This document shows, piece after piece, positions 1 to 64,000 of a stretch of 64,000 nucleotides of DNA. Origin of the DNA: a virus; IMG/VR virus record IMGVR_UViG_3300025647_000026, positions 1-64,000 of that record. The stretch is one strand, 5' to 3'. Below the pieces are notes generated by a model, which saw nothing but the letters and a program-made list of their open reading frames with translations, did no database searches and was not told where the DNA came from. A program made the translations under genes and the position numbers. Positions within the stretch are counted from its first letter, which is position 1. Each line of letters opens with the position of its first letter.

Positions 1-115
1 CTTTTGAAAATTCAAAAACACTAAAATCAATCGTTGACCATGCTGTTGCAATTGCTACTAATGCGCCTATAATTGTAGATGCGTGCGAATGCCAATTTTC
101 TTTAATTTTTTTCAT
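1..115 (-). CDS. Partial small membrane protein, holin-like (runs off the window start)
   Basis: Hand translation MKKIKENWHSHASTIIGALVAIATAWSTIDFSVFEFSK...; hydrophobic segment; overlaps the stop of the preceding membrane ORF. Confidence 0.5.
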   Translation of the reverse strand, partial: MKKIKENWHSHASTIIGALVAIATAWSTIDFSVFEFSK

Positions 116-275
116 ACCAGTTTTTTATTAATTTAACGATTGATAAAATCGAAAACACAAAGGCAGCTACACCCGCTAACACCTGTATAATTGGCAGTAT
201 AGCCATTGCACAAGCTGTTATAACCCCACCCCAAACAACCCCGTTTTCAATTAATAATAATAAATTTTTTTTCAT
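102..275 (-). CDS. 57-aa membrane protein, putative holin/lysis protein
   Basis: Hand translation MKKNLLLLIENGVVWGGVITACAMAILPIIQVLAGVAAFVFSILSIVKLIKNWYEKN; long hydrophobic stretch with a basic C-terminus; follows the fibre genes. Confidence 0.55.
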   Translation of the reverse strand: MKKNLLLLIENGVVWGGVITACAMAILPIIQVLAGVAAFVFSILSIVKLIKNWYEKN

Positions 276-278
276 GTA

Positions 279-539
279 TCAAATTTTTTCTGTCGGTAAA
301 ATAATTTCATCGTATTGCACCATTGCGCTAATTTCTAATTCTGTAAATAGGCTGCTTAATTCAGCATTCACAACTAGCCAAATTTTGCCGTTTATGTCCT
401 TTATTGGATTAGCATAATTAAGCGTACTTTCATCATCTGGCAGCCCTAATAAAGCGCTGCATTTAGCTTCTAAAATATTAAAGTTAGCAAGTGAACTACA
501 CTTGTAATAGCGTGGGTAAATTGTAGTGGTTTGTTCCAT
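279..539 (-). CDS. Hypothetical protein, possible fibre chaperone
   Basis: Translationally coupled to the 486-aa fibre-like gene. Confidence 0.5.
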   Translation of the reverse strand: MEQTTTIYPRYYKCSSLANFNILEAKCSALLGLPDDESTLNYANPIKDINGKIWLVVNAELSSLFTELEISAMVQYDEIILPTEKI

Positions 540-1999
540 TAGAATGCGTTGTTATTAAGTGAACGAATTAGGTTGTACATTGCTAACTTTTGCTGTGTTG
601 TGTCTTCGATGGATGATATTACCGAAGTTTGAAAAGAAGAATTATCAGACCCGAAAGAATCTGTAAATATAAATATTTTATCTGCCCCAAAACCCCCCGA
701 AGCATTTGATAGTTTGGCTACATTTTGATTAATCTGCATACTTGTGTTATTTACACCTAATTTTCTTAAAACAGTAACCATATTTATTTTATTAGAATCT
801 GCGGTATCGGTCAAGTAGATAGTGCTTGGAGAGCCTCCCCACAAAAGAATTGATGTCGCGTTATTTCTGCCTATTGCCCCATCTATATTGAATTGCCCAA
901 AATTAGCCTTACCACCAGTTGCATTGTTTACATACCCCCTGAAAGCCAAGTACATAGTAAATGGCATTGCTGACAAAATATTTCCAACTGTTAATAGTCC
1001 ATCATCCACACCATCACTCATCACTATAATTCTATCACAAATTACACCTTTATAACCAGTCGTTGCTGTTCCTGTGTTAATCGTCCAAACTTCACCAGTA
1101 TCAACACTTGTAAATGTTGTTTGACTTACGCTTGCGTTGTATGTTGCAGGATTAAAGTCTACAACAGGTGCGCCACCAATTGAGTTTGATATTGTTACTC
1201 TGTAAATATTTCCTTGACTTGCATTACCTGTAAATGCTGTATTATCACCTACAACTAATTGCACAGTATTTGTAGGTAAATTACCAACTGTACTTGATTG
1301 AGTTGTTCCTAATTGCGTATATGTTACACCATCAATTGATGTGAAAAATTGAACATCTCCAGTAGTTGAATTTCTTGTAACCTTATAGTATTGTAAAATT
1401 AAAGGATTAATAGTTTGACTACTTGTTATAACATTAAATCCTCCATAAATAAAACGTAAATTATTAGTAGTTGAAATATCAACAGCATAATTATAAGCAG
1501 TTGTATTTCCTTTCATTAGTAATGTTTGTATAATTCCGATTGTATTGGATTGATATCTAACTATAATCTCAATATTACCGCTAATTTGATTAACTGTTGC
1601 ATTTGGACTACTTACAAAATTACCTGTTACTCTTGGCGAATACCAATAATTATCACTAGCAGCGCCACCGTGCATTAATAACAATGGCTGCGCACTTGCT
1701 GTTGCTTGTACTGCATCGCCCGCCACTGTTAGTGAGCATAACCTTGCACAAGCTTGTCCAGCTGTTGCACCTACGCCACTGCCTAACACGCCACCAATCC
1801 AATGCGCATCGTAACACACTGGCACGTTACTAAGTGTGCCGTAAATAGCCTTTAAGCCTTTCACAAAATAGTTCAAACGCGATAAATTACTAAAGCCATT
1901 TGGTATGGCAATAATTCGGTTGTAAATTGCTTTTGCGTCTGCGTCTATACCACCACGAAATCCATTTACGCAGAGGTTACTTACACTAATTCCTAACAT
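539..1999 (-). CDS. Tail fibre/receptor-binding protein with a LamG/concanavalin-like beta-sandwich
   Basis: G/T/S/N-rich; LamG-like segment (YYKVTRNSTTGDVQFFTSIDG...QLG); DGVDDGL motif. Confidence 0.6.
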   Translation of the reverse strand: MLGISVSNLCVNGFRGGIDADAKAIYNRIIAIPNGFSNLSRLNYFVKGLKAIYGTLSNVPVCYDAHWIGGVLGSGVGATAGQACARLCSLTVAGDAVQATASAQPLLLMHGGAASDNYWYSPRVTGNFVSSPNATVNQISGNIEIIVRYQSNTIGIIQTLLMKGNTTAYNYAVDISTTNNLRFIYGGFNVITSSQTINPLILQYYKVTRNSTTGDVQFFTSIDGVTYTQLGTTQSSTVGNLPTNTVQLVVGDNTAFTGNASQGNIYRVTISNSIGGAPVVDFNPATYNASVSQTTFTSVDTGEVWTINTGTATTGYKGVICDRIIVMSDGVDDGLLTVGNILSAMPFTMYLAFRGYVNNATGGKANFGQFNIDGAIGRNNATSILLWGGSPSTIYLTDTADSNKINMVTVLRKLGVNNTSMQINQNVAKLSNASGGFGADKIFIFTDSFGSDNSSFQTSVISSIEDTTQQKLAMYNLIRSLNNNAF

Positions 2000-2382
2000 T
2001 AGTTATATCCTATTGCTGTACCACTTGTTAAAGTTACTGCTGTAAATACAGAGCCTAAAGGTGCTGGTAAGTATATGCCTGCGCTAATAGTTACACCGCT
2101 TAATCCTAATGCAGTTAATGAATTTACTCCATCTATGCTTATAGCAGCTATTACGGCATCAGTATTAATAACAATACCTTTGTATAATAACCCTGTTTGG
2201 GCAGTCGTAACGGGAATATATTTAAATCCGCCACTTCCACTCATTTTATCTAAGTTTTCAGAACTTATTTTGTGGCTTAATCCTTCTTCGTTTGTTGCTC
2301 TTAAAGCTGCTTCGTTATTATTAACGAGTGCCGAAGCATTGAAATTAGCTTTTATGTTTGGTATCTTTACTGGTGCTGCCAT
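1999..2382 (-). CDS. Small virion structural protein
   Basis: Beta-rich C-terminus (FTAVTLTSGTAIGYN); heads the fibre operon. Confidence 0.5.
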   Translation of the reverse strand: MAAPVKIPNIKANFNASALVNNNEAALRATNEEGLSHKISSENLDKMSGSGGFKYIPVTTAQTGLLYKGIVINTDAVIAAISIDGVNSLTALGLSGVTISAGIYLPAPLGSVFTAVTLTSGTAIGYN

Positions 2383-2440
2383 TTTTATAAATTATTTATT
2401 ACTACAAATTTGCGATTTTTTTCTCATTAAAACAAGATTA

Positions 2441-5400
2441 TTATCGTCTTAATGGAATACTATTAAATATTCCGCTAATACTTCTTATTTTTACTAAGTC
2501 ATAACTCCTAATTTTCACTAACAAATACGTTCCAAATAGTCCTTCATCGCCATCAGGCTGTATAGGGTAGTAGGTAATGTTTGCTCTAGTTTCATGCTCT
2601 GTACATGTGCTTGAATTAGTATCTGTTTCTACTGTTACGTCAGCATCTATTATTGCATACGTACCATTCTCAAAAGTTAATGTTAAAAACCTTTTAAATG
2701 CGCCACCTTTATTAATAAGTACGTCTAAGCAAAACTGTCCTTGCTTCCATACACCGTTCTGTTCAAAGAATTTCAATGGCTCACCTACGTTTATTTCGTA
2801 AATTCTACCATATTCACTTATTCCTCTCGGTGAGAATATTCGTTTGTTATGAGTGAAGTATCTCTTTTGAAGTGCGCTTAAAAAAGTTAAGAACATATTA
2901 TCCACTTCGTTAAATATTAAACTCCAATGGTTATAATAAGCGTTATCTGTAAAGTCTTTTAAAGTCCAATGAGTAAGGTCTAAAAATGGATTTAATGCGC
3001 CTGTAATATCAGCCTTACAAACATAAGTTGCATTAATCTTCTCAAAATCACCTTCAGGGTAATATCCTTCTGCACCAAATGATACTGTATCGCCTACTAC
3101 ATAAGCTTGTCCACTCACCCAATTAGGGTAGTATTTACTTGCTCTAGCAGTTACCGTTACATCACTTTTATTAACATCGTAGTATAGGTTTACATCAAAC
3201 TCGTTCTTAATATGTGCTACATTGTTTTTAATAAATGTTCTCATACTATTTTGGTCTGTAAGTATTTTTACTCCACTATAATCGTAACGGTTAATGTTAG
3301 TAAAGTCTTTGCTTAACCAATATACTTGAGGGTTTCCGTTTACGTTATATCCTTTTAAAGTAGCTGTTCTTAACTCTGTTCCAAAGCTTGATAGTGGATA
3401 AACTCTATTGCTATATACGCTTCCACTTCCTACTAATAGTTTAGCGGTGTTATCGCTTTGAATTAACGTATCGGCAGCGTAAGGAATTGCCCCTACAAAG
3501 TTTGGCTGTATAACCATCATTACATCTCTAATATCAAATATTGCTGTAATAGCACCGTTTTGAAGTTCTAAATCTACAAAGTTTAATGGCTTTACTTTTC
3601 TGTAAGCATCATAAAGGCTACCTACTGCTTTCTCTTCAGAGTAGTATATTCTAGTTGGGTTACTTGTAGGGTATGGTAGTCTAGGGTTATAAGGGCTAAT
3701 TCTATTTATTTGATTTGCGCCTATGTAACTCTTGTCAAAGTTATGTTGTTCATCTACTATTTCTGCTGCTGTTGCAAATGGGAATAAGTATTGATATAAG
3801 CTTTTACTCCCTTGTAAGTTCCAAGTTGCTTTTGGTGCAGTGGTATCTGTATAAAACAATTGACTATTTAATCTGTTTTGTGCATAAAACGTAATTACGC
3901 TACTTGCTATCTTAGTTGAAGGGGTTGGCTCTACATACCAATCAGCTTCTTTCCTTATTACTTTTTGGGTATAAGTATCTCCACCATATACCGTTTCGGT
4001 AGGTAATACGTCTGGAGTTGATGATGTAATTCTTACTATTTCTCCTGTTGGAACGGGTCTATAATTTTTATAATCTATTATGTTTAAATCAATAGGTCTA
4101 ATATAAAATGCTATAAAAGTATTTACATCGTTTACTGTACTATTATTATAAACGCCTACTTTAGAAGTGGTTGCTACTGCTACTCCTTTAGCATTAGTGT
4201 AAGCATTGTTTAACGTGCTAGTGCTTGGTTTATAATACGAATTATTAACTGTATTATAAACAATATCCCCTACTGAATCAAACCCAATGCTAGTACTATC
4301 TTCTATTGTATAAATTCCGTTATTAAGTATGGCATCGTTAACCGTATTTGATGCGCTTCCTAGTAATTCTACTATAGCTCCTATATTATTATTTCCGCTT
4401 TTATAATTAGTATTAGAACCTAATCCTCTAGGAATACCAATAAGTTTCAGGTAATCACCATTGCTATATTTTATTACTTGATTATCTAAATCATTACTAA
4501 CGAATAATCCAAAGTTTCTTTGTGCTACTGCTCCTAAGTTACCGTTTAAATTTCCATACCCAGAAGTATAAGTATCGCCATCTATTACTCTAGCATTATG
4601 GTATATACCACTTCCAATAACTGTATTCAAAGGGTCGCTTCTTTCAAAGCTTACTCCTAATAGTTCGTCTTTAACGTAAGTAAGGTCTAGGTTAGCTACG
4701 CTTAAAGCATAGTTATATACTTTTCTGCTTGCTGTTATTGAACTTGTATCAGTAAAAGGGTTTAACGGTTCTATTGGTAGTATTTGTACTAATCCTCGTC
4801 TATAATTAACATTGTCTATGTAGTATTTTCCTAAAGGGTAAGGTGCTGTTATGTAGCCGTTCTTTAAATGAAATCTAACATAAGTCATATAATATTCGTA
4901 TAACATATACCCTGCTCTGTTAGCTACGTTAAATGGTATTTGATATTCGCCTACTTGTGTTCCTACGAATTGAGTAGAAGAAGCGGTTGCTGCTTGCACT
5001 ATATTTATATATGAATCATCTATAACAGAAATCTCATTACTACCCATATAAACGCCCCACCAAAATTCTATAAAGTCTCCATTATTTGTCTCAATATTAT
5101 AAGTCCTACTTAAATCTGCACGTGCAAAAAATTCATGAGTACTTAGCCTTGTATCAATAATATCGTTAATAATTTCAGTAGTAACGCCTGCTCTTGTTCT
5201 TTTTATTTTAAACGATACAGTAGAAGTTGTATCGTAATAAGCCCAAATAGCGGGTATCGTGCTTATTACAGTTGGTCTAGTAGTTATCCCTACCCTGCCC
5301 GATAAATTTATTTGCAATAAAGGGCTATCAGTAGCAGAGACAGTATAAACTCCTGACACGTAGCTAGGTGGTGCTACAATAGGGGGAACTGATATTTGTG

Positions 5401-7009
5401 AAACATATTCTATTTTTCTCTCTATACCTCTTGTGTCGCTACTTGGCATAATACCCATCGATATGCCATTCCCGTACCCGTAGAATCTTTGGTTACTTGC
5501 TGTTGCTGGGAGCGTCCCAGTATTCTCTATGTCATACCTTTGAGTGCCAACTACTGCATTTTCAGCTATTGTTTGCCACTTAGCATCTTCGTTAGCAGTT
5601 TCTATGTTTGCTCTGTTTATTCTATTCTTTTTGGTTTCAATATCTCTAACTTTAAGCATTACGGGTTCTGCTTCTATAAGGCTTACTACGTCTAATAATT
5701 GAGTAAGTTCTAGCCCACTATGAATAATATCAAAGCTTTCGCCTAACACATCATATCTTCCAACTAATTCTGCGCTACTAGCATTTTCGGCAGTATAGTT
5801 TATAACTGCTAGTTCTACAAAGTTAAATACATCGGCTTGTGCGTTATTTATTGTAACTATATTCTGTTTGCTTGTAGCAGTTCCGCTAGGTGTTCCTTCT
5901 GTACTTACCCAAGCTAGTCCGCTATCAGCACTTGCCTGAATTACGGGTACAATATTGCTTAGCATACTCCATTGAGTAGTAATGTTAGAACCGTTTATTC
6001 CAAACCTACACGCATATCTTTTTCCTCCTGTAAGCAAGCCACCACCGCTTTGTAGCGTATTTTTGTAAGTGACATATCCAATATTATTTATTAATTGGCT
6101 GTTAGTTTGGGAATCAGTTTGAACTAGGTTGTATATTCCTTTTCCTGCTGTTTGAATGTTGGTAGGGTTGTATGTTAGGCAGCAGTCTTGTGTTAAGCTT
6201 GGTGGAACGTATATACATTTGTCCTTAATGGTGTTGTCAGTAAAGTATAAGGCATATACTCCATCGTTTTGTTGTTCTACTATAAATTTAATAGGTTCTG
6301 TTTTGCTTAGTATAAAGTTTTTGGTTCTTAGTAATCTTACATAAGCCCAATCATTATCTTCATCTACTACTCCTAGTTCCGTAATTGTATTATCTGCGCT
6401 TACACTTAACACGAACCCTAAGTTTTGGCTATTAACGTATGTTAGTGGCTCTAGTTCTGCTTCGGTAGCTACGTAATCTCTTAAAACTGTAAGAGTATTT
6501 GTCTGTGTTCCTGTTACTGAATTTAAAGTTACTATTTGGTCTATGCTTACAATATTAGAAAAAGTACCTAATGCAAACTCTATTGTTGTGTATAATAATG
6601 CGCTAGCTTGTGTTGCTACTATTGCGCCTGCTCCTATTGCTGCTTGTAATGCTGTTGCAAAATCTGAGTTAGTAACTGTTGGGCTAGAATTTGTTATTGA
6701 TATATAATTTTGCTGAACTCCATTTATATCTCTAAAAATAAATACTTGTGATAAATAGTATTGTCCGTTTATTGCTTGTCCTATATCAGCGTAAGTTCTT
6801 ACTCTAAACATTTTTGTTTGAGTGGTTGCGCTAGGTACTTTTGTTATCTGAAGTGTTCCTGCTTTGCTATTCTTAATGTTTGAAGCAAATTCTTCATCAC
6901 TTATTTGTTCTAAATCATTCGCATAAGGATAATAATTATCGGGCATTGAGGGATAATCCGTATCTCGATTAAGCCCTTTAGTAAGGTCATTTATTTGGCT
7001 TGATTGCAT
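2441..7009 (-). CDS. Tail muzzle/stabilisation protein (P22 gp10/crAss muzzle-like)
   Basis: 1522 aa; N-terminal KGLNRD, YGGDTY and TRIYYSE motifs and a beta-propeller-like C-half; own leaderless promoter. Confidence 0.7.
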   Translation of the reverse strand: MQSSQINDLTKGLNRDTDYPSMPDNYYPYANDLEQISDEEFASNIKNSKAGTLQITKVPSATTQTKMFRVRTYADIGQAINGQYYLSQVFIFRDINGVQQNYISITNSSPTVTNSDFATALQAAIGAGAIVATQASALLYTTIEFALGTFSNIVSIDQIVTLNSVTGTQTNTLTVLRDYVATEAELEPLTYVNSQNLGFVLSVSADNTITELGVVDEDNDWAYVRLLRTKNFILSKTEPIKFIVEQQNDGVYALYFTDNTIKDKCIYVPPSLTQDCCLTYNPTNIQTAGKGIYNLVQTDSQTNSQLINNIGYVTYKNTLQSGGGLLTGGKRYACRFGINGSNITTQWSMLSNIVPVIQASADSGLAWVSTEGTPSGTATSKQNIVTINNAQADVFNFVELAVINYTAENASSAELVGRYDVLGESFDIIHSGLELTQLLDVVSLIEAEPVMLKVRDIETKKNRINRANIETANEDAKWQTIAENAVVGTQRYDIENTGTLPATASNQRFYGYGNGISMGIMPSSDTRGIERKIEYVSQISVPPIVAPPSYVSGVYTVSATDSPLLQINLSGRVGITTRPTVISTIPAIWAYYDTTSTVSFKIKRTRAGVTTEIINDIIDTRLSTHEFFARADLSRTYNIETNNGDFIEFWWGVYMGSNEISVIDDSYINIVQAATASSTQFVGTQVGEYQIPFNVANRAGYMLYEYYMTYVRFHLKNGYITAPYPLGKYYIDNVNYRRGLVQILPIEPLNPFTDTSSITASRKVYNYALSVANLDLTYVKDELLGVSFERSDPLNTVIGSGIYHNARVIDGDTYTSGYGNLNGNLGAVAQRNFGLFVSNDLDNQVIKYSNGDYLKLIGIPRGLGSNTNYKSGNNNIGAIVELLGSASNTVNDAILNNGIYTIEDSTSIGFDSVGDIVYNTVNNSYYKPSTSTLNNAYTNAKGVAVATTSKVGVYNNSTVNDVNTFIAFYIRPIDLNIIDYKNYRPVPTGEIVRITSSTPDVLPTETVYGGDTYTQKVIRKEADWYVEPTPSTKIASSVITFYAQNRLNSQLFYTDTTAPKATWNLQGSKSLYQYLFPFATAAEIVDEQHNFDKSYIGANQINRISPYNPRLPYPTSNPTRIYYSEEKAVGSLYDAYRKVKPLNFVDLELQNGAITAIFDIRDVMMVIQPNFVGAIPYAADTLIQSDNTAKLLVGSGSVYSNRVYPLSSFGTELRTATLKGYNVNGNPQVYWLSKDFTNINRYDYSGVKILTDQNSMRTFIKNNVAHIKNEFDVNLYYDVNKSDVTVTARASKYYPNWVSGQAYVVGDTVSFGAEGYYPEGDFEKINATYVCKADITGALNPFLDLTHWTLKDFTDNAYYNHWSLIFNEVDNMFLTFLSALQKRYFTHNKRIFSPRGISEYGRIYEINVGEPLKFFEQNGVWKQGQFCLDVLINKGGAFKRFLTLTFENGTYAIIDADVTVETDTNSSTCTEHETRANITYYPIQPDGDEGLFGTYLLVKIRSYDLVKIRSISGIFNSIPLRR

Positions 7010-7084
7010 ACAGCAAAGATAACCAATTTTTAATTTATATTATAAAGTTTTAATATCGCATATTACAATACGCAATAAAACACA

Positions 7085-7110
7085 AAAGCCCCCGTTTGGG
7101 AGCTATTGTG
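7085..7110 (-). terminator. Intrinsic terminator of the capsid operon
   Basis: AGCTCCC-AAAC-GGGGGCT followed by TTTGTGTTTT on the minus strand. Confidence 0.7.
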
Positions 7111-7175
7111 TTGGAAGAAAACAAACATTACAAGCATGGAAACAAATAATGTATGTTTTTTATAGAAGTTATTAA

Positions 7176-8144
7176 TTAGCGAGGTAAGTTACTTACAGCT
7201 ACCTTATAAGTAGTTGCTACTGTTGATATATTAGCAGGTGTAGCGCAACCAGTAGTAGCGTTTACAATACCTGTTACCAATACGTTTACAGTTGGCGATA
7301 CAACAAAATAATCACTTGGTTTTGCACCTAAAGTAGCTGCTCCAAAAGTTAATATACCTGTTGTTATTGCTGTTGCTACTGTTACTGTTGAAGCAGAAAC
7401 TACTGCTCTGTAACCTAATTGTAATTGAGTTAAAGTACCGTAAGAAGTATTGATTAACAAATCTAAATAAGCTGCTGTAGCTGCATCGTTAATAAACACT
7501 ACATACTCATTCATTGCAGTTGAATTGCTAGAAGGAGCAGCAGAAACGTTAGCGGCAGTCCAAAGAATACTCCAACGTGTGTAAGTTGCACCTGCTGTAA
7601 ATGTACCGTAAGTGTTACTTGTTAAGTACAATGGGCTAGTAGCTAATACTGTTCCTTGACCTCTGCTAGGCACACCTTGATTAGTTACTACAATAGTAGT
7701 GTTAGCAGTAGTAGTTGAAATAAATATTTCTGCAAAGCCTGTTTTAGCAGTACATATTAAAGTAGCAGTACCAGTAGCTACTATGTTTAAAATATTTACG
7801 TCAGCATTAATAAATGCTCTAAATACATCTCCAATAGTAGTTGCTGTGTCAGAAGCAGTAGCAGTGTAAGTGTAAGTTTTAACCGTTGGGTTATAACCAC
7901 CTCTAATAGAGTTACCGCCAGATACTTTCAAAATGTAAGTAGCACCGCTTACCGCTACAAAAGTAGTAGTAACAATACCTAAACTTTCTGAAACTGCATT
8001 CTGTCTTGCTAAAGTACAGCTAGTAGCTTTAGGTGCGCCATAAGCTGCACCAGTAAGCTGTAAATTCCCGTTAGAATCTACATACGCATCGGCAGCATTA
8101 TCTGCCAATGTGTTTAAAATTATCGTTTGTCTTAAAATTGTCAT
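7176..8144 (-). CDS. Auxiliary capsid/decoration protein
   Basis: Directly downstream of the MCP; A/T/G-rich beta protein of 322 aa. Confidence 0.6.
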   Translation of the reverse strand: MTILRQTIILNTLADNAADAYVDSNGNLQLTGAAYGAPKATSCTLARQNAVSESLGIVTTTFVAVSGATYILKVSGGNSIRGGYNPTVKTYTYTATASDTATTIGDVFRAFINADVNILNIVATGTATLICTAKTGFAEIFISTTTANTTIVVTNQGVPSRGQGTVLATSPLYLTSNTYGTFTAGATYTRWSILWTAANVSAAPSSNSTAMNEYVVFINDAATAAYLDLLINTSYGTLTQLQLGYRAVVSASTVTVATAITTGILTFGAATLGAKPSDYFVVSPTVNVLVTGIVNATTGCATPANISTVATTYKVAVSNLPR

Positions 8145-8171
8145 TTCGTTATTTATTTAGTTGTTTAAAAA

Positions 8172-9488
8172 TTAATTACCGTGATACATACATTTTTGAA
8201 CATCAGTGATAACTTTACAAGAGTTCATTTCAAAAGATACTTGACTGAATGGTTGGTCGTTTACAGGATTTGCAACGTGTTTACCCATTAAATCTTTCTT
8301 TCCTAAAATTACGCTTCTTTGTAAGCCTTCTTGTCCGTAATACACATCTACAATTGGTGGAATGTATTTTCCGTCTTCTGAATAAGCACCATCTGCACAA
8401 ACCCAATAAGCTGAATCAGATTTACCTGAACCTACTTGGTTTTTGTTTTCAAAGTACATTTCAACAACTACGTTTAATACTAAGCCCGATACTTCGAATC
8501 TACGAATATCTAAACCGCTTGTAGCTTTTAAAATGTTGTTTGTACCAGCAGTTGCAACGTAAGGTCTTAATACTCTTGATATGTTCTTAGCGTAGTCTAA
8601 ACCACAGAAAACAAACATTTCAGTACCATCACTCACCGCACCTTGACGCATAAAATCAGTAGCAATATCTTCGAAATCATTCAATGATAAATTAGCTGCT
8701 TTTGATTGAGTCATTGCACCGTATTGTTTCAATTGGTTTAAGAAAGATGCAGGTAAAGGATTTTCGCCACCAATTGCACCATAATTACCTAAGTAATAGT
8801 TGTACATTGCAGAGTGCATTAAATCAATTTTATACATTTCTTCTTTAGCCGCATAGTAGTTTTGTCCGTTCAATTTAAACCAAGTAGCTTGATTAGCATC
8901 TTCTGCTTTAACAAAAGCATCTGCTGTAAATTGACCAATTTGGTAAGTGTCATAAGTAGGTAAAGGAGTTCCTTGTTCTTGCGCTTTGTAAACTCTAGTA
9001 CCACCATTGTATCCAATGAATGATATTTGGTTGTTAATAGCAAAATCGGTTGCAGCTAATACTGTTGAACCACTAGGGCTAAACGATAAGTCTGCTGTAA
9101 TAACACCTGCTGAAATACTTGATACTTTACATGATACACCTGTTGAAGTATCAGAAATGTAAGAACCTACTCCAATTTCTTTGTAACTTGCGTCAGTCAA
9201 AGTAATTGTAACAGTCTTGTTACTATTTGATAATACAGGAGCTGCACCACTTACAGCATAAGGGAATTGATTTCCGATACGAGGGAACTTGTAAGTTCTA
9301 GTACCACTAAGGATTGAACCCGTAGAACCATTCAATTTTGATAGTTCACGCATTACTTTTGGCATATTGGCTTGACCCATTTTGAATGCCTTGTTTGTTT
9401 GAGTTACTAAGTTATAAACTTGTAACGGGGTAAAGTTCGCTGCATCAAAAATGCTACCTGCGTTTTGCCCTATTGGGATTGTATTCAT
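8172..9488 (-). CDS. Major capsid protein (HK97 fold)
   Basis: 438 aa; lies between an acidic scaffold-like gene and a decoration gene. Confidence 0.7.
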   Translation of the reverse strand: MNTIPIGQNAGSIFDAANFTPLQVYNLVTQTNKAFKMGQANMPKVMRELSKLNGSTGSILSGTRTYKFPRIGNQFPYAVSGAAPVLSNSNKTVTITLTDASYKEIGVGSYISDTSTGVSCKVSSISAGVITADLSFSPSGSTVLAATDFAINNQISFIGYNGGTRVYKAQEQGTPLPTYDTYQIGQFTADAFVKAEDANQATWFKLNGQNYYAAKEEMYKIDLMHSAMYNYYLGNYGAIGGENPLPASFLNQLKQYGAMTQSKAANLSLNDFEDIATDFMRQGAVSDGTEMFVFCGLDYAKNISRVLRPYVATAGTNNILKATSGLDIRRFEVSGLVLNVVVEMYFENKNQVGSGKSDSAYWVCADGAYSEDGKYIPPIVDVYYGQEGLQRSVILGKKDLMGKHVANPVNDQPFSQVSFEMNSCKVITDVQKCMYHGN

Positions 9489-9515
9489 TCTTTATTTTTG
9501 GTTTTTAAAGTTTTT

Positions 9516-10538
9516 TTAGTTATATTTTGGTTTTGTTGCATTGTTTAAATATTCTTCATAAATTTGGTCTGGAGTTCTATCCGTTCCTACTCCTCCTCCG
9601 CCACCATGTTGTTCGGGACTACCGAATTTCTTAGCTGCTTTGTCGAATCCTCTTTGCTCTGCTTCAGCTACTGCTTTTTCAAAGTTATGTATCTTGTATT
9701 CGTTCTTAATAAATGATAACGCATCGAATTTATCGCCATTTAAGTAGCCAATACTTTTATTAAAGTTATAGCTATTTTTAATTGCTTCTACTGTTGCTTC
9801 GTCTAATTCCCCTTTGCCTTTTAAAATACCTAAGTACTTATCTATACTTTCGGTATCAGCCTTAATATTAGCAGCAGTTTGTTCTTCTTGTTGCTTAACG
9901 TATGCTTCTTGGCTTATAGGGTTCGTAGCATTTGCTTTTAAAGTATCTTCTAAAAGTTTAGTAGCTTCATCGTATTTAACTTCTGTTTTATAGTTAGCTT
10001 TTAATTCGTTGTCGTACTTTGCTTTAGCCAAAGGTGTTAATGAGTTATACCCACTTACTTCTTCTTCAATTGCTGCTTCTAAATCATCACCGCTTAATCC
10101 TGCTTTCTCTAATTCTAATTTAATCAAATCAGATGTAGTAAAGCTAGTATAATCTACTTTGGTAATTCCATTAGCAATTTGTTCTAATGTTAAACCGCTT
10201 TTAAGTAGCTTGTACATATCTGAATTAACCTCTAATTCACGTTCAGCTTTTAAGGCTTCGTATTCAGCTAATTGTGCTTTAATACTTTCGGGTAATTCTG
10301 TTGCAGCTTTTTCTTCTGCAATTACAGTTTTATCTAGGTTATCAATATTTTCAAAGAGCGATATTTTTTCTACTTCTTCTGTTTCAGGCTTTAGTGTTAC
10401 CACTTCTTCTGCTACTACTGTTGTAGGTTCTACTGCTATTGGTTCTACTTCAATTGGAGTTTCTGCTACAATTGGTTCAGCATTTTTGGAGTTTTCCTCC
10501 ATGTACTCTGCTGCAAGTCTTTCTGCTTCTGTACTCAT
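9516..10538 (-). CDS. Capsid scaffolding protein
   Basis: Highly acidic, helical, Gly-rich C-terminal linker; directly upstream of the MCP. Confidence 0.7.
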   Translation of the reverse strand: MSTEAERLAAEYMEENSKNAEPIVAETPIEVEPIAVEPTTVVAEEVVTLKPETEEVEKISLFENIDNLDKTVIAEEKAATELPESIKAQLAEYEALKAERELEVNSDMYKLLKSGLTLEQIANGITKVDYTSFTTSDLIKLELEKAGLSGDDLEAAIEEEVSGYNSLTPLAKAKYDNELKANYKTEVKYDEATKLLEDTLKANATNPISQEAYVKQQEEQTAANIKADTESIDKYLGILKGKGELDEATVEAIKNSYNFNKSIGYLNGDKFDALSFIKNEYKIHNFEKAVAEAEQRGFDKAAKKFGSPEQHGGGGGVGTDRTPDQIYEEYLNNATKPKYN

Positions 10539-10554
10539 TATATGGTTGTTTTCG

Positions 10555-10605
10555 CTACAAATGTCGTATTAATATTGTTTTTTAATACTATTTTCATACC
10601 TTTGC
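10555..10605. promoter_or_regulatory. Divergent promoter pair (capsid arm vs fibre/terminase arm)
   Basis: GACATTTG on minus (~10558-10565) and TACCTTTG on plus (10597-10604). Confidence 0.5.
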
Positions 10606-10626
10606 GTATGTTATTGTCATACATAT

Positions 10627-10869
10627 ATGGAATTAAGTAATAATCAAAAGATGAGAATTGACGCTCTGCCAGAGGATATTAGGCTAAAATGCGTTAAAAA
10701 GATAGGGATAGGGATGTATGTTAGTTCTATTATTCAAACAAGGGTTAGCGTTAATCAACTTATTGATATGTACGAAATTATAGATATGAATGGGCTTAAA
10801 GGCGAAAGTGCAATTATTTGTGCTGCCTTAACAGAATACATTAAAAAGCATAAAAATATTTTAAAATAA
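10627..10869 (+). CDS. Small putative DNA-binding protein (ribbon-helix-helix-like C-terminus)
   Basis: QTRVSVNQL...ESAIICAALTEYIK has a strand-helix-helix pattern; sits at the divergence point. Confidence 0.35.
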   Translation: MELSNNQKMRIDALPEDIRLKCVKKIGIGMYVSSIIQTRVSVNQLIDMYEIIDMNGLKGESAIICAALTEYIKKHKNILK

Positions 10870-10885
10870 TATTATATTTGTACCT

Positions 10886-11149
10886 ATGAATCCGATAGAG
10901 TTAAAATCAAATAAACTAATTACGTTTGCGGACTATACGTATTTAATGCCTATTTTGCTTGACTTAATTAAGCTAGCCACAGATAGTCATTCGCCTTCGC
11001 AATATACTTACATTCAAGCGCAAGCTTTAGCTGCTACTACAACTGCCGCTAGCGACCCTCTAATAATTTTTGTTTCAACAGCAGGTGGTACAATATTTAC
11101 TTCTGTTGGATTCTGGGGTTGGGATAAAACTAATTGGATTCAATTTTAA
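10886..11149 (+). CDS. Small virion protein sharing an N-terminal module with 12438..13499
   Basis: MNPIELKSNKLIT...TYLMPILLDLIKLAT vs MNPISLETQRLVT...TYLRPILNDLITLAT. Confidence 0.55.
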   Translation: MNPIELKSNKLITFADYTYLMPILLDLIKLATDSHSPSQYTYIQAQALAATTTAASDPLIIFVSTAGGTIFTSVGFWGWDKTNWIQF

Positions 11150-11160
11150 TAATATAATAT

Positions 11161-12402
11161 ATGCCAACATTCGTAGAAAGAACACCTAGACTATTTGATT
11201 CTAGTAATTTAAGCCCTTTTGGGGATTTAGTAACAAGTGAGCAAATACCATTGCTTCAATTTGACTTTGTTTATGGAATATTAAATCAGTCAGGCAATAC
11301 CGCAGCAACGGGAACGGGAGCAGTAGTCGATACTAACTTAGCTAGGCTAAGGGCACAATCAGGCATAACTCCTACAACGGGAACTGCTCTATTCACTTCT
11401 GTTAAACCCGCAAGATATAAGGCAGGAGAAGGAATAACTGCTAGGTTTACTACTGTATTTGGTAGCCCTAAAGCTGGTAACGTACAAGAAATAGGTGCAG
11501 GTACAACTGAAAATGGATATTTCTATGGTTTTAATGGTACTTCTTTCGGTATTCTTTATAGGAACAGTTCTTCAGGAAGCCTAGTAGAAACATGGATTCC
11601 TCAAACAGATTGGAATGGCGATAAAGCCGATGGTACTGGTGCTAGTCTTTTTAATTGGAATCCATTTTTCGGTAATGTGTGCATGATTAGATATGCTTTC
11701 TTAGGTTTTGGTGATGTAAACTTCTTTGTACAAGATTCTTTGTCGGGCAGGTTTATATTAGTTCATACTATTAGATATGCTAACAGTTCGGCAAATGTAC
11801 AATTGTCTAATCCTACTCTAGGGTTTTGGGTTAGATGTGCTAATACTGGAGGCAATACTTCTAATGTTACTTTATATGTAGGTTCTGTTGGGTTCTTTAT
11901 GAACGGTCTTAGGGAATATACTAATGGTAGGTTCTCTGCTGATTCAGCTAAATCAGGGGTAACAACCGAAACAAATATTTTAACTATTAAGAACGCTACT
12001 ACTTTTAATGGCATTACTAATAAAGGAGTAGTAAAGCTAGAATCAGTTTCTTTTGGTGGTAACGTAAATGGTGTAAATCCTAGTGGTTATGCTTTATTAA
12101 AAATAAAGAAAGATGTTACGCTAGGCGGAACTCCTAATTTTACTCCTATAAGCGGAACTACTTCTAATAATGGCGCAACCATTACTAATGGGCAATCATT
12201 AGCAAGTATAGATATAGCAGGAACTACCATAACAGGCGGTGTTCCTTATTTTTCTATTTCTGCTAATATGAATAATGGGTATCAAGTTGATTTAAGCCCT
12301 TATAATATTTTTATATTGCCAACAGAAACTATTACCGTATCAATTTATTGTAGTAATTCAGCTTTAGCTTTTGCTTCGTTTAATTGGGTAGAAGATATTT
12401 AA
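11161..12402 (+). CDS. Virion beta-sandwich/lectin-like structural protein
   Basis: 413 aa, G/T/N/S-rich; inside the fibre cluster. Confidence 0.55.
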   Translation: MPTFVERTPRLFDSSNLSPFGDLVTSEQIPLLQFDFVYGILNQSGNTAATGTGAVVDTNLARLRAQSGITPTTGTALFTSVKPARYKAGEGITARFTTVFGSPKAGNVQEIGAGTTENGYFYGFNGTSFGILYRNSSSGSLVETWIPQTDWNGDKADGTGASLFNWNPFFGNVCMIRYAFLGFGDVNFFVQDSLSGRFILVHTIRYANSSANVQLSNPTLGFWVRCANTGGNTSNVTLYVGSVGFFMNGLREYTNGRFSADSAKSGVTTETNILTIKNATTFNGITNKGVVKLESVSFGGNVNGVNPSGYALLKIKKDVTLGGTPNFTPISGTTSNNGATITNGQSLASIDIAGTTITGGVPYFSISANMNNGYQVDLSPYNIFILPTETITVSIYCSNSALAFASFNWVEDI

Positions 12403-12408
12403 TATTTA

Positions 12409-12440
12409 ATTGATTAAAATAATATTATATTTGTACCATG
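12409..12440 (+). repeat. 32-bp promoter repeat ATTGATTAAAATAATATTATATTTGTACCATG (copy at 13559-13590; 24-bp core at 10861-10884)
   Basis: Exact repeats read from the sequence; each contains TATATTTG just before the start codon. Confidence 0.85.
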
Positions 12441-13499
12441 AATCCAATCTCACTAGAAACGCAAAGGTTAGTAACCAATGCCGAAAATACTTATTTAAGA
12501 CCAATCTTAAATGATTTAATTACCCTTGCAACTGCTACTTCCCCTTTACAGGAAACCATAAATGATACTATAGTAATGACTGGCACAACAGCAGCCACTA
12601 CCACTACATTCCTTGTTTTTGGTTATAACGTAATTAAAAACGCTACTGCAACCAATTATGCTTGCAGATTGCCTAACCCCCCTAAAAAAGGAATGAGTAC
12701 TACTATTGTTAATACGAGTGGAGTGCCAGTCGTAATATATCCTAGTGTTACAGGAGGTTCAATCAATGGAGTAGTTAATGGAAGTGCTTTAGTACCTGCT
12801 GACGGAAAACCTTATGTTTTCTTCTGCTACGAAAACCCACTCCCAGGGGCTTGGACTTGGACTCCGCCCGCAACTGGACAATACGACAGTGGGGAAATAA
12901 TTTTAACACAAGCAAGTACTGCTGGCAGAATAAGTGTAGTTAACAATTCTTTTATAGAATATAACGCAGCTAACTCCGCATCTAATAGCATTGCAGATAA
13001 TGGGAAGGGTAAAGCTCTTATTTTAGCAGTTACAAGCGAGGGGATATGGTTTAAGCCTAGTTCGTTTTGGAATAATATTACTAAAATTAAAGTTTATACA
13101 AACAACGCAGTTAATATTAGTACTGTAAATGTAAAAATATCTTCGCAAATTACATATTATAACATATCTACAGGTGCAGTAACAGGAAACGGAGCAGGTC
13201 TGGCTGGTGATATAATTTCCACCGCTGATATAAACTCTTCTGTTAGCGGTACGTTTGTTCCTGTAACAACAGACCGCTCTGCGTTTGCAGGAAGCGAAGG
13301 CTCTTTATATAAAGAAATTTCAGTTACTCCTATTGCTGGCGTTCAAGGTACTATTGGAGATAAATATCTAGGGCAAATATCTGTATCAGGAACTCTTAGA
13401 GACGCTTGGCAAGTAGGCTATATAAAGTTTCTTTTTAATCCAAACGCTACTATTGACGGAGCAAATACTAGAATTAGATTTTTTATAGAATATAACTAA
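12438..13499 (+). CDS. Fibre/decoration protein
   Basis: Beta-rich, with the shared N-terminal module. Confidence 0.55.
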   Translation: MNPISLETQRLVTNAENTYLRPILNDLITLATATSPLQETINDTIVMTGTTAATTTTFLVFGYNVIKNATATNYACRLPNPPKKGMSTTIVNTSGVPVVIYPSVTGGSINGVVNGSALVPADGKPYVFFCYENPLPGAWTWTPPATGQYDSGEIILTQASTAGRISVVNNSFIEYNAANSASNSIADNGKGKALILAVTSEGIWFKPSSFWNNITKIKVYTNNAVNISTVNVKISSQITYYNISTGAVTGNGAGLAGDIISTADINSSVSGTFVPVTTDRSAFAGSEGSLYKEISVTPIAGVQGTIGDKYLGQISVSGTLRDAWQVGYIKFLFNPNATIDGANTRIRFFIEYN

Positions 13500-13509
13500 T
13501 TAAATAATA

Positions 13510-13545
13510 AAAAAGCCTCTCTACAAATACTAGAGGGGCTTTTTA
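13510..13545 (+). terminator. Intrinsic terminator (bidirectional)
   Basis: AAAAGCCTCTCTA-CAAATAC-TAGAGGGGCTTTTT. Confidence 0.8.
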
Positions 13546-13587
13546 ATTAAAAAAGAATATTGATTAAAATAATATTATATTTGTACC

Positions 13588-14910
13588 ATGCCAAGCACAT
13601 TTACACTTCCTACTCCAGAAGCAGGGAAGGAACTAACAATAATAGACTTTGCCACTAGCCAAGCACAAATACAAGCGGCTATCAGAGCCTTACAAGATGC
13701 TTCTACAAGTAGTGGAAGTGTAACTTCTATTTCAGAAGTTGATTCTGATACTAATGCTGATTTTCTTAATGTAAGTATAGCTAATCCTACTACTGCTCCT
13801 GTAATTACTTTTACTAAAGTTGCTACAGCTGCTAATCTTATTTATGCAAGTGCAGTTTCTTCGGGTTCTGCTAAGCCTACAATGAGAGCAATGGTAGCAG
13901 CAGACTTACCAACAGTACCTTACGGTAAAGGTGGTAATGGACTTACTACATTAGGGACTGCTTATCAAATGCTTAGAGCAAATAGTGCTGCTACTGCAAA
14001 CGAATGGTTTACAATGGTTGCAGGAAGTAATAAAGTTACTTTAACTCCAAGTAGTGGTACACCTAATAAACTTACAATAGATGTTGACCCAACTAAAATA
14101 GAAATAAATACTTTAGCAGCAACTGCCCCTTTAGATATTAATAAAGGAGGAACAGGAGCAGCAACAGCACAATTAGCTATAAATGCCTTAACAGCAGTAG
14201 TGAGCGCTACTATTGGAGATGTTCTTACTAAGGTAGGCTCTGCGGTTGCATGGGCTGCTCAGTCGGTTGGAATTGTAACATTAAATGGATTAACAGGAAC
14301 TTCGGTAACTATTGGAGCTGACGATATTGTAGCAGGCGCTACTAATAAGTGGTATACCGCAACAGAAATAGCGGCAATGGCGGCAAACACAGCAAAGGTT
14401 ACTAACGCTACTCACACAGGCGATGTTACGGGAAGTGGTGCTTTAACAATAGCTGCTAATGCGGTTACTTATGCTAAAATGCAAGCAGTAAGCGCTACTA
14501 AAAGTTTATTAGGAAGAATTACCGCAGGTGCAGGAAGCACAGAAGAAATAGCAATTAGCGGTAACTTAGCAATGAGTGCTACTGACCTAATTGTTAGAAC
14601 TTCTAAAGTAAAAACTATTACAGCTAATTATAGTGTACCTATTACAGAAGGAACTGTTTTAGTAAATGGCTCAAGTTTAACAATAACATTACCTGATACA
14701 GGTAGTATTTCACTATCAGTTGGCGATGAATTTATAATTAAAAACATAGCAGGAGCTACAAATAATTCGTTGGTAGTATTTAACGCTGGTATTGAAGAAA
14801 TAGATGGTTCGGCTACCTATGCTGGTTTAAACTTAGCCTACAACTGTGTTACCGTTAAATTTGGTGGTTCAAACAGATGGTATATAATGAATAAAATAAC
14901 AACAGGATAG
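13588..14910 (+). CDS. Tail fibre protein
   Basis: KGGTGA and THTGDVTGSGALTIAANAVTYAKMQ fibre-shaft motifs; fibre-like C-terminal knob. Confidence 0.7.
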   Translation: MPSTFTLPTPEAGKELTIIDFATSQAQIQAAIRALQDASTSSGSVTSISEVDSDTNADFLNVSIANPTTAPVITFTKVATAANLIYASAVSSGSAKPTMRAMVAADLPTVPYGKGGNGLTTLGTAYQMLRANSAATANEWFTMVAGSNKVTLTPSSGTPNKLTIDVDPTKIEINTLAATAPLDINKGGTGAATAQLAINALTAVVSATIGDVLTKVGSAVAWAAQSVGIVTLNGLTGTSVTIGADDIVAGATNKWYTATEIAAMAANTAKVTNATHTGDVTGSGALTIAANAVTYAKMQAVSATKSLLGRITAGAGSTEEIAISGNLAMSATDLIVRTSKVKTITANYSVPITEGTVLVNGSSLTITLPDTGSISLSVGDEFIIKNIAGATNNSLVVFNAGIEEIDGSATYAGLNLAYNCVTVKFGGSNRWYIMNKITTG

Positions 14911-14912
14911 TA

Positions 14913-15776
14913 ATGGCAACAGATATAATTATTTCTTATGACAAGAATACAAACGAAACAATTAGCGTTTCTGATAGTACGGACTATGCTACACTTGGTG
15001 TTAATATTTCCGCTATTAATGGTATTAGGTATTTATTTGCTACTTATAATAGTATTCTCAATGCTTCAGCAGTTGCTTCTTTATTAGCTAATACTGAATA
15101 TATTGTTGTTAGCGGTTCTTTTGTTCTTAATGGAACTACTTACGTTGCTAACGATATGTTTGTAGTACACGCTGACTTTACGCTACCTACAAGTGGTGTT
15201 GTAGTTAATACTACTGGCTATTATTGTTTGCCTAACTTAACTATTCCTTACAGCCAAATTACTAGCGTATATACTCCTAGCACTATTGGCGAAGCAGATG
15301 TTTACTTTCAAGATGACTTTAGGTATGTTCGTTACGATATTTTTAATACAGTTTATAATAGTGGCGATTTACTTTCAGATGGCGTTTGCTTAGTGCAAGG
15401 TACTTTAGGTAGTTCTATAATAGTTAATTCTACCGCTACTTATTATGTAGGGCAAACCTTTACAGCAGTTGCTAACGATGATTTTGTTGCCACAGGTACT
15501 GCTTATGTAGTAGCTTTTTTAGATACATCTACTTCTGCGTTTTGGACTGACGCTAATGCTACCGATATAATGAAAACTTATAACGATTCACTAGCTAATA
15601 GTACTTATAATGTAAGCGAAGATTTTAGAGCAAATTATATTAAAGCAGTTACTTGCTTATCAATGCCTTATATACAATCTTTTACAGGTGCTACTTATAG
15701 CGCAAGTGATATTCAGAATAACCTTGATTATATTAATTCAGTACTAACCGATAATAAAAATATACGCAATGCTTAG
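14913..15776 (+). CDS. Virion protein (fibre-docking/hub-like), probable paralog of 26804..27682
   Basis: Similar length and shared motifs (D-x-T near the N-terminus, TGYY, YxxGxTFTA, helical C-terminus). Confidence 0.5.
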   Translation: MATDIIISYDKNTNETISVSDSTDYATLGVNISAINGIRYLFATYNSILNASAVASLLANTEYIVVSGSFVLNGTTYVANDMFVVHADFTLPTSGVVVNTTGYYCLPNLTIPYSQITSVYTPSTIGEADVYFQDDFRYVRYDIFNTVYNSGDLLSDGVCLVQGTLGSSIIVNSTATYYVGQTFTAVANDDFVATGTAYVVAFLDTSTSAFWTDANATDIMKTYNDSLANSTYNVSEDFRANYIKAVTCLSMPYIQSFTGATYSASDIQNNLDYINSVLTDNKNIRNA

Positions 15777-15999
15777 ACCACGATATGCAACCACTTTTAA
15801 AACTATTACTAACAAGATACTTTCAAGCGAAGGTTTGGCTACAACTGACTACACAAGAGGAAAGAATAAACCTAGCACCCTTATTTCTTTTTATCCTTTT
15901 ATTAGTTTATCTATTGTGGATTCTCTTATTTCAAGTGATACCGATACCGTTTCGATGAATAATAATTTAGACTTTTTACTAACACAATGGCAATATTAA
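15769..15999 (+). CDS. Hypothetical protein
   Basis: Coupled ORF in the structural operon. Confidence 0.5.
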   Translation: MLRPRYATTFKTITNKILSSEGLATTDYTRGKNKPSTLISFYPFISLSIVDSLISSDTDTVSMNNNLDFLLTQWQY

Positions 16000-16000
16000 T

Positions 16001-16384
16001 ATGACTATACTTAAAACACCAATACCCCAATCCGTAATGGATTCCCTTAGCGATTATATCGCTAATAATTCACCTTTAAAATTTGATGCAAATAATACTG
16101 CCACAGGTACTACTTCTGCTACTTTAAATACTGATAGCGGTGTTGTAGTTTATACTACTGCTATTCCTACTGCTATTCCTAAAGCCTATACTTTAACTAA
16201 TAGCAAAGTAAAATCTACTAGCAAAGTTTCGTGGAGTCTTATTTATTCTCCACTAGCAGACGAAGCAATTGTGCCTTGTTACTATCAAGTACAAGCAGGA
16301 GCAATAGTTTTTTGGATAGGAATGCTAGGAGGTACTGTATCGGACTCTAGTATTGAAATTGATTTTCAAATATTAAACCCATAA
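16001..16384 (+). CDS. Small structural protein
   Basis: SATLNTDSGVV...YTLTNSKVKSTS beta-domain. Confidence 0.5.
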   Translation: MTILKTPIPQSVMDSLSDYIANNSPLKFDANNTATGTTSATLNTDSGVVVYTTAIPTAIPKAYTLTNSKVKSTSKVSWSLIYSPLADEAIVPCYYQVQAGAIVFWIGMLGGTVSDSSIEIDFQILNP

Positions 16385-16455
16385 CCAACAACAAACATTA
16401 AATTATCAGCTAGTACTAATTGGAAGTTAGTACTAGCTTAATAAAAACAAACATT

Positions 16456-16845
16456 ATGCTTACAGAACAAGAATTAAAAGAATTACCCAAACTTAGCTTA
16501 GATTTTCAAATAAAAATTAAAGAATGGGATAGACTATTCTCAATTGTAAAAAAAAGCCACTCTTTAAGCACTTATATGACTATTTATAAACAAAAAAAGT
16601 CTTGGCAAGATGAGATAGATAAGTCGCCTTTTACCATTCGTAGTAAACATGAAGATGAAGATGCACGAGCGCAGTCCGAAACTAGCTTAAAAATAATCAA
16701 ACTATTACCTGATTTAGATACTGATTTAGAAAAGCTTTATATCAAAATGACTACCGATGAAAAAACAGAAGTAGAAAGAGTAAAGGCAGGAGAAGCAGAA
16801 AATATTTTAGCATTACATTTAAAAGCAAATGGCGAAAAAGCATAG
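16456..16845 (+). CDS. Candidate terminase small subunit
   Basis: Helical ~129-aa protein overlapping the TerL start; ATG at 16456 preferred over the upstream TTG. Confidence 0.4.
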   Translation: MLTEQELKELPKLSLDFQIKIKEWDRLFSIVKKSHSLSTYMTIYKQKKSWQDEIDKSPFTIRSKHEDEDARAQSETSLKIIKLLPDLDTDLEKLYIKMTTDEKTEVERVKAGEAENILALHLKANGEKA

Positions 16846-18829
16846 TGTAGAATTATTTGGAACGCAAGGCGAAAAAGGCGAAAGCGATATAGAGCCTAAA
16901 AATATGTTCTACGAATGCCCAGAGCCTTTTGAACCCGTATATAACAAAGATTTACCAAAGAAGCAACAAAAGTGGGAAAGACCTAAAGACCCTAACTTTA
17001 GCCACATGACTGTTGAAGAAAAACAAAATTATCAGTTAAAGGAACTATTTAGGTTAGAGAATGGATTTCACTTTTATAACAATGGTGAGTTAGTTTATCT
17101 TACGGGTTCTCATTACGGGTTCTTGAAGCACTGGGATTTAGGCGGGAGTACTTACCCTAGTTATAGGTGGAGTCACGCTCAATTGGCTTATATTCAAGAT
17201 ATTTGTAAAAAAGATGACAATTGTTATGGTTTAGTAGCTTACACTCAAAAACGTTGGGGAAAATCGGAAATGATTCCTTCTCGTATGCTTTTTGATAGCT
17301 TATTAAGACCTAAAGCAAGTTATTTCTTACAAGCAACCAAAGACGACAAGGCACAGTCTTTATTCCAAAGAACATTAAATGCGTTCCTTTCTTTAGGAAA
17401 CTCCCTACCTTATATTTATCAACATACCTATAAGAATGATACTATATTCTTTCGCCAGAATCAAACAATTAAAAGAAGTTCAGACAAAGTAACTTTTAAA
17501 GACGGTAACTATACTCGCATTGAAGCATTGCCTAGTAAAATAACCTCTATTCAAGGAGAAAAAATAACAGAATATTTTTTAGATGAATTTAGTAGTCAAG
17601 AACTTATGGATATGGAACAGTTGTTTGGCACACTAATAGCACAAGCAACGCAAGGTACGAAAGATATTATTGGTAAGATTTGGATGGTATCTACTGTTGA
17701 AAATGGTAAAGCTAAAGCTGTTCCTTTTAGTAAAGAGTTGTGGTACGCAAGTGATATTAACAAGAGAAATAAAAACGGTAGAACTCAAAGTGGCTTATAT
17801 CGTATGCTTATTCCTTACTATCTATCAGACCCCTCTTTTATTGACGAGCATGGAAACCCTAAAGTAGAAGAAGCTAAAGCTTACTTTGCTAATATGTGTG
17901 AAGGACTTTCTGACTCTAAAAGGGCATTACTTAAAAGACAGTTTCCCGAAAGAGTTGAAGATATTTTTGATATAAATAGAAGTGGCGGATTAGAAATTGA
18001 TGTTATTGAAACTTTAAGGTTAAGAGAAAAGCAATTAAGGGGTATTAATGCTCCTATGTATAAAGTTCATAGAAATCCTTCCACTAAAGAAATATCTTTA
18101 AACCCTATGGGGAAAGGTGAAGATACTAATGAATTTTCTTGTGAAATATTTGAACAGCCACAAGAACACCATTTATACCGTGTAGGGTTAGATGCTACAA
18201 GTACGGATATTAGCAGTACAAATAAAAATGCTGATGGTTCTGAAAAAGGTAAAACTAAATCTAAGTACGCTCTTGTTATTCATAGAGTAACTGGCGATAA
18301 TCAATATGTAGATGTAGCTAATATTTGCATTAGACCCGATAAAAGAACTATGGTAGAGAAAGCTGCTTTATGGCTATGTATGTATTACAATAAGTTTGGT
18401 GGGCTTAGAACCTATATAGAGAGAAATGCTAGTGCAGGAAGTACTATTACCGATTTATTTGAAGCAGAAGGTCAGCAAAAGTTATTGATAAGGCAGTTAG
18501 TAAAGCACAATACTGATAAATTGCTTGAAAAAAGCGGTAATGCTTACGGAATCTATTTGGACTCAAACAACAAAGAGTACCGTACTTCGGTTATGAATAA
18601 GTATTTAAGGCTATATGGGCATCAAATAAACTCTTTACGAATTGTACAAGATTTATTAATCTATGGTAGTGAGAACTCCGATTTGTCCGATGCTTACGGT
18701 GTAGGCTGTATGGCTTGTGGAAACTTTGACCCCGATACTCAAAATATAGCCAAAGAAAAAGTTAAATCTCAAATGTGGACAAGCAAATATGTCAATGGCG
18801 AGTTTAAATGGGAACTAAAAGAAGGATAG
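16829..18829 (+). CDS. terL: Terminase large subunit
   Basis: Walker A (KRWGKS), Walker B (YFLDE), RNase H-like nuclease (VGLDA...DLSDA); adjacent to the portal. Confidence 0.9.
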   Translation: MAKKHSVELFGTQGEKGESDIEPKNMFYECPEPFEPVYNKDLPKKQQKWERPKDPNFSHMTVEEKQNYQLKELFRLENGFHFYNNGELVYLTGSHYGFLKHWDLGGSTYPSYRWSHAQLAYIQDICKKDDNCYGLVAYTQKRWGKSEMIPSRMLFDSLLRPKASYFLQATKDDKAQSLFQRTLNAFLSLGNSLPYIYQHTYKNDTIFFRQNQTIKRSSDKVTFKDGNYTRIEALPSKITSIQGEKITEYFLDEFSSQELMDMEQLFGTLIAQATQGTKDIIGKIWMVSTVENGKAKAVPFSKELWYASDINKRNKNGRTQSGLYRMLIPYYLSDPSFIDEHGNPKVEEAKAYFANMCEGLSDSKRALLKRQFPERVEDIFDINRSGGLEIDVIETLRLREKQLRGINAPMYKVHRNPSTKEISLNPMGKGEDTNEFSCEIFEQPQEHHLYRVGLDATSTDISSTNKNADGSEKGKTKSKYALVIHRVTGDNQYVDVANICIRPDKRTMVEKAALWLCMYYNKFGGLRTYIERNASAGSTITDLFEAEGQQKLLIRQLVKHNTDKLLEKSGNAYGIYLDSNNKEYRTSVMNKYLRLYGHQINSLRIVQDLLIYGSENSDLSDAYGVGCMACGNFDPDTQNIAKEKVKSQMWTSKYVNGEFKWELKEG

Positions 18830-18869
18830 ATTTTGAAATTATAATGTTTTAACGTAAATTTGCAATGAA

Positions 18870-21032
18870 ATGAAATCGAAATTAATAAATTCAGTTATAT
18901 CAGGAGGAGCTTCTCCTTCAATACAACCTAATCAATCAAATGATAGGAAAGAATGGGAAGGTTCTGATTATGCTAAAAACATTCGATGGATTGTAGGTAC
19001 TTCTTATAACCAACCAATTGTTTCTACTCAAATGAGAGGTGCTATTGGCGACCCTTACGATAGAATAAACACTAGGTTTATAGACCAATATGTATTTGCT
19101 GCTCGTTATATTTACGGTTTGCAGTATAATACTGAATACGAATGGGCTTCTAAAGATGCGACAAATGCTGCTACTCAAATACCAATGTGGCGTGGACTTG
19201 AAATATCTGCTATGTTCCGTTATTTTGATGGAAAGTGCCGCCAACAGTTTAAGCCTTTACCTAAAATATTACAAGCTAATGGTATTAGTGAAGGTATATT
19301 AAGTAGGAAAGCTTTAAAATTAAACGTATTAAAGTCAGTAGTAGATGCTAAAGAGTTTCTATTAGACCAAAAAGAATTAGGTAATATTGAATTAGAAATA
19401 CCTCAAGGGTTAAATATTAACGATGAAATGAATATCCAAAAGTATTTTAAAACTTTTATGGATGACATAGAATCTGCTTATAGAAACTTAGGTAAGGATT
19501 TCTTATACCGTAATCGCTACTTTGATTTATTCCTTAAAGCTGCTCAGTATTGTTTTATTGGTGGGCGTTCTTTAATTAGAATTTACGAAAGTAAAGGTAG
19601 GGTTTATATGAGGGTTGTAGAACCTGAATATGCTATTATTGATATGACTCGTAACGAAGACCATCATATTAACGATGCTTTAGCGGGTGAATTTAAGCCT
19701 TATTCTGTTTCAGATATTGTTGCTAGGTTTGACTTTACTTCAGAAGAAGTAGAGGACTTAGAAGCAATTGCTATGAATACTGGTAATGCACAAGCCCCTT
19801 ACGTTCAAGGTTGGAATTTTATTAATTGGTACTCTAACATGACTACCGTTCCTAAAGTGTGGGTAGCAGACGTTGAATGGCGTTCTATTACTTATATTGA
19901 TGGAGTTCCTGTTGAATGTATTCGTCAAGGGCAATTAATTGGAAATAAATATTTAAGAAACTGTGGTATTAAGCCTAATAGTGTTTCTGATAAAAGAGAT
20001 AAATCAAGACGTAGATTAGATTTTTGTGCCTTTACTCCTTTCACATTACTTGGTAGTAACATGGGTGTAGTAATGCTTGTACATAAAATTCAAGATATGA
20101 AAGATGCTTTAACTACTACTATGCAAGGTATGTTAGCTAGGGCAATGGGTAAAATTCCTTTCGTAGATACATCTCAACTACCTGACTTTATGAAAACTCC
20201 CGATATGCTTGCTATGATGAAACAGCAAGGTATATTAGTAGGGAATAGAACAGAAGTAGAAGCAGGACAAGAAAAGACTAACAAGATGATTGAAATTCTT
20301 GATATGACTGTTGACCCTAATGTTCAATTATACTTAGGTCAATTACAATATTGGGATAACGTACTTGCTGATGTACTTAATATGCCTATACAATCTCGTT
20401 TAGGTTCTTCTAACTACGTTGGTGAAGCTCAATTACAGAACAATATACTTAGTGCCGAAACAGGTACACAATGGCTATACGGTGGTTTAACTACCTTCTT
20501 TCAAGATGTAATATCGTTAGGTGTTGATAAGACTAGATTAGTTCTTGCTGACCAAGATGAAGGAGCATTTAGCTTACAAATAGGTGATACTGCTGCTACA
20601 TTACTTAAAATGGATTCAGTACAAGAAATGCTTAACGATGACTTTGAGATTAGATTTGATTTTGATAGTCAATTAACAGAACAAGTGAAAGCTACATTAT
20701 CTCAAATTACTGTTCAAGAAGCAGGTGTTAACCCTGATGCTAAACGTGAGTTTATTAAGATAATGAGAGCAGAAACTTTAGATAACGTAGAAGAGATACT
20801 TGATAATATGGCTTTATTACGCCAACAAGCTGAACAAGCTGCTATTAAACAACAACAAGATGCTGCTGCTGCTAATTCAGCAATGCAAGCACAAGCCCAA
20901 CAGAATATAGCTGCTACGGGTGCTGCTACAAGTATGCAAAACAAAGAAGAAGAAGGCGACCAAAAGTTAATGCAACAAATGCTTGACCAAGACCACCAAA
21001 AAGAAATGCAACAAGGAGAAATTAAACAATAA
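18870..21032 (+). CDS. Portal protein
   Basis: 720 aa after TerL; Q/A-rich C-terminal barrel typical of P22-type portals. Confidence 0.85.
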   Translation: MKSKLINSVISGGASPSIQPNQSNDRKEWEGSDYAKNIRWIVGTSYNQPIVSTQMRGAIGDPYDRINTRFIDQYVFAARYIYGLQYNTEYEWASKDATNAATQIPMWRGLEISAMFRYFDGKCRQQFKPLPKILQANGISEGILSRKALKLNVLKSVVDAKEFLLDQKELGNIELEIPQGLNINDEMNIQKYFKTFMDDIESAYRNLGKDFLYRNRYFDLFLKAAQYCFIGGRSLIRIYESKGRVYMRVVEPEYAIIDMTRNEDHHINDALAGEFKPYSVSDIVARFDFTSEEVEDLEAIAMNTGNAQAPYVQGWNFINWYSNMTTVPKVWVADVEWRSITYIDGVPVECIRQGQLIGNKYLRNCGIKPNSVSDKRDKSRRRLDFCAFTPFTLLGSNMGVVMLVHKIQDMKDALTTTMQGMLARAMGKIPFVDTSQLPDFMKTPDMLAMMKQQGILVGNRTEVEAGQEKTNKMIEILDMTVDPNVQLYLGQLQYWDNVLADVLNMPIQSRLGSSNYVGEAQLQNNILSAETGTQWLYGGLTTFFQDVISLGVDKTRLVLADQDEGAFSLQIGDTAATLLKMDSVQEMLNDDFEIRFDFDSQLTEQVKATLSQITVQEAGVNPDAKREFIKIMRAETLDNVEEILDNMALLRQQAEQAAIKQQQDAAAANSAMQAQAQQNIAATGAATSMQNKEEEGDQKLMQQMLDQDHQKEMQQGEIKQ

Positions 21033-21049
21033 AAGAAAACAAACAAACA

Positions 21050-22276
21050 ATGAAAAGAGAAGTAACAATCAAAACGAAGCAAGCCCTAAGCGCTGCTCCC
21101 AAAATCAGGTTCGAAACGAAAGCTAGAACAACAAACGTAAACAAAGGAGATTGGGCTTGCCTTATTTCTGAAGGAAATGTATTGCGTAAATTAGATTATT
21201 TGCCTAGTGGCTTAGATGAGAAATCAATACAAGCTGCTGAAAGAAATAAGATTCATTCAATTGAATTAAATGGATTTATGACAGAGGGCGATAAGAAAGT
21301 ATTCTTTACTACTTTTACTTATTTTGATTCAAGTACAGAAGCAGTAGAAAATGGTCTATCGCCAGAGGATAATGATAATATTAAAGTATTGTTAGCTTTC
21401 CTTAAACTTCATAACGAAGTATCTTTTAGAAACGATGCAGGGGCTGAATTAAACCCTAATGTGAACTTTAACTTAGTGAAGTATGATTACATTGATAACG
21501 TAGCTAAAATTGAAAAAGTAACTGAAAATAATTTCTTAGTTATTGATGCTACTTCTCAATTGAAATCATGGTTCGAAAATGACAAGCAAAAGCTAATTGA
21601 TTTCGCCTACATTTGGGGTGTTAAGAATATTAGTGGTTACGAAGAAAGAAGTTTATTTAACCATTGTGTATCGTTAGTTAATTCTGACATTAACAAATAC
21701 AGCATTGTTGCTAAGAAATTAGAAGATTCAATGCAAGTAGCTGTTACTAAAGGTACTGTTTTGATTAAGAACGATAAGTTTATTATTGAAAAGGTTGGTG
21801 CTTACTTCATGTTTAACGAAGAAAATATAGGTACTGATGCTAATGAAGCTGTGGCTTACTTTAAAAAGAACAAACAACAGTATAACTTATTGAAGCTTGA
21901 ATTAGGTATTTCAGAACCTAGTGCTGATATTCAATTAGCAGAAACTACTGTTGAACCTATTGGTGATGGATTAAAAACTAAACCTGCTGTGTTTGAACGC
22001 ATGGAAAAGGATAGAGATTTTAAAGAAATTGAAAGCACTAAGCTTAAAATAAGTAATAAACTGATGCAAATCATGGGTAAAGGACAAGATGTTACTGCCG
22101 ATATGATTTCTAATAGATACCAATTCCTTAAAGATACTGGTAAAAGTGAAGCTAAGTGTATTGCTGAATTAGCGCAAGACCCTCGTATTTCAAGCGTAGA
22201 GTTACAAGAGTGGTATTCAACTGAAATAGAAAGAGTGAGAGTTGAGAAAACTCCATACATAATTAAAACTAAATAA
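21050..22276 (+). CDS. Hypothetical morphogenesis protein
   Basis: 408 aa between the portal and a ring protein. Confidence 0.5.
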   Translation: MKREVTIKTKQALSAAPKIRFETKARTTNVNKGDWACLISEGNVLRKLDYLPSGLDEKSIQAAERNKIHSIELNGFMTEGDKKVFFTTFTYFDSSTEAVENGLSPEDNDNIKVLLAFLKLHNEVSFRNDAGAELNPNVNFNLVKYDYIDNVAKIEKVTENNFLVIDATSQLKSWFENDKQKLIDFAYIWGVKNISGYEERSLFNHCVSLVNSDINKYSIVAKKLEDSMQVAVTKGTVLIKNDKFIIEKVGAYFMFNEENIGTDANEAVAYFKKNKQQYNLLKLELGISEPSADIQLAETTVEPIGDGLKTKPAVFERMEKDRDFKEIESTKLKISNKLMQIMGKGQDVTADMISNRYQFLKDTGKSEAKCIAELAQDPRISSVELQEWYSTEIERVRVEKTPYIIKTK

Positions 22277-22278
22277 TA

Positions 22279-22944
22279 ATGACTAACGACAACGGGATTT
22301 ACGATGTGGTTTCTGAAAATGAAATTATACAACGAGTAAAATTAAAACTAGGAATAAGTGATACGCCTTTACACGATGCGTACCTTTACAATAGTTTAAA
22401 TGATAAGGTAAGACAATTAAGGAACTTCTTTGTGTTTCCTTCTCACGTTGCGCAAATACCTATTGATTTAACCACGTTTACAGCACCGTTGCCGAAAGGA
22501 TTTATTATTCTTGAAGGTCATAATCCTATAAGAACTTTTGCTTCTATTGGTAGTCTTAATTCTTCTGCTCCTTATATGCCAACTAACGGTTTTTATAAGG
22601 GCAGTTTTAATAATAATACTTCTGCTAGGGTTAAAGACGGATATGTGTGGTTTGGAACGCAAATTGAAGATTCTTATTGCCAAATATCATATATTGGTAT
22701 TGCTTTAGATGAAAATGGCGAATTATCTTTGCCTAGAGTAGCTGATTTGTGTTTAACCTATGGAGTTATGTCTGATTTCTGTTTAGAGCGTGGCGACCCT
22801 TCGCAAATGGCTAAATATGCTACCTACTTGCACGAATACAAGGTAGAGAAAAGATATATTCGAGGATTGGCTGCTGAAAGCGATAGCCAAGAAGGCAAAC
22901 GAATTGCAGATATTAACAATCACTTTGCTTTCAAGACTTATTAA
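22279..22944 (+). CDS. Head-tail ring/adaptor protein
   Basis: Helix, then LPKGF, then CQISYIGIALDENGELSLP; ring-protein pattern. Confidence 0.65.
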   Translation: MTNDNGIYDVVSENEIIQRVKLKLGISDTPLHDAYLYNSLNDKVRQLRNFFVFPSHVAQIPIDLTTFTAPLPKGFIILEGHNPIRTFASIGSLNSSAPYMPTNGFYKGSFNNNTSARVKDGYVWFGTQIEDSYCQISYIGIALDENGELSLPRVADLCLTYGVMSDFCLERGDPSQMAKYATYLHEYKVEKRYIRGLAAESDSQEGKRIADINNHFAFKTY

Positions 22945-22982
22945 CAAAAAAGCCCTAATGTTTAGTTAGGGCTTTTTTGTTT
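22945..22982. terminator. Bidirectional terminator between convergent ring genes
   Basis: AAAAAAGCCCTAA-TGTTTAG-TTAGGGCTTTTTT. Confidence 0.85.
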
Positions 22983-22992
22983 GTTAAAATTA

Positions 22993-23679
22993 TTATCCTA
23001 GAATACTATTCTTTAAAGCTGCTTGCTGTTCATTCCCAGCATCAGCAGTTACATCTTTTATGGCTCTAAACTCTGTTCTTAACGCTGCTATTGCTATTTC
23101 TTTCATTAAAGGAATATCACCTTCTCCAATCGGAAAAGTGTCCGTAGCGTAGTTAAAATTAGCTTTAGCTGCGTAAGGGTTTTGGTATATTCCTACTTCT
23201 AACACTTCTTTTAAAAGTTTATTTCCGTAAATCCTTCTTTCGTTTCCTACTATTAGCACAGCAGGTTTTTTAGCTAGTAGGCGTAAATCTTTAAACTGTT
23301 GAATTTCGTTTAAGCTTCTTGCGTAAAAGAATCCATTAGCTATGCTTTTAGTTCCGAAGTATTGTATTCCATCGTTGTATTCATTTAAGCTTACTATGGG
23401 TAATCCTTCTACCGTTAGATAGTCTAATGTTGGGTCTTGTGATAATAAATTAATCGTATAGGTTACTTCTTGCTTCCAACTTGCAGGTATAAGTTTGTTA
23501 CCTTTTATAATAGTATTACTACCTTGTAATTTACCGCCATTGTAAGTAAGTATCATCACTTGCGCTCTCCATTGTGGCAGCATTTCAAAAATATAATTAT
23601 CGTCAACTTTTTTATCGCTGCTGTTATAGCCACTATTTACGGCTCTAACTAATTCATCTACGAGTTTTAATGTATTCAT
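22993..23679 (-). CDS. Head-tail ring protein
   Basis: VGIYQNP...DTFPI...VTADA C-terminal pattern resembling crAss-like ring proteins. Confidence 0.6.
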   Translation of the reverse strand: MNTLKLVDELVRAVNSGYNSSDKKVDDNYIFEMLPQWRAQVMILTYNGGKLQGSNTIIKGNKLIPASWKQEVTYTINLLSQDPTLDYLTVEGLPIVSLNEYNDGIQYFGTKSIANGFFYARSLNEIQQFKDLRLLAKKPAVLIVGNERRIYGNKLLKEVLEVGIYQNPYAAKANFNYATDTFPIGEGDIPLMKEIAIAALRTEFRAIKDVTADAGNEQQAALKNSILG

Positions 23680-23688
23680 GTTGCAAAG

Positions 23689-23943
23689 TTAAGCTATTAC
23701 TTGAAAATATCCGTTAAAAATTCCTTGCGTGTAACGTGTTGTCGCTCGCCAAAATCCTAAAAGTTGGTTTAGCCTATTAGTTATTAAAAGTGTATCGCTT
23801 TCAGTACAGCCTATAAATTGTTGGGCTGCTAGTAGGTTTGTTGCTTCTATTATTATTTTGTTTAGGTAGTTGTTGTTTGGTAGTCCTTTTTGTTCTAAGG
23901 CTATTTGTTCTAGTATTATTTCGTTTAGTTTATGAGTGTTCAT
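23689..23943 (-). CDS. Hypothetical protein (probably structural)
   Basis: Own TATCTTTG promoter placed after a terminator. Confidence 0.5.
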   Translation of the reverse strand: MNTHKLNEIILEQIALEQKGLPNNNYLNKIIIEATNLLAAQQFIGCTESDTLLITNRLNQLLGFWRATTRYTQGIFNGYFQVIA

Positions 23944-23973
23944 GTCATTACAAAGATAAGGGTTTTATGCAAC

Positions 23974-24005
23974 AAAAAGAAAAGCCGACTTGAAGTAAGT
24001 CAGCT
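23974..24005 (-). terminator. Terminator closing small-gene island A
   Basis: AGCTGACTT-ACTTC-AAGTCGGCT followed by a T-tract. Confidence 0.75.
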
Positions 24006-24017
24006 ATCCCTTTTTGT

Positions 24018-24200
24018 TTATTTTTTAGGCTTCAATGCTCGCTCACTAAAATCTCTACTTACTGAGTACCCACATTTCCAACACGTTTTGTTCTCGTCTT
24101 TTAAAGGCAAATGACTTTTTGCTGTGTCGTAACCACAGTTTTGACATTTTTTATACCAAACGTCAAAGTCCCCTAGCGTTTTATTTTTCATAGTCAGCAC
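24018..24200 (-). CDS. Zn-ribbon protein
   Basis: CQNC...CWKC. Confidence 0.6.
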   Translation of the reverse strand: MLTMKNKTLGDFDVWYKKCQNCGYDTAKSHLPLKDENKTCWKCGYSVSRDFSERALKPKK

Positions 24201-24742
24201 TAATCTACTTGAACCAATTGCGGGGGAGTAGATAGTAAAGATGCTTTCACTCTACCTAATTCAAACCCTAATGCAAAACGTGCTTCTGCTAGATATTGTA
24301 AAGAAATATTTGTATATCGTTCTAGTTTAGAATTAGGTTTAGTATTTACGCTTTCATCAACTTCGCCTTCAATATTTTCTAGCTTATCGAATATTGCTTG
24401 GATTTCAGTTCTTATCCAATCTACTCTTTCAACGTGGTTGGTACTATCCCAATCAATTACTTGGGTAAAAGTATCTCTACCTCCCGTTGCTACATCAGTA
24501 GGTAATTCAATATCTTCTACCGATTTTCTTTTACCATCGTTAGCGTAAGGTGTTTTGTCGCCAAGTTCTGCCATACATTTCCCTAGCCATGCTTTTGCAT
24601 AAATAAGGCTATGTGCAGCATCTTCTATTTCTTGTGAGTTACTAAATTTGTAATGCACCTCTTTTGTTACGGGCATTAGTAGTAATGTTAATTGGTGTAG
24701 CGCATCTATTTGAATACGCAATTCTTTGATTTGATTTTTCAT
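24200..24742 (-). CDS. Hypothetical protein
   Basis: 180-aa ORF, coupled to its neighbours. Confidence 0.6.
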   Translation of the reverse strand: MKNQIKELRIQIDALHQLTLLLMPVTKEVHYKFSNSQEIEDAAHSLIYAKAWLGKCMAELGDKTPYANDGKRKSVEDIELPTDVATGGRDTFTQVIDWDSTNHVERVDWIRTEIQAIFDKLENIEGEVDESVNTKPNSKLERYTNISLQYLAEARFALGFELGRVKASLLSTPPQLVQVD

Positions 24743-24743
24743 A

Positions 24744-26753
24744 TTATTTGTTTGTTTTTATAAATTTTACTGTATCTCCAATATTAAATTTACCGCAACT
24801 ATCGTTAAAGTGCCTAAATCTTGGTACTCCATTAGTTTGAACGGTGTATTCGCAATAATTATTGTAGGAATTAAATGCTGTAACTATTATTGGTTCTGTA
24901 TTGTCAAAATTACAACCAATAATCATTATTATCAAGGCTAAATATATTCTTTTCATATTATTCGTTTGTTATAAAGCAGTTCATTAATTCATCTGTTGTA
25001 ACTATATCAGGCTTTAAATTTGGCTTATATTTTATACACCACAAGCCCGTTGCGGTATTATACTCTACTGTCTTAATGTTGTTAGTTAATTCGATTGCTT
25101 TAACTAACTCTTCAATTGTTGTTCCCATTTTTATTTGTATTTTATGATTATTATTTTTTCGTTATTTAAAACCGATTCTCCAATTAAATCATGCTTGGTA
25201 TTCTCTAAATACTCCCCAATTTCCATTGGCTCTACAATAGAAGATAAACGACCTTCTTGAGTAGAAAATCTTAAGCATCCTGCATTATTAATAAAATAAT
25301 CAGTGCTGTCTTTTGGTACTTTTACTAAAATATGTTTTTCCATGTTTTTTATTTAATTTAATTACCTATATTGTATTTAGTCCAATCTTTAAATTCTTCG
25401 TCAATATCTCGCTTAATACCACTTTCTGTTGTTTCGTTTGTATAAATAGACCCTAGAAAGGAATCTCCATTATATACCTCTAATTTTATCCACATTATTC
25501 TATTATTTGTTTTTGTAAAAATTTAATTACTTCTTTTAATTGGTCGTTTGGAATCCAAGTTTCAACTATGTATTTATCTTCGTTATGAATTTGAATCCTA
25601 ACTTCTCCTTTTTCGTCTTTAGTAAAGAATAGAATAGGGTCATTACCAAATGAGCGCAGCTCAATCTTTTCGTTACTTAAAGCAACTGTGCTAAGCGATA
25701 GTCTCATTATTTTTTAGTTAATTCTAGTTGCTGTGGCACTAAATCTTCAATAGTTTTGATTATCTTAGTTGTTCCATTAAGTAAATGGTCAAAAAATATT
25801 TGATTATCTTTTTTAAAGAATGAAAGTTGAATCCTTCCTCTTGTTATGCAAATTACATTTTTAAGTTTAGAAATATCTTTTTGGTTTAACTCCCAACCTT
25901 CAAATAAAACTGATTCTTTTTCTTTTTCGTATGCTTTCCAGTACTCTGTTTTAACCGAAGTTCCCCATCTTTCTTCGTTACTTTGCCATTTGTTTTGAGG
26001 CGGTACTGAAATATTACCATCTTTATCGCAAGGTATAAACATTCCTAGTGTAAGTGGTTGCTTTAAAAAATTAGCATAATCAACTATTTGCTTATATCTT
26101 ACTTCTTTGTGTTTATCTTGTTCCAACACGTAATCTATCATTGTCATCAGTCTTTCCATTTTTATCTTTTAGTTATTAATTCAACATTTGTTTTTAAAAG
26201 TCGGCTTCTTCGAATTAACCAATTTTAGCGGTAATTTATTGTATGGTGTTTAATCTGTTCAACCCCTTTAAAGTTCCGATTTGCTTCTGCAATAAGTTCA
26301 TTCATTGTGCAACCACCTTCTCTTCTTCTCAGTTCTTCAATCATCCAAATAAGCGGAACTAAATCTCCGTTATTATATTGTGGTTGTTCATAATTACCGC
26401 TAATATCGGTTTTGCGAAGAAGACGTTTTAGTGCTAATTTTAATCTTTTCATTTCTGTTTATCTTTATTTATTAATTCGTAATTTTTTGTTTTGTCGTTT
26501 ATTAGTTTCCATTCAAGCCAAATACTAATATCTATCTCTTTTAAAGCCATCATTATCAAAGTCTTTTAGTTCGTTCATTTTATAGCTTTTTAAATATTTG
26601 TGGGTAATCAAATAGGCATACGTCTTCTGAATTTTGTAAAGCGTAAGCATTTCCTTCTTTAAAAGTGTATATCATTTCGCCTTTTTTATACAAGGCGTTA
26701 GGATAGTCTGCAATTACCTCAAATTGTATCATATTTTCGTTGGTCGTTTCCAT
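24744..26753 (-). other. Island of ~9 small hypothetical genes (24744-24956 lipoprotein-like, 25131-25343, 25495-25707, 25707-26159, 26225-26452, 26580-26753 and shorter ORFs)
   Basis: Tightly packed co-oriented ORFs driven by the promoter at 26758-26793. Confidence 0.65.
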
Positions 26754-26757
26754 AACA

Positions 26758-26793
26758 CAAAAATAGTATTCACTTACGCTAAACCTAATTAAA
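26758..26793 (-). promoter_or_regulatory. TTTAATTAG-N19-TATTTTTG promoter
   Basis: Motif read directly; one of the 8-9 copies. Confidence 0.75.
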
Positions 26794-26803
26794 CTTCTTT
26801 AAC

Positions 26804-27682
26804 CTAGTAATTATTATTTGCCAAAGCTGTGCAAGTGTTGGCTATGTCTTGTATGTTGTCGTAAGTGTTTGTTTGACTTACGTTTCCTAGTCCGTTATTC
26901 CACGTCATTGCTTGAATCCTTGAGTATAACCTTGCTATAATTGTTTGGTACTGTTCGTTTTGTGGCTTTGGATTGTTAATATTACTCACAATTAAATCCT
27001 TTAATTGCTGAGTAATATTGAACGAGGTTTGAAATACATTGTAGTAACCTCCTTCGTATGGGCTAAAATCTCCGCTTGCACTAGCAACGCTATAAGCCGT
27101 GAATGTTTCCCCCGCCCTATAAGTATCGTTCTCGTATGTTGCGCCATCGCTTTGAACTAAGTATTCCATTCCTACTACCGTTAAAGGGTCGCCCACGCTT
27201 GCCCCAAATACTTTATATTCTATTGGAAGTATTGTGTCTATAATTGTATTGTTAATTCCTAGCCCTAAGTTTTCGCTTGTCAAATATATTGGCGTAGTTA
27301 CGCTTGGTCGCCATGTCCCTATCGGTGTGTAATAGTAGCCCGTTTCTTCAAAAGTATCTCCGCTTTGAACTGTTATACCCGCTATAAATGGCGTAAAAAT
27401 ACTTCCAACTCCTATTAATTTATTGTCGTAGGTTTTTATAGTTCCCGCAGTTTTTATATACTCCTTGTATTGGGTTAAAGCCCCGCTACTAATGGAGTTT
27501 AGGCTTTGTAAGCTAAGGTAGTTTCCTACTCTAAGTACGCCAAAACTATCAGAAATAGGGAGATTTGGCGAGTTATAGCCTCCGCTATTGTTAGCTGAAT
27601 ACAGTCCCGTTGTGTCTAAAATTTCTACAACGGAATTGTCTTCGCTGTTTTGGTATAGGTTTATTTTTGGTAGTAGTGCCAT
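26804..27682 (-). CDS. Virion protein, probable paralog of 14913..15776
   Basis: DTTGLYSANNSGGY N-terminal motif; own TATCTTTG promoter. Confidence 0.55.
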   Translation of the reverse strand: MALLPKINLYQNSEDNSVVEILDTTGLYSANNSGGYNSPNLPISDSFGVLRVGNYLSLQSLNSISSGALTQYKEYIKTAGTIKTYDNKLIGVGSIFTPFIAGITVQSGDTFEETGYYYTPIGTWRPSVTTPIYLTSENLGLGINNTIIDTILPIEYKVFGASVGDPLTVVGMEYLVQSDGATYENDTYRAGETFTAYSVASASGDFSPYEGGYYNVFQTSFNITQQLKDLIVSNINNPKPQNEQYQTIIARLYSRIQAMTWNNGLGNVSQTNTYDNIQDIANTCTALANNNY

Positions 27683-27703
27683 TGTGGTACAAAGATAATG
27701 ATT

Positions 27704-28012
27704 TTAACTGTCAAACAAATTTTTAAAACAATGCCCGATATATCCTTTGTATTTAGTGTAGAAAGCCACAATTTCTTTTTGCATAAAATTGCCGTCATTA
27801 AATTTATTATCATCAAGCCCTATATGCGCTTTAGATAATAGTAAGTTCATTTCTTCGTGTATTTCTTTTTTAAACTGCCTCTCACGCTCTAGAATTTTCA
27901 TTACAACAGTGATTACGTTTTCATCCTTTGCAAGAGAGTTAATAATTTCAGCTTTTACTACGTCATCAGGCAGCCCCGAATTGATAATTGATTTTAATTC
28001 TTGTAGGTTCAT
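27704..28012 (-). CDS. Hypothetical protein (single-gene island)
   Basis: Leaderless behind the TTTAATTAG-class promoter at 28017-28052. Confidence 0.6.
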   Translation of the reverse strand: MNLQELKSIINSGLPDDVVKAEIINSLAKDENVITVVMKILERERQFKKEIHEEMNLLLSKAHIGLDDNKFNDGNFMQKEIVAFYTKYKGYIGHCFKNLFDS

Positions 28013-28052
28013 AATTCAAAAATAAGAAGTACTTCTGCTATTCCTAATTAAA

Positions 28053-28676
28053 TTATCTTAACACAGTATTATTTGTTTGCATAATTTCTCTCTCCCATTG
28101 TTGGTAGCGTGGGTCTGAGAGGCTTAATCCATAAGCAGAAAGTAATTGACGTACTATGCCTGTTATGGTGTTTAGGTTGTAAGTTAATTGGGTTGTGCTG
28201 TCTGTTACGTCTATTGCAAATGGTGTTCTAAAATAGTTTCCTTCTGCTAGTGTGCATTGCACAGTACTTGGGGAAATATTTATATCGTTATTTACTATAA
28301 AGTATTTGGGGTATAAAAATGTTCCATCGCTGAAACTTCCTTTCATTGCGTTTGGCGGTAATGGCGAAGCAGTATTTGTGTAAGTATTGCCGTTTACTAC
28401 AAAGGTTGCGTCTAGGTTTATTAGCCCAAAGTAATTTGTCATATCAGTTGTTTTTGATACTTTGTTATTGGTTGGTGTCGCTACGCTAAAGGTTTGCATT
28501 AGTGGTTCTAATTCTGCGTTTATTTCACCGTTCTCGCCAAATAGTTTGAACATTGGTTTGAAGTATTCTCCTTGTATTTGTTCGAGTTGTTTGTTTACGC
28601 TTGCAGTTGGTACTATTCCGTTAATCGGGAAGTCGTATAATGCTTTTAATATTCCGTATATCTGTGAACCTGTCAT
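28053..28676 (-). CDS. Head-tail ring protein (start moved to MTGSQ)
   Basis: Ring-protein pattern (YPKY...YFRTP); ATG 5 nt after TATCTTTG; the longer ORF call would span a terminator. Confidence 0.6.
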   Translation of the reverse strand: MTGSQIYGILKALYDFPINGIVPTASVNKQLEQIQGEYFKPMFKLFGENGEINAELEPLMQTFSVATPTNNKVSKTTDMTNYFGLINLDATFVVNGNTYTNTASPLPPNAMKGSFSDGTFLYPKYFIVNNDINISPSTVQCTLAEGNYFRTPFAIDVTDSTTQLTYNLNTITGIVRQLLSAYGLSLSDPRYQQWEREIMQTNNTVLR

Positions 28677-28704
28677 GGGTACAAAGATAGTAGTTTTATG
28701 CAAC

Positions 28705-28736
28705 AAAAAATAGGCTATCTGAAAATTAGATAGCCT
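28705..28736 (-). terminator. Intrinsic terminator
   Basis: AGGCTATCT-AATTTTC-AGATAGCCT followed by ATTTTTT. Confidence 0.8.
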
Positions 28737-28750
28737 TGATTTTTTGTTTG

Positions 28751-31700
28751 TTATTTCAGTTCGTTCTCTAGTTCTTTTTGCTGAACGTCTGTTATCCACT
28801 TCAATTCTTTGTATCTCTTTATGTCGGTTGACGGGTCGGTTGATTTCTTTAAAGTAGGTAGGTAAACTTTGAATTTTAAGTCGTCAAAAGATTTCCCTTT
28901 AGTTCTTTCTCTGAACGCTTTTTCTTCGGCAGTTACTTCATGCTTCTCGTCAAAGGCAATTTGGTCTTCGGTATCTTTTGCTTTCTTTTCTTTTTGAGCC
29001 AAACTTTCTTTTTCTTTTTCTCCAAAAAACTGCTTAAAGTCATTTTCGCTAAACGAAACCTTAGCTTTAGCTATAACTGTTGCTTCTGAAACTCCATTGC
29101 TAATAGCTTTTTGAGCATCTTCTAAGTCCATTTTCTTTAGTTCATCGTAATTATCCTCTAGGAATTTAGATATTTCCGCACCTCTAGTTTCTGAGTATAT
29201 TTTAAATTGTTTGCCGTTCATTACTTTATCCTTTTGTTCGGCAGTATCAAAGTAAACTTCTTTTCTTATGTCGGGCGGTTTTATTAATGATTTCTTTTCT
29301 GCCAATAGCTTAACTATTTTATTGCCTTCTCCCGCAGAAACTAATATATCGGTATCAGGGACTACTTCTTTGCCTAGTGCGTCTATTTTATTCTCAAAGT
29401 AGTTTCTCAAGTAAGGAATATCTTCAACTATCATTCCTAGCGGGTTTAGTTTCGTTTGTTTTACGGGAATATCAAACGCTGCTTCTACTTCCTTAGCAGC
29501 TTGGGTGTATAATGCGGGGACAACTACTGATTTAGTTGTTTTTACTGCTGATTTATATAAGTTAGTTGCGTTATCTTCCGAAGCTGCTGCGCCACTAAAT
29601 AAAGTTCCTAAAAACGTATTAATAGAAGCCAAGAAAGTTGCGTCAAAAAATACTCGTGAAGTAGCTGTCATTGCCACGCCAAGTTTTGTCCATTGCGAAT
29701 CAGTTAGCTTTTCTCTCCTATATGCTTCGTAATCCTTTAAATTACCAATGGCAGAAAACATTACTATTAAAGGGGTATATCTATAAGAAACCCATGCTCC
29801 ATATTTTTTAGTTATAGGATTCCATACTCTAAGTGAATATGGTTGCCATCCTTCGTCTTTCTTTAATAATTCATTTTTTTGATAGTCTCCTGTTCCGTTT
29901 GCAGTAATTTGTAGTATAGGCTCATCGTCATCATCTCCTTTAAGTGTTGTTAGCATTGCCACTGCCGTTGTTAGCGCAAGCCCTATTAATGCTTTTGTTT
30001 TAAGTTCTGCCTTAAATTCTGCTTGTCTTGTTTCTGACATATCTTCAAAATCCTTTCTAGGCATATTTGAAATAGAGCCGTTACCCATTCCTCTTATATA
30101 TCCAACAGGTGTATAGTTTAGTGCTTCATTTGCTACGTTTGCTACAATTGTTGTAAAAGGAACTACAAATTTCAATAGTTTTGTTTTATTATTTTTTTCT
30201 ATGAAATTATTGATACTTGTTACTAACCCACCTAAAAGCCCTTCTGTTTTGTAATTAAAAGTTGACCTTGCTGCAAAGTTAGCACTTTCTTCTATTATTT
30301 CAGAGCCTCTACCCATTTCAATTAATTCAAATACACGTCTTCCTTCATCGTTTTTAGCCTTATTTATTTTGGCATCTTTTTCTTTTTGGCTAATAGGCTC
30401 ATTATTTATTTCCTCTATTTCTTTTTGTAGTTCAAGTGCTGCTAGGTGTTTAGTTTCATTTATTGAATTATCGTCTTTTCTTAAATATTCTAAAGCTCGC
30501 TGCCTTGTATTTACGCTAGGTTCTAACTTGCCATCATTTACCGCCATCATTCTTGCCCATTGGTAGGCTCTCATTTCTTTAAGTCCACCTGCAATAAAAA
30601 CATCGGTAGCAGCCATTATTCTTCTTACGTACTTCAAATAATTAGCAGGGTTAATACTCCCACCTTTAAATGGATATAATTCTAATGTTGAAGGTACTTC
30701 TACTCTCCCTCTTAGTGGGCTGTATCCAGTTACTAATGTGCTTTTAGCTTCAAGCATACCTTGTTTTATTCCATTCAGCCAACCATTTACAAGGAATGGT
30801 ACTGATTTAGGTCTTCTTAATGTTGCTATACCAAATACCGCAAAAGTATTATATAATCCCGAAGCGGCATTTACTATTTGTGTATTATACCCACTTAGTA
30901 AATTTGCATACCACACAGAGAACATTACGTCAATAAGTGATACTCCTTTAAGTTTAGCTTGGTATCCTAATAAATCCTCAATAGCACTTGCTTTTTTTAA
31001 CCCATCGGCAGTTCTTTCTACTATGTTTGCTAGTCGTTCAATTTCTTTAATGTTTTCTGGAGTTAATGTTGCCCAGCCCATTTTCTCTGCATAAGCACTT
31101 ACTAAAGCATCATCGCTAAATGCGCCTAAGTTAGTTAGTCTTATTAACTCCGATTCTAGGTTTTTTATTTGATTTTTGCCACGTTCTTTTTTGCTAAAAA
31201 TAGTTGCTAGTATTTGTTGTTTTTTCTCTAAAGCCAATCTATCAAATTCTTTGCTTATAGCGTCTCCTAGTTCTTTTGCTTGCTCTTCTGTTAAGCCAGC
31301 TTCTTCTGTTAACTTTTCTATTAGGCTTCTTTTTGTTGCATCGTAAATAGTATAATGCTGTTGAGCTACTTTTGCAATAGTTTCGCCTTCGTCTTTAAGC
31401 CCTTTTATTACAGCTTTTGTAATTTCTTTTTGACTAAATGGCGTTGCTAATATATCTCCAAAGTAAGCATCAATAGCTTCTAACGCTTGTTCGTTGTCTT
31501 TGTATTTCTCCTGAAACTCTGCTTTAGTTTTCTCCCAAACGTCTGCATATTTATCTAAGTTTTTATAAGCATCGCCAATAACTTCAATTGAACTTCTTAA
31601 TGGTTTACTTATTCTTTCGCTTTCTGGTAATGACTCTATAATCTTTGCTTGCATATTTCTTACTAATCCATTAGTAAAATCTTCTAAGGCAGCATTTTCT

Positions 31701-32899
31701 CTTATATCTGTACTTGTTTGTTCTAGGCTAATGTTCTTTAACCTTTTTGCAGCCATATCCCTATATTTACCCCATAAGCCATCTTCTTTTGCTATGTTTT
31801 GTAGGTTAGCTATTGCTTTTTCGATTCCTTTTCTATCTGCTCTTGCTAATGCTGCTTCTAATTTGTCTTTCCATTTCTTGCCTCTTGCTTCATTAATTTC
31901 TGTATCTACTTTATCAATAGCTGCGTTATAAAGGTCGGTTAAGAATGGTTTTACCTTTTCTCCTACTGCTTCTATTATTGCTTCGCTAAATGCTATAAAA
32001 TTTCTTGTCCCTGCTTCTATATGGTAAACTCCTATTGGAATCAATTGAACAGGTAGCGCAGCAGCAAAAGTCATTTTATTTAAGTCTTTTAATAACTTAT
32101 CATAATTTTCTTTTGTTACTAATTTATTTTTAGACCCGTATGTTGGTGATTTTCTATTAGGGGATTGGGTAATCTTGTTTATTTTGCCTTGTACTTTTTC
32201 TACTGCTTCTTTTGCCGCTTCCTTATTGGCTTTTTTAAATTCTTTGGCAATCTTTTTAGGTTTGCCATCTTTTTCAGCACGTTCTTGGTTAATCTTTTTT
32301 ATTGCTTGGCTTACAGCAAATACTTCTGTTGCGGGGCTTAGTGTAGGTAGTTTCCAATTTGCTTGGTTAAACTGTCCGAAATCTGTACTAGCAAATGCTA
32401 ACCATTCTCTCAAGGCTATTGCGTCTTGGCTTCTGCCTAGTCTATCATATTCTTTAATTATTAGTTGAGCAATAATATTTCTTACAGCACCGTTCATTCC
32501 GTTGTTTAAATCTCTTATTCCTTTTTCTAAATAGTCAATAGGTGTTACTTCAATTATTTTTCTAGCTTCTGCCTCTGAAAGTTTGTTTGGCATTTGGTCG
32601 TAATAAATAGCATCTTCCGAAAGTATTTCCGCTAAGCTAGGGTTTTCTTTTAGGAATTGTTTTGTTACACCTCTCATTAGCTTCTTCCCTCCCTCACTTG
32701 GGGCAGCTTCTTTTTTAGGTGCTTTTGGTGGGGTTATTGGAGGTAATGCGTTATCTGTTCCTGCTAGTTTTTCGGTTAGCTTGTCGTATTCTGTCTTGCC
32801 GTTTTCATCAGGTGTTGCTAAAAATGTTATCCATTCTGCTTCTGTTAGTGTTATAGGTTCTGTTGCGCCAATAGGAGTGAAAGTTATATTACAAGGCAT
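28751..32899 (-). CDS. Large internal virion (ejected/cargo) protein
   Basis: 1382 aa, helical; C-half (NLLSG, VVPF, GWQPYS) resembles large podovirus ejection proteins. Confidence 0.65.
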   Translation of the reverse strand: MPCNITFTPIGATEPITLTEAEWITFLATPDENGKTEYDKLTEKLAGTDNALPPITPPKAPKKEAAPSEGGKKLMRGVTKQFLKENPSLAEILSEDAIYYDQMPNKLSEAEARKIIEVTPIDYLEKGIRDLNNGMNGAVRNIIAQLIIKEYDRLGRSQDAIALREWLAFASTDFGQFNQANWKLPTLSPATEVFAVSQAIKKINQERAEKDGKPKKIAKEFKKANKEAAKEAVEKVQGKINKITQSPNRKSPTYGSKNKLVTKENYDKLLKDLNKMTFAAALPVQLIPIGVYHIEAGTRNFIAFSEAIIEAVGEKVKPFLTDLYNAAIDKVDTEINEARGKKWKDKLEAALARADRKGIEKAIANLQNIAKEDGLWGKYRDMAAKRLKNISLEQTSTDIRENAALEDFTNGLVRNMQAKIIESLPESERISKPLRSSIEVIGDAYKNLDKYADVWEKTKAEFQEKYKDNEQALEAIDAYFGDILATPFSQKEITKAVIKGLKDEGETIAKVAQQHYTIYDATKRSLIEKLTEEAGLTEEQAKELGDAISKEFDRLALEKKQQILATIFSKKERGKNQIKNLESELIRLTNLGAFSDDALVSAYAEKMGWATLTPENIKEIERLANIVERTADGLKKASAIEDLLGYQAKLKGVSLIDVMFSVWYANLLSGYNTQIVNAASGLYNTFAVFGIATLRRPKSVPFLVNGWLNGIKQGMLEAKSTLVTGYSPLRGRVEVPSTLELYPFKGGSINPANYLKYVRRIMAATDVFIAGGLKEMRAYQWARMMAVNDGKLEPSVNTRQRALEYLRKDDNSINETKHLAALELQKEIEEINNEPISQKEKDAKINKAKNDEGRRVFELIEMGRGSEIIEESANFAARSTFNYKTEGLLGGLVTSINNFIEKNNKTKLLKFVVPFTTIVANVANEALNYTPVGYIRGMGNGSISNMPRKDFEDMSETRQAEFKAELKTKALIGLALTTAVAMLTTLKGDDDDEPILQITANGTGDYQKNELLKKDEGWQPYSLRVWNPITKKYGAWVSYRYTPLIVMFSAIGNLKDYEAYRREKLTDSQWTKLGVAMTATSRVFFDATFLASINTFLGTLFSGAAASEDNATNLYKSAVKTTKSVVVPALYTQAAKEVEAAFDIPVKQTKLNPLGMIVEDIPYLRNYFENKIDALGKEVVPDTDILVSAGEGNKIVKLLAEKKSLIKPPDIRKEVYFDTAEQKDKVMNGKQFKIYSETRGAEISKFLEDNYDELKKMDLEDAQKAISNGVSEATVIAKAKVSFSENDFKQFFGEKEKESLAQKEKKAKDTEDQIAFDEKHEVTAEEKAFRERTKGKSFDDLKFKVYLPTLKKSTDPSTDIKRYKELKWITDVQQKELENELK

Positions 32900-32944
32900 A
32901 GTGTTTGTATTTTTAAAGTAACAAATTTAGTCTTTTTTTGTTAC

Positions 32945-32976
32945 AAAAAGAAAGCCACCTTGAAATAAGGCAGCTT
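32945..32976 (-). terminator. Intrinsic terminator
   Basis: AGCTGCCTT-ATTTC-AAGGTGGCT followed by TTCTTTTT. Confidence 0.7.
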
Positions 32977-32998
32977 ACTCTTTTTGTAAGTTGTTTTC

Positions 32999-33208
32999 TT
33001 AACCTTTTATGTATCTCATATAATTAATGGCAGCGTACTCTTTGATTATCTTATCTCTATTCGGCTCGTAAACCATATCCATTATAACGAAAATTTCTTC
33101 GACACCGTTTTCTTTTTCGTCAATTAAAACTACTTCTGCGCCATGCTTTTTAAGCAATAAGCTTAAATCTTTTTCAAAAGATTCTATTCTTTCTTTTTCT
33201 GTTATCAT
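32999..33208 (-). CDS. Hypothetical protein
   Basis: ORF with an A-rich initiation region. Confidence 0.55.
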   Translation of the reverse strand: MITEKERIESFEKDLSLLLKKHGAEVVLIDEKENGVEEIFVIMDMVYEPNRDKIIKEYAAINYMRYIKG

Positions 33209-33220
33209 GTTTTTGTTTAT

Positions 33221-33973
33221 TTAATTCGTTATTTCTATTCCTAGTTTATTTAATTCTTTAAATGCTGGTAAAAAGGCTTTATCAAGTTCTCTTAATTGCT
33301 CTAATTCTACATGGTGGTTAATAATTAAATGGTCATTTAAACTCATTACTGCTGCCATTTCTGGTTTATTTTCTCTTAATACTTCTTTTGCTGATTTACT
33401 TTTATTTGCATTAAACAAGTTTTTTATTTCTTTTGGCTCAAGCCCTGTTACTTGTTTGCAATTCTTTCTATTATAGTCAATAGTAGAATATTTACCGCCT
33501 TTATTGTAGTTTTCAGTATTTATTAATTTACTATTATTTAATTGAGTTAATCTATCTGTTTGTGCGTGTAGAACCGCTTTGCTTATCTTTAAATTATAGC
33601 TACCATATTTTCTAATATTAGGTAAAACTTCTTTTGTAACCCAATCTTTAAATGGTTGCGCTGTTTCTAAATTTGATGCAAGTGATAACTTATACATTCC
33701 GCTTTCTGCTAATAATGTTACCGAAGACGCTCTCCCACCGACTAATTTTGAATTAGTCAGTTGTTTTTTAAAATCCTTAAAGTCTTTAAGATTAATTACT
33801 TTGTATTCCGTACTATCTAAACTTGCTGCTTTTATAGCTTGGGTTAAATTTGTGTGTCCCCAAATATTTGCTATTTCAGTTCCCAAGAACATTGTTACCC
33901 CACTTTTATTATTTGTGAATGTAGTTAGTGAGCCAAAACTTTCTTTGGTAAATTTTTCTATGTTTATTTTCAT
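33221..33973 (-). CDS. Bro-N domain antirepressor-like protein
   Basis: LLAESGMYKL...FKDWVTKEVLPNIRKYGSY. Confidence 0.85.
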   Translation of the reverse strand: MKINIEKFTKESFGSLTTFTNNKSGVTMFLGTEIANIWGHTNLTQAIKAASLDSTEYKVINLKDFKDFKKQLTNSKLVGGRASSVTLLAESGMYKLSLASNLETAQPFKDWVTKEVLPNIRKYGSYNLKISKAVLHAQTDRLTQLNNSKLINTENYNKGGKYSTIDYNRKNCKQVTGLEPKEIKNLFNANKSKSAKEVLRENKPEMAAVMSLNDHLIINHHVELEQLRELDKAFLPAFKELNKLGIEITN

Positions 33974-34035
33974 GTGGCAAAGATAATTAATTAAACCATT
34001 TACGAAAATATATTTAGTTAAAACTTATCCACACA

Positions 34036-34086
34036 AAATAGAAAGCCCTCCAAAGTGTGCATCGCAATGATAGGCATGGAGGGCGT
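34036..34086 (-). terminator. Terminator with a structured loop
   Basis: GCCCTCCA...TGGAGGGC followed by TTTCTATTTT. Confidence 0.65.
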
Positions 34087-34109
34087 TTTAAAATTGTAAT
34101 GTGTTAGTG

Positions 34110-34211
34110 TTATTCTTCTTCCATGTCCATCCAATCAGCGTGTTCTCGGCATGTGCCGCAAATACCTGTATCTTGAATCCATTCTTCTGCTCCGCAGCAT
34201 TCGCTTTCCAT
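34110..34211 (-). CDS. 33-aa Cys/His microprotein (not in the ORF track)
   Basis: MESECCGAEEWIQDTGICGTCREHADWMDMEEE; starts 2 nt after the ferritin stop. Confidence 0.65.
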   Translation of the reverse strand: MESECCGAEEWIQDTGICGTCREHADWMDMEEE

Positions 34212-34213
34212 AG

Positions 34214-34702
34214 TTAGTTCTCCTCAAAAATGCTATGTTCTGCTATTAATTGACCGCTTTTATCTAGCCCTTCAAATGTTGCTGCGTAGTCTTTGTATAT
34301 TGCTACTGCTGCTGTTTGAATTACTATATATTCTATTGCTTTTATGGCAGTAGGCACGTCTATGCTTAGTAGTTCGCTGTATGCTTCGTTGTAGGCTATG
34401 CTTACTTCTATTTCTTTTTCTAGGCTTAGTTCTATAAGTTCTGTTAGGTCTTTGGCTTCTATGTCATATTCTTCAGTTGATGGCACACAGAAGTCGTTTC
34501 CTCTGCCATTAACGTAATTTTGCCAGCCTAAGAAGTGTTCATTCTCTTCTATGCTTTCGGCTATGAAATATTTCTCGGCTAATAGGAATCCGCTTTTGTT
34601 GGCTTGTTGGGCTAGTCTTTTGTAAAAGCTTGTTTGTCCTAGTTCTAGTTTAGCTAATGAATTTATGATGTTCATTGCTTTTTTTGGTATTTCGTATTTC
34701 AT
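34214..34702 (-). CDS. Ferritin-like protein (start moved to MKYEIP)
   Basis: 162 aa; E...Y...ESIEENEH...EKEIEV...Q pattern of the ferritin four-helix bundle; ATG 4 nt after TATCTTTG. Confidence 0.8.
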   Translation of the reverse strand: MKYEIPKKAMNIINSLAKLELGQTSFYKRLAQQANKSGFLLAEKYFIAESIEENEHFLGWQNYVNGRGNDFCVPSTEEYDIEAKDLTELIELSLEKEIEVSIAYNEAYSELLSIDVPTAIKAIEYIVIQTAAVAIYKDYAATFEGLDKSGQLIAEHSIFEEN

Positions 34703-34727
34703 GATGCAAAGATAGGGATTTTTCAAC

Positions 34728-34762
34728 AAAAACAAAAAGCTACGCTGTATTAGCATAGCTTT
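34728..34762 (-). terminator. Intrinsic terminator
   Basis: AAAGCTATGCT-AATAC-AGCGTAGCTTTTT. Confidence 0.75.
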
Positions 34763-34782
34763 CTATTTTTGTTTGTTATCTG

Positions 34783-34938
34783 ATACAAACAACCGTTCCG
34801 AAGGTATTAGTCAGACACTCTCACCGTTTAAGATTTACCCGCTTTACGGTAATGGGAATTAGTAGGCAGCTCAGAAAGGTAGCCGAGCAGTCTTTGTTTA
34901 ATGTGGGAATCGCTATTAACCCATTACTTCGTTTGTAC
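34783..34938 (-). ncRNA. Putative structured ncRNA, family unknown
   Basis: Nested stems with G-U pairs on minus; no ORF found; terminator follows. Confidence 0.5.
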
Positions 34939-34945
34939 TAATATT

Positions 34946-35967
34946 TTAAATTATCCTTACCTCTCTGCACTCGGTACACTTTTTAGCGGGTTTGTGGTTT
35001 TTAGTCGTTCTGAACCACTTATGGTCGCACTCTTCATTGCTAGGGGCAATTGTAAAATTTGTCTTGTTTAAGCCATCGTCTATCCAATAAATATACTTGG
35101 CTTTAACTCCTTTGTAATCAGGAAAATCCTTTTTAAGTTGTTGTTTTAACGTAGCTGTATCGTAAAGTAATTTCATAATGTCAGCAGAAAATCTTTCCCA
35201 ATTCTCTACCGTAACTATATCGAACATCTCTTGTATTGTTGTTATTTTATGCGCTTCCATTTTTAATCTAAGTTAGCTTTATCTAATATCGTTCTAAGTT
35301 TTTTCTTGTCTATCTTTACCCTTAACTCAGGGTTATTTAAATAAAAATCTAAATTTTTCTTTGCTTTGGCTTCAAATACCTTTGCGCTAGTCCCATTTAG
35401 TTCTATTACCATACTTTTAAATTAAACACCCGCACTTGCAGTATAAATGGATTACTGTAAGTGCAAGGTGTTTGTTTGCCCTGTACGAATACTGTGGGGC
35501 TTTTATCTTTAATGGCTAAATCGCCACTTCTTCGTAGTTCGTGTTGAAATTGTATTTTTTCAATGCTCTATCGCAAAGTTTTTTTATTGAATTTTTATGT
35601 AATCCACATACATTTTCACTTACCGTATTCCCTCTTGTGCCTTCTCTATAAGTTACCTTATATTTAGCTTCATTTTCGCAGTCATCCCAATAAGGTAACC
35701 CACAATTTGTTCTTTCAATTGACCTATCGCATTTCATATTTATAAATTTGTTAATCCATTAAAAAGAGGTGTTGCAAAATATCCATTTTGGATAGAGCAA
35801 ATACAATCCATTTTAAAAAACTTCCTTTGTAGTTTACTCATTGTAGCATAGTCGTATCCTAATATGTCTGATACTTTTTGCGCTTGCCTTGATGTTATTC
35901 TAATTGGAATAACAAAGTCATTTACGTTTTTTAAAAGATATTCAAAAGCTTCGTCTTGCATTGTCAT
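34946..35967 (-). other. Island of small hypothetical genes (34946-35260, ~35263-35412, 35516-35737, 35740-35967), two Cys-rich
   Basis: Co-oriented ORFs behind the TTTAATTAG-class promoter at 35984-36019. Confidence 0.65.
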
Positions 35968-36014
35968 AGTTTTTATTTTTTGACAAAAGTATTTCTAATC
36001 TCAAATATTCCTAA

Positions 36015-39000
36015 TTAAACTTTTTTAACCCAACTACAATCAATCGCTTTTATATCTCCACTAGCTAGTAATTTCTCTCTTATTTTGTCTAAGTTGGTGG
36101 TTATAGCTAGTATTGCATTAGCGTTTTCAGTTTCTTTAATTGTTTTGTCGGCTTCGTTTTTCCTTTTTCTATTGGAAATAGCATCTCCTAGCTTTATCCT
36201 TTCCTTTTCTTCCGCAGCCAAAACTTTAGTTACCGCTTCTACTTCTGCGGTATTCAAGGCTTTTGTGGCTTTTTCTGTCGCTTTTTTTGATGATTTTTGC
36301 GAATTAGGCTTTCTTTGCCCATTATCTTGGTCAAAAACAAAACCCTCTGCCTCGTACAGTTTTTTAAGCCCTTCTTCTGTTGTTGCGTCATCTTGAGGCG
36401 CAATATCCAAAAATAAAGTAGCATTGTTTTCGTCAGCCCACTTAGTTACTTTTCTTAATAATTCTTTCGCTTTCCCTTTGCCTCTTTCTTTTGGGTCGGT
36501 ATATAATAATTCTACCTTAACGCCATTTGTAACATTTTCAATGCTATTATCATTCTCTTCGTCCTCAACTTCTACTTCATTAGGCTTAATGAATATACTA
36601 GCATCTTTTGTTTTGTTTTGAAGCACATCGCCCATTTCATCTCCGAATGGATTTACGTTGTCGCCCCATTGTCTTTCGCTGCTTTTAAACCCTAAGTCGG
36701 CTACTGCTTTATTGTAAAGTTTTTCGCCTTGCTCTTGTTGTTCCTCTACCTTAGTTCTAGGTATCTTTGGAAGTTTATCAATCTCCACTTTAATATTGTC
36801 AGAATCCTCTTTCATCATCTGAACAATTGCTTTCTCCCCATCGCCTAGTTCTAACGAAAGCTTATCGTATCTTTTTTTCTTTTCTTCGCTAGTGCCTTCT
36901 ATTCTTTTTCTTATCTCTTGTATTTTATCAAGCCTTTCGGTTATAAATTCTTGCTTGCTTTTATTTTTAAAAGGGCTTTTCTCTTCCTCCTTTGTCCCGT
37001 TTTTATCACTAAAAACTGGACTTTCGCTAGGCGGTGTTTCTTTGGCAGTAGGCTTCTCGGTGGTTTCACCTATGGGTGCTTTCTCGGTTAGGTTGGTTTC
37101 GGTTTTTTGTTCAAAAGATTCATTAAATGCTTGTTCTTCTTTACTCCCTTTTTCTAATATTTCAGTAGGTATGTTTTTTAACAAACTTGGCGAAACATCT
37201 TTATTCATAGCTAAAATCCATATATCTTCAGCAGATATTCTACCCTCATTATATGCTTTAATTACGCTACCGCTAGAAACCGCTTTATCTATTATTGCTT
37301 TTTGCTTTGCAATATTTGAACTTCTTGAAGGTAAATTCATCCAATCTTCTTTAGGATTACCTTTTAAGTCTTTATCTCCTTTATATAATATAGAATCTGT
37401 ATAGCCCTTTTCCTTTTGTAAAGCTATCTCTTTACTTTTATCTTCTGTTGGTAAGGTGGTGGGTTTGTTTTCTGCTACTACTTCTATTGGTTTAGTAGTT
37501 TCTTTAGGCTTATATTCTTTTGGTAAAATAAAATCAGAATCTTCCAATTTTACAATATTTTCATACAAATTTTTACCTTCTTGAATAGCTTTTTTAATCA
37601 ACAATTCATCAATATTGTCTGGAAGATTTCCGTTATCCTCTATCGTAGCATAACTCATTCCAGACCTGTTTGATTTTCCGTCAAGAACTGTTTCGGGATT
37701 ACTCATTCTTAATCCAAGAACTCTGTATTTTTTACCTTTTTTTTCTATAATTTTAATAAAAGATTCGCCTGAATTTTCTCCACTTTCATTTCTTGGGTCA
37801 AAAGCCTCTTTATATTGAATAGAATCTTTGGTTATTCCTGCTCGTGTTTTATTGCTTACAGTCCATCCGTCACTAAGTCCTGATACTATTATTTTGTTTT
37901 CTAAAGCTACTTCTTCTTCACGCAGTTGTTCACTACTTTTCCCGACTTCATTTTGTTGTTCGTTATTTGTTATGTTAATAGGTGTCTGTACTTCACTACT
38001 AATATTGCTGCTTGGTGTAGGAGGGGTTTTAGTTTCTTCAGGTGTTTCAATTATTGTTTCTTGATTTATGTCAGCTTCTTGTTTAGCTTGTTCTACTAAA
38101 AGTTTATGTTCTTTTTCTGTTTCTTTTATTTGACTATCTATCGCAATAATAGCTTCACTATTATCTGCACTAGATAGGTCGTTTTTTGCTTGTTCTAGTT
38201 CGTCTAATTCGCTATTTTTGGCTTCTATTAGCTGTACTGTTTCTTTGTTTGCAAATTCGCCTATTTTATTTTGTTCTTCAGCTATTTTATCCGCTTCTGT
38301 ATGTAGCTTTTCTGCTTGTTTTTCTAAAGCATTACTCACTACTTGGCTTTGAGAGTCTAATGATTGATTCATTAAATCATCTGCCTTAGTTTTTAGTTCT
38401 TGATGTTTTGCAGCTTGTTTCTTTTCAATATAATGATTTAAAGTTGTTGTTGCACCTCCTTGACCTCCTCCTGCAAATAAAGATATAATAGCAGCATCTC
38501 CAACTCCATCAAATAACCCAACATTTTTTTTATCAAGTATATATTTATCAACTACATTTGAACCTATTTGATTAACTACCTCTCCTCCAATTTCTTCTGC
38601 TGTGTTTTTACCTAATTTACTAGTAAGTGTTTTCTTTAAAGCAGCTTCTATTGCTTCTTTAGCCATTCTTTCGGCTGTTTCCTTTCCAAACTTAGCTATT
38701 AATTCCCTTGAGGCTTTACCTGCTCCAAACATTCTTTCTGTTATAACCTCTAAACCTGCTTTTATAACACCTGCTGCCAAATCATTTGCATTTGCGCTGC
38801 CTTTTTCTGCTATTGCTTCGTCTAGTTGACTGCCAACTGTACCTCCAGAAATTGCTGTTGCTGTGTATGGGTTTAAAAATAATGCGCTTGTTGGGATACT
38901 ACCTATAAACCCTTTGAACCCATAATCTGCCGCTTGTGCTATTTTGCCATCTTTTAAAGACTCCCATGCACTACCGCCATTTTCTAGTCCAATATTTTTT

Positions 39001-39824
39001 ATTTCAGATTTTTCGTTTGCTGCTTTTATTAAATCTTTTCCTGTTTGAGCGATAATATCTGAAGGCTGTTTAAATCCGCCTTTACTTTCTTCTAAAAATT
39101 TAGCATAAGCAGCTTCTGATTCTTTAGATGGTGCTAATCCAACAGATGCCCATAAATCTTTTTTAATAATATTAATTGATTCATCTAGCGATGTAGCACT
39201 TCTTGCTAACATTCCTAATGCTTGTTGCCCACCTATTAGTAAGTTATTTGAAATAGTATTTGGTTGGTCTATTTGCGCTTGTTGTTTTTGAGCATCTATA
39301 CCTTTGTTTAAAACCTCAATTTTCTTTTGGTCTTGGTCTATTTGCGTTAGAATATTACGCATACCCTGCTCATCCCCTTGTTGTTTAAATTGGTCTGCAA
39401 GCAAAAGATTTTCAGAAGTTCTTTTTTGAATATTATTTAAAGTGTTGGTATAAAGTCCTATTCTTTCTACTGGTTTCTTCTCTATTATTGGCTTAACTGT
39501 CGGTATCTCCGATTTTAAGTTCGATTTTAATGGAGATTGCGAAACTTCTTCTGCACCACTTGGTAATGGCTTTGTATAGTCTTCCACACTTGTTGAAAAA
39601 GTTGGTTGTGAACCATTCTTTTTTTTTTCGCCATATAAAGGTTTTGCATTTGGCATATCCTTTATAAAATCATTTACTTCGTTTACGGGGATATCAAAAG
39701 TATCTTTATCTAAAACAAAAGATTTTACCTCTACAGCTTTTGGCATATCTTTTAAAAAAGAACCTGCTTCATTTTCTTCTATGTCGTAAAGGTCTTCACC
39801 TACTTTATATGTTTTTTTTGGCAT
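36015..39824 (-). CDS. Large internal virion (ejected) protein with a C-terminal GNAT-like domain
   Basis: A/G-rich hydrophobic central region typical of injection proteins; VELLYTDPKERGKGKAKELL...LKKLYEAEGF matches the GNAT acetyl-CoA motifs. Confidence 0.7.
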   Translation of the reverse strand: MPKKTYKVGEDLYDIEENEAGSFLKDMPKAVEVKSFVLDKDTFDIPVNEVNDFIKDMPNAKPLYGEKKKNGSQPTFSTSVEDYTKPLPSGAEEVSQSPLKSNLKSEIPTVKPIIEKKPVERIGLYTNTLNNIQKRTSENLLLADQFKQQGDEQGMRNILTQIDQDQKKIEVLNKGIDAQKQQAQIDQPNTISNNLLIGGQQALGMLARSATSLDESINIIKKDLWASVGLAPSKESEAAYAKFLEESKGGFKQPSDIIAQTGKDLIKAANEKSEIKNIGLENGGSAWESLKDGKIAQAADYGFKGFIGSIPTSALFLNPYTATAISGGTVGSQLDEAIAEKGSANANDLAAGVIKAGLEVITERMFGAGKASRELIAKFGKETAERMAKEAIEAALKKTLTSKLGKNTAEEIGGEVVNQIGSNVVDKYILDKKNVGLFDGVGDAAIISLFAGGGQGGATTTLNHYIEKKQAAKHQELKTKADDLMNQSLDSQSQVVSNALEKQAEKLHTEADKIAEEQNKIGEFANKETVQLIEAKNSELDELEQAKNDLSSADNSEAIIAIDSQIKETEKEHKLLVEQAKQEADINQETIIETPEETKTPPTPSSNISSEVQTPINITNNEQQNEVGKSSEQLREEEVALENKIIVSGLSDGWTVSNKTRAGITKDSIQYKEAFDPRNESGENSGESFIKIIEKKGKKYRVLGLRMSNPETVLDGKSNRSGMSYATIEDNGNLPDNIDELLIKKAIQEGKNLYENIVKLEDSDFILPKEYKPKETTKPIEVVAENKPTTLPTEDKSKEIALQKEKGYTDSILYKGDKDLKGNPKEDWMNLPSRSSNIAKQKAIIDKAVSSGSVIKAYNEGRISAEDIWILAMNKDVSPSLLKNIPTEILEKGSKEEQAFNESFEQKTETNLTEKAPIGETTEKPTAKETPPSESPVFSDKNGTKEEEKSPFKNKSKQEFITERLDKIQEIRKRIEGTSEEKKKRYDKLSLELGDGEKAIVQMMKEDSDNIKVEIDKLPKIPRTKVEEQQEQGEKLYNKAVADLGFKSSERQWGDNVNPFGDEMGDVLQNKTKDASIFIKPNEVEVEDEENDNSIENVTNGVKVELLYTDPKERGKGKAKELLRKVTKWADENNATLFLDIAPQDDATTEEGLKKLYEAEGFVFDQDNGQRKPNSQKSSKKATEKATKALNTAEVEAVTKVLAAEEKERIKLGDAISNRKRKNEADKTIKETENANAILAITTNLDKIREKLLASGDIKAIDCSWVKKV

Positions 39825-39829
39825 AATAA

Positions 39830-41179
39830 TTATTTCCTTTTGTTTTTACTCCAATCCTTCTTTTCAGTAGTAGTTTCTGGTTTCTGATAAGGATGAAATC
39901 CTGATACATATTTTTTGTTTTCAGATGTTTTTAACATCTTATCCACTAATTCATTCCCAAAAAATGATTGCATTGATTTTGTGTCTGCTTTATGCTTCAC
40001 CTTGTCTTCTCCAACTACTTCCCACATTCCATCACCCAAGTAATTACTTTTAGTGGGTAATATTCTAATAGCTTCAGGAGGTGGTTGTCTAAATTTACCG
40101 CTTCCTTCTGCATCACCTCCTGTAACACTTGTTAAAAGTGCCTCTTGTAGGTCAGGGATAATAGTCATATTTTGTTCAGTAATTCCGCTTGTTGCACCTG
40201 TATTTAATAACCAGCTTCCGTCTGCTTGTCTTATTCCTGTGAATCCACTTCCTTTTATTGGAATTATATCTCCGTTTGAATTTACTCTATATTTACTTTC
40301 GTCACCACTTGCTTTAGGTACGTCTTTAATGTCTACTTGCTTCCAAAACGTAGGCTCTAGTTCTTTTTTTACTGCATTTTTAATTGCAAGTAAGTGAGCA
40401 GCAACAACAGCATCAGGGTTATTTGCATCTACTTTTGCAAGTTCGGCAGGTAATTCGGCAGCTACTTTTTCTTTGTTTTTGTGTAAATAATTTTGTGCAA
40501 AATCTGGATTGTTAAATAATGAATTAATTTTCATATCAACAACTTCGGGGGCTATTCTTAATGCTGAATGCAAATGTCCATTTTCATCTTTGTATGATTT
40601 ACTTGTAGTTTTATCTAACTTAACATCACTACCAAATACTAAATTCTTTTTGTACTCGGCATTTAAATCAACATCAGGAACAACGTGCTTAACAACAGGT
40701 CTGTCAGATACTTTATCCCAAGTTATATTACTATCAGGTATTTCTGCTAATTTCTTTAACTTAGTAAAATCATCGTTTTTTAATGCGGTTCTTTCTTCTT
40801 CTGTTAAAAGTATCTTATCAGCACTTTCTTTTAATTTATTAAAATCGTTACTATATTGCACCTCCCTATTCATTTTTTGCTGCCCTAACATTGCGCCCAT
40901 TTGGGTTTTAAATTCGCCTGATTGCAATCCTTCAATAGTTATTTTTTGTATTCTGTCAGCTCCAATTTTATCAACATTTGCAGGAGGTTTAATAATATTT
41001 GCATATTCTTTTTCTACCTTAGCTTTTTCAGCAGCTAGTTTAGCTTCATCAGCTTTAGCTTTTAATCCTAAAGTTAATTCTTGTTGTGCTGCCCTTGTAA
41101 AAGGTTTGTCACTTATAGGTTTTAAGTTAGTGCTTTCGCCTAATATTCCTGCAAGTCCTAGTGTTACGTCTTCTGCCAT
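39830..41179 (-). CDS. Internal virion/ejected protein
   Basis: 449 aa within the cargo operon. Confidence 0.5.
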   Translation of the reverse strand: MAEDVTLGLAGILGESTNLKPISDKPFTRAAQQELTLGLKAKADEAKLAAEKAKVEKEYANIIKPPANVDKIGADRIQKITIEGLQSGEFKTQMGAMLGQQKMNREVQYSNDFNKLKESADKILLTEEERTALKNDDFTKLKKLAEIPDSNITWDKVSDRPVVKHVVPDVDLNAEYKKNLVFGSDVKLDKTTSKSYKDENGHLHSALRIAPEVVDMKINSLFNNPDFAQNYLHKNKEKVAAELPAELAKVDANNPDAVVAAHLLAIKNAVKKELEPTFWKQVDIKDVPKASGDESKYRVNSNGDIIPIKGSGFTGIRQADGSWLLNTGATSGITEQNMTIIPDLQEALLTSVTGGDAEGSGKFRQPPPEAIRILPTKSNYLGDGMWEVVGEDKVKHKADTKSMQSFFGNELVDKMLKTSENKKYVSGFHPYQKPETTTEKKDWSKNKRK

Positions 41180-41186
41180 AATTTAA

Positions 41187-41960
41187 TTAACCTCCGTATT
41201 TATTTATAAGGTCTGAATCTCCGTATTCATCACCCATATTTCCACCTGTTCCGTAATTAGGAATTGGGGCTGTGTAGGTTGCATTTCTAAATCTATTAGG
41301 TAAATTCATTCTGCTTCCTGTACTTAAATATGTTTTGCCTAAGCTACCACCTAAACCAGTTGTTGTCGTAGGTAATTTCGGTGTTAATCCTGCTCCTAGT
41401 AAATCTCCGCCCATATTCATCATCGAGCCTTGCCATTGGTCACGATTACTTTTTATAGCGTTGCCTAATGCTTGTTCGGTTTGTTGTCTTCTATTTTGTA
41501 AGTAAGCAGTATTTTGGTTTTTCATGCCTTGAATTTGCCCTACTATGTTGCTTAATCTACTTTGAGCAATATTTCTTTGCCCTCTGTTTAAGTTAGCATC
41601 AGATGCAGCAAAGTCAGCGTTAGAATTAAAAGCGTTAGCACTACCCATTGCACCAATTGCTCTTGAAACTCCTCCTCCACCCATGTTTTGAGCGTTGCCT
41701 TGTTGAGTAGCAAGTATTTGTGATAGTCTATTTTGGAATTTAGAAGTTTCTGCTCCACTATACCCTTGTGGGCTAGCTACTCCAGCAGTTGCCATCCTAA
41801 ATTGTTCGTTAGTTTGCTCTGTTGGTTTATATTCAGGAAGTGGTTGTCCTGCTAATTGTGCAGCTTGTGACTCGGCTTCCTTTTGGCGTTGGTAAGACGC
41901 AAGTGCTGATAAACCTTGCATAGCCATTCCTGCTATCGGTATAATTAATGGTAAAGCCAT
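41187..41960 (-). CDS. DNA pilot/ejection protein (start at MALPLII)
   Basis: Hydrophobic N-terminus followed by a Q/A/G/N-rich coiled coil. Confidence 0.65.
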   Translation of the reverse strand: MALPLIIPIAGMAMQGLSALASYQRQKEAESQAAQLAGQPLPEYKPTEQTNEQFRMATAGVASPQGYSGAETSKFQNRLSQILATQQGNAQNMGGGGVSRAIGAMGSANAFNSNADFAASDANLNRGQRNIAQSRLSNIVGQIQGMKNQNTAYLQNRRQQTEQALGNAIKSNRDQWQGSMMNMGGDLLGAGLTPKLPTTTTGLGGSLGKTYLSTGSRMNLPNRFRNATYTAPIPNYGTGGNMGDEYGDSDLINKYGG

Positions 41961-42018
41961 AATATTAAATCTAATTTTAAGGTACAAATATAACATATTA
42001 GTTTTAAATTACATTAAT

Positions 42019-42807
42019 TTAATGGTTTAAAATTCCCTTCAATTCATTGTATTTTGATTGATAAGCGTAATGGGCATCTATTTCATTTTCAAAAGTTCCT
42101 AAAAACATATATTTTTTGTTTTTAACTATTTGAGCTTGAAATTTTCCATTTTTTCTTTTATGAACTCCTTTGTAAGTAGAAGAAACTACATACGGATTTG
42201 CAACTATATCTTCAACTTTCCCTTCTTGAATATATTTAAGAGCCTTTTTATAGGCAAGACCAGCTTCTTTTTCGTCAATAAACGTACCTAAATATATTTG
42301 TTTTTTAGTTCCATTTTTAATTCGAGAAGTCCATTTTTTTATATTTTTATTACAAACCATTGTAACACCAGTATAATTACTTGTGTTATTAATTCTGTCT
42401 TTGCTTGAGTTTTCTCTGTTAGATATTAACTGCAAATTTGATAATTTATTATTTAGCTTATTGTTATCAATATGGTCAACAACTATTTTAAATTTATTTG
42501 GAATATGACCTAAATATGTTATTGCTATAATTTGATGATAAGTTAAATTTCTTTTAATATTCCCTATTTTTATAGATGTGTTTAAATAACCAGTATCAAA
42601 AATACTGCCTTTAATTTTTTTAGCTGGTAAAATTCTTTCAATACTATTTATGTTAATTTCTTTTACTTTTATTCTTACAATATTACCATTTTTACTTACT
42701 ATATAATTATTATTTAAAGGAAATCTTTTCCAAGTTTCACCATTAAAATCAAACTCCATTTCAACTGGAGTTTGATTTACAATAAAATCTAATTCATCAA
42801 AGTTCAT
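42019..42807 (-). CDS. HNH homing endonuclease with a NUMOD4-like N-terminus and two AP2 domains
   Basis: ETWKRF..YIVSKNG; VDHIDNNKLNNKLSNL; two YxGV...LGTF..E..A..AY repeats. Confidence 0.9.
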   Translation of the reverse strand: MNFDELDFIVNQTPVEMEFDFNGETWKRFPLNNNYIVSKNGNIVRIKVKEININSIERILPAKKIKGSIFDTGYLNTSIKIGNIKRNLTYHQIIAITYLGHIPNKFKIVVDHIDNNKLNNKLSNLQLISNRENSSKDRINNTSNYTGVTMVCNKNIKKWTSRIKNGTKKQIYLGTFIDEKEAGLAYKKALKYIQEGKVEDIVANPYVVSSTYKGVHKRKNGKFQAQIVKNKKYMFLGTFENEIDAHYAYQSKYNELKGILNH

Positions 42808-42809
42808 TA

Positions 42810-42992
42810 CTAAAATCCAAAATATTTGTTTAGCCCTAATTCTCCTACTGTACCTCTAAACCATGCTTTTAAAGTTTCTAATGAGTCTGCTTCTTCTATA
42901 GCATCTTTTGTTTCAAGTGCTAGTTGAGTAAATTCTCTGCTTCTTAAAGCTATTTCTAGTGATGTTCTTTTTAATTCTTCTATATTTTCCAT
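42810..42992 (-). CDS. Hypothetical protein
   Basis: Leaderless behind TTTAACTAG-N20-TACATTTG (42997-43033). Confidence 0.6.
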   Translation of the reverse strand: MENIEELKRTSLEIALRSREFTQLALETKDAIEEADSLETLKAWFRGTVGELGLNKYFGF

Positions 42993-43038
42993 AGTACAAA
43001 TGTATTTAGTTAGAACCGAATTATCTAGTTAAATGTTT

Positions 43039-43491
43039 TTAATAGGCTCGTACTTCACTTTCACAGAAGTTTTTGAATGGTTTCGGGAGGGTAGGTATGT
43101 TTTCCATAGCCCATTTAAGGTAGTTGTGAGGCACTTCTCCAATCGCATCTCCTTTGTATTTCCCAAAAGGTATTTTATATGCTCGGTTTATTTTTATTGG
43201 TGGTTGCTTTTTAGGTTTTGCTTTTGGCTTTGATACCTTTTTTCTTTCTAAAGTATAGTGTGCGCTTCTTTTTGGATTGCTAGTTACTATTGTTAGTGCA
43301 TGATTTATTCTATCGTCTTCTTTTTTAAATACAAGTATTTCAGTTGTGATTAAATTTCTTAGTTTTAAGCTGTTTCTATAAATCTCAACTATTCCATTTA
43401 CTCGGTAGGCGTGTTCGTATTCAACTATTTCGCAGCCTTCTTGTTCCATTATAATTATAATAGTTGGCTTTTCGTAATCTTTGTAGTCCAT
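43039..43491 (-). CDS. Protein with a C-terminal PFGKYKG (DUF3820-like) domain
   Basis: KIPFGKYKGDAIGEVPHNYLKW; ATG at 43491. Confidence 0.65.
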   Translation of the reverse strand: MDYKDYEKPTIIIIMEQEGCEIVEYEHAYRVNGIVEIYRNSLKLRNLITTEILVFKKEDDRINHALTIVTSNPKRSAHYTLERKKVSKPKAKPKKQPPIKINRAYKIPFGKYKGDAIGEVPHNYLKWAMENIPTLPKPFKNFCESEVRAY

Positions 43492-43526
43492 TGGTTTTAT
43501 TGGGTTTGTAAATTTTTGAGTACTAT

Positions 43527-44421
43527 TTATAACATAAATATAACAGCTTCTTTCTTTAGAGGTTTGAGGTTGACTGAGTATCTGAAACACTCTTTATTAT
43601 AGAGGTTGCCAAATTTATCGTAGAAATGCTTGTTTGGGTTGAACTTTTTATATTTAACCATTCTTACTGCATCTCTCTCTTTAGAAAGTACTCCGTTTGA
43701 TTCTAGTAATTTAAGTCTTTTTTCTAACAGTATTAGTTGATTTAACTCCTAATAGTTCTGCTATTCTTGTTTGACTGATACTTTGTGATTTTGCTATTGC
43801 TTTTCCCTCATGCGATTGTTTGTAAGCAGCTACTGCTATGCTTACTAATTTGATTCCACCTATAATATTATCAATTTCTTGTTCTTTATTGATTATACTA
43901 TCGTCTGCGTAGATTCTCTCTCTTATGTTTTTAAATTCTCCGTTTTGGGCTAGTTCGCTAACTAATTCTTTAGCTTTATTCTTTACTGAATCTTTTTTAA
44001 ATATTTTCTTTGCTGATTTTTTAGCTTTATATTTTTGTCTTTTTAATTGTGTTAATAACTTTATTTTAGCCATTTCTAGCTTTAATTGAGTAGGGTCTAT
44101 TTTAACTTTGGTTATTTGTTGGTAATGAGCAGCAGTATGTTTTCTATCTTTATTTATTATTGGGTTACGCCAAATAGATACTAATACTAATTTATTTTTT
44201 TCTAATCTTACAAAACCGTTTTCTTGTAGTAAATTAACGTGTTTGCGTAGGCTGCTTTCGCTTATCTTTAAGTCTATGGCTATTTGCTTGTACTTAGTAG
44301 AAATATGCTTATAATGACCACTTTTATTGTGTAGCTTTAACTTGAAATATGTTTTCATACTTGGGCTGTAATTTAATTCAGCTATAAGTTGTACTGGTAT
44401 TTTAAGTTTAGTTTTTTGCAT
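43527..44421 (-). pseudogene. Double winged-HTH DNA-binding protein interrupted by a frameshift at 43718-43723
   Basis: HTH1 YKQIAIDLKISESSLRKHVNLLQENGFV; HTH2 SQTRIAELLGVKSTNTVRK continues as RLKLLESNGVL... only in the +1 frame. Confidence 0.6.
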
Positions 44422-44512
44422 AAAAAAAAGCCCCAAGAAATAGAGTCTCGGAGCTTTTTTTTTAAATATAAATATACAAAAAAAATTCAATTAAAATTAA
44501 GACTCTATTCCC
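44422..44512 (-). promoter_or_regulatory. Attenuator-like leader (terminator plus anti-terminator)
   Basis: Terminator abuts the ATG; its loop (44439-44448) is complementary to 44500-44509. Confidence 0.55.
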
Positions 44513-44563
44513 TAATTGTTCTACAAATATAAAACAATTATTTTAGAATCCAAATTTATTTTT

Positions 44564-44650
44564 AAAATAAATCCCTCGAAGTAAATCGAGGGATTATATT
44601 ACAAAACAAATTATCAGGAATAGATTATGAGAACTACTCCTTCAACACAA
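44564..44650 (-). ncRNA. Stand-alone small RNA (~85 nt)
   Basis: Promoter at 44654-44689 and terminator AATCCCTCGA/TCGAGGGATT enclose no AUG ORF. Confidence 0.6.
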
Positions 44651-44694
44651 GAGCAAATATAGGTATTCTAAAATCAATTCCTAATTAAATCTTT

Positions 44695-47132
44695 TTAATT
44701 CGCCATATTTTTAATCATTGATTCAAACATAGCTTCTTTTTCAGTATCTGTCATTAGTATTTTCTCTTTGTAATCAAGTTTTACGGCTCTTGCTTCCTCG
44801 CATAACTTCCAAAGCTCTTTCTCGTTCCTACATATCTCTTTGCCGTATTTATCGAAAGCTTTCATGTCCTTATCTCCATTTTTCTCGTACAAATACCAAC
44901 CTATCCATTCGTTAGCATCTTCTCCATAGTAATGCTCTAGTAAAAGTGCTATTATAGCATTGTACTCCTCTGTAATGGTAGTTATGTTAATATATTTGTA
45001 TAATACGTCAATAGTATCGTCTGTTTTCTTAATTTTGCTAAGAAGTTGTTTAAATATTGGTAGTTCCATTTTTTCTGTTTATTATTTCGCAATTTCTACT
45101 TTTTTTATTATAAAATACATTCTCCTTGTCTATAATCTTAACTTCACTTATTAAAATTTTACAAGGTTCATCTAAGTACCAAATGTAATCAGGGTCTGTC
45201 TCTGAAATCATACCTACTTCGCAGTATTTCGGGTTAATTCCTTTTGGTTGGAAATATATTGGTGTCATTTTATTCTTGTGTAAAGTTTTCTTTAAAATAG
45301 TTATTACAGTCTTCTTCTGTGGCTATTGCTCCCTCATCGTAAGTTCCCTGTGCATAAGCGTTCTTTAAGTCCTGCTCTTCTATTAGAAGGAATCTCTGAA
45401 ACTCTGTGTTTAAGTTATTACCTATAAAGTATTGGTTAGCCTTCATGTAGGTTATTAGCTGCGCTACTGCTGTTTTAGTCTTCATTCATTCTTATGTTTT
45501 CTGCTAATTCTAAAATATGATTGTCTATTTGGTCTTGATGAAATGTCATACCTATCAGCATTGCGTTTATTGCGTTGTATATTTCTTCTAGTCCTGCCGC
45601 ATCACTCATTGTAGCAACTTGCTTAATTCCATGTGCCTTGAATGATATTTTTAATTTTCCTTCTTCCATTATATTTTATTTATTTTTCTTTTAAAAACTT
45701 CTATCCAAATATTTAACCAACCAATTTGGATGTCAACAAATGAATAATAATTTGAATATCCCATACCTTTAACTATTCTGAACATAATTCCAAAGTCTGT
45801 CCAATCCCATAATATATTTACTTTCATAGTTTATCGTAATTATTTTTATACAAATTTAAGGTTTCAATAAGTTCTTCAAAATCGTTAAAAGACCATCTTT
45901 CGGTTTTCATAATAAAGAAAGCACCTCCGCCTCCATCTTCTTCTGATTCTATACTCAGGAATTGACCTAAGTCTCCACCTTCTACGCAATCGCTATCTTG
46001 AGTGATTGTTATAATAAGTTTTTTACTTAATATTTCTGCTTTTTCTGTTAGTTCTTCCATAATTCTTGTATTCTTTCTTTTAAACTTAATTTTATTACTA
46101 CGAATTTGCCATCTTGCCTTCTTACTACCCTATCTTTGGCTAATATAAAGTTACATACTTTACATACATAGGCTTTATTACAGCACCATTTAACCGGGCT
46201 TTTTGAGCTACCAAATAAGAATAATGGTAGCTTTAATTTGCAATTATAGCAGTCCCTCACGACATATCTCCTTCTACTTCTGGGTTAGTAGTGGTTGTTC
46301 TGTTACTTCCTGTTCCTTTTATCTCTATATGCATTTCGTACCATCTTTTGTTAGCTTCTACTAACTTATCTACTTCTTTTTGAGGAATATACCTGTCAGA
46401 AATCCTTTGCAAAGCTTCTATTTTATTCCTACTGTTTTGAGAAGCTATTTCTTCTAGTAAATGTTCCGTAGGTTTTATGGCTTTCATTGGGTGTGGAATA
46501 TCCTTTTCTAAGGGTGCTACTGCATCTACTAATTCCTTAGCTAAGTTAGTAGCAGCAACGTACTGATTAGTTCCTCCTAAGCCACTTTGACTAACGGATA
46601 ATAGGCATGTTGGGCAGTAGTATGTAAATAAATACTGTCTGTATTCTTCTTGCGTGTTAAAATCGTTTTTACTTTTCATTTTATTATTATTTAGTGCCAT
46701 TTAAAAGGGTTGGTTATTTCCATTTCTTTCCACATTCCTACAAATCCAAACATTAAAATAGCTGTTATTATTATTATAGTTAATGCTACATAACTAAGCG
46801 GATTGTAAGGGTTGAATCTATATGCGTTAAAATATCCTTCACCTAATCTTTTTAAGCCTTCCTTATGTCTTTTTTCGTTTGATACTATTTGCAGAATTTG
46901 CAAGTACCCTAGTATTTTTCTTACCATGTTATATATTTTCTAAAATTTCTTGTACTTCACTGTAATGTAAATAAGCCCTGTCTGAGCCTGTATTTGAAAG
47001 CATTTTACTTACACATAACTTTGCGTGTAATACTGCTGTTGGGTATTCTATTCTACTATAATCACTTATTTTTTCCGATGTTTGAGAGAATAATTCTATT
47101 AAATTATCTGCTTCTTCTTGTGGCGTGTTCAT
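44695..47132 (-). other. Run of ~10 small hypothetical genes
   Basis: Overlapping or coupled ORFs 44695-45069, 45050-45268, 45270-45485, 45475-45669, 45824-46060, 46048-46260 (CxxC), 46257-46700, 46691-46927 (membrane), 46929-47132. Confidence 0.65.
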
Positions 47133-47148
47133 AGTTTTATTTAATTTA

Positions 47149-47221
47149 GTCGGAAGCAAGGAATTGAGCCTCATTTTCTACCTCTCATAGGTAGTGTAAT
47201 TGCCATTATACGACATTCCGA
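47149..47221 (-). tRNA. Degenerate tRNA-like element (nominal anticodon TGA)
   Basis: Cloverleaf present, but A at position 33, T-loop CTCAATT, imperfect acceptor stem and no long Ser variable arm. Confidence 0.45.
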
Positions 47222-47268
47222 TATTTACACTTCCTCTATTCGTTGTATAGTGATAACCAACCCAAAGT

Positions 47269-47354
47269 CAGTCAGAACATGATTCGAACATGTAAAAATA
47301 TAGGTAGTTAACACGCCTCAACCCTATAACGTATACCACTTCCGCCACCTGACT
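47269..47354 (-). ncRNA. tRNA-like RNA with an extended, non-canonical anticodon arm
   Basis: Acceptor AGTCAGG/TCTGACT; D arm GCGGAAGTGGTATACGT; T arm ACATG-TTCGAAT-CATGT; anticodon stem ATAGG/CCTAT encloses 18 nt. Confidence 0.65.
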
Positions 47355-47360
47355 AATTAT

Positions 47361-47726
47361 TTATCTACTCACTACTACTCCATTATGAGTTAGCGTTACC
47401 TGACAAGGATTTTCTTTATCTTCTATTTTTTTGTGTCTACGTCTTAAACCTTTACAGTATTGAGAATAAGTCCATTGGGTATCGTTCTTTATGTTATAAT
47501 CTTGCCAACTAAATATCTTCCCTTTAGGTTTGTTATTATTCATATCGTAAGCTATATCCTCCATATTAAAATAATACTGTTCAATAAAACTTGCTATCCC
47601 ACCTACTTCACTTGATACCCAGTAATCAAATTCGTAACCTTGTTTCTTTACAAATTCGTCTACATAAGCGTTGCAAATACGATTATATTCGTTATTTAAA
47701 GTGATTATAGTTTCTTTGCGTGTCAT
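47361..47726 (-). CDS. Hypothetical protein
   Basis: 121-aa ORF coupled (TAATG) to a leaderless minigene MKYIK. Confidence 0.6.
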   Translation of the reverse strand: MTRKETIITLNNEYNRICNAYVDEFVKKQGYEFDYWVSSEVGGIASFIEQYYFNMEDIAYDMNNNKPKGKIFSWQDYNIKNDTQWTYSQYCKGLRRRHKKIEDKENPCQVTLTHNGVVVSR

Positions 47727-47853
47727 TATTTAATGTATTTCATATCACAAAAGTATTAATTTAATTCATAATAACTAATTAAATCTTTTTAATTAACAAA
47801 TTATGTTTTATATTCTAAATGTCATGTTTAACCTTATCTTCTTACTATAATAC

Positions 47854-48159
47854 CTATTTTTTACTTATCATATATTGATGAAGGAAATTACCAAGTTTAT
47901 CTACTAACTTCTCATCAAGCCAACTTTTACTATCAGCGTAGAATAACAGGCAATGCATCATCTCATGAAAAAACGTGCTATCAATAATTTCAGTTTTATA
48001 ATCAACCCAAACCTTTTTACTCTTATATTTATTAGCAATTATTATCTTATTCTCGAAAGGTATAAACTGACCGTAACACTTATTCTTATGGCAGTATTCG
48101 TTATCAATAATAATCTCAATCGTTTGTCCTAGAAGTTGGAAGGAAGAAGGTATAATCAT
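47854..48159 (-). CDS. Zincin-like (HExxH) metallopeptidase-like protein
   Basis: CYGQF...STFFHEMMHCLL...EKLVD. Confidence 0.65.
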   Translation of the reverse strand: MIIPSSFQLLGQTIEIIIDNEYCHKNKCYGQFIPFENKIIIANKYKSKKVWVDYKTEIIDSTFFHEMMHCLLFYADSKSWLDEKLVDKLGNFLHQYMISKK

Positions 48160-48162
48160 AGG

Positions 48163-49377
48163 TTAAAAAATATAATCGTGATTACTAACTTGCCCGTTTA
48201 AATAATAGTTCCTAAAAGTAAAGCCACTCATACTGTTGTTAAAGTTGATTTTCACCCAATTTGATGGAGGAGCAAAGCTTGGAAAGTTATGGTACTGAAA
48301 CTTTTTACTGCAAGATTTATCTATAAGTGATTGATGACTATCTCCTTTATCAAACTCTATAATAACATTTTTTTTGTATAAGAAGTTCTCGTCAATAAAA
48401 TGAGAAATAGTTTTTATAATTTTATCATTTATTTGCGGCTTAAGACCAAACTTCATTGTGCCGCCATCTTTCCCGTGACACTCAATTATACAGAATTTAT
48501 CCATAACCATATAGTAGTCCATAAACTTACGCTGTATGTTTACTGTAACCTTATTAGGGTATTTTATTTCAATGTAAGCTTTAAATGCTGAATTAACTAT
48601 ATAGGCAAATGAACCGCTATGGTTATCATCGGTAATATTATTACAAACAATCTTGTCGTAATAAGGAATTAGGCTGTCAATCATTTTAATCTTAAACCTT
48701 AATCCTACATCAAAAGCCATTTGGTTATCCATATTCTGCGGTAAATGGTGTTCTCTACGAATTGTCATGCCGTCCCAACCGTCCATATAATCCCCTAAAT
48801 CACTGATATACAACGTATTAAACTTTTTATGTTCTAATATCCATTTAAGGGATATTGCTAACCTATTATTTAACTCTTCCTCATCCCACTTGCCTTCGTA
48901 CAATGCAAAGCCATCTTTATCTACACACATTCCAACGTGAACGTCTGTGTAAATAAATCTATCAAAGCCATCCATTTTAGTTGGAGTAGATGCTAGGCTA
49001 ATAGGTTCTATTTTATCCTTAAATATTGATAGAAAGTCTATTTCTTTAGGTTCTGTTTCGCCTTCTTCTATAAAATTAGGATTCTTAATAAACAAACTAG
49101 CGGTTTTATTTTTAAGCCACATGTGTTTAACGTTCCCAAAATCTACGTTCAATTCTTCCGTTGCATCGTAAATGCCTTCGTGGTCGTCTAGTATTCTTCG
49201 TTTATTTCTAAGAATATACTTTCTAAACTCTCTTAATTCACTATTTTCAAGTGTAAGTTTTAGTTTTTGACAAACCTGTCTTGCAATTTCGGTGTCTGAT
49301 TCTAAATTCTTTTCAATAATAATTTCTTTTATTGCCTCCTCATAAATCGCCCACCTAGATTTTTTGTTATTCGCCAT
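48163..49377 (-). CDS. Calcineurin-like metallophosphoesterase with an N-terminal HTH-like region
   Basis: TDVHVG, LGDYMDG, DNH, CHG and GDSH motifs. Confidence 0.8.
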   Translation of the reverse strand: MANNKKSRWAIYEEAIKEIIIEKNLESDTEIARQVCQKLKLTLENSELREFRKYILRNKRRILDDHEGIYDATEELNVDFGNVKHMWLKNKTASLFIKNPNFIEEGETEPKEIDFLSIFKDKIEPISLASTPTKMDGFDRFIYTDVHVGMCVDKDGFALYEGKWDEEELNNRLAISLKWILEHKKFNTLYISDLGDYMDGWDGMTIRREHHLPQNMDNQMAFDVGLRFKIKMIDSLIPYYDKIVCNNITDDNHSGSFAYIVNSAFKAYIEIKYPNKVTVNIQRKFMDYYMVMDKFCIIECHGKDGGTMKFGLKPQINDKIIKTISHFIDENFLYKKNVIIEFDKGDSHQSLIDKSCSKKFQYHNFPSFAPPSNWVKINFNNSMSGFTFRNYYLNGQVSNHDYIF

Positions 49378-49379
49378 GT

Positions 49380-49751
49380 TTATTTGTTTTTTACTATTTC
49401 TATTAATTTTTTAAGACATTCAAGTTCTGCTTCTTCGTAGGTTTTAAAATCTGTTTCAAATTCTGATATTGATTGGCTGTGGTTTATTATTTGATAATCA
49501 CAATTAACATCATTTTCCAATGAATTATCTAATCCTATTGAATGATATAATCCATACTTCTCTCTAAACCATCTAAATGCTTGTTGGTATAGTGGTGCTG
49601 AACATTCTTGGTCAGCATGTGTATATCCATCAGTTCTTGTTTTTTCTTGGATTAGCCAGTTTTTAGATTTCCAATATCCAAAACAAAGTTCGTCAAATCC
49701 TAATTCTTTAAGAGCTAATGCCTGTTCATAGCTAACAAATTCTTTATTCAT
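49380..49751 (-). CDS. Conserved phage hypothetical protein
   Basis: FVSYEQALALKELGFDE...APLYQQAFRWFREKY...TYEEAE pattern. Confidence 0.65.
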   Translation of the reverse strand: MNKEFVSYEQALALKELGFDELCFGYWKSKNWLIQEKTRTDGYTHADQECSAPLYQQAFRWFREKYGLYHSIGLDNSLENDVNCDYQIINHSQSISEFETDFKTYEEAELECLKKLIEIVKNK

Positions 49752-49780
49752 TATTTTTATTTTATACTATTTGGATTAAT

Positions 49781-50134
49781 TTAACAACCAAATTCTTTTT
49801 TTAATTTTTCAAACTCCGCAAATCTTTTTATTTTTTCCTCTTGTTTATATCGTTCATTATTTTCCTTTTGGCGTTTTTCTTGCTCTTGTCTTTCTACCTC
49901 TTCTTTATCTTTACGTATTTTAATTAGCTCGTCTAAATCGGTAGTTAAATCTTCCGCAGTAACTATTTCACTTCTATAATCGATTCCTCCATATGAGGTA
50001 CTCCACGATTCGTTACAATAAAAATCACCGTTACTAGTTAATTCAATTGAGTCTGGCGTACTATTGGTTTTGGCCAAATAAATTTGTTCTACTCTGTTAT
50101 AGATTGTTTCTAATAATTTTGTTGTTATTTCCAT
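49781..50134 (-). CDS. Hypothetical protein
   Basis: 117-aa ORF. Confidence 0.55.
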   Translation of the reverse strand: MEITTKLLETIYNRVEQIYLAKTNSTPDSIELTSNGDFYCNESWSTSYGGIDYRSEIVTAEDLTTDLDELIKIRKDKEEVERQEQEKRQKENNERYKQEEKIKRFAEFEKLKKEFGC

Positions 50135-50148
50135 ATTATTTGTTTTTA

Positions 50149-50688
50149 TTAAAAATTATTTATTGATTCAATTTTTGCAGTATCTAAAAAACCACCCATC
50201 AATTGTCTTTGTTGTAAATCGGTATTTAGTTTCATGTTTATTTGGTTTAAAAAACTTTCCATTTCTGGCATTGGAGGCAAATAACCACGACTACAATTAG
50301 CATATAATTGGTTTATAAAACCTCGCTTTAAATCGGATTCATACTGGTGTCCAGTTCTCATGTAATAGTAAGCAGCTCTAACAGTTTGACTTCTATTAAC
50401 TCCCGCATGGCAATGCAAATAAACCCTGCTATTACTTTTTTCAGCTGCAAATAAAACTACCATCGCTCCATAAATTGAATTTAAGCCAATATCTCTTTTA
50501 CATTCGTTCATTGGAAACCAAAATGACTTTATATTATTGGCAATTAGTAATAAATGATGACTTGTGTAGTATTCGTCAGAAACGTTAATTACATAGTCAA
50601 ATTCATTTACATCAAACCTTCTATTATCTTCGTGAGGGAATCCTCCAACTATTAAATTTTTTTCAAACCATTCTTTAAATTTTGACAT
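50149..50688 (-). CDS. Dual-specificity/tyrosine phosphatase family protein
   Basis: VYLHCHAGVNRS matches the HCxxGxxRS signature. Confidence 0.85.
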   Translation of the reverse strand: MSKFKEWFEKNLIVGGFPHEDNRRFDVNEFDYVINVSDEYYTSHHLLLIANNIKSFWFPMNECKRDIGLNSIYGAMVVLFAAEKSNSRVYLHCHAGVNRSQTVRAAYYYMRTGHQYESDLKRGFINQLYANCSRGYLPPMPEMESFLNQINMKLNTDLQQRQLMGGFLDTAKIESINNF

Positions 50689-50689
50689 A

Positions 50690-50902
50690 TTATTTGTTTT
50701 TCAGATTATCAATTTCTCGTTGTAAGTAAAATAAAGCTTTTTCTAAGTCTTCAAGTTTATCGCCTTTCTTGCCTGCTCTAAGCACATATTTTGTACAATT
50801 ACCTAGCATAAAGTTTAAGTCGTAATGTTCTATTATCTTAATAGGTTCAAAAGGGTTATCTTCCCCTCCGTAATGTACTGGGTGATTGACTTTGTTTTCC
50901 AT
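50690..50902 (-). CDS. DUF3310 (T7 gp1.7-like nucleotide kinase family) protein
   Basis: VNHPVHY...F.LGN..KYV.RAGKKG..EDLEKA..YL. Confidence 0.85.
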   Translation of the reverse strand: MENKVNHPVHYGGEDNPFEPIKIIEHYDLNFMLGNCTKYVLRAGKKGDKLEDLEKALFYLQREIDNLKNK

Positions 50903-51097
50903 TTATTTAATTCCAAATAGGTTTTTAATATTGTTTAGCATATCGTCTGATGAGAAATCAGGCTCTGTAATATCTTCTATGCTAATGAAATTTAGCCTGT
51001 CATTTATTTGACGTTTAGCATCTTCAATGCTATATGCTCTTACTTTTGTACTCATTTTCCTTCCGTAAAATTCAAAGCGCAATATGTAATCTTTCAT
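50903..51097 (-). CDS. Hypothetical protein
   Basis: Leaderless behind TTTAACTTG-N19-TACTTTTG (51102-51137). Confidence 0.6.
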   Translation of the reverse strand: MKDYILRFEFYGRKMSTKVRAYSIEDAKRQINDRLNFISIEDITEPDFSSDDMLNNIKNLFGIK

Positions 51098-51233
51098 TAT
51101 ACAAAAGTAGTGATATTTAGCTAAATAACAAGTTAAATTAATTTAATACAATTATACTATTAGGTATTATACCTTTGTGGTATGGAAATAATAATTGACA
51201 ATACCTTGTTTACTGTAACCAAAAAGAAGAATT

Positions 51234-51451
51234 ATGGAAGCCACTTTAAAATTTAACCTGCCGAAGAAGCAACAGAACACCTTCGTTGCGTAAAAGCTGA
51301 TAGTATATATATGTGCTTATGGGAATTTGACCAATATTTAAGGGAGCAAATTAAGTACCACGAGAAGAATGAACTGCAAGTTGTGAGGGATAGGCTGTCG
51401 GAAATAATGTTCGAGAATGGCGTTGGGTTTAATGAGTTGGCGGTGGGATAG
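51234..51451 (+). pseudogene. Frameshifted small phage gene
   Basis: MEATLKFNLP joins EEATEHLRCVKADSIYMCLWEFDQYLREQIKY... if one base is added near 51262. Confidence 0.55.
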
Positions 51452-51549
51452 TAAAAACATTATGTTAAGTAGAAAAATAAATAAAATAAAACTTGCACAT
51501 ATAACAACCGTTTAATATATTTGCACTCGTACTAAACGTATTTATTTAA

Positions 51550-52293
51550 ATGGAACATTCAATAATAACAAATCAAGAACTAGGACACGCTTACTTTTAT
51601 TGGGAAAGCAAACACGGAAGATTATTTTTAGCAAAGCAAATTATGTTTGAACTTGGCTATAAAGGAGTGGGAGATACTTTAAGAAGTTATGAATTAATAG
51701 ATGGGCATGATTTCATAAAATTCACTAAGAAAAACGACCCTTTTCTGTTTAAAGAACTGTTTGATTTGAAATCAATCGGTCAAAGAGCTTCTGAGATAAT
51801 TATGCTAACAGAAAGTGGTTTTTGGAAGTTATTAATGCAAAGCAGAAAATCTGTTGGTGTAAAAACAAGACATTGGTTAGCAAGTGAGGTTTTGCCATCT
51901 ATAAGAAAAACGGGAGTTTATTCAATAGCGAATAATAGCCCATTAGCTATATTTACAGAAAGAGGAAAGCAACTAGAACTAAGTAAGGCAGTAAACGCTC
52001 AAATAGGAAAAACAACAGAGGAGTATTCTAAGTTTTGGAACGACTTACATAAAATGGTTGTAGGGTTAGATGCGAAAGGAATTAAGAACTTATATCAAAG
52101 TAAAACATCTGCAAAAGAAGTTCTTAGGAAACATTTGCCGCATTTAGAAGCAACGGAAGCTGTTATAGAGGATATTTGGAAACAAGGAGTTGGATTAGAA
52201 AAAATAAAAGATTCTAATTTACATAAATCTTTAGCACACTCTTTTAACGCTATATTATCATTAGGAATTGATTTAAAAAATTTAGGTAAATAA
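51550..52293 (+). CDS. Bro-N domain antirepressor-like protein
   Basis: MLTESGFWKL...RHWLASEVLPSIRKTGVY; canonical TTG-N20-TATATTTG promoter upstream. Confidence 0.85.
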   Translation: MEHSIITNQELGHAYFYWESKHGRLFLAKQIMFELGYKGVGDTLRSYELIDGHDFIKFTKKNDPFLFKELFDLKSIGQRASEIIMLTESGFWKLLMQSRKSVGVKTRHWLASEVLPSIRKTGVYSIANNSPLAIFTERGKQLELSKAVNAQIGKTTEEYSKFWNDLHKMVVGLDAKGIKNLYQSKTSAKEVLRKHLPHLEATEAVIEDIWKQGVGLEKIKDSNLHKSLAHSFNAILSLGIDLKNLGK

Positions 52294-52295
52294 TT

Positions 52296-53129
52296 ATGGC
52301 TATATTTAGAAAAATACATACGTCATTTTGGAGCGACACATTTGTTTCTGAATTAACAGAAAAGGAAAAGCTGTTTTATTTATACATTTTAACCAATGAA
52401 AGAACTACCCAATTAGGAGTATATGAAATAAGTAAAAAACAAATTTGCTTTGACTTATCATACAGTATCGATTTAGTATCTATGCTAATAAAAAAGTTCG
52501 AAAAATGGAATAAAATCAAGTACAATAATACCACTAATGAAATTTCTGTGAAAAATTGGGATAAGTATAATTTAAACCCATCATCAAAGGTTCAAGTACT
52601 TGTAAACAAAGAGATTGCTAAAGTAAAAGACAAAGCCTTGATACAGTATAAATACAGTAGCGATACAGTATCAATACATAATCCACAAGAAGAAGAAGAA
52701 GAAGAAGAAGAAACTAAGGAGAAGGAGATAGGCGGTTCTATCGAACCTGCCCTCCCACCTCTAACTTTAGAATTAGAAGCTACTACCCTACCCGCACCAC
52801 CAAGAGAGGAATCGGAACATAAACTGATAATTCACATTAAATCTAATTACCCAACGGTAGCGAGGTTGGCGCAAATGACGAATAAGCAAGCAGAAGAGTT
52901 GGTTGCTACCTACAAAAGAGAATCTATTTCTAAAAAACTAGGGGCTATGGAAAACAAAAAATCACTATTAAAGGACTATAAATCATGCTTTTTAACCCTT
53001 AAAAATTGGTTGGATATGGATGATAATTCAAGATTAGTAAAACAGATTACTACTGGTGAAACCGAATCAGAAAAAAGAGCAAGGGAAATTAAAGAGCGAG
53101 AGGACTCTTGGAAAAAAAGGAATATATGA
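52296..53129 (+). CDS. Phage replication initiator protein
   Basis: MAIFRKIHTSFWSD...EKLFYLYILTN wHTH-type N-terminus; internal iterons; upstream of the helicase. Confidence 0.75.
   Translation: MAIFRKIHTSFWSDTFVSELTEKEKLFYLYILTNERTTQLGVYEISKKQICFDLSYSIDLVSMLIKKFEKWNKIKYNNTTNEISVKNWDKYNLNPSSKVQVLVNKEIAKVKDKALIQYKYSSDTVSIHNPQEEEEEEEETKEKEIGGSIEPALPPLTLELEATTLPAPPREESEHKLIIHIKSNYPTVARLAQMTNKQAEELVATYKRESISKKLGAMENKKSLLKDYKSCFLTLKNWLDMDDNSRLVKQITTGETESEKRAREIKEREDSWKKRNI
52641..52681 (+). repeat. Iteron array (ATACAGTA at 11-bp spacing), candidate origin
   Basis: Copies at 52641, 52652 and 52663, a degenerate copy at 52674, and another at 52460. Confidence 0.65.
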
Positions 53130-54085
53130 ACGCAACAGTAATTAACTATAACGAAAAAAACAACGAGTTTTTAAATTACCACGAAACGGGCGGGGCGGGA
53201 TTAAATTATACGGGTTTTGAAAGCCTAGTAGGTACATTCCAATTCGCTCACGATGGGGTTACAGACCTTACGGGGGCGGGTGGCTCGGGCAAAACTGAGT
53301 TCGCATTAGAGCTTTTATTTTACCAATCCGAGAAGTTTGGATTTAGGCATTTGCTTTACGTCCCTGATATTGGAAGTTATAAAGAAATTCGCAGAAAACT
53401 AATGGTTAAACATTATAAAAAATCTTTTAGGGGATATTCTAATTCAATACAACAACACGAATTAATATCTGCATCAGCTTGGATTGACCACCATTTTTTA
53501 ATAATTGGCAAAAAAGATTTCAAAAAACCACTTACCCCTCAAATGATTTGGGAATTTGCTTCTGAATATAAAGATGATAGTGGAAGTATTCAAACATGTT
53601 TTATTGATTCTTGGAAAAATCTTTATCACCCAATTAGGGATTATGGTAGAGAAGACCAATATAACGATTATGTTTTAAGTTTTAGAAATGAATTAGCAGA
53701 AGCATCTTGTAAACATTTTATGACTATTGCTCATGCTATTAAAACAGAAAGAGAAAAAACAGGAGAAGATGATAAAAGCAAAAGAAGAATCCCTGATGCT
53801 GATGATATTAAGGGTGGTGGTTGGCTCGCAAATGGCAAAACAATTATAACAATTGACCGACCAAATAAAGAATACGAGGATTTTGATGTGTACTTTAGTA
53901 AAGTTAAGCCAGACACAATCGGTACTGCAAAACCTATAATAGGTAAATTTGGGTTTAATTGGCGAAGAAGCAGAACTTACGAAACAATTGAAGGGCAAAT
54001 GTATTATGCAGGAGAAGCTCAAAATAGAGAGCAAAAAGAAACAGGTTTTAGATTTGAACTAAACGAAGATAAATTAGATTTTTAA
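53126..54085 (+). CDS. DnaB/RecA-family (SF4-like) replicative helicase
   Basis: Walker A LTGAGGSGKTEF; Walker B FIDSW; AH and IKGGG motifs. Confidence 0.75.
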   Translation: MNATVINYNEKNNEFLNYHETGGAGLNYTGFESLVGTFQFAHDGVTDLTGAGGSGKTEFALELLFYQSEKFGFRHLLYVPDIGSYKEIRRKLMVKHYKKSFRGYSNSIQQHELISASAWIDHHFLIIGKKDFKKPLTPQMIWEFASEYKDDSGSIQTCFIDSWKNLYHPIRDYGREDQYNDYVLSFRNELAEASCKHFMTIAHAIKTEREKTGEDDKSKRRIPDADDIKGGGWLANGKTIITIDRPNKEYEDFDVYFSKVKPDTIGTAKPIIGKFGFNWRRSRTYETIEGQMYYAGEAQNREQKETGFRFELNEDKLDF

Positions 54086-55740
54086 TGATGGACGAGGAAT
54101 TAAAAGCATTTTTTGCGAAAGATGCTGAGATAAACAAAATAAGAACCGAAGACTACAAGAAACTTCGTAAAATCATGGACGAATATTGTGGATTTACAAA
54201 TTTATCTACACAATCAGAACCTTGTTGGGTTAATTTATGGGCTATTTCTTTGTTTATAGAGAACTTTGAAGACAAAGCTATACTAGCGGAAGGAAAGTCA
54301 AAAGATAATGCCTTAAAACACCTTAAAACGCTTTATGAAATTCAACAACAATATGGCAAATTTTATTTCGAGTCAATAATCTACCGAGAAAAGGTAACTA
54401 CACTTGAAAAAAATCAATTTAGGTTTATTGAAAAAATAAAAGAACTTCAAAAGGAAAATGCAACACTAAAACAACAATTAAACTTTTAAACCAAACAAAA
54501 ATCATGAAAAATAAAGTAAAAAGAGAAGCACCAATTACAAAACTAGAAATTAGTAAGTTAAGTGCAGAAGAAAAAGAAAAAATGCTAATGAACGTAAGAG
54601 TAGCTTTAGTAGGCTTCCATGCCACCTTAAAGGCATCAAAACATTTAGCGGATTTTATTGAGTATCATAGGTTTATGCTTAATCCTAAAACAGTAAAGCT
54701 AATTAAAGATGCTTTTATTGAACAAGATTACTTGTGTACAATTTTAGACAAGGCATTTGACGAAAGTAAAGACTTAGACGCTCAGCACAAAGAAAATCAA
54801 CAAGAAGCTAGCTATGAAATACTAGAATCTATTGAAGAAAAGTGTAAAGAGTACCTTCAAAATGAGATGGGATTTAGAATTGTAAAGGAGGTAATTGGAT
54901 AATGAAAAGCAGCGTAGAACAAAATAATATATATTTACTAGATAAATTAGTAAAAGTAACTATCTGTGATGCAGAAGTTGAGCGATTATATTGCTCAAAG
55001 AAAGAAATAAAGATTTTTGGAATAGTTTTTCGAAAAGAAGGCGTGTATTGGCGTTATCTTTCTCATAATTTTATTAGCGAAGGTGCGCCCGAAAACTGTT
55101 TTATTGACGGTGAAAATATTTATTACAATCCAAGAGTTAAGTTAGATTTTGGCAATAGAGTTACTGCTACGATGTATTTTGAAAGCATTGTAGCCTGTCA
55201 TAATTATGTAGCTTTTATTACAAAAGGTAAAAATATAGTTACGACCATATAAAAAAAACAAAGAATTGTGGCGGATAAATGCTAATTTAGCTGCCACAAT
55301 TCTTAAATAAAACAACAAAAACATGAACATTAGACACATAATAATAAAAACCTACGACAACAAGTACGAATATTTCCTTGAAAAAGAAGAATTTAACTAC
55401 GAATTTCGAGAAGAAACTAACGGAAAAGTAACCCACAAGGAATATAGAAGCAGTAATGCTGAAGCAATAGAACTCTTTGACGAATATATTCTAGCAGTAA
55501 AAGGAGCATTAGTAAGCATGGAAGTAAACTTCAAACAAACTGATTAGTAGTATGAAAATAACAATTCACCAACAAGGGAACTACGAAACAAGCGATGGAT
55601 ACGACCTAACTATAACAGAAATATGGTACGGAAAAGACGAAAGAATAGACTTTGAAGTACGAGGAAAGCTATATTCCAGAACCAGAGAACAGTTTGAACA
55701 AGCTTTAAGAGATAAGAAAATAGTAAAAATACCGAATTAA
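54085..55740 (+). other. Five hypothetical genes (54085-54489, 54504-54902, 54902-55252, 55323-55547, 55552-55740)
   Basis: Coupled co-oriented ORFs after the helicase. Confidence 0.65.
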
Positions 55741-55802
55741 TAAAATTTAATTAGTTATTCTACTTTGCATTTTTAACTTTGTGAAACCAAAACGAACAAA
55801 TT

Positions 55803-56510
55803 ATGACACAGAATACAACACAAAATACAACACAAAATACTAATAAGTATGTTAGTTATTTTAGGGTTTCGACCCAAGAACAAGGAAGAAGTGGTCTAGG
55901 ACTTGAGGCTCAAGAACAAATGGTAAAAAGAATTACCGACAATGGTATAGTTCTATCTACTTTTACTGAAATAGAATCAGGTAAAAAGGCAAATAGACCT
56001 AAGTTACTAGAAGCTATTGCCTTGTGTAAAGCAAATAATGCTACCCTTATTGTTGCTAAATTAGACAGGTTATCTCGTAACGTACACTTCATTAGTACAC
56101 TTATGGAAAGCAAGGTTAAGTTTATTTGTAGTGATATGCCAGAGTGTGATAGCTTCACTATAAATTTATTTGCAGCTATGGCACAGAGAGAAAGAGAAAT
56201 GATTTCCGAAAGAACCTCTAAAGCATTACAAGTAATAAAAGCTAGAATAGCAGCAGATGGCGAATACACTACTAAAGCAGGTAAAATAATATCTACACTA
56301 GGTAATGGCACATTACAAAATAAAGAAACCGCCAAAAAACAAATGGCTTACGTAGCATCTCATAGGGTATACGAAAAGAAATCAAACATAGGGTTTACTC
56401 TTGTCCAATCGCTTTCTCAAAACGGTATTCCTAAAAAAGAAATCAAACAAAGACTTGCCGATAACGGTATCATCGTATCATTACAAACAGTATACAAATA
56501 CGCAAAATAA
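55803..56510 (+). CDS. Small serine recombinase (resolvase/invertase family)
   Basis: YFRVST catalytic Ser; ESG...RP.L; VAKLDRLSRN; ERE.ISERT; N-terminal (TQNT)x3 tandem repeat. Confidence 0.9.
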   Translation: MTQNTTQNTTQNTNKYVSYFRVSTQEQGRSGLGLEAQEQMVKRITDNGIVLSTFTEIESGKKANRPKLLEAIALCKANNATLIVAKLDRLSRNVHFISTLMESKVKFICSDMPECDSFTINLFAAMAQREREMISERTSKALQVIKARIAADGEYTTKAGKIISTLGNGTLQNKETAKKQMAYVASHRVYEKKSNIGFTLVQSLSQNGIPKKEIKQRLADNGIIVSLQTVYKYAK

Positions 56511-56511
56511 A

Positions 56512-58574
56512 ATGAAAACAGTAATAAAAGTAATAGTAACCTTGTCAATTCTTTGGTTTTTATTTTTAGCCACTGATTCCTTAGCTAACGGGAATCATCA
56601 AGATGTATTTAACTATGCAATTTTAGCAATTTTAACAAATATTCAATATTTACTAATAACAAAAAAATGAAAACAGAAAATTTAGAACAAGCTGCTGAAA
56701 ACTATGCAGAAAAATGGAATGATTTAGAAAATCAATTTAAGCTAAGCAGTTGTTTTATTGCAGGTGCTAAATTCCAGCAAGAACAAGATAAAAAATGTTA
56801 CCATCCAATGACAGAAAGGAAACACACATCAGATGTCCATTTTGAATGTACTATTTGTGGATATAATAATTATTAACCTATAACAACATTAAGAAGAAAT
56901 AAAATGAAAAAAGAAACAATTGAACAAGCTGCTGAAAAATATGCAGAATCTACTCCAGATAACGACCCTGTAAGAATTAATTCATTTATTGCAGGTGCTA
57001 AATTCCAACAAGAAAGAATGCTTGAAACTATGGACGCATTTACCGAAGATGTTATGGGTGGCTGTAATTTACGAGCGAAAGAATGGTTAGAAACTTTTAA
57101 CAAATAAAAATAAATAATATGGTAAGAACAATCAGAGAATGGGAAACAGTGTATTTCCAAGCAGTAAAAAAAGGTTACAACTCAGTAACTATTGAGTTAA
57201 GTTTTAACCACAAAACAAATAAATACACACTATGTACGGCAAACGAAGAGAGTGTATCATTTAAAGATGATTCTATTCAAACTTCTAGAATGAAAATAGA
57301 AGCAATCACAGCAGCAATTAAATATGTAGATAATATCATTAATAAAAAGAAATAAAATTATGAACCAAGAAACACTTGAACAAGCTGCTGAAAGATTATA
57401 TCCTAAATCTTCAATACCAAGAAAACTTTTTACTAAATGTGCGAAATGGCAGCAAGAAACACATCTGGATATTAAAGATAACAAAATAGAATTATTAGAG
57501 GAAGATTTAGAATGTATTAGGATGTATCTAAATGATTTAAAAATACCTAGAACTGATAAAGATGATAAAGAGTATTCTATTGTTGGAAGGATTAAATGGC
57601 AAACAGAAAGAAGTTATAGTGAGGAAGAAGTTTTAGAAATATTATTAAAACATCAATCTGATTATAGAAGTGCTGTAAGAAATACATCTCCTTTAAATTG
57701 GAGTTTTGATATTAATAAATGGTTTGAAACTTTTAAAAAATAATAAAATGAAAACAGCAAAAGAAAAAGCAGCGGAATTAGTAGAGTCAAATTTAAAAGT
57801 TTTGTGTAGCAATCCTGCTGAATATGAACTTGAATTTTTTAAAAGCAGAGCAAAACAATGCGCAATTAATACAGTTGACGAAATTATTAATACTTTGATT
57901 ATTGAACCTATTAGAGTTAATAATAAATATCAAACACCAAATTATTGGCAAGAAGTAAAAGAGGAAATAAATAAATTATGAATTATAAAATAAAAATAAC
58001 CGAAGAGAACCAAGCAATTGTAAAGAGAATTGCAGACGAGAATGGAATGAATCCGAATTTATTTGATTTCAATCCAGAATCTGTTTGCTACGAAATAATG
58101 GAAGAAAAATTCGTGTATCTTGGAACAATTTTAAATAGTGAATTTCGTATTTTAACAACTGAAAAATTTATTGAAATGTTTGATAAGAAGCAAAGCGAAT
58201 GGAAGCCAAAAAGAGGTGAAAGAGTGTTAGTGTGGGATGAAAATGATGACCCCGTAGAACGGTTTTTTATAGATAAAATAGATAATTGCCTTGACGGTAT
58301 AATAATAGTACAACTAGAATACGAAAAAACTTTTTTAAATGGCAATGAGTTTAGGTGCGCAACTTACGAGTACATGAAACAAATACCAAAACCAGAAGCA
58401 ATAGTTGAAACTGATTTTAAAACGAAGGTTGTTGAATTAATTGAAAAAAGAATTGAAATACATAATAAACAAATAGACGACTGCTATAAGGGGAAAGTAG
58501 CATATACAGCTTTAAATCTTGAAATATGCAAGGGGGAATTAGAAGATATTTTAGAACGAATAAAAGAACTATAA
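56512..58574 (+). other. Cluster of small hypothetical genes, including three EQAAE...AKxQQE paralogs
   Basis: ORFs 56512-56670, 56667-56876, 56904-57107, 57119-57355, 57360-57743, 57748-57981, 57978-58574. Confidence 0.65.
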
Positions 58575-58632
58575 CGAGCGAATAGTTATAGATAACGCCC
58601 TTGCGTTAGATAGAATCTATTCCTCCATAAAA

Positions 58633-58670
58633 GAAAAGGGAACTAGCTAACAACTACTTCCCTTTTATTG
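58633..58670 (+). terminator. Intrinsic terminator
   Basis: AAAAGGGAA...TTCCCTTTT followed by ATTGTTT. Confidence 0.6.
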
Positions 58671-58731
58671 TTTATTAATATTAAAGTTAAAATATTGTTG
58701 TAAATCTTAATAAAAACATTATATTTGCAAC

Positions 58732-59496
58732 ATGATACAAGTAGATGCTAACAACCAAGTAGAGGGAAGAGAACTACATAAAGAAGTAGAAGTAAAAACA
58801 AGATACAGAGAATGGGTAAGAAGATGTATAGATTATGCCGACTTAATAGAAGGTAAAGACTATTGTTACGAACTGTGCGCTGGGAATAGAGGTGGTTCAC
58901 CTGCTGTTAACCACACCTTTACATTAGACGCAGCAAAAGAAATATGTATAGTATCAGCTACTCCAAAAGCAAAAGAACTAAGAAGGTGGCTAATAAACCT
59001 ATCTAACAAAGTAGAAAACGGAGAACTATTCTCTCCAGAACAAATAATCTACATGACTAAACTCAAAGAAGTATTCAAATACATTGACCTATGTAGAGAG
59101 CAAGAGAAAAACCATTTAGAAACATTCAAAACAAATAACCCTAAATCTTACAACATATACGCAGAGTTTCATACTATGAGAAATAATGCCTTAAACATAC
59201 ACCCTAACACAATAGACCAACGTATCAAAGAATGGTGTATAGAAAACAATAAAGCTACAACTAAAAGTAATATGTCTAAAACAGACAAACTACTACTATT
59301 AGACAAGTATGAAGTGCTTAGAAACGGTGTATGGGATTTCCTTAAAGCAAAGGAATCTAAATGGGCAGATAACGTAGCAAACCTCGTAAAAGCAATGGCT
59401 AAAACAGAAAGTATAGAAATGTATCGCAATAACAATGATTCGCTATTCCGTTCACAGCAAGTATTGCCCAATGTAAGTACTAACATATTAAGCTAA
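58732..59496 (+). CDS. AntA/AntB-type antirepressor domain protein
   Basis: VEGRELHKEVEVKTRYREWVRR.I....EGKDY...TLDAAKEI; leaderless behind TTG-N19-TATATTTG. Confidence 0.8.
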   Translation: MIQVDANNQVEGRELHKEVEVKTRYREWVRRCIDYADLIEGKDYCYELCAGNRGGSPAVNHTFTLDAAKEICIVSATPKAKELRRWLINLSNKVENGELFSPEQIIYMTKLKEVFKYIDLCREQEKNHLETFKTNNPKSYNIYAEFHTMRNNALNIHPNTIDQRIKEWCIENNKATTKSNMSKTDKLLLLDKYEVLRNGVWDFLKAKESKWADNVANLVKAMAKTESIEMYRNNNDSLFRSQQVLPNVSTNILS

Positions 59497-60076
59497 GGAG
59501 ATGGTTGGAGAGGATTGTGTTCAGAGAGGGGTGTTAAACGATGGTGATGTTAGAAAAAATATATGGGAGTATAAGTCAATAGTCATACGCACTCATTTGA
59601 CTTCTGCGCTCCTACAAAAAAACACCCGCACCCCTTATAAACCACTGCACACCAATTTTTTAAATATATATGTAAGCAACAACAAGCATATAAATTTATT
59701 AAAATTAAAATATAAAAATCTATCATTCAACATTTTAAACCATGCTAAACGTTCAATGTACAAGGTTTAAGGCTTACACTGTTAGCATTAAAATAAACCT
59801 TGTAAAACCCAACAAATAGGCTTAATGAATACCAATACATTACAAAAACAATGCAAAAATATAACTGCTTAATAATCAAATGCAAAGGCAACTTCACTCA
59901 CGGGCTGAAGACAACTTTCCCAAGGGGTAAATTTTTAGGGGTTATTTTTAACAGTTTTCAATGTAAAAATGAATAATCACCTCCATAAATAACAGTTCAA
60001 ACCTCCAATTTTCATAGTACTATATTATTACCTACTTTTAAGCCTATCTAATTAACTAACTAATTAACTTCAATCA

Positions 60077-60328
60077 ATGGATAAAAAACAACAAATAAAC
60101 TACTCAAATCAAATATTTGCCTTATTCGTTCAAGACTTATGCAATACTAATAATATTACTATCTATAAACTAGCTAAGGAAACTAAAATTAACAAATCTT
60201 TTTTTTACAATAAAATAAATAACTACTCTTTGCATTACGTTACTTTGCCAACTATCATAATAATCTGTAATACTTTTAATTTTGCTTTTGACATACCTAA
60301 ATATATTAAACAACTCGAATCAAAATAG
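60077..60328 (+). CDS. XRE-family HTH regulator
   Basis: ITIYKLAKETKINKSFFYN...VTLPTIIIICNTF. Confidence 0.6.
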   Translation: MDKKQQINYSNQIFALFVQDLCNTNNITIYKLAKETKINKSFFYNKINNYSLHYVTLPTIIIICNTFNFAFDIPKYIKQLESK

Positions 60329-60607
60329 TTTCTTTCCTCCTTACATTCTTTGTCTTTTGCCCTATCATTTTTATATAACATGTAGTTTCTTTTTTGTGGT
60401 TTATTTTCTTTATTTTAAAAACAAAATAAAGCCAAATAAACACACGTTTTAGCATAGAATCATTCTAAATAACATTTATTTTAAGCCTTTTTGCATTTTA
60501 ATTGATTGATTACTAACCATTAATTCATTTTAATTCTATTTATATTGTAGTTTAATACGCTTGGTTGTTCCTTTGCCTCATCAAATAACAACTAAACAAA
60601 TTTAATT

Positions 60608-63600
60608 ATGAAAACATTACAACAACAATTTAATGAAATTACTTTATTAAGATTATTCGAGATTGAAGTAATAAACAAAAATACTTTTGAAACTGACTAT
60701 ATTATTTTCAATATTGAACTAGATAATAATTGCCTTATTGCTACTCATGAAAGTTTGACAATTGAGCAACAAAATAGCAATAAAATTGCTTTTGTTTCAA
60801 TTGAGTTAGATGGTTGTTTTTCACTAGATGAAAATTTACAAGGTTTGCACGGTGAATGTATAGATGCAATTTTAAATAGTGACTTTTTTGAACTAGCTAA
60901 ATAAACAAAATTATGAAAAACTTATTATTTACAATTCTTTATTTGGGCTTCATTTTAGCTATTATTTCAATCGCAACAACTAATATATATTTATTAGGAT
61001 TGTCGGAGCTAATTTGTTTCCCGATAATAATCAGATTATTATTTTTAAACTTCAAAAATAAAGTTTAACTAACAAATAATTTTAACTAAATTTCATTTTA
61101 ATAACTTAGCTGTAATATTGCAGCATTCAATTAACAAATTAAAAACACAAATCAAAATTATGAATTATTCAAACGTAAATTTAAAAAGACCTTACGAGGC
61201 AAATCAAAACATTTTAGACTCAATTAATTTTGATGTTTTATTGTTAGAAATATCTTGCAATTTACCAATAATTAACAAAGAAACAATAAGAAAGCAGTTT
61301 GAAACAAGTTTAAACGCTAAAATTAACGAGGCGAAACAAGTTTTTAATGATAATTTAGAAAACATTTTAACTGAGGCTTTAGAGTATCAAAATATGAAAT
61401 AAATAAGAGTTTAACTGACGAGAATTTAATATTCGAAACAAGGTTTAAAAGCCTTGTATTAAACAAATTAAAAAACAAAATTATGAATACAATTGAAAAC
61501 AAAAAAGCTAAAAAATGGGATTACTCAAAAGTAATACAACAAAATTGTTGTTATGGTTGGGAAGATGTAAGCACATACGAAACAAACAGCCAATTTTTAA
61601 ACTTTCAAAAAAGCGGAGTTTTTAAAGAAAATAGCAAAGGGAAAAATTTTGAAGTATCTTTAATTAATCATGATTTTGCGGAGTATGCTCGTATGGGTTA
61701 CGCTGTAAGAATAATAAAAAGAAAAACACTAAATAAAGGAGAATAAAAAAATGGATATTCAAGACTTAAAAACAGCTAAAGAACAAAAAGTTAGTTTATT
61801 GTTAAAAGATTGTAAAGTATTTTTTGCTTTCAGTAATCAACAATTTGAAGAAAATAAAACACCTTTAGAGGAGGGAGAAAAATATGTTTCTATTGGTGCG
61901 GGTGGATATATGCCAAAAAGCCAAAAAGAAAATTTTAATAATGGTATGGATTTAATACATAATTGGTATAAAGGCGAAACGAAAAACAATAAATTAAGAA
62001 AGGAAAATATACTGTATGAGTTAAATAATCATGAAGCCTTTTATACAATGAGTATTGATACTACATTGGAAGTTTTAGGAAGCGAATATACAAGAAAAGA
62101 GGTTTTCAGCGTATATTCTAGGGAGTTAAAAAAATTAATTAAGGCGGATAAAATATAAAATTATGAAAAACGAAATTTATAAAAACTGCAAAAGTATTTT
62201 AATTGATACAGCTAAAGAAGCCAAAAGGCACAATAAAACAGATAAGCCTTATATAAGACAATGTATAAACGAACAAGCCGACCAATTGCACCGACAAATT
62301 GATTTTCACGAAATAAAGGAAACAATAAGCCAAAAGCAAGCAAATTTATATAAATTATGGATTACTAATTTAGCTTGTAATTTACACCCCTAAAAATTAA
62401 ACCAATGAAAACAATAATTAAAATCTTCCTTTCAATAGGTGAATTTATAGGCATTGCAATTTTATTATTTGGCTTAATTATACTAATTGAATTACTTTAA
62501 AGCCTTATAACGTGGCTTAATAGCTTGAAAATAAAGCTATGTAAATATTGAATATTTGCCACGTTCAAACACAAAAAAACAACAAATAAAATATGAATAT
62601 TCGCACAAAGAGACCCATAAATACAGTTAGAATAGTTAAAATTAGTTGCACTAATGAAATAGGGCAAACCAATCAAACTTTTACAGTGGATGAAAATAGT
62701 AAACAAAACAGCCCTAGTTTTGATAGTTATAATAATTTTATTGATTGGAAAAACAAACTTATTAATTATGCTTTTCGCACTGATTTAGAATATACTAAAC
62801 AAAACTATACTTCACCTTGTAACTAAATTAACCATGCAAAATTTAACCGATAAACAACTTCTTGATATGTGTGTAAATTACATGTACACGCCTCAAGGCT
62901 TATTAATTAGCTGTATTGCATTTATGATTTTAATTGGATTAATAGGCTTAACAATTGGATTGTTTCGCACAATTGCGCTAATTAAAACAGACTGCGAGGA
63001 AATTTTAAAAGATAAATAAACATACAATTTTAAACAAATAAGGAACACAATAAAATTATGGAAACTTTACAGCAAACAAGCTTTAATTTAAGAAATGCAG
63101 CTATTCAAAATATTACAGACTACTGTAATAAAAACAATTGTATGGAGCAATTTAATTCAATCAAAAAAGAGTTAATTTTACAAGCGGAAAAAGATAATAA
63201 TGAATTGATACCAATTGAATTTTACAGAAAATTTTATAATTTATCAATTGAATTTCTAAAATAAGGAACAAATAAATTTAACTTTAAAGTATTGTAAAAT
63301 AACTATTTACCTACATTAAGGAACAAACAAACTAAAATAAGGAATATAAAAAAACATCAAAACATCATGAATAAAGAAAATTATTTTATAGTATATTGGT
63401 TTGGCAGCCCAATATTTCAAACAAAAGACGAATTAACTGCTTATGCTTATGCAAATACATATAACACAGCAATTGTAAAAAAATCAAATAAATCATTATT
63501 ATAACATCATGCAAGCAATATATTTCAAAGGCACAATAATAGCTATATCCACAGCAGACAAAAATACAAGAGTAATTTTAAAACAACATAGCTGCGAAAG

Positions 63601-63965
63601 GTTGCAGCCAGCAGACTTTGCAGATTTATTTGTGAGCGGGCAAACTTATAAACTAAAAGATAATTATACAGTTAAACCAATTTATTTAAATCAAATATTT
63701 TAAACATACAAACACAAACAAAATGAAATTAACATACGTTTTAAAAGAAAATGTACTTTCTGATAATATTTTAGAAGTGCCCGAAAAAGGTTATATTTTC
63801 AAAGGTGGGATTATAGCAGTTTTAAAAGAATATAGTTTTCAAAATGAATGGAGCGATAAGCTAACAACTAAAAAATTTAAAAAGCAAAGTAGTTTATTTG
63901 AATACTTAAATAAAAACTATCAAAATTTAGATTTAGATTTTACAAACACAATTTTAACCAATTAA
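60608..63965 (+). other. Early-type region of small hypothetical genes
   Basis: About 14 short co-oriented ORFs, many preceded by AAACAAAATT-ATG-like A-rich leaders. Confidence 0.65.
61409..61464 (+). ncRNA. Hammerhead ribozyme, type I
   Basis: Stem I GTTTAA/TTAAAC; core CTGACGA; stem II GAAT/ATTC; GAAA; stem III CAAGG/CCTTG; GTA cleavage triplet. Confidence 0.85.
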
Positions 63966-64000
63966 AAACTCGAACAATTTAAAAACACAAAACAAAATTA

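Follow-up and report, generated by a model that had tools for sequence, protein, structure and literature searches.

The plus-strand interval 61409-61464 of the window (the whole 64,000-nt stretch of virus DNA analysed here) holds a complete type I hammerhead motif of 56 nt, as read directly from the sequence. We consider it very probable that this active-looking type I hammerhead cuts a polycistronic message co-transcriptionally into two mRNAs. Judged by its class-defining features, the element is confirmed as a genuine hammerhead ribozyme, as the bases that the class requires are all in place: C3-U4-G5-A6-N7-G8-A9, G12-A13-A14, the A15.1-U16.1 pair and an H17 that is not G.

Anatomy of the motif, chance expectation and folding

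Three stems of 6, 4 and 8 bp surround the core, with no mismatch among the 18 pairs of the window copy (Table 1). An earlier note on this DNA had described a full core with three stems, and the sequence indeed reads as stated; the type I topology assigned there agrees with both a strict descriptor and the family covariation presented below. The cleavage site that it placed after A61458 matches the predicted position in the hammerhead consensus, and its A-rich leader comes to exactly 24 nt before the ATG at 61483. The stems were also called short and AU-rich, which is true, but this is typical across the whole subfamily and therefore no weakness of the window copy.

Table 1. Features of the candidate ribozyme and its flanking genes in window coordinates, with family copies of expanded stem III in locus coordinates
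Feature	Position	Strand	Basis or remark
A(-1), unpaired, caps the 5' side of stem I	61408	+	near-invariant in the subfamily
Stem I, 5' strand GUUUAA	61409-61414	+	all 6 pairs covary in the family
Catalytic core C3-U4-G5-A6-C7-G8-A9 (CUGACGA)	61415-61421	+	sequence, strict descriptor, Rfam alignment
Stem II hairpin, 13 nt, 4 bp from G10.1-C11.1, loop UUAAU	61422-61434	+	family loop consensus U-N-A-N-U
Core G12-A13-A14	61435-61437	+	sequence
Stem III hairpin, 20 nt, A15.1 to U16.1, 8 pairs including one G-U, loop UAAA	61438-61457	+	
A17 (triplet GUA) and predicted scissile bond 61458/61459	61458-61459	+	hammerhead consensus position
Stem I, 3' strand UUAAAC; predicted 5'-OH end of the downstream product	61459-61464	+	
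A(+1), unpaired, caps the 3' side of stem I	61465	+	near-invariant in the subfamily
Predicted post-cleavage leader, 24 nt, A-rich	61459-61482	+	no predicted structure
Upstream small ORF, 80 aa	61160-61402	+	no family match; stop at 61400-61402 ends 6 nt before stem I
Downstream small ORF, 87 aa	61483-61746	+	weak match to phrog_34889 (unknown function)
DUF7659 gene	61751-62158	+	next after the 61483-61746 ORF
Family copies with expanded stem III	L043:183-289, L043:3351-3437, L079 (two copies), L032:1671-1761, L146, L152		

The strict descriptor, which demands the exact core, U16.1, H17 and stems of at least 4, 3 and 3 bp, returned one site only on either strand of the 77,878-bp virus record. 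As a control, the sequence was shuffled 300 times with dinucleotides preserved inside blocks of 2 kb. Of these 300 shuffles, 4.3% contained a minimal-stem hammerhead in any of three topologies and 0.3% a type I hammerhead, and stems of at least 6, 4 and 6 bp were found in none (0/300). Furthermore, a search of the 77.9-kb genome with the covariance model R2 described below, repeated with filters off for 50-64 kb, revealed no second or degenerate copies.

Next, the folding energies were considered. The hammerhead secondary structure amounts to -9.5 kcal/mol, versus a minimum free energy of -10.2 kcal/mol. The minimum free energy fold of the isolated 56-mer is without stem I. By nearest-neighbour energies alone, the ensemble consists mainly of stems II and III, stem I pairing with a probability of only about 21%, so activity would depend on a putative tertiary contact. 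In the predicted products, the first 57 nt of the downstream piece are unpaired and the upstream piece ends in the stem III hairpin. Stem III was also considered as an intrinsic terminator and ruled out, being without a U-run and without a plus-strand terminator call.

Family, covariation and signature

The exact core together with stem II recurs in two other IMG/VR contigs with unrelated flanks, where stems I and III are fully compensated, for example GGUUAA/UUAACC and GUAACA/UGUUAC versus GUUUAA/UUAAAC in the window. A looser pattern matched more than 100 viral loci, about 30 of which hold complete type I hammerheads of the same build according to the descriptor, many with 2-6 copies within a few kb. 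We seeded a first covariance model with six equal-length copies, which gathered 39 copies from other contigs, and from those 39 a second model, R2, was built with the window left out. R2 scores the window at 70.3 bits (E 1.7e-17), and this score together with the family covariation bears out the hammerhead identity claimed in the earlier note. In the 39-copy alignment 98.5% of cells are standard pairs, versus 65% when columns are shuffled and 24-40% when partners are slid, and compensatory changes on both sides occur in 16 of the 18 pairs; as this alignment was fitted to the structure of the model, such pair counts lean towards that structure, a bias of which three unaided comparisons are free. 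The only pairs invariant in the 39 copies are G10.1-C11.1 and A15.1-U16.1, as in the hammerhead consensus. The fold predicted from sequence is thus confirmed by covariation across about 40-100 related copies in other phages.

The curated Rfam models respond far more weakly. At gathering thresholds none reports a hammerhead in the window, nor in eight family loci with about 25 subfamily copies, and RF00163 gave no match when run on the whole genome at E<=10 or on the whole window. With a 121-nt stretch as query, the two best Rfam matches are both hammerhead models, each sub-threshold. The best match, RF03152 (RAGATH-1-hammerhead), scores 24.3 bits against a cut-off of 56.3; it likewise has type I topology, with stem I short and AU-rich, stem III long and the 5' flank rich in A, whereas the positions of the accessory hairpin that defines it, ahead of stem I, come out as deletions when the window is aligned. 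RF00163 (Hammerhead_1) has the same topology and aligns end to end, exactly over 61409-61464, yet at 18.7 bits against a cut-off of 34. Stems II and III of the window copy are longer than those of the model. By its features the element is a hammerhead, but by score it is a member of no curated Rfam model.

On sequence grounds, the window copy belongs instead to a large subfamily of type I hammerheads from phages and prophages, delimited in this work by models R1 and R2, as it combines a 6-bp stem I with an A/A cap, a 13-nt stem II and a stop-to-start placement. The fetched loci together hold 99 distinct type I copies. Stem I is 6 bp long in 75 of them, and in 74 of these 75 an A stands directly 5' and another directly 3' of the stem; in the first viral set A(-1) is A in 35/35 copies with a 6-bp stem I. 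Neither A(-1) nor A(+1) was imposed by any search pattern. Loop II of the first viral set carries U1 in 35/35, A3 in 33/35 and U5 in 35/35 copies, the first search pattern having constrained only the arm sequences of stem II and left the loop free. The second pattern prescribed U1, A3 and U5, so that the copies it selected later are uninformative on the loop; 21 pattern-free copies with a 13-nt stem II show U1 in all tabulated loops and mostly A3, with the fifth base often A. Position H17 is C or A across the family, rarely U and never G, and the GUA triplet of the window is a minority form. Every signature base is present in the window copy, and its stem I stops at the A/A cap.

Fast hammerhead cleavage at physiological Mg2+ needs a tertiary contact between stem I and stem II. 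The window copy has no loop I and no bulge in stem I, and the conserved A(-1)/A(+1) together with the U-N-A-N-U loop II suggests a possible stem I-stem II contact. Inspection of the family table by eye revealed no Watson-Crick pairing of loop II with the flanks that was consistent across members. A loop II-flank pseudoknot was rejected as a family feature, the 3' flank being complementary in the window and L002 and not in L012, L044 and L005 (by eye). Since this pairing is inconsistent across members, it is conservation that points to the putative contact. Separately, stem III is expanded to 50-110 nt in some family copies, as an extra folded domain inserted in loop III (Table 1).

The signature pattern was also recovered at 45 loci in one-genome-per-species bacterial and archaeal assemblies. 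All 45 score with R2, yielding 72 matches, mostly at 45-72 bits, of which the two weakest (25-28 bits) are marginal. Many carriers are Bacteroidota (Mucilaginibacter, Tenacibaculum, Paraflavitalea, Flavobacteriales, Parabacteroides and others), and further carriers belong to the Proteobacteria, Bdellovibrionota, Firmicutes, Verrucomicrobia, Planctomycetes, Cyanobacteria, Saccharibacteria and some archaeal MAGs. Some of the assembly matches sit in complete chromosomes, and the short MAG contigs with copies may be binned phage DNA. The window phage has one copy, as have the cultured phages phi18:3 and elemoF_6-3D, and other subfamily contigs have 3-10. Dense arrays were observed as well, with nine matches in the 5.8-kb contig L134 and six each in L143 and L158 (these three being Aliivibrio and Gammaproteobacteria MAG contigs), and 5-6 copies in 3-4 kb in the IMG/VR contigs L043 and L080. 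The same stem I sequence is often repeated within the array of one contig.

Placement between genes and the proposed division of the message

Nearly all of 46 distinct copies sit in an inter-ORF gap, on the strand of the co-directional flanking ORFs. Of the 46, 38 have an ORF that ends no more than 300 nt upstream, and in 27 of these 38 the stop codon lies -6 to +8 nt from stem I (median 1, the stop often overlapping stem I; 6 in the window). Likewise, the cleavage site falls 14-37 nt before the next ATG in most of the 46 (median 27; 24 in the window). The flanking proteins are unrelated between contigs, obviously related phages excepted, and tblastn recovered no homologues of 17 window ORFs in any fetched locus. 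With unrelated flanking genes, the ribozyme therefore appears to be a generic punctuation mark that is not bound to a gene family, and the clusters of Perreault et al. were likewise called generic and not tied to a gene family (PMC3088659).

The leader that follows the ribozyme is of the AACAAAUUAAAAA...AAUUAUG type, which is common to neighbouring genes without a ribozyme. Small-gene start regions at 60587-60616, 61133-61160, 61462-61491 and 63973-64000 share a AACAAAUUAAAAA...AAAAUUAUG leader that is without a Shine-Dalgarno sequence, and such leaders would fit Bacteroidota-type translation initiation. As the neighbours use the same leader with no ribozyme, cleavage is therefore no general requirement for translation here.

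The virus record encodes terminase and portal at 16.8-21 kb, a DnaD-like replisome organiser at 52.3 kb and an AntA anti-repressor at 58.7 kb, and from 51.5 to about 70 kb roughly 60 mostly small ORFs run co-directionally on the plus strand; only one junction in this small-ORF array has a ribozyme. No terminator-like site was found on the plus strand between 55 and 64 kb. Given the same-strand array and the lack of a terminator in that interval, the ribozyme most likely sits inside a polycistronic RNA. The label "early" for the flanking genes is plausible, because the array follows the replication and anti-repressor genes. A scan for sigma-70 promoters gave matches at chance level only, and intergenic TAnnTTTG boxes occur on the plus strand at 55774, 58720 and 68637, with a further box at 61225 inside the upstream ORF. 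The intergenic boxes, together with A-rich leaders that have no Shine-Dalgarno sequence, speak for a Bacteroidota host. Moreover, the only terminase relatives among cultured phages, at about 30% identity, infect Flavobacterium, Cellulophaga and Maribacter. The source is a tailed phage that probably infects a member of the Flavobacteriia. No close phage relative emerged when 60600-62400 was compared by blastn with cultured phages, and no relative of the DUF7659 protein was found in IMG/VR.

Two further features of the record were registered. Between 60329 and 60607, a 279-nt gap without a plus-strand ORF interrupts the small-gene array; its plus strand is pyrimidine-rich and an imperfect hairpin with 22-nt arms spans 60395-60444 (fold z-score only -1.4). 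This gap could be an operon boundary or a minus-strand feature. ARAGORN moreover reports a tRNA-Ser with anticodon UGA at 47267-47355 on the minus strand.

The motif, its statistical significance, its family membership, the covariation and the conserved placement are shown by the data; that the RNA is cut in vivo, that the transcript is polycistronic and that decay or translation changes as a result is what we infer. Once transcribed, the RNA would fold into a three-helix junction and cut its own backbone after A61458. The upstream piece would retain stems II and III and end in a 2',3'-cyclic phosphate, and the 6-bp AU-rich stem I would melt after the cut. The downstream mRNA would then be released with a 5'-OH and an unstructured, 24-nt A-rich leader before the gene at 61483. 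In this manner one polycistronic message may become two mRNAs, the stability and translation of which would be free to differ. Such a role, with a split mRNA and a 5'-OH end, is the standard interpretation of phage intergenic hammerheads (PMC3088659, PMC6765202) and would fit the gene layout found here.

Perreault et al. 2011, PLoS Comput Biol (PMC3088659), had already reported gene-flanking hammerheads from phages and prophages, and the earlier note too remarked that hammerheads are known in phage intergenic regions. For phage hammerheads with this layout, cleavage has been demonstrated in vitro as well as in E. coli (PMC3088659). The present element shares with them the core and the three-helix junction, as well as an intergenic, sense-strand location between small variable phage genes, and the role proposed there, processing of long phage transcripts into single-gene or operon-length mRNAs, corresponds to the one outlined above. 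In contrast, this genome has a single copy of type I topology and not a cluster (at least two) bracketing genes. Furthermore, there is here no consistent complementarity between loop II and the flanks (by eye), and the contact would be formed by the A/A cap and the U-N-A-N-U loop II. The role proposed in 2011 (PMC3088659) is still listed as unproven in a 2019 review (PMC6765202).

Competing explanations, meaning and cultured carriers

The element could be a selfish or neutral passenger, that is, a genuine ribozyme that may cleave and that spreads by recombination with small gene cassettes without regulatory benefit, an explanation that we judge improbable. Nearly all copies are intergenic, lie on the co-directional strand and keep a tight stop-to-start position, which is at odds with a passenger, even though the distribution is sporadic (one copy here, in phi18:3 and in elemoF; 3-10 in other contigs) and different contigs have unrelated flanking genes. 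The 18-nt stem III hairpin inside A15.1-U16.1 (61439-61456) is identical in the window and in phi18:3 despite differing stems I and II and flanks, which favours a passenger, and so do the neighbouring genes that carry the same leader without a ribozyme. We know of no mobility mechanism for a 56-bp DNA-encoded motif, which counts against a passenger, and core and signature positions that have all stayed fully intact speak for selection on activity. A fortuitous match or a decayed, non-cleaving relic, with hairpins that are ordinary intergenic structure or a terminator, is hardly credible: the short, AU-rich stems I and II, the unreached Rfam cut-offs and the minimum free energy fold of the isolated 56-mer without stem I would suit it, but none of the 300 shuffles is as good, the E-value of 1.7e-17 comes from a model built without the window, the 18 pairs hold 0 mismatches with all conserved core and signature bases present, and stem III is followed by no U-run and coincides with no plus-strand terminator-like call.

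We thus return to the reading of an active hammerhead that divides a polycistronic message. The window copy adds no new principle, phage hammerheads having been known since 2011, and what genomic hammerheads do for bacteria and phages is an open question according to a review (PMC6765202). The added value lies in a subfamily model that picks up dozens of copies missed at the Rfam cut-offs, in the fixed place, from stop codon to next start, that ribozymes of the subfamily occupy, and in the conserved signature of A/A cap and loop II. A more far-reaching proposal, which we regard as rather unlikely, is that these copies constitute an uncurated structural subclass of type I hammerheads with an open-ended 6-bp stem I and an invariant A/A cap that contacts the U-N-A-N-U loop II. 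It would be present in phages and prophages of many phyla and be missed by every Rfam model at threshold, and its cleavage would set a 5'-OH leader of about 14-37 nt, roughly the size of a ribosome-binding region. If true, with the A/A-cap contact as a new tertiary solution, or with the setting of the leader being of importance for Shine-Dalgarno-less Bacteroidota translation, bacterial hammerheads would have a concrete, testable job.

Additionally, two cultured Flavobacteriia phages, phi18:3 and elemoF_6-3D, were identified as systems for direct testing. No transcriptome of phi18:3 was found in the literature. This Cellulophaga phage has an unannotated type I copy at NC_021794.1 21902-21960 on the minus strand (L119:5975-6033; 46.6 bits), located between gp050 and gp049 and with a tetraloop as loop II. 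The anti-restriction gene ardA (gp045) lies about 900 nt downstream, which echoes the A. tumefaciens example of Perreault et al. 2011. The unannotated copy in Flavobacterium phage elemoF_6-3D, at NC_055853.1 16043-16104 on the minus strand (L120:2995-3056; 45.2 bits), has mismatches in stems II and III. Over this copy, in the gap between gp65 and gp67, the annotation places gp66, an antisense "hypothetical protein" of 35 aa that is probably a spurious gene call.
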